This document shows positions 1 to 20,000 of a stretch of 20,000 bases of DNA, piece after piece. Origin of the DNA: an uncultured virus (IMG/VR IMGVR_UViG_3300043419_000665) (taxonomy: Duplodnaviria > Heunggongvirae > Uroviricota > Caudoviricetes); IMG/VR virus record IMGVR_UViG_3300043419_000665, positions 53,785-73,784 of that record. One strand, given 5' to 3'. The translations under genes and the position numbers were made by a program. Under the pieces are notes generated by a model, which saw nothing but the letters and a program-made list of their open reading frames with translations, searched no databases and was not told the DNA's origin. The first letter of the stretch is position 1. Each line of letters starts with the position of its first letter.

Positions 1-60
1 TGGCAGTGGTGCTACATTTGCTAAAGGAGGATACATCTGTAAAAATTTAATGATATTCAT
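1..60 (-). CDS. 5' fragment of hypothetical protein (MNIIKFLQMYPPLANVAPLP...), runs off window
   Basis: ATG at 60 preceded by AGAAAGG RBS and by TGATACAAT -10 (82-90); open to window edge. Confidence 0.7.
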   Translation of the reverse strand, partial: MNIIKFLQMYPPLANVAPLP

Positions 61-142
61 ATAAGCCTTTCTTTAGTTATAATTGTATCACACTAAAATA
101 TTTATTATTTTTTAATATTTTAGTATATCTAGAATTTAATTA

Positions 143-1696
143 TTAGAAATTAGTTTCTATTTGATAACCATCATAAACTAGGAAGCGGTCTGTATAAAAC
201 ATATCATAAGGCTCACAGTTAATTGAAATAACTTCGTGAGGAGTGTATGATATTATCAACTCAGTGATAGGAACCCAAGAATTCGTGTCTGCAGACCATA
301 GTTCGTCTGTCTCCAAAAGATCTTCAGAGGCAATCATGCTAGAAACATTATCTCTTTTTGCAAGCATATAGTGAGTTCCTGAGTAATATTCGCCATTTAT
401 TCCAACAGAAACCTGTGCTGTTGATGTTCCTATTGCAACGATTGTTGTCTCTTTGTCAGGAATAGCAACAACATTTGTTGGAGTTTCTGTCCATGACTGA
501 ACATCTTGAACTGTAAAGTTTGATCCTAGTCCAGGGATTTCTGTAGAAACAAGAACATCTCCGACCTTAAGATTTTTTGCTTGAGTAAGCCCATCTACAG
601 TCAAAACTAATGTGTCTATGTTTACAGAGAAGTCAAAACTTCCTCCTGGAGAAAATCCGAATGCAGGAACAAATCCAAATGCTCCGAATGCACCGAATGC
701 TCCGAATGCACCGAATGGTGCAAAACCAAATGCTCCGAATGCACCGAATGCTCCGAATGCACCGAATGGTGCAAAACCAAATGCTCCGAATGCTCCGAAT
801 GCTCCGAATGGTGCGAATGAGAACACTGTTGTAACATTTCCTGATGCACCTGATGTTCCAGAACTTCCGTTTGCATTGTCTGCACGAACTGTGTATGTCT
901 GTGAACTTCCCTGTTCTTGAGATACGTTTACAGATGTTGACCCTGTATTTCCAGACTTACCGTCAGATGCTGCCCAGAAATAATTGGTGATAGCCTTACC
1001 GCCATTATTTGGTGCTGACCATGAGACAGAGTCAGTTCCTGCTGATGGTGATGATGCGGAAGGTGCACCTGGAGTTGCAGGTACTGTAGTTGCAGTAATA
1101 GCATTTGAAGCAGCAGATGTTGCTGAGTTTCCATTAGCATTAGTTGCTACTACTGTAAAAGTATAAGATGTTCCTGATTGAAGTCCTTGTACTGTAATTG
1201 GAAAACCATCAGTTCCAGTATAGCCACCAGAAGATGCTGTAGCAGTATAAACACTTACTGCTTTACCACCTGTAGCCCCTGCAGTATAACTAACTGTTGC
1301 TGCGCCGTTATTAAATGACCTACCTGTTCCAACATCTGTAGCAGTTACGCCAACTGGTGTTTGAGGAACAGTAGTAACTGTTACAGAATTAGATCCAGCA
1401 GATGTTGGGCCAACTCCTGAAGCGTTTGTTCCTGTTACTGTAAATGTTGGAGTTGCTCCTGAAGAAATTCCAGTTACAACAATTGGAGATGATGATCCTG
1501 TTGCTGATTGTCCAGTGCTTGCTGTTACAGTAAATGATGTTGCAGCGTTTGGACCTGTAGGAGTAAATGTCACTGATACAGCACCATTGTTAAATGGTCT
1601 TGCTGTTCCAACATCTGTTGCTGTACCTATTGTTGGTGCGTATGGAGTTAGGAAGTCATTTGCTCCCTGACTCATTCTACCTGCTTGCTTTGACAT
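143..1696 (-). CDS. Fibronectin type III repeat virion protein with (GAF)n low-complexity linker and C-terminal Hint (intein-like) domain
   Basis: Three FN3-like units (e.g. ITVQGLQSGTSYTFTVVATNANG); FAPFGAFGAF repeats; Hint-like block A SVNIDTLVLTVDGLTQAKNLKVGDVLVS, SGTH block B, block F/G-like VISINCEPYDMFYTDRFLVYD; GGGAG RBS. Confidence 0.8.
   Translation of the reverse strand: MSKQAGRMSQGANDFLTPYAPTIGTATDVGTARPFNNGAVSVTFTPTGPNAATSFTVTASTGQSATGSSSPIVVTGISSGATPTFTVTGTNASGVGPTSAGSNSVTVTTVPQTPVGVTATDVGTGRSFNNGAATVSYTAGATGGKAVSVYTATASSGGYTGTDGFPITVQGLQSGTSYTFTVVATNANGNSATSAASNAITATTVPATPGAPSASSPSAGTDSVSWSAPNNGGKAITNYFWAASDGKSGNTGSTSVNVSQEQGSSQTYTVRADNANGSSGTSGASGNVTTVFSFAPFGAFGAFGAFGFAPFGAFGAFGAFGAFGFAPFGAFGAFGAFGAFGFVPAFGFSPGGSFDFSVNIDTLVLTVDGLTQAKNLKVGDVLVSTEIPGLGSNFTVQDVQSWTETPTNVVAIPDKETTIVAIGTSTAQVSVGINGEYYSGTHYMLAKRDNVSSMIASEDLLETDELWSADTNSWVPITELIISYTPHEVISINCEPYDMFYTDRFLVYDGYQIETNF
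650..823 (-). repeat. Coding tandem repeat, 9-nt GAF unit inside a 51-nt (17 aa, FAPFGAFGAFGAFGAFG) unit
   Basis: Exact 51-nt copies at 675-725 and 726-776 plus a shorter third copy. Confidence 0.9.
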
Positions 1697-1726
1697 ATTT
1701 AATCTCCCTTGTTTCTTTAATTTTTA

Positions 1727-3880
1727 TTATGCTGACAAGTCTCCGAAGACTAACCATCCTGCTGAAGTCTTCATTGCTGTTACTACTGAGTTAGTTGTTC
1801 TAAAGTTACGTCCTGGTGTTCCAACAACTCCGTTTGTTGCTTCAAAACGTGCTCCAGTTCCTGACTCTTGATAGAAATCAATTGACTGTCCAGTTGAGTA
1901 TCCTGATGCTGGAAGAGTAATTACTACTGCTCCAGTTAGTGGGATCAACTGATCTGCCCGACCTGTTGCAAGTGAGTGTGCACCTGCTGCGATTGCAGTT
2001 GGAATTGTTGTAATTGAAGGAACTCCAGCCTTTGTCTGTGTACCGTCTGAGAAGACGATTCCAGATGATGCTGTTACAGCACCTGAGAATGTTGGTGCAT
2101 CTGCAACTGCAATTGTTGAACCAGACTTTGTAATGTTTGTACCAGCAGTTACTGCTTCAGAAGCGTTGAACTGTGCGTAGTTAACATTTGTAGTTCCGAT
2201 TGTAATTGTTCCAGTTGTGCTCAAGATGTATCCCTTAGAGCCATTTGTTGATCCAGATGTTACGAATACGAAGTCACCTGTCGCCAATTCTCCTGAAGGA
2301 TTGTTATCTGCATCTACTGCACGAGTTACAACCCACTTTGCTGATGCTCCACCTACGTTAGTAATTGTGTAAATACCGTTTTGTGTTGCGTCTGTTTGTG
2401 CACGAAGAAGGATTCTGTTACCAACAGAAACTGATGCTCCGTCAATTGTTCCGATTGCGCCATTGGCAGATGCTGTAAGTGTTGCACCTACACCGTTTGT
2501 ACCATTGTCGTAAACTCCAGCAAGATTTCCTGTTGATGCTGCAACTACTGGCTGATGGAAGTTAATTCCTGCTGCAAGTCCATCAACGTACTGCTTTGTT
2601 GCTGCATGAAGATCTGATGTTGGGGCACCTGATAGTGTAAGTGCTCCTGTAAGTGTTCCGCCAGCAAGATTTAACTTAGCATTAAGTGCTGTTTGTGTAG
2701 CAGTTGAAACTGGCTTGTCTGCATCTGCTGTGTTGCTAACATTTGCAAGGCCAACCATTGACTTTGTGATACCTGAAACTGTTCCAGTAAATGTTGGATT
2801 TGCGAGAGGTGCCTTAAGGTCAAGTGCTGTTTGTGTTGCTGTAGAGACTGGCTTGTTGGCGTCAGATGTATTGTCTACATTTGCAAGACCAACTGAAGAC
2901 TTTGTTAGTGCTGATACTGCAGTTGTTACTGCTCCGTCAGCATATGTCTTTGTAGCAAGTGCTGCTGTGTCTGAAATTCCATGTACATTTGTTGTTACAC
3001 TGTTATGGTTTGAAACTGCTGTACCAATTGCTGATGTAGTTGCTGCTGTAGTAGCAAGAAGTGATGTGTCTGCAATGCCATGAACATTTGTTGTGTCATC
3101 GCTGTGTAGTGATATTGCTGATGCAAGTCCGCTCTGGACTACAAGTACTGAGGTATCTGCAATTCCGTGTACATTTGTTGTGTCCACATTATGATCGTTA
3201 AGTGCACTGGATGCTGCAGTTCCTGCTGCGGTAATTGCATCTGCTTCTGCAGTGTCTGCATAAGACTTTGTTGCGAGAAGTGCAGTATCAGCAATTCCGT
3301 GAATACCTGTTGTGTCAGAAGCGTGGTTTGCTAGATTGTCTGCTATTTCTGCTTTTGCTACTACAAGTGCTCCTGCAGCATTTGTTCCTACAAGGTTTAC
3401 CTGAGATGTTACTGATGACACAGTTGCAATTGTTGAATCAATATCAAATCTTTCTGCTTGAGCGTTCCAGTCAATACCAGTTCCTGCAAGGTCTACATAT
3501 GCAGCCGTTGTATTGCCAAGAGCATCTTCAAGGTCTGAAACTGTAACAAGAACAGATGTGTCTGGGATACCGTGGACATCTGTTGTGTCTGCTGCGTGTG
3601 TTGATAAATTTGTTGCAATTGTTGTTAAAAATGCTGGATTGTCTCCCATTGCTTCAGCAAGTTCATTAAGAGTATTAAGTGCTGCTGGTGCTCCATCAAT
3701 GATTGCTGCTAGTTCTGCTGCATTAGCAAAGTATGTTAGGGCAGACCATGTTGATGATCCGTTACCCATTTTAAACTTACTTGTGTCTGTTTCAAAACCG
3801 ATTTCACCTGCTGCTAAAACTGGGTTTGCAGCCGTCCATTGCGCTGCTGTTCCTCTGCGCTGTTGCATTCTTGTTGCCAT
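1727..3880 (-). CDS. Tail fibre protein with Mtd_N-like N-terminal domain
   Basis: N-term QQRRGTAAQWTAANPVLAAGEIGFETDTSKFKMGNG (major tropism determinant N-terminal type); APAALNTLNELA motif; 5x HGIxDT repeats; 2x VGLANVxNTxDAxKPVSTATQTAL; AATKQYVD; AGGAG RBS. Confidence 0.8.
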   Translation of the reverse strand: MATRMQQRRGTAAQWTAANPVLAAGEIGFETDTSKFKMGNGSSTWSALTYFANAAELAAIIDGAPAALNTLNELAEAMGDNPAFLTTIATNLSTHAADTTDVHGIPDTSVLVTVSDLEDALGNTTAAYVDLAGTGIDWNAQAERFDIDSTIATVSSVTSQVNLVGTNAAGALVVAKAEIADNLANHASDTTGIHGIADTALLATKSYADTAEADAITAAGTAASSALNDHNVDTTNVHGIADTSVLVVQSGLASAISLHSDDTTNVHGIADTSLLATTAATTSAIGTAVSNHNSVTTNVHGISDTAALATKTYADGAVTTAVSALTKSSVGLANVDNTSDANKPVSTATQTALDLKAPLANPTFTGTVSGITKSMVGLANVSNTADADKPVSTATQTALNAKLNLAGGTLTGALTLSGAPTSDLHAATKQYVDGLAAGINFHQPVVAASTGNLAGVYDNGTNGVGATLTASANGAIGTIDGASVSVGNRILLRAQTDATQNGIYTITNVGGASAKWVVTRAVDADNNPSGELATGDFVFVTSGSTNGSKGYILSTTGTITIGTTNVNYAQFNASEAVTAGTNITKSGSTIAVADAPTFSGAVTASSGIVFSDGTQTKAGVPSITTIPTAIAAGAHSLATGRADQLIPLTGAVVITLPASGYSTGQSIDFYQESGTGARFEATNGVVGTPGRNFRTTNSVVTAMKTSAGWLVFGDLSA

Positions 3881-3939
3881 ATTTTTATTTCTCCTTTATG
3901 GGGGCTGCCCATTAACTTATCTTATTATAACATCAATTT

Positions 3940-4389
3940 TTAATTGAAATTATCTACTACACTACCGCCATCGAATACAACTGTCCAAACTGTTGAGTCT
4001 GGTCCACCCGCATCCAAACCTACACCCAATGGGCTGTTGAATGATCCACCTTCATAGAACTGAGATACTATGAAACCAGTTCCATCAATTGCGGTATCGT
4101 GAATGTGCTGTGGAAGATTGTTTGTATCATCAATAGTTGCTTGGGTATACCAAGAACCTTCGTAATAGAAATTAACTCTGTTTGTTAGAGTGTCTAACCA
4201 CATTGTTCCATTAGTTGGTGAAGAAGGAGCAGTTGAGCCAACAGCCATTGATCGGTTATCGACATACTCCTTAGTTGCTGCATGGGCATTAAGAGTTGGT
4301 GCTCCTACTGTTACTGCATCTCCGAATGTACCGCCGTTTGCTACGACTAGCCCATTCTTGACCTTGAAGTCTTTATCGACTGTTGCCAT
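3940..4389 (-). CDS. Small virion structural/fibre-associated protein
   Basis: HAATKEYVD and TAPSSPTNGTMWLDT fibre motifs; N-terminus near-identical to 600-aa neighbour; GAGGGAG RBS. Confidence 0.65.
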   Translation of the reverse strand: MATVDKDFKVKNGLVVANGGTFGDAVTVGAPTLNAHAATKEYVDNRSMAVGSTAPSSPTNGTMWLDTLTNRVNFYYEGSWYTQATIDDTNNLPQHIHDTAIDGTGFIVSQFYEGGSFNSPLGVGLDAGGPDSTVWTVVFDGGSVVDNFN

Positions 4390-4424
4390 TTACTGCTCCC
4401 TCTTCCAACTATTTTTATTTTTTA

Positions 4425-6227
4425 TTACGCAAGTAGTGTTCCGACAACAGTAACTGTTGAGTTATTGTTTGTGGTTGTTACTAGAAGTTGTACATTTGCA
4501 CCGTCAACATTTGCTGAAACTGACATCGCTGTGCCATTTGTTCCAACAATTCCGTATTCGGTCATTGCAATGTTGTCTGAAGCGTCAAGTGTCAAAAGAA
4601 CCTTTGAGATTTCAGTATGTGATCCGTAAGCAACCTTTACAAGGAACTCTGCTGAACGGTAATCTGCCTTAGCAAATGCGTGTCCTACATGAGCACCTGC
4701 AGATGCTGCTGACATTGTTGAAGCAACCTGCTTAGCAACTGAGTTTACCTCAACTGCTGTGAAGTTTGGAACTACTGCTTCAAGAGCGTCTACTGCACGA
4801 GAATCTGTGAAGTAAAGGTTTGTTGTACCCTCAACAAGATCATCAGTATCAGAATCTGCCACACCGTTTTCTGCGGTAATAATAAGACCTGTAGTGCTGG
4901 TACCTGTGATTGCGATATTTGTTAGTGATGCATTGAGAAGAAGATTTGCTGCTGAAGCCTTTGCACGAGCATCTGTGTGGTAAAGGTTTGTTGCTCCCTC
5001 TTCAATATCATCTGTGTCAAGAAGATTAATCTGATCACCAATTGTTCCACCAACAGCGTCAATTGCTCGCTGATTTGTGAAGTAAAGGTTTGTGCCTTCT
5101 GCAATATCAGATGTTGTAAGTGCATCTGCGTATGCCTTAGCGTCTACCTCAGCCTGATCAGCATATGATTGGTATGCAGTTGTGATTGCTGTCTCACGGC
5201 CATCTGTGTAAGAGTTAGCCGATGTAACTGCGTCTGTTTCTGCTGTATCAACATATGCCTTTGTTGCTGCATGTAGGTTGCTTGTTGGTGCACCTGAAAG
5301 TGTCAAAGCACCTGTCATTGTGTCGCCAGCCTTTGCTACCTTTTCTCCAACTGATGTTGAAAGAGTTGTTGCAAAGTTAGCATCGTCTCCGATTGCTGCT
5401 GCTAATTCATTAAGTGTGTTAAGAAGTGCTGGTGCTGAATCTACAAGGTTTGCAACCTGTGTATCAGCATATGCCTTAGCATCTGTCTCTGCTTGGTCAG
5501 CATATGCTTGGTAAGCAGTTGTAATTGCTCCTTCACGAGTGTCTGTGTAAGCCTTAGCATCTACCTCTGCTTGGTCAGCGTATGCCTCGTAAGCAGTCGT
5601 GATTGCTGTCTCTCTACCATCTGTGTATAGGTTAGCATCTGTCTCTGCCTGATCTGCGTATGCACGAGTTGCAACTACATCTGATCCCCACTTGACATCT
5701 TTGCCAGTACCTGGTGTAAGAACAACGTCATCATTAAGTGACTTAAGAGCAAGGTCTCCGTAGTTAGCCTTAATTTCAAATTCGTGGCTTACTGGAATTA
5801 CTGCAATCTGTCCTTCATTTGCTATTGTTACACCATCTGTAAAGTATGTGGTGTCAATAAAACGCTTGTTTGAAAGATCCTGTGTGTCAGTTGTTCCTAC
5901 TACTGAACCAGTTACTCCGTGTACTCCAGAAGTAAGTGCTTCGTGATCTGAAAGATCTCCTGCAACTGCTCCTGCTTCTGATGCTGCTGTTCCTGCTGCA
6001 TCGTAGTAAGCATCTACTACTGTACGATCAAGTGAAAGTTCTCCACCTGCTGAAACATCAAACTGGTTTGAAACTGACTTTACTAGTGTTTCTCCACCAA
6101 TAAGGTCTAAAATAAAATCTTGTGATGCTTGTGATTCTGTAAGAATTCTCTTATTGTTGATTGTACCTTGTAGGCCCTCAACGATAAGTCCACTCTTAAT
6201 CTTAAAATCTTTATTTACTGTTGCCAT
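4425..6227 (-). CDS. Tail fibre / virion structural protein
   Basis: APALLNTLNELAAAIGDD motif, coiled-coil AYADQAE repeats, 3x D(I/L)xEGxNLY(F/H)T repeats, C-terminal YRSA...TEYG domain; AAGGAG RBS. Confidence 0.75.
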   Translation of the reverse strand: MATVNKDFKIKSGLIVEGLQGTINNKRILTESQASQDFILDLIGGETLVKSVSNQFDVSAGGELSLDRTVVDAYYDAAGTAASEAGAVAGDLSDHEALTSGVHGVTGSVVGTTDTQDLSNKRFIDTTYFTDGVTIANEGQIAVIPVSHEFEIKANYGDLALKSLNDDVVLTPGTGKDVKWGSDVVATRAYADQAETDANLYTDGRETAITTAYEAYADQAEVDAKAYTDTREGAITTAYQAYADQAETDAKAYADTQVANLVDSAPALLNTLNELAAAIGDDANFATTLSTSVGEKVAKAGDTMTGALTLSGAPTSNLHAATKAYVDTAETDAVTSANSYTDGRETAITTAYQSYADQAEVDAKAYADALTTSDIAEGTNLYFTNQRAIDAVGGTIGDQINLLDTDDIEEGATNLYHTDARAKASAANLLLNASLTNIAITGTSTTGLIITAENGVADSDTDDLVEGTTNLYFTDSRAVDALEAVVPNFTAVEVNSVAKQVASTMSAASAGAHVGHAFAKADYRSAEFLVKVAYGSHTEISKVLLTLDASDNIAMTEYGIVGTNGTAMSVSANVDGANVQLLVTTTNNNSTVTVVGTLLA

Positions 6228-6244
6228 TTTTTATATCTCCTTAG

Positions 6245-6691
6245 TTATGCCTTAAGTCCAATTCGTGCGAAACGAACTGTGACTGGCTTGATCGCAGGGT
6301 CTGGAGTGACTGTTAAAGCCACGGTATTTCCAGTGCGAGAGACATTAATGGTGCCAATATTCCCATCATTGTCAATTGTTCCGTATTCGCTGACATTTAC
6401 ATTTGTACCGTCAACGAGAATTGTTAGTTCGGTTGCATAGAACTTATTGTCCCCTGCAGAGGTCTTTGATATTGAAACAATATACTTAACCATACGCCAA
6501 ACTGTAGCGTCAAAGTTATCAATAACAGTTACGTTCTCAATACCATTGATTGTGTTTTCATTATTACCTGCAGAGCCCAAGTCTGTTGCCTGTGCTGCTA
6601 CGGTATCGATTAAATCTACATAATTTTCTTGAGTAGGTCTATCTCCAGTTTGGAATAGACTTTTAACTGATGGAATTGATACTTTAGCCAT
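6245..6691 (-). CDS. Virion structural protein (paralogous to C-terminal domain of 600-aa protein)
   Basis: FQTGDRPTQENYVDLID N-term; WRMVKY...TELTILVDG...SEYG resembles YRSAEF...TEYG; leaderless promoter. Confidence 0.6.
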   Translation of the reverse strand: MAKVSIPSVKSLFQTGDRPTQENYVDLIDTVAAQATDLGSAGNNENTINGIENVTVIDNFDATVWRMVKYIVSISKTSAGDNKFYATELTILVDGTNVNVSEYGTIDNDGNIGTINVSRTGNTVALTVTPDPAIKPVTVRFARIGLKA

Positions 6692-6723
6692 GCGGTAATT
6701 ATATCACCCTTTTAATTATATAA

Positions 6724-6948
6724 TTAGAGAATATAGTTGCTGTAGCCAATAACCTGTAGTGGAATTGCTGGAGTATTGCCTAAACCAATAGCCACAATTT
6801 GAATGGCTGTAAACTTAACTCTAAAAGGCAAAACTTCAGTTATAACTGTTTTTCTTGTAAAGTCTTCTACTTGTACTATTGCATAATCTATTGGAAAGAC
6901 TCGTTCTGTTTTGTTTTGTAGATCGTCAAGTATGATTGCTGTTGCCAT
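6724..6948 (-). CDS. Hypothetical protein
   Basis: 74 aa, start overlaps upstream stop (TAATG). Confidence 0.65.
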   Translation of the reverse strand: MATAIILDDLQNKTERVFPIDYAIVQVEDFTRKTVITEVLPFRVKFTAIQIVAIGLGNTPAIPLQVIGYSNYIL

Positions 6949-7358
6949 TAATCTGTTACATCTTCAAGAATTCTCATGCTGCCCTGGGCAACTGTCCAAA
7001 CTCTTGTTGGGTCTGATACCTGAATATCAAAGATGTCTCCTGTTTGTAAGACATTAGATTCTTCTGCTGTAAGCCAAACTGTAAATTCTCCAACAAGGTC
7101 GTCTTCATCTGCAACTGGATGCAAAGCCATGATTGTTGTGGCATTGTCTGTAATAACTCCAGGAGTTGAGGTTGGTCTTTTAATCTTCATTGCAATATCC
7201 CATTCAGACCCCTCGCCTTTTAAAATCAAAGGCTGCTTAGCATCGTCTGTAACATAAACTTTAAATCCAGAAGTATCTCCACGAACAACAGTCCAAATAA
7301 CTGTAGGAGGTTTATTTCCTATGTTATATAATGATTGAGATCCTCTTACATTTGCCAT
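6948..7358 (-). CDS. Beta-sandwich virion/baseplate-like protein (RGDT family paralog)
   Basis: VVRGDT N-term, FDIQV...VWTVAQGSMRILEDVT C-term shared with 15001-15381 and 13046-14146. Confidence 0.6.
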   Translation of the reverse strand: MANVRGSQSLYNIGNKPPTVIWTVVRGDTSGFKVYVTDDAKQPLILKGEGSEWDIAMKIKRPTSTPGVITDNATTIMALHPVADEDDLVGEFTVWLTAEESNVLQTGDIFDIQVSDPTRVWTVAQGSMRILEDVTD

Positions 7359-7370
7359 ATTGTTATTATA

Positions 7371-7889
7371 TCACGACAAACCGTCTCTGAGTGCTCCCCA
7401 GGTACCGTTTCCTTTTGCCTCTACAATCACTATGCCATTAAGATTGTTTGCATATGCACAAATTCCAACTGCTGCTGATCCTCCTGCTGGCCTAACATTT
7501 GTTAAGCCTCCAGACTGTCCAACATATAAAGTTTGACCTGCAACAAATCCTGAAGTATTTAAACCTTCCATAACTCCAGCAACAACAACTACACCATCAG
7601 ACCCGTTTGTTGTAGTGTTTTTTATCAAACCCAGGATTGGAGAAGAAGTAGATGGAAGTGCTTTTGCTATTGTTGTTTTTGTTTCATATCCTGTTGCGTA
7701 TACTGGTACACCAGCATTTATAGTAGCACCGCTATTGTTTTTTACATTAATTTGAAAATATGATACTCCGTATGCTGGAAGTATTGCATCAAGGGATTCT
7801 GCTAGTTTTTTAAAGTCTCCGTGTACATTTACAGGGGAGTTTTCAAGGGGATATTTAACTCCCGTGGCAGAAAAATCATATGTAGTCAT
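7371..7889 (-). CDS. Putative capsid decoration/fibre-like protein
   Basis: VKNNSGATINAGVPVY...GQTLYVGQSGGLT pattern; start re-assigned to ATG 7889 because the GTG at 7907 lies in the TATAAT promoter. Confidence 0.55.
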   Translation of the reverse strand: MTTYDFSATGVKYPLENSPVNVHGDFKKLAESLDAILPAYGVSYFQINVKNNSGATINAGVPVYATGYETKTTIAKALPSTSSPILGLIKNTTTNGSDGVVVVAGVMEGLNTSGFVAGQTLYVGQSGGLTNVRPAGGSAAVGICAYANNLNGIVIVEAKGNGTWGALRDGLS

Positions 7890-7913
7890 AATAAAATAAT
7901 TATACACCCAGAT

Positions 7914-7943
7914 TTGACTTTTGACTCAAAATTATGTTATACT
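7914..7943 (+). promoter_or_regulatory. Sigma70/HrdB-type promoter of transglycosylase gene
   Basis: TTGACT(7914-19)-N18-TATACT(7938-43) with TGn extension; back-to-back with minus-strand TATAAT at 7899-7904. Confidence 0.7.
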
Positions 7944-7991
7944 TGTCAGTAGACACCTACCAGGGTGTTATTGTTTTCTAAGGAGGAAACT

Positions 7992-8555
7992 ATGATTAAA
8001 TTTATCGAAAGAAACAAAGAGATCATTAGCACACTCAGTATCGTGGCACTTGTCAGTGTATTTTCTAATGCTGCTAATGCTACACCAGAACTAAGCACTA
8101 AAAATAACCTTAGCCTTGAACAGGCTCAGACATCGGACACAACCTCGAAAGAGGTTTTTTTGGTTTCTAAGGAAAAAATGTTGGAGAGTTTTGCAAACAA
8201 GACATCTCTTACTGATTTAGAACTAAAGAAGATGCTATCCCTAGTTGGCTTTAAGGGTCAAAACCTTGTTGAGGCTTGGGCTGTAGCAAAGAAAGAGTCT
8301 AATGGTCGACCATTGGCTTTTAACGGAAATGAAAGCACTGGAGACTCCTCATACGGAATTTTCCAGATCAATATGATTGACTCGCTTGGTCCTGATCGTA
8401 GAAACAAGTTTGAGTTATCTTCAAATGCCGAACTTTTTAATCCAGTTCTTAATGCACAGATTGCACATCATATGACTGACGGTGGAGAAAACTGGACTGC
8501 CTGGAAAGGCATGACTCCAAGAACTAAGTCTTGGATGTCTAAGTTTCCTAAGTAA
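7992..8555 (+). CDS. Secreted lysozyme-like lytic transglycosylase (SLT/Rpf-like fold)
   Basis: AAGGAGG RBS at 7980-86; hydrophobic signal ending ANA; AVAKKES catalytic Glu, SYGIFQIN, LFNPVLNA, WTAW motifs. Confidence 0.85.
   Translation: MIKFIERNKEIISTLSIVALVSVFSNAANATPELSTKNNLSLEQAQTSDTTSKEVFLVSKEKMLESFANKTSLTDLELKKMLSLVGFKGQNLVEAWAVAKKESNGRPLAFNGNESTGDSSYGIFQINMIDSLGPDRRNKFELSSNAELFNPVLNAQIAHHMTDGGENWTAWKGMTPRTKSWMSKFPK
8141..8161 (+). terminator. Terminator-like hairpin inside the transglycosylase CDS
   Basis: AACCTC-GAAA-GAGGTT followed by TTTTT. Confidence 0.45.
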
Positions 8556-8566
8556 ATTAAAGACTA

Positions 8567-8599
8567 TAAAAAGCCACCTGTTATAGGGTGGCTTTTTTA
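8567..8599. terminator. Bidirectional intrinsic terminator
   Basis: AAAAAGCCACC-tgttatag-GGTGGCTTTTT between convergent genes. Confidence 0.9.
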
Positions 8600-9556
8600 G
8601 TTTTTATATATTGGCTTTAAATAATCTTTTGATTCAAAATCAAGGTTCATTTCTTTTTGTAAAGCCCTATATTCCTCAACATGATTTTGTAATCCGTAAA
8701 CCCCAAGATCTTTTAAATGAAACAAACTGTTCAGTCTAAGCCTTGCAGATTTGTCCCTTAAATGCCAAGTTGTGTTGTCTTGCCAATGGAATCCGCCTCT
8801 TTTGCCATTATCTCTATCATAGTTTGTGTATATTGCATTTATTGCTGGTGCAACTAAATTAACACCTTGGACAGATAAACGAATCCCAAGACTTATCTCT
8901 TCTCCAAGAAAATATAAATATGGATCATAGGGTGCTTTCATAAACGACTTTACTGATCCAAAAGCAAAGTTTGCAGCAAAACCATAAACTTTATCTCCAT
9001 ACTCAAGATCCTCTATGTCATTCCATCTTAAAAGATAAACGAATTCTTCTTCATCCCACACAGCATCTACCTTATGCATAGATTCATTTTCTGTATTAAT
9101 AATATCTTTTGAGTTTCCGTTTTCATCCCACTCTTTTGTAAATCCATGTGGATATTTTGTAAATATGTAGTCTGTACCCCACTTTACAGAGCATTTAACA
9201 TATTCTAAAATTAACATTTCATCCCAATCCTGTTTTGCTCTTGAGTGAGAGTCTGTGTGAAGAAAGTATTTATATTTTTCTGATAAAAGAGAGTTTGCTA
9301 GGTGTCTTCCAGAGCATGCTCCGTCTGCTAATCTATAATCAATTTGCTGATAAGAAATTTGTTCAGATGGAATAAAAGAAAAATCAAAGTCTATTTCTTC
9401 TCCCTCGTGTGAAACTAAAGAAAAAAATAGCCTATCTTTATGTTTTGCTTTTTCATAAAAACTTTTAACTGTATTTATTAAATCTGGATCTCTATATCCA
9501 GCAAGGCTTACAAAAATTTTATCCATATCATTATCATCCATTTCTATTTCATCCAA
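8597..9556 (-). CDS. GT60-family (Gnt1-like) polypeptide GlcNAc transferase
   Basis: IFVSLAGYRD, FLHTDSHSR...WD (DSH motif), AANFAFG, PYDPYLYFLGEE match the Skp1 hydroxyproline GlcNAc-transferase family pattern. Confidence 0.8.
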   Translation of the reverse strand: MDEIEMDDNDMDKIFVSLAGYRDPDLINTVKSFYEKAKHKDRLFFSLVSHEGEEIDFDFSFIPSEQISYQQIDYRLADGACSGRHLANSLLSEKYKYFLHTDSHSRAKQDWDEMLILEYVKCSVKWGTDYIFTKYPHGFTKEWDENGNSKDIINTENESMHKVDAVWDEEEFVYLLRWNDIEDLEYGDKVYGFAANFAFGSVKSFMKAPYDPYLYFLGEEISLGIRLSVQGVNLVAPAINAIYTNYDRDNGKRGGFHWQDNTTWHLRDKSARLRLNSLFHLKDLGVYGLQNHVEEYRALQKEMNLDFESKDYLKPIYKN

Positions 9557-10149
9557 CTAACTACTGCATACCTTGTTCCATCCACAACCTCAGATACTGA
9601 ATGATTATAAACATAAGTTGATGGAAATATAATCATTTGATTGGCTTTTGGTTTAAAAGTTATATCAAAGCGAGGAAAATTAATTTCTCCTCCTGTATAG
9701 TTATCATTTAAATAGTAAACTGTAGACATCCTCCTGTGATAAGATGGATGATCGTCAATATGGTTTAAAAAGTGCTGACCTTTTCCATATTTTAGAATAC
9801 CGTACATGTCGTGCCACTCATGGACTACACCAAAAGAACTTTCATAATCTTTTTCAAGTGGGTCAAAATGTTGAAAAAATATATTGTTTAAATTTGTAAA
9901 AAATGCATCAGAAAAATTTGTTGCTTCTAATTCTACAACTCCACCAAGATACTGAACTCCAACAGTCTGTGTATCTCTTATTTTAGGATTTTTCATTGAA
10001 TCTTCACCTACCCCTGATTTTACCCTAGCCTCGTTCCAACTCAGTCCCGCTGAAGCCAAACCTTCTTCTATATCGTTATACAAGTTTTTACTGTCAGGAA
10101 TAACATCGCTATATACAATTATTCCTGGGGCAATCTCTTCTTTTATCAT
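9544..10149 (-). CDS. Prolyl 4-hydroxylase-like 2OG-Fe(II) oxygenase
   Basis: LKY..GQHFLNHID (HxD), STVYYLNDNYTGGEINFP, FPS..YNHSVSEV..GTRYAVVSW (distal His, Arg). Confidence 0.85.
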   Translation of the reverse strand: MIKEEIAPGIIVYSDVIPDSKNLYNDIEEGLASAGLSWNEARVKSGVGEDSMKNPKIRDTQTVGVQYLGGVVELEATNFSDAFFTNLNNIFFQHFDPLEKDYESSFGVVHEWHDMYGILKYGKGQHFLNHIDDHPSYHRRMSTVYYLNDNYTGGEINFPRFDITFKPKANQMIIFPSTYVYNHSVSEVVDGTRYAVVSWMK

Positions 10150-10150
10150 T

Positions 10151-10396
10151 TTACCATTTTCCTAAAGGACATGTTGCCTTTTGTAGTTTAGTTTTTGCAG
10201 ACATAAAGCAACCACATTTTTTGCATTGTGTTGTTAGTTTGATTAATTCTGGACATGACTTACAAATAGAGTACCTAGATGAAGATAAGCCCTCATCTGC
10301 CCATTCTGTATTTGGATTAACTAAATCTAAAGGACTAACAGAAGAGTTTTTATTATTTTCAATTATTTCTTTAATTTTTTCTATCCTGCTAGCCAT
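10151..10396 (-). CDS. Small Cys-rich putative Zn-binding protein (DUF6171-like)
   Basis: R..IC..C...QCKKCGCF..AK......CPLGKW; own TGGTAGAAT -10 at 10422-30. Confidence 0.75.
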   Translation of the reverse strand: MASRIEKIKEIIENNKNSSVSPLDLVNPNTEWADEGLSSSRYSICKSCPELIKLTTQCKKCGCFMSAKTKLQKATCPLGKW

Positions 10397-10435
10397 TTTT
10401 TCCCTATCTCTTGTAACAACAATTCTACCACAAAA

Positions 10436-12442
10436 CTAAGCCTCAGTTAAACCACCAGGGCTTGGTGCGGGTGCAGGTGCTGGTGCGGGTGCTGGTGCGG
10501 GTGCTGGTGCGGGTGCAGGTGCAGGTGCAGGTGCTGGTGCGGGTGCTGGTGCGGGTGCTGGTGCTGGTGCGGGTGCTGGTGCTGGTGCGGGTGCTGGTGT
10601 TGGAGACGATCCTTGTGCTGGTGGGCAGTAGTCACCTACACATATGTATTCTCCATAACCAGCACAATAGAATGTTTGACATGGTGCAGGTGTTGGCGTT
10701 GGTGTTGGAGTTGGTGTTGGAGTTGGTGTTGGTGTTGGTGTTGGTGTTGGTGTTGGTGTTGGTGTTGGTGTTGGTGCGGGTGCTGGTGCGGGTGCTGGTG
10801 CTGGTGTTGGTGCAGGGCATTGACAAATACCATTACAGTCTATTGTACCTAAACATCCATCTGGACCTGGGCATGATTGTCCTTGGTTTGGACTACAAGG
10901 TGTTGGTGTTGGGGTCGGTGTAGGTGTTGGGGTAGGTGTTGGGGTCGGTGTAGGTGTTGGGGTCGGTGTAGGTGTTGGGGTAGGTGTTGGGGTAGGTGTT
11001 GGGGTAGGGGTAGGTGTAGGGGTAGGGGTAGGTGTTGGGGTAGGTGTAGGGGTAGGGGTAGGTGTTGGGGTAGGGGTAGGTGTTGGAGTACAACCCTGTG
11101 GAGTTGTGGTAATTCCTCCAGTTATGCCACCACCTTCTCCTGAGCAATCAGAATTTGCAAGTGAAAGTGCTTCTGCCTGTGTTCCACCACTTACCGAACC
11201 GCTAGAACCAGAAGCGCAGCACCAGTAGTAGGTTGGAACAGGCGTTGGCGTAGGTGTTGGAGTAGGTGTTGGTGTTGGTGTTGGAGTAGGTGTAGGTGTT
11301 GGTGTTGGTGTGCAACTTTGTGGAGATGTATAAATTTCTCCAGTGATTCCACCAGCATCTCCTGAACAGTTAGAGTTTGCAAGAGCAAGGGCTTGGGCCT
11401 GTGTTCCACCACTTACCGAACTGCCAGATCCATCAGCGCAGCACCAGTAGTAAGTTGGAACAGGCGTTGGTGTTGGAGTAGGCGTTGGTGTTGGTGTTGG
11501 TGTTGGTGTTGGTGTAGGCGTTGGTGTTGGTGTTGGAGTTGGTGTTGGAGTTGGTGTTGGAGTTGGAGTAGGTGTTGGAGTTGGAGTAGGTGAAGGAGTT
11601 GGAGTAGGTGAAGGAGTAGGTGTAGGGGTAGGAGTTGGAGTCGGTGTTGGCGTTGGTGTTGGTGTTGGTGTTGGTGTTGGTGTTGGCGTTGGTGTTGGTG
11701 TTGGTGTTGGAGTAGGTGAAGATGCACCTTCATAAATATCTCCATAAGCAATCCAAGAATTTGCTGCAACCTTTAGTAAGGTTACTTGTCCATATTGTTC
11801 ATCAATAAACATTTGTCCATTTTTGCTATTAATTGTTACGCCTGATGCTGGAACAAAAGTTGTGACTCCTGATCCAATTTCAATTAAGTTGTATCTGTAT
11901 CCAACTGGAATTGCTATTGAAGAATTTGACGGTACAGTTAAAATCATTGTTGAAGAAGTATTAAGAAGAATAGTCTTGCTAACATCAAGTGGATCCAATG
12001 TAAAACCAGTTGTCTTTGTTATAACTGTTCCAACATTTAAAATTTGTGGTTCAACATCAAATCTTTCATCACTAGAGTTCCAGTCAAGTCCTGTTCCAGC
12101 AAGATCTGAATAAGCCCCTGTTGCGCCATCGATAGCGCTACTAATTGCTGAATTAACATACTGTGTTGTTGCAAGATTTGCTGTATTTGCTATGCCGTGG
12201 ACATTTTGTGTTAATGCAGCATGTGTAGAGTCTGCATTGGCTAAAGTTTTAAGGTGTCCTGCAACTGATTTTGTATTGATTCCGTTTGCTGTTCCAAGAT
12301 TATTATCTGTTGGTATTACTGTTGATCCATAATGGTAAAGTCTTAAGGCTTCCTGAATATCTGCTGCATCTTCATAGCCAGGTATCTTGGTTGGGTATAA
12401 CCCAGAGCCATTTTCCGTATCATCAATAAATTCAGCAGCCAT
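10436..12442 (-). CDS. Virion fibre with extended (PT)n/(PA)n stalks and Cys-rich modules
   Basis: N-terminal ~240 aa shares HGIANT and GTGLDWN...RFD motifs with the 717-aa fibre; remainder is PT/PA tracts punctuated by Cys modules. Confidence 0.8.
10460..11717 (-). repeat. Coding CCA-ACA / CCA-GCA hexamer repeats (PT, PA) with duplicated ~50-aa Cys module
   Basis: GGTGTT/GGTGCT arrays with synonymous wobble variation; [30 protein letters not shown] twice. Confidence 0.9.
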
Positions 12443-12461
12443 TACATATCACCATCTTAGA

Positions 12462-13049
12462 TTATACCACCGTAATTAGGAAATGAACATATGCTGTTTC
12501 GTTTAGTCCAGTCCACACCCCTTCAGAAAACTCAACGGCACGAATGTTAATTGGAAGTATGACATCACCAGTACCAGCCTGAATTGTTATTGGATTTATA
12601 GATATTGAGTGTGCGATAGGATTTTCGGGGTGTGAAAAGGTGCACTGAATATTAAAATTTTGTTCTGTTAAACCACTAATAAGACTCATAGGAACAATGT
12701 TAGAAACCTTAAAATCTACAGGGTCAGTAGCCTGTCCATTTGTAAAAGAAACCTGTCTGATTACGCTGAACTTGTCCGTCATTAACTTAGAAGTTTGAAC
12801 CCATGTATTTACTCCTCCTTGACTCACATATTGATATAGGACAAGATAATCTTCATCTGTTGCCTGTACGTTTATATATAGGTCAAGAAGTTGTAATGTA
12901 ACAGAATGTGATATTGTGTTTGGATCTCCGTATCCTACAAGAAAAAGGTTTCCTCTGTCTCCTTGTGGACCAAAATCTACATTTACTTGAACATCAGTTG
13001 TGCCACCAATTACCTTAACATCGTCAGGTGATACAAAAATGTTTGTCAT
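12462..13049 (-). CDS. Virion structural protein (hypothetical)
   Basis: Start re-assigned to ATG 13049 (ATGA overlap with upstream stop); short GPQGDRG collagen-like motif. Confidence 0.65.
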   Translation of the reverse strand: MTNIFVSPDDVKVIGGTTDVQVNVDFGPQGDRGNLFLVGYGDPNTISHSVTLQLLDLYINVQATDEDYLVLYQYVSQGGVNTWVQTSKLMTDKFSVIRQVSFTNGQATDPVDFKVSNIVPMSLISGLTEQNFNIQCTFSHPENPIAHSISINPITIQAGTGDVILPINIRAVEFSEGVWTGLNETAYVHFLITVV

Positions 13050-14146
13050 TGTGCCGTCCACTTGGCATAAAGTGTTATTGGTCCATATGGAGACTGTGGA
13101 ATATAAGATGCACTTGTAACTTGAATTCCAGAACCAGCAGGTCCTGTAAACCATCCACCAAATACATGTCCTGTTCTAATTGGCGGTGTTGTTGGAATCA
13201 AAGCGACTGATTCTCCTTGAACATAAGATGTTGAACCACCAGAATATGTAGTTGTTGCGCTTTGATCATCGTATGAAACTAAATATGTTCTAACCCATTT
13301 TGCATAAAGGATGACAGGGCCATATGGGAATGCTGGTGCATAAGATCCGTTAGTAACTTGTACTCCAGATCCTGCTGGACCAGTAAACCATCCACGGAAT
13401 GCGTGACTTGTTCTAATTGGATCAACAGTTGGTAATGTTGAAATTGCAGATCCAGGAGTGTAGGAAAGTATTCCGCCACTATGGTTTGTTGTTGCACTTT
13501 GATTATCGTATGCAACAGTATTTACTACCCACTTTGGATAAAGTTTTATGTCTGTATTAAAAGAAGAAATTGTTCCAGTTGGTAAGTAGTTTAAGCCATT
13601 TCCATCTGATGCAGTGTTCCAACCAGCAAGATAATAACCAGTTCTTGAAAGAGTTCCTAAGCCTTTTAAGGTAACTGTTGCATTTGGAAGATACGTAGCA
13701 TTATCTACTGGGGCTTCTCCAGATGTAGCGTTTGTATTGTAATATATTACACGATATTTAGGAATTTCATTATTAGTTCTTCCAACACGCTGAGTGACAT
13801 CGTCTGTCACTGAAATAGATCCAGTCAAAAGAGTAAAAACTTTGTCATATGTTGATGTTCCTTGAGCATAAATTTGAACATCATAAACATAAGTTATGTC
13901 TGACCCCATATCTGCACCATTTTCAGGAGTAATGGCACAGGTAATATATGTTCCGCTACCGTCAATTGAGGCATGTCCAAAAAGTGTTGTTGTTGGGTCT
14001 CCACCACGCTCTGTAGCAATTGTAAATGTGGCATTGCTGTAATCGTTTAATTGAAAAATAGATCCATCAGTCTTTTGAGGGTAGATTTTAAACTCATAGG
14101 TGTCACCCTTATAGTAATTTATATTAAGTTCTCCTGGAAATGCCAT
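13046..14146 (-). CDS. RGDT beta-sandwich domain fused to three InlB B-repeat (Listeria-Bacteroides repeat) domains
   Basis: YKGDT...YDVQI...TGSISVTDDVT, then 3x Y...(P)xRTG/S..F/LxGW.T...G...LYxKW; start re-assigned to 14146 by leaderless promoter. Confidence 0.75.
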   Translation of the reverse strand: MAFPGELNINYYKGDTYEFKIYPQKTDGSIFQLNDYSNATFTIATERGGDPTTTLFGHASIDGSGTYITCAITPENGADMGSDITYVYDVQIYAQGTSTYDKVFTLLTGSISVTDDVTQRVGRTNNEIPKYRVIYYNTNATSGEAPVDNATYLPNATVTLKGLGTLSRTGYYLAGWNTASDGNGLNYLPTGTISSFNTDIKLYPKWVVNTVAYDNQSATTNHSGGILSYTPGSAISTLPTVDPIRTSHAFRGWFTGPAGSGVQVTNGSYAPAFPYGPVILYAKWVRTYLVSYDDQSATTTYSGGSTSYVQGESVALIPTTPPIRTGHVFGGWFTGPAGSGIQVTSASYIPQSPYGPITLYAKWTAQ

Positions 14147-14153
14147 GCTTTTA

Positions 14154-14894
14154 TTATACCACGCTGACATAGACAGAATTGAAAATTACGGAGGCATCAA
14201 AGTCTGTTCTTATTTGAGGAACTGCACCATTGCCCCACATTAAATAGTCTTCTATAAAAATATGCTGGGTAGCAGAAAGGACATATGTTCCTTGGTATTT
14301 AAAAGATCCTAATAATTGAACAAACTCCTTATCCTTGCTCTTAAAATATGTTCTTAGCCAAACCTCTGTGTTAGGTGTATAGGTGGTTAGTTCAAAGTTG
14401 TATGTTACAAATACTTGGGAACCTTCTTTTATGCCGTGAAAGTTTAAGGCTCTCTGGTGACTGTTCCAAAGGCTAGTGCAATCTTTTGGAAGATACTTTT
14501 CATTTTGGTTTTTATCCTTTGTGTCAAGTAGAAGAGTTACCCATCCATCGTCACCTTGAGAGATGCCTAATTTGATTGGTTTTTCTAATGCGTTTGTATA
14601 TGAGGCCCATCCTGCTTGCTGACCTGAAGAAGATAAAGAACTTAGACCGTCTTTGCCTGCTGGACCTCTATCTCCTTTTGGTCCTGCTTTTCCTTCTTGA
14701 CCCTGGTCTCCTTGTTTACCGTCTTTACCATCTTTGCCATCTCTACCTGCGGGTCCTTGTGGTCCAACTGGGCCAGGGACAGGAAGAAAAGATAAAGTGT
14801 TATCTTGAAATCCAGCAGATTGACTCTGCTCTACCTGTGCAGCATAAGAAGATTTTTTTGCACTTGGAAAGTCCATAGATTTAGAAGCAGCCAT
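14154..14894 (-). CDS. Collagen-like (Gly-X-Y) protein with C-terminal globular domain
   Basis: ~14 GXY triplets GPVGPQGPAGRDGKDG...GPAGKDG. Confidence 0.8.
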   Translation of the reverse strand: MAASKSMDFPSAKKSSYAAQVEQSQSAGFQDNTLSFLPVPGPVGPQGPAGRDGKDGKDGKQGDQGQEGKAGPKGDRGPAGKDGLSSLSSSGQQAGWASYTNALEKPIKLGISQGDDGWVTLLLDTKDKNQNEKYLPKDCTSLWNSHQRALNFHGIKEGSQVFVTYNFELTTYTPNTEVWLRTYFKSKDKEFVQLLGSFKYQGTYVLSATQHIFIEDYLMWGNGAVPQIRTDFDASVIFNSVYVSVV

Positions 14895-14914
14895 ATGGAC
14901 ATTATCTCACAGTA

Positions 14915-15001
14915 TTATTTATTTACTTTAAAAGTTTTGTTTTTAATTCTAATTATTGGTGGCAACTCAGGTCTTGGAGTTGTAACTTTTACTACTGCCA
15001 T
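14915..15001 (-). CDS. 28-aa basic microprotein MAVVKVTTPRPELPPIIRIKNKTFKVNK (not in ORF track)
   Basis: ATG overlaps upstream stop (TAATG); fills the gap before next promoter. Confidence 0.55.
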   Translation of the reverse strand: MAVVKVTTPRPELPPIIRIKNKTFKVNK

Positions 15002-15381
15002 TATAGGCTTCCTGTAACATCCCCTATTACAGAGATAGTTCCAATCAGAGGTGTCCAGACTGTTTCTCCATCAATAGTTATCTGAAGGTCAAAAGTTAAC
15101 TCTGTAACAACTGATTTAAATCCAGTTCCCCATAAGGAAGTAACTGATGCTGGGGCCATGATATCTACATATCCTTCTCCAGGTGTAATTTCCAGGGAAT
15201 CAAGAGTATCAGACTGAGGATCATAAGAAGTAGCCTCATAAGTCCAATCAGATGTATCAAAATATGTTACTTCGTCATCCTGCAAGAATTCAACACGTAG
15301 CGGAGAGGTGTCTCCTCTTACAATATTCCATTTGATGCGAGCAGGATCTGCTCCAAATATTTCAGGTGAACAAAGACTCAT
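15001..15381 (-). CDS. Beta-sandwich virion protein (RGDT family paralog)
   Basis: IVRGDT...FDLQI...VWTPLIGTISVIGDVT; leaderless promoter. Confidence 0.65.
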   Translation of the reverse strand: MSLCSPEIFGADPARIKWNIVRGDTSPLRVEFLQDDEVTYFDTSDWTYEATSYDPQSDTLDSLEITPGEGYVDIMAPASVTSLWGTGFKSVVTELTFDLQITIDGETVWTPLIGTISVIGDVTGSL

Positions 15382-15397
15382 ATTGAGATTATACCAT

Positions 15398-15456
15398 AAA
15401 AAAATGACTAGTACTCAGGCTGGTGGGTATGAAAGACAAACCAGAGTACTAGTCAA
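15398..15456 (-). ncRNA. Candidate ~58-nt small RNA or large terminator hairpin
   Basis: TGATATAAT at 15462-70, 12-bp perfect stem TGACTAGTACTC/GAGTACTAGTCA, then T7. Confidence 0.5.
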
Positions 15457-15655
15457 TATAAATTATATCATATCAGGACAATACGGACATCTATATAAAA
15501 AGTTATCAAATTGTTATTGTCTATAATGTCCGTTTTATACTGGTTTGTAGTAAATCATCAGAAATGGGGATAGTGTATACTTAAAATATATAAGAAAAAA
15601 GAACTATCTTTAAGGTTTGTTTTTAAAAGATATATTATATATAGTATATAGGAAA

Positions 15656-15922
15656 CTACTTATTGTTTTTAGCAATATGCTCAATTAGAATTTTATACAT
15701 TTCGTCAAGTTTTTTCTCTTGTCTATCTCGTGACATTATAGAGTCAACTCTTTGATCTTCAACAGCATCTTCAAGTCTATTAATTTGGTCTTTTAGTGAT
15801 GATCCACCATTGGTTTTAAGTTCGCTTAAATAATGTTTTACGAGCCACTTGATTGCAAGACCAAGAGATGATACAATTGTAAGTATTGCTACGATTAACG
15901 AAGCCCAGTCCTGGATTGTCAT
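15656..15922 (-). CDS. Single-TM membrane protein, holin-like
   Basis: N-terminal TM (WASLIVAILTIVSSLGLAIKW) followed by ELKTNGGSSLKDQINRLE coiled coil typical of actinophage lysis-associated membrane proteins. Confidence 0.6.
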   Translation of the reverse strand: MTIQDWASLIVAILTIVSSLGLAIKWLVKHYLSELKTNGGSSLKDQINRLEDAVEDQRVDSIMSRDRQEKKLDEMYKILIEHIAKNNK

Positions 15923-15954
15923 AACTAGATTATTATAAGGGGTATTTTAATAAA

Positions 15955-16725
15955 ATGAAAACAGACATACTTGACACGCTGGAGTATTCCAAGAATTTGA
16001 TTATATCCCCCGACATGGATGGTTTTATGACCGCAAAATTATTGGAGCGTTTTAACGGTTCGAAAATAGTGGGTTCGTACGACAAAAACATCTTGTGTCT
16101 CGCCGACGGGATCAATCCAGAAGAATGCTTGTTCGTCGATTGCGATATGAATCGACAAGAGTATGTTTCACTCGGAAATCATATGCGCTTACTTGAAGAC
16201 AATATGTCAGTCGAGTCGTTTAACCCAAATGTTCATTTCGGCGTGACGACATATACTGACAAGTTCCCTTATGCAACCGCTTTTTTGATTTCGTTCGCAA
16301 CAGAGGTTCAAACCTCCGACTCTGACCTTATACGCATGGCTTTCGCTGACTCAACTCTAAGAAATATGGAGAAGTACAGCGATAACATGCGAAATTGGTC
16401 TACACGGATGGATCATCCTGCAGTAAAGTACATAACAGACAATTCGGACATTGCAAAAAGAAATGATGCACAAGCAAGGTTTGATTATGTTGATCAATCA
16501 TTTACATCTAAACGTTATGGCAAGGAAAGATATTTAGATACCCTAAACAATGCCCTAGCAGGCCAGGAGATGGCTTTTGAGCCACTAGTCCAGGGTATGA
16601 AGTACATGTGCGACAAAGTTGGTATCAATACCGTCATAAGGTATAATAGAGATATAGTGTCATATGCAGAAATATTCGGAGGCGAGTATTCGGTTACATA
16701 TGATCAAGAGGTGGAATGGAAGTGA
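15955..16725 (+). CDS. DHH-like phosphoesterase (divergent)
   Basis: LIISPDMDG (DxDG), LFVDCD, LGNH, AFADST; no intact DHH triad. Confidence 0.45.
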   Translation: MKTDILDTLEYSKNLIISPDMDGFMTAKLLERFNGSKIVGSYDKNILCLADGINPEECLFVDCDMNRQEYVSLGNHMRLLEDNMSVESFNPNVHFGVTTYTDKFPYATAFLISFATEVQTSDSDLIRMAFADSTLRNMEKYSDNMRNWSTRMDHPAVKYITDNSDIAKRNDAQARFDYVDQSFTSKRYGKERYLDTLNNALAGQEMAFEPLVQGMKYMCDKVGINTVIRYNRDIVSYAEIFGGEYSVTYDQEVEWK

Positions 16726-16919
16726 GTGATGTTACATTTGGTGACTTGTTTGATCCTAATCAACCAAGATCAAATCGTGAACTCATTGAGTCCCGCCTAA
16801 AAATATGTAATGAATGTGAGTGGTTTAAAAAATCACTTCAGAAGTGCAGAAAGTGTGGATGTTTTATGAAATTAAAAACCACATTACAAGAAGCAAAATG
16901 TCCTATGGAGAAATGGTGA
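16716..16919 (+). CDS. Small Cys-rich protein, paralog of 10151-10396
   Basis: RLKICNEC...KCRKCGCFMKLKTTLQEAKCPMEKW; alternative GTG start at 16722 with GAGGTGG RBS. Confidence 0.75.
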   Translation: MEVSDVTFGDLFDPNQPRSNRELIESRLKICNECEWFKKSLQKCRKCGCFMKLKTTLQEAKCPMEKW

Positions 16920-16923
16920 GAAA

Positions 16924-17109
16924 ATGACAAGAGAAGAAGTTATCAATATAATGATAGATACTGTAAACACGTTTAATGCAAAATTGGCAAAAGAAAATGG
17001 TTTGTCAGATCAGCAGATTGCAGATACCATTGTTGCACAGAAACCATCGCTAGAGACTATGTTCGGTCTGATTTATAATGATCTTGCAGCAAAAGATGTT
17101 TTTAAGTAA
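16924..17109 (+). CDS. Hypothetical protein
   Basis: 61 aa, GGTGAG RBS, helical composition. Confidence 0.65.
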   Translation: MTREEVINIMIDTVNTFNAKLAKENGLSDQQIADTIVAQKPSLETMFGLIYNDLAAKDVFK

Positions 17110-17115
17110 AATCTA

Positions 17116-17140
17116 AAGCAAAGTCATTTTGCTTGTTTTT
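17116..17140. terminator. Weak hairpin between convergent genes
   Basis: AAGCAAA-gtcat-TTTGCTT-GTTTTT. Confidence 0.4.
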
Positions 17141-17150
17141 CTGAAAAATT

Positions 17151-17333
17151 TTATTTACCACAAGAACAACTAGCGCAACAGGTTTCTGAAAATAATTTTA
17201 CAGTCAAAGAATCATAGACGGCTGGACCCTTTGTCCAAGCCTTACGTCCTATATTGTCTGTTTCTTCCATAGGCTTTGATTCGAATTCAAAATTATCATC
17301 CCATGCGTTTTCTAGATTATCAAGTATTCCCAT
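17151..17333 (-). CDS. Hypothetical protein with C-terminal CCASCSC
   Basis: 60 aa; TGATAGAAT-N6-ATG leaderless promoter. Confidence 0.65.
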   Translation of the reverse strand: MGILDNLENAWDDNFEFESKPMEETDNIGRKAWTKGPAVYDSLTVKLFSETCCASCSCGK

Positions 17334-17895
17334 TTAGATATTCTATCATATTTTGCAACAGTCTGACATCATCATTAATAATTCCTAGACCTCTATTGCA
17401 TCTGGAGCATAATAAACCTCTAATGCATTTGCCACAGGATTTTATTCCAGAGCAGCATAAGTGGTCATGATCTACTGATAATCGCTTGTTGTACTTTTCT
17501 GATTCCCCGCAAATTTTACAAACCCCATTTTGAGATTTTTCCATGTTTACATAGTCATCTCTTGTCAAACCATAATTTTTGAGATTTTTTATATGACCCA
17601 GAGCAACTGTGCATTCTCTACAGTATGTGTTATTAGACCAGAAAGATGATTTAGGGAGATATTGTTCACAATAACGACAATGTATCTCTGTCCCTTGTAT
17701 TTTTCTAGGCATAACTCGTTTTGGATCATCTTCTGCCATGTCATACTCTCTTACACAAACCTTGCACCATGGTTTTAATCCATCTTGTGCTTTAGCATAC
17801 TTATGAAAATCAGATTTATCTTTGTATTCCTGGCAATTTGTGCACTGTTTTAAACCATTTTCATTGTATTGTACTCTTGTGTATTGTTTTCTCAT
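17320..17895 (-). CDS. Endonuclease VII-family (His-Me finger) nuclease with two N-terminal Zn-finger-like units; possible homing endonuclease
   Basis: YGLTRDDY...QNGVCKIC...LSVDHDH...IRGLLCSRCNRGLG; N-terminal CxxC pairs. Confidence 0.85.
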   Translation of the reverse strand: MRKQYTRVQYNENGLKQCTNCQEYKDKSDFHKYAKAQDGLKPWCKVCVREYDMAEDDPKRVMPRKIQGTEIHCRYCEQYLPKSSFWSNNTYCRECTVALGHIKNLKNYGLTRDDYVNMEKSQNGVCKICGESEKYNKRLSVDHDHLCCSGIKSCGKCIRGLLCSRCNRGLGIINDDVRLLQNMIEYLNGNT

Positions 17896-18023
17896 AATTT
17901 AAGTATACCAGATTTCAGATTTGTTTTCAGATTTCTTAATTAGACTAAATTGGAATATTTTGTTCAGATGTATGATACGGGTTTATATACATGCTACCAC
18001 AAAAATATAGTGAGCACATAATC

Positions 18024-18128
18024 CGACACGCCGATGATTGTCTAGGCTGCGTGTGATGCAAATCACATAAAATAGTTTGACGACACGCCCGAAAAGGTCC
18101 CCAATTTGTCAGTCCCCCCTGCTATACT
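18024..18128 (+). promoter_or_regulatory. Early regulatory cassette 1
   Basis: CGACACGCC at 18024 and 18081, TGTGA-N6-TCACA at 18052-67, ATTTGTCAG-N7-TGCTATACT at 18104-28. Confidence 0.7.
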
Positions 18129-18166
18129 TGCAACATAACGAAAACAAGAAAGGTCACACCCCCTAC

Positions 18167-18313
18167 ATGGACACTTATAACAAAATACTAAAAGAACAAC
18201 AGGAGCGCCGTGCCGCCCAAGCAATAAAAGACAAGGCTATAGTGGATGCCATGTTCTCTAATAACCCACGCCACCTAAATAACGAATACCTATTAGCGAA
18301 AGAAGAAAACTAA
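18167..18313 (+). CDS. Hypothetical 48-aa protein
   Basis: ATG after GAAAGG RBS, downstream of promoter; the TTG start at 18077 lies upstream of the promoter. Confidence 0.6.
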   Translation: MDTYNKILKEQQERRAAQAIKDKAIVDAMFSNNPRHLNNEYLLAKEEN

Positions 18314-18474
18314 TGATAACTAACTTTGAGATAACACAAGAGATAAACACTCTTGCTAAGAAGCACTATGGAGAGCAAGACCTTGCATTTGCTTGGGGTT
18401 GCGCTCAAGCGTTACTTACAACGCAACAACTTAATTTAATTCTTAACATTCTAAAAGATAAGGAAACAAACTAA
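18313..18474 (+). CDS. Hypothetical 53-aa protein (MITNFEITQEINTLAKKHYG...)
   Basis: TAATG coupling to upstream ORF; translated by hand. Confidence 0.6.
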   Translation: MITNFEITQEINTLAKKHYGEQDLAFAWGCAQALLTTQQLNLILNILKDKETN

Positions 18475-18587
18475 TGAATCCATTTACTATGTTTATCGAT
18501 TGGGTAGAAGACTATCCAGCAGCAGGACTAATCAGCGCATTCACTGCGGTTGCATTGTGTGTTGTGTTAGGTATTGCACTTAGTTAG
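18474..18587 (+). CDS. 37-aa membrane peptide (MNPFTMFIDWVEDYPAAGLISAFTAVALCVVLGIALS)
   Basis: TAATG coupling, AAGGA RBS, C-terminal hydrophobic helix. Confidence 0.6.
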   Translation: MNPFTMFIDWVEDYPAAGLISAFTAVALCVVLGIALS

Positions 18588-18642
18588 TTGTTAGTAGTTT
18601 TGCAGATCCCCTGCAAAATTGCCTAGGGCGTTTTTGTCAAGC

Positions 18643-18775
18643 CGACACGCTAATAGAAATGGTCATTGTTATTTATGACCATACAAATGTGACCCTTATC
18701 ACTTGTGATACACCTCACAATGTCCGAATTGATACCATTTTCGACTTGCGATTTGTCAGACTCCCATGCTACACT
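18643..18775 (+). promoter_or_regulatory. Early regulatory cassette 2
   Basis: CGACACGC 18643; tandem CRP-like sites 18688-703 and 18704-19; ATTTGTCAG-N7-TGCTACACT 18751-75. Confidence 0.7.
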
Positions 18776-18828
18776 TACAGTATAAGAAAAAATGTGGTAA
18801 AGAAATCCACTATGAAAGGTGGTCTAAA

Positions 18829-19005
18829 ATGACTACACTAAACACACTATGCAAGGCGCATGAGCCTCTTGTTTCCGCTATCTCCGAAATTGGAGATGAG
18901 CAATTTACACTATGCATGAATTGCGATAGTAACATTGAGCGTTACTACTATGATAGTGACCCTGAGCAATTCCCTATGTGGACAGATTGGTATGTGACTA
19001 AATGA
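18829..19005 (+). CDS. Hypothetical 58-aa Cys/His protein
   Basis: GAAAGGTGG RBS before ATG 18829; CxxH...CxxC. Confidence 0.65.
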   Translation: MTTLNTLCKAHEPLVSAISEIGDEQFTLCMNCDSNIERYYYDSDPEQFPMWTDWYVTK

Positions 19006-19202
19006 ATAACACTAATCAATTCTTAGATACCATGCAATTTATAGATGAGCAAGGCTTATGCGCTATGGATAACATTTGTGCATTTTGCATAACACTATTT
19101 GACGGGTGGAATAGATTTTGCCCCGCTTGTAAAGACTATAAGGGCGTTATGCCTCTTACCGATTTTATCAATACCTATGGAAAGGACGGACTCAAGAGAT
19201 GA
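19002..19202 (+). CDS. Hypothetical Zn-ribbon-like protein
   Basis: CAFC...CPAC; ATGA overlap. Confidence 0.65.
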   Translation: MNNTNQFLDTMQFIDEQGLCAMDNICAFCITLFDGWNRFCPACKDYKGVMPLTDFINTYGKDGLKR

Positions 19203-19363
19203 GTACCTTTGTAAATCTCCCCTCAGTATGTGGGGCAACATCAGCAAGCGTTGATGTCTATGACTTAGACCTTAACCATCATGGGGTTATCTGTTGTGAC
19301 AATTGCAAATCAATTGTGTTATGCCGTAAGGCTTGGGACTTTCTATACAAGGAGGTTAAATAA
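19199..19363 (+). CDS. Hypothetical 54-aa Cys-rich protein
   Basis: ATGA overlap; MSTFVNLPSVCG...CCDNC... Confidence 0.6.
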   Translation: MSTFVNLPSVCGATSASVDVYDLDLNHHGVICCDNCKSIVLCRKAWDFLYKEVK

Positions 19364-19503
19364 TGCCAGTATTTAATTTTGATTTATCCGTTACTATTGA
19401 GGACGATAGTTTCGAGTCTGCACTATCATGGTTAAAGGTTGTTCCATTGGAACGACTTGATTTCATTGTTGTTGATTACACAGAATTAGAGGTTGCCGAA
19501 TGA
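19363..19503 (+). CDS. Hypothetical 46-aa acidic protein
   Basis: AAGGAGG RBS, TAATG overlap; MPVFNFDLSVTIEDDSFESALSWL... Confidence 0.65.
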   Translation: MPVFNFDLSVTIEDDSFESALSWLKVVPLERLDFIVVDYTELEVAE

Positions 19504-19589
19504 AAACACTTCAAGAAAAACTTGATGCAGTAGCGTTAGAGTTAGAGCCAGTACTTTGGGATTTGCTAAATGAAATTGAGGAGAAATAA
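19500..19589 (+). CDS. Hypothetical 29-aa acidic helical peptide
   Basis: GAGG RBS, ATGA overlap; MKTLQEKLDAVALELEPVLWDLLNEIEEK. Confidence 0.55.
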   Translation: MKTLQEKLDAVALELEPVLWDLLNEIEEK

Positions 19590-19709
19590 ATTGTTAGTTG
19601 TAATGATTGCGTTTTTAGTTTTTGGTTTTATTTATTCGCAAAGTAATTTATAAATAAAAAAGAATTGCAGAAATAAAACTCTGCAATTTTTACCTAGGCG
19701 ATCTTCCTA

Positions 19710-19937
19710 GCGTGTCGTCCACAGGGTGATGTGGATAACCTATGTGTTTAAGGTCACACTATTTATCCCCCTATTTACGGCGTGTCGATTTGATTTTGTA
19801 AGATTTTTTTGCTATACTTGCAGTATAACAATTAAATAAAGATAAATAAGCAATGAGCCTTAGCAAATAAGTGTGACGAGTATCACAATGAGCCTAAGCA
19901 AATAAGTGCCCAATTTGTCAGCCCCCTCTGTTAAACT
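19710..19937 (+). promoter_or_regulatory. Early regulatory cassette 3 (two promoters)
   Basis: GCGTGTCG at 19710 and 19780; CRP-like sites 19743-58 and 19872-87; promoters at 19794-818 and 19913-37; DnaA box 19730-38. Confidence 0.7.
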
Positions 19938-19969
19938 TACTATACAAACAAACGAAAGGTAGTCAATAA

Positions 19970-20000
19970 ATGACATACACTATAACACTCGAAACCTTTA
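19970..20000 (+). CDS. 5' fragment of hypothetical protein (MTYTITLETF...)
   Basis: GAAAGG RBS; runs off window. Confidence 0.6.
   Translation, partial: MTYTITLETF

Follow-up and report, generated by a model that had tools for sequence, protein, structure and literature searches.

The gene and its surroundings

The window, which is the whole stretch of 20,000 nucleotides analysed here, belongs to a 73.8-kb virus record (G000, 67% complete) of an uncultured, freshwater-type phage. Near its left edge, a 517-aa ORF is the last gene of a tail-fibre/structural block, whose upstream members match the Mtd_N, tail-fibre and collagen families. The features considered are as follows.

143..1696, minus strand: the 517-aa ORF, with three FN3 domains, a Phe-rich repeat, a Ser1 Hint domain and an 8-aa tail
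1367..1645, minus strand: FN3-like domain 1 (aa ~18-110), its approximate bounds taken from internal repetition
1085..1366, minus strand: FN3-like domain 2 (aa ~111-204), with the best Pfam fn3 stretch at aa 167-198
827..1084, minus strand: FN3-like domain 3 (aa ~205-290), where the family profile matches FN3 structures
647..826, minus strand: Phe/Gly/Ala low-complexity repeat (aa 291-350), delimited by composition
629..631, minus strand: Phe356, the -1 residue, which is Lys in GNAT-linked relatives
170..628, minus strand: Hint domain (aa 357-509, 153 residues), starting at Ser357 (nt 628-626); residues of interest are Ser357 (1), Ser439 (B7), His442 (B10), Ser491 (~F4), Asp498 (~F13), Tyr508 and Asp509 (G7)
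146..169, minus strand: 8-residue tail after the Hint domain, starting with Gly510, with no +1 nucleophile
61..142, no strand: 82-nt spacer, which in the nearest relatives measures ~960 nt and holds a GNAT-fold gene and a 138-aa gene
from nt 60 off the left edge: DUF6065-like gene (genome 53131-53844)
10436..12442, minus strand: PT/PA-repeat protein, without a Hint domain in the window

The FN3 segment boundaries were set by eye, and Pfam finds fn3 in the 517-aa protein with an E-value of 2e-8. GAF triplets occur 11 times in the repeat, whose 60 residues are 21 Phe, 15 Gly, 15 Ala, 5 Pro, 2 Val and 2 Ser; at the DNA level it is built of a 51-nt unit present in 2.8 copies with 97% matches. The 17-aa repeat unit was duplicated recently. 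An initial annotation of this DNA had placed a repeat of ~60 aa directly before the Hint domain; the composition was as described, but a six-residue linker (aa 351-356) separates the two. An artefact or a wrong reading frame was ruled out, as the family is large and conserved and has a high-confidence fold. The gene position and the matches of the homologues suggest a virion protein, and the window protein itself has no direct match naming one.

The genes that follow the Hint gene, across and beyond the left edge of the window, are the DUF6065-like gene and then a ribonucleotide reductase. The initial annotation had suggested looking in this direction for modifying enzymes; these two genes are all that was met there, and the evidence for such enzymes is thin in this phage. 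Elsewhere in G000 (67% complete), no second Hint, GNAT or 138-aa gene was found at E<0.05. A second record of 98.6 kb (G001, 90% complete) has a Hint domain identical to that of the window and carries a WhiB gene, a marker of actinobacterial hosts. Inside the structural block of the window, an SLT_3 (lysozyme-like) gene lies on the opposite strand (7965-8555, plus strand), a position kept in L021. Two small Cys-rich proteins, at 10151-10396 (minus strand, DUF6171) and 16716-16919 (plus strand), have similar CxxC patterns.

Fold and active site of the Hint domain

Neither Pfam nor PHROGs recognized the isolated Hint part. An AlphaFold2 model of aa 335-517, built on 99 sequences and with a mean pLDDT of 85.6, matched BIL domains, many inteins and the Hedgehog Hint with Z-scores from 17.2 to ~12, and the best non-Hint row had a Z of 2.7. 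The closest structure was BIL2 (Z 17.2, rmsd 2.3, 140 aligned), and the C. thermocellum BIL gave a Z of 16.9 (rmsd 1.8, 130 aligned). In several matches, model residues 23..175 (Ser357..Asp509) cover the intein from residue 1 to the last residue, and Foldseek agrees with the Hint fold. On this model, aa 357-509 is confirmed as a true Hint fold with its junction residues in register. The initial annotation had proposed such a fold for aa 357-517, pending an AlphaFold model, and had read a start at Ser357 (nt 628), SxxH in block B and YD in place of HN; all of this holds, the last two being S439-x-x-H442 and Y508-D509, the latter followed by G510.

A search with aa 285-517 returned 198 proteins, of which the best 120 were used; together with the query, these 121 rows comprise 85 Cys-start Hints, 35 Ser-start Hints and one protein that is not a Hint. 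Among the matches listed, 78 of the 85 Cys-start rows end in His-Asn and 70 have Gln at B10, a substitution frequent enough to show that unusual active sites are tolerated in this family. Among the same matches, 34 of the 35 Ser-start rows are complete, and all of them have His-B10 and a terminal Asp. A larger set was drawn from 330 fetched loci (partly redundant), which gave 317 complete Hints and 129 clusters at 90% identity; three clusters with less than 600 nt of downstream DNA were dropped and three were split by label, leaving 129 rows (120 Ser, 9 Cys). The whole family amounts to 565 clusters at 50% identity, with E-values up to 0.001. No match came from a tblastn search of 50,697 deposited phage records. 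In the species genomes of GTDB, the one match (28 residues, E 5e-5) had an unrelated context and was disregarded.

The initial annotation had made its reading depend on a Hint fold and on the conservation of Ser and His in homologues; besides the fold, we found Ser1 and His-B10 to be invariant (120/120 Ser1 rows each). B7 is Ser or Thr in 116 of these rows; 116 rows end the Hint with Asp, and the other 4 with Glu. G6 is His in 39/120 and G7 is never Asn (0/120), and the +1 residue varies, being Ser or Thr in 54/120. At the inferred F4 position, 107 of the 120 rows have Ser, with a conserved Cys494 three residues on; the F-block register (~F4, ~F13) was obtained by counting back from the C-terminus and not by superposition. 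His442 is the only near-invariant His column. From position 1 to block B, His never reaches more than 12 of the 120 rows in any column, and a conserved motif-NX His is absent. The tail after the Hint differs in length and sequence among relatives. The window Hint retains all 24 positions that are conserved at 85% or more in the Ser1 rows, and pairwise comparison with 11 relatives gave dN of 0.19-0.41 versus dS of 0.65-1.1.

Class 1 inteins have Cys or Ser at position 1 and Thr/Ser-x-x-His in block B, and inteins ending in Asp exist, as passages of PMC4031507 describe. The N-terminal features are found in the window Hint (Ser357; Ser439-x-x-His442). At the other end, class 1 inteins carry a penultimate His, a terminal Asn (seldom Gln or Asp) and Cys, Ser or Thr at +1. 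Its Ser start, called non-canonical in the initial annotation, is in fact canonical in class 1; the unusual part is the C-terminal motif Tyr508-Asp509-Gly510, in which Asp is a known variant and Gly at +1 is no nucleophile. The block F helpers of class 1 (F4 mostly Asp, F13 mostly His) correspond in the inferred register to Ser491 and Asp498, and the F4 Cys of class 3 inteins falls, in the same inferred register, on the column that is mostly Ser. Nor does the domain sit between the exteins of a conserved host protein; it caps the C-terminus of a variable repeat protein, and 8 residues of tail follow it. An (R/K)-His in motif NX was critical in the Ser1 inteins tested, according to part of PMC10189870. 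Two Ser1 inteins, Aes123 PolB1 (9hth) and PolB16 OarG (8cpo), share with the window Hint Ser1 with its oxyester chemistry (predicted for the window), Ser/Thr-x-x-His and the fold (Z 15.6 and 9.4); however, they have the NX His, a terminal His-Asn, Ser/Thr at +1 and a conserved host gene, none of which is found for the window Hint. Splicing is unlikely, because in the window Hint the +1 residue is Gly, neither G6 nor ~F13 is His, ~F4 is Ser and the motif-NX His is missing; it is these traits in combination that are unusual. The initial annotation had likewise denied it a splicing capacity, and the domain has neither the splicing residues nor a nucleophile at +1. The N-terminal chemistry seems to be kept in a form not yet described.

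BIL domains are stand-alone Hints in hypervariable regions of non-conserved proteins (excerpts of PMC7765530), and the window family is placed in the same manner. Like the C. thermocellum BIL (2lwy) and the Tetrahymena BUBL1 BIL2 (6tmm, 6y75; Z 16.9-17.2), the window Hint is minimal and endonuclease-free and has no +1 nucleophile. BIL domains, however, have Cys1 and end in His-Asn, whereas the window Hint has Ser1, ends in Tyr-Asp and forms the last domain of a phage repeat protein; the window protein also has no counterpart of the ubiquitin-like domains that are ligated by BIL2. The Pfam family Hint_2 was matched weakly by 21 of 99 family members (best E 2e-4) and PT-HINT by 2 of 99, and the window protein matched neither. 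The Hedgehog Hint (1at0, Z 15.7) is a C-terminal Hint that releases its N-terminal product without splicing, a release that is predicted here. It differs in its sterol-recognition region and Cys143 (Hedgehog features from portions of PMC12054796), compared with an 8-aa tail, Gly510 at +1 and Ser1 in the window Hint. The window domain is thus a member of the Hint superfamily that differs from class 1, Ser1-NX and class 3 inteins and from Hedgehog. The best viral structural matches are UniProt entries of uncultured Caudovirales, such as A0A6J5NYB8, A0A6J5NY54 and A0A6J7WKC1 (E 3e-13 to 2e-12), which probably belong to the same family; their labels ('Fibronectin type III', 'PASTA', 'Hint domain containing') are automatic and name no mechanism, Ser/Asp subclass or GNAT link.

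Two further observations concern the Hints of this family. In the Cys-type Hints of L346, L350, L351, L353, L354 and L361, some 25 residues are inserted a short way behind Cys1. Two Hints of the family lie 3.7 kb apart in one record (G008:C1:46532-46990 and 50209-50685), and other contigs likewise turn up twice among the matches.

Interchangeable caps and the predicted cleavage

When homologues were collected by the FN3 trunk, 101 new proteins were found, of which 52 have a Hint and ~27 (by eye) end free in the repeat. In two of the 101 (P0332 and P0338), a Peptidase_S74 domain directly follows the repeat (E 1.7e-10 and 5.8e-13); no match to this family (PF13884) was found in the window protein. 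For 80 loci chosen by trunk, there were 79 complete trunk ORFs with 58 distinct C-termini. After six misregistered Cys rows had been re-read, 16 of the 58 have no cap (a frameshift may explain one of them), 23 end in a Cys-Hint and 19 in a Ser-Hint. The capless genes have the same gene context and similar downstream genes. S74 detaches autoproteolytically and aids the folding of low-complexity fibre proteins, as described in part of PMC7824862. Its fold and chemistry are unrelated to those of the Hint, although it takes the Hint's place behind the shared trunk and repeat and is a self-detaching cap, as the Hint is predicted to be. Because the same trunk and repeat end in a Cys-Hint, in Peptidase_S74 or in nothing, a self-removing cap is the likeliest role of the domain. 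The simplest reading of these sequences is that the mature product would be the trunk with a free repeat, the Hint being a removable cap. A collagen-like Gly-X-Y repeat was considered and is not general, many relatives having five-residue or Pro-rich repeats, and aromatic residues make up less than 20% of the stretch before the junction in 37 of 129 rows. In P0287, P0329 and P0340, a short Cys-rich peptide ends the repeat in place of a Hint or S74 cap.

The cassette may also move within genomes. Orthologues of the window PT protein end in a Ser1 Hint in L021 and L279, and probably in the truncated L278 (L021:3814-6483, L279:1868-4516, L278:1-593). L279 has a GAF repeat there as well, which suggests that one gene of a phage passed a copy of the repeat and Hint cassette to another. 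The initial annotation had drawn a parallel with the PT protein, and this holds, as relatives carry the same Hint on this protein and some also have the GAF repeat. Behind the PT/PA-repeat gene of the window come genes for DUF6171, a 2OG-Fe(II) oxygenase and a GlcNAc-type glycosyltransferase (8597-12442 for the whole group, minus strand); it is plausible that the latter three form a hydroxylation and glycosylation set for Pro/Thr repeats.

We think it probable that the 517-aa protein is a phage fibre or decoration precursor with a self-cleaving Hint cap, which would form an oxyester at Phe356/Ser357 and be released by hydrolysis after having masked the repeat. The three FN3 domains would be the stalk, the aromatic low-complexity repeat the tip and the Hint the removable C-terminal cap, a BIL-like domain that would keep the first half of the intein chemistry only. 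Ser357 would attack the Phe356 carbonyl, assisted by Ser439 and His442 and probably by Asp509 and Asp498 too. Hydrolysis of the oxyester would let the cap leave, and the Phe-rich repeat would become a free C-terminus. Until assembly, the cap probably masks the sticky repeat or maintains its solubility, as S74 is thought to do; this chaperone role is suggested only by the analogy with S74. By the same kind of analogy, the domain would work like an N-cleaving Hint of the BIL or Hedgehog type, placed where fibres often carry S74. Adhesion to a hydrophobic host surface and self-association are our guesses for the exposed repeat. Against cleavage, the helpers of working Ser1 inteins are absent (the NX His; Asp at ~F4, where Ser stands), and the window Hint may cleave slowly or not at all.

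That last point leads to an alternative in which the Hint is a non-cleaving or very slow scaffold on the fibre, or a dock that recruits GNAT and 2OG oxygenases to the repeat in the manner of a RiPP follower. The missing NX His, F4 Asp and F13 His would fit, and so would the Cys-type relatives, mostly without His-B10, and the tailoring-type genes that come after the Hint gene in most relatives. However, a passive domain would not need a Ser1 and a His-B10 that are invariant in 120/120 rows, and the same slot is used by the self-cleaving S74. The capless relatives, with similar downstream genes, argue that the enzymes need no Hint as a dock. We therefore regard the scaffold or dock as unlikely and continue with the self-cleaving cap. 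Hint domains beyond inteins and Hedgehog are poorly understood, and the window family is large. A cysteine-independent Ser1/His/Asp site without the helpers of Ser1 inteins could be a new route by which an oxyester leads to autocleavage, and is a candidate for use as a self-cleaving tag.

The junction lysine and the GNAT-fold neighbour

A gene of 165-183 aa lies right after the Hint gene in 46 of the 58 first loci. The evidence for the fold of its product is weak but concordant: Pfam gave GNAT with E 0.04-0.09, Foldseek a best E of 0.029, and the Atlas 0.95; a model (pLDDT 65.7) had a best Z of 7.4 (rmsd 3.6, 104 aligned), with nearly all of the 50 rows being acetyl- or acyltransferases. A motif-A-like stretch contains an invariant Arg. 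The product is predicted to be a GNAT-fold protein with an acyl-CoA-type motif A and a putative acyltransferase, and the motif and the Arg point to an ordinary acyl-CoA as donor.

The occurrence of this gene was surveyed among the genes near Hints and by whole-record searches of selected records. Of the 120 Ser rows, 49 combine Lys(-1) with an adjacent GNAT, 66 have neither, four have Lys without a scored adjacent GNAT and one has GNAT without Lys(-1). Lys stands at -1 in 49 of the 50 rows with an adjacent GNAT, the exception being L213, with Ile at -1 and Lys at -2. In two of the four Lys rows, a GNAT is present but overlaps (L288) or lies one gene further (L212); the other two (L174, L278) are second Hint copies on the PT protein and on fragments, and the GNAT profile found none on those two fragments. 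None of the nine Cys rows has an adjacent GNAT. The entropy at -1 is 0.14 bits in the 50 GNAT-adjacent rows versus 3.08 bits in the 70 rows without, whereas -2 and -3 vary in both groups (3.2-3.3 bits in the GNAT-adjacent rows). The trunk-selected set has some members in common with the first; in it, a GNAT follows 7/7 Lys-Ser Hints and 0/51 others. When whole records were searched with the GNAT profile, it was found in 3/3 Lys records and in 0/10 non-Lys records, including G000 and G001 (eight of the ten are at least 90% complete).

All GNAT rows fall in one clade of the Hint tree (support 0.83 and 0.92 in two trees, which rest on about 160-240 residues). With the two PT copies excluded and L212 and L288 counted as GNAT-bearing, the tree has five Lys losses and four GNAT losses, and 4/4 GNAT losses coincide with a Lys loss. 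The Lys-loss branches account for 14.6% of the branch length, which gives a rough p of 5e-4 (3e-3 for the three clean cases). In the tree of the DUF6065-like gene, three lineages without GNAT (the window, L023/L024 and L181/L182) each have their own place among the Lys/GNAT phages, and their spacers of 51-122 nt versus ~960 nt in relatives fit deletions. The 138-aa gene was lost with GNAT in the three clean deletions, and those cases cannot separate the two genes. On the trees, Lys and GNAT appear to have been lost together four times, and the window phage is one of the cases, with Phe356 at -1 and no GNAT in either its own record or that of G001.

It could be argued that this pattern reflects shared ancestry and linkage only, without any function. 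GNAT has a single origin on the Hint tree, and the fourth joint loss (L187/L233) may be a transfer of the Hint into another phage background. But Lys is fixed at -1 across Hints with an identity of just 33-83%, in which -2 and -3 are free to change, and each of the four GNAT losses lies in the small share of branch length where Lys was lost, which makes linkage alone a rather improbable explanation. The residue-level coupling of Lys(-1) and GNAT and their repeated joint loss are, as read from these sequences, new here: in the literature consulted, mostly open-access main texts, we met no description of the FN3/repeat/Hint architecture or of a link between Hint and GNAT. The coupling leads to a sharp prediction of which residue is modified and by which enzyme, and nature provides controls in the window phage, which has no enzyme, and in the relatives without any cap.

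In the preferred reading, the ancestral form of the subclade has Lys at -1 and a neighbouring gene for a GNAT-fold enzyme, which most likely acylates that Lys; the window phage has lost the GNAT gene and carries Phe in place of Lys. Going further, we tentatively propose, at somewhat less than even chance, that the Ser1/His/Asp Hint, the junction Lys and the GNAT work together as a two-component device for tailoring the C-termini of surface proteins in phages. The acyl group, possibly long-chain, would gate self-cleavage, for example by keeping the epsilon-amine off the oxyester, and/or would leave an acyl-Lys at the end of the aromatic repeat. Lineages that lose the GNAT would replace Lys, often by an aromatic residue, and the window phage would be such a lineage. 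The initial annotation had taken the tail as a possible substrate of enzymes encoded downstream; this suits the relatives better than the window phage, which has neither the GNAT-fold nor the 138-aa gene. If true, the device would be a case of enzyme-controlled Hint autoprocessing, none of which was found in the literature consulted, again mostly open-access main texts.

Alternatively, the ester may be resolved by a specific nucleophile, with the repeat being coupled to a lipid, glycan, amine or virion protein and the GNAT-fold protein perhaps delivering the acceptor. A dedicated partner gene that co-evolves with the -1 residue would suit this, and some GNAT-fold enzymes take aminoacyl oxyesters as donors. 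Further, BIL2, the closest structure, forms isopeptide bonds to lysine (part of PMC8616854). However, the window protein has no sterol-recognition-like region and has Gly at +1, compared with the essential Cys143 of Hedgehog (portions of PMC12054796); 16 of the 58 trunk relatives are capless, the window phage has no partner gene, and the acyl-CoA-type motif and invariant Arg of the partner suggest an ordinary acyl-CoA donor. We find such coupling quite improbable. The initial annotation had offered exposure or covalent coupling of the Phe-rich tail as outcomes of autoprocessing: exposure by N-terminal cleavage is likely, whereas an obligatory coupling in the Hedgehog style is unsupported, because only eight residues follow the Hint, no sterol-recognition-like region is present and +1 is Gly. 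An atypical intein, joining the repeat to the short tail by splicing or C-cleavage through Asp cyclisation, is very improbable, since the window has Gly at +1, Tyr at G6 and Asp at the F13 position and the tails vary in length and sequence, even though Asp-ending inteins exist (passages of PMC4031507) and 54/120 Ser1 rows have Ser or Thr at +1.

With the self-cleaving cap as the preferred reading, the analysis suggests that adhesion fibres of these phages are matured by swappable caps and tailoring enzymes, and it hints at an undescribed way to finish phage surface proteins. Other gene sets were seen next to FN3 genes and Hints of this family. In L060-L066 and L334-L337, two or three tandem paralogues of ~215-235 aa follow Cys-type or capless FN3 genes, and the one tested matches no Pfam family. 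In L050-L058, Ser1 Hints with Tyr or Glu at -1 come after His/Tyr/Gly/Phe repeats, and downstream of them lie two DUF6065-like genes, a gene for a small ferredoxin and a gene of 241-249 aa that belongs to no known family.
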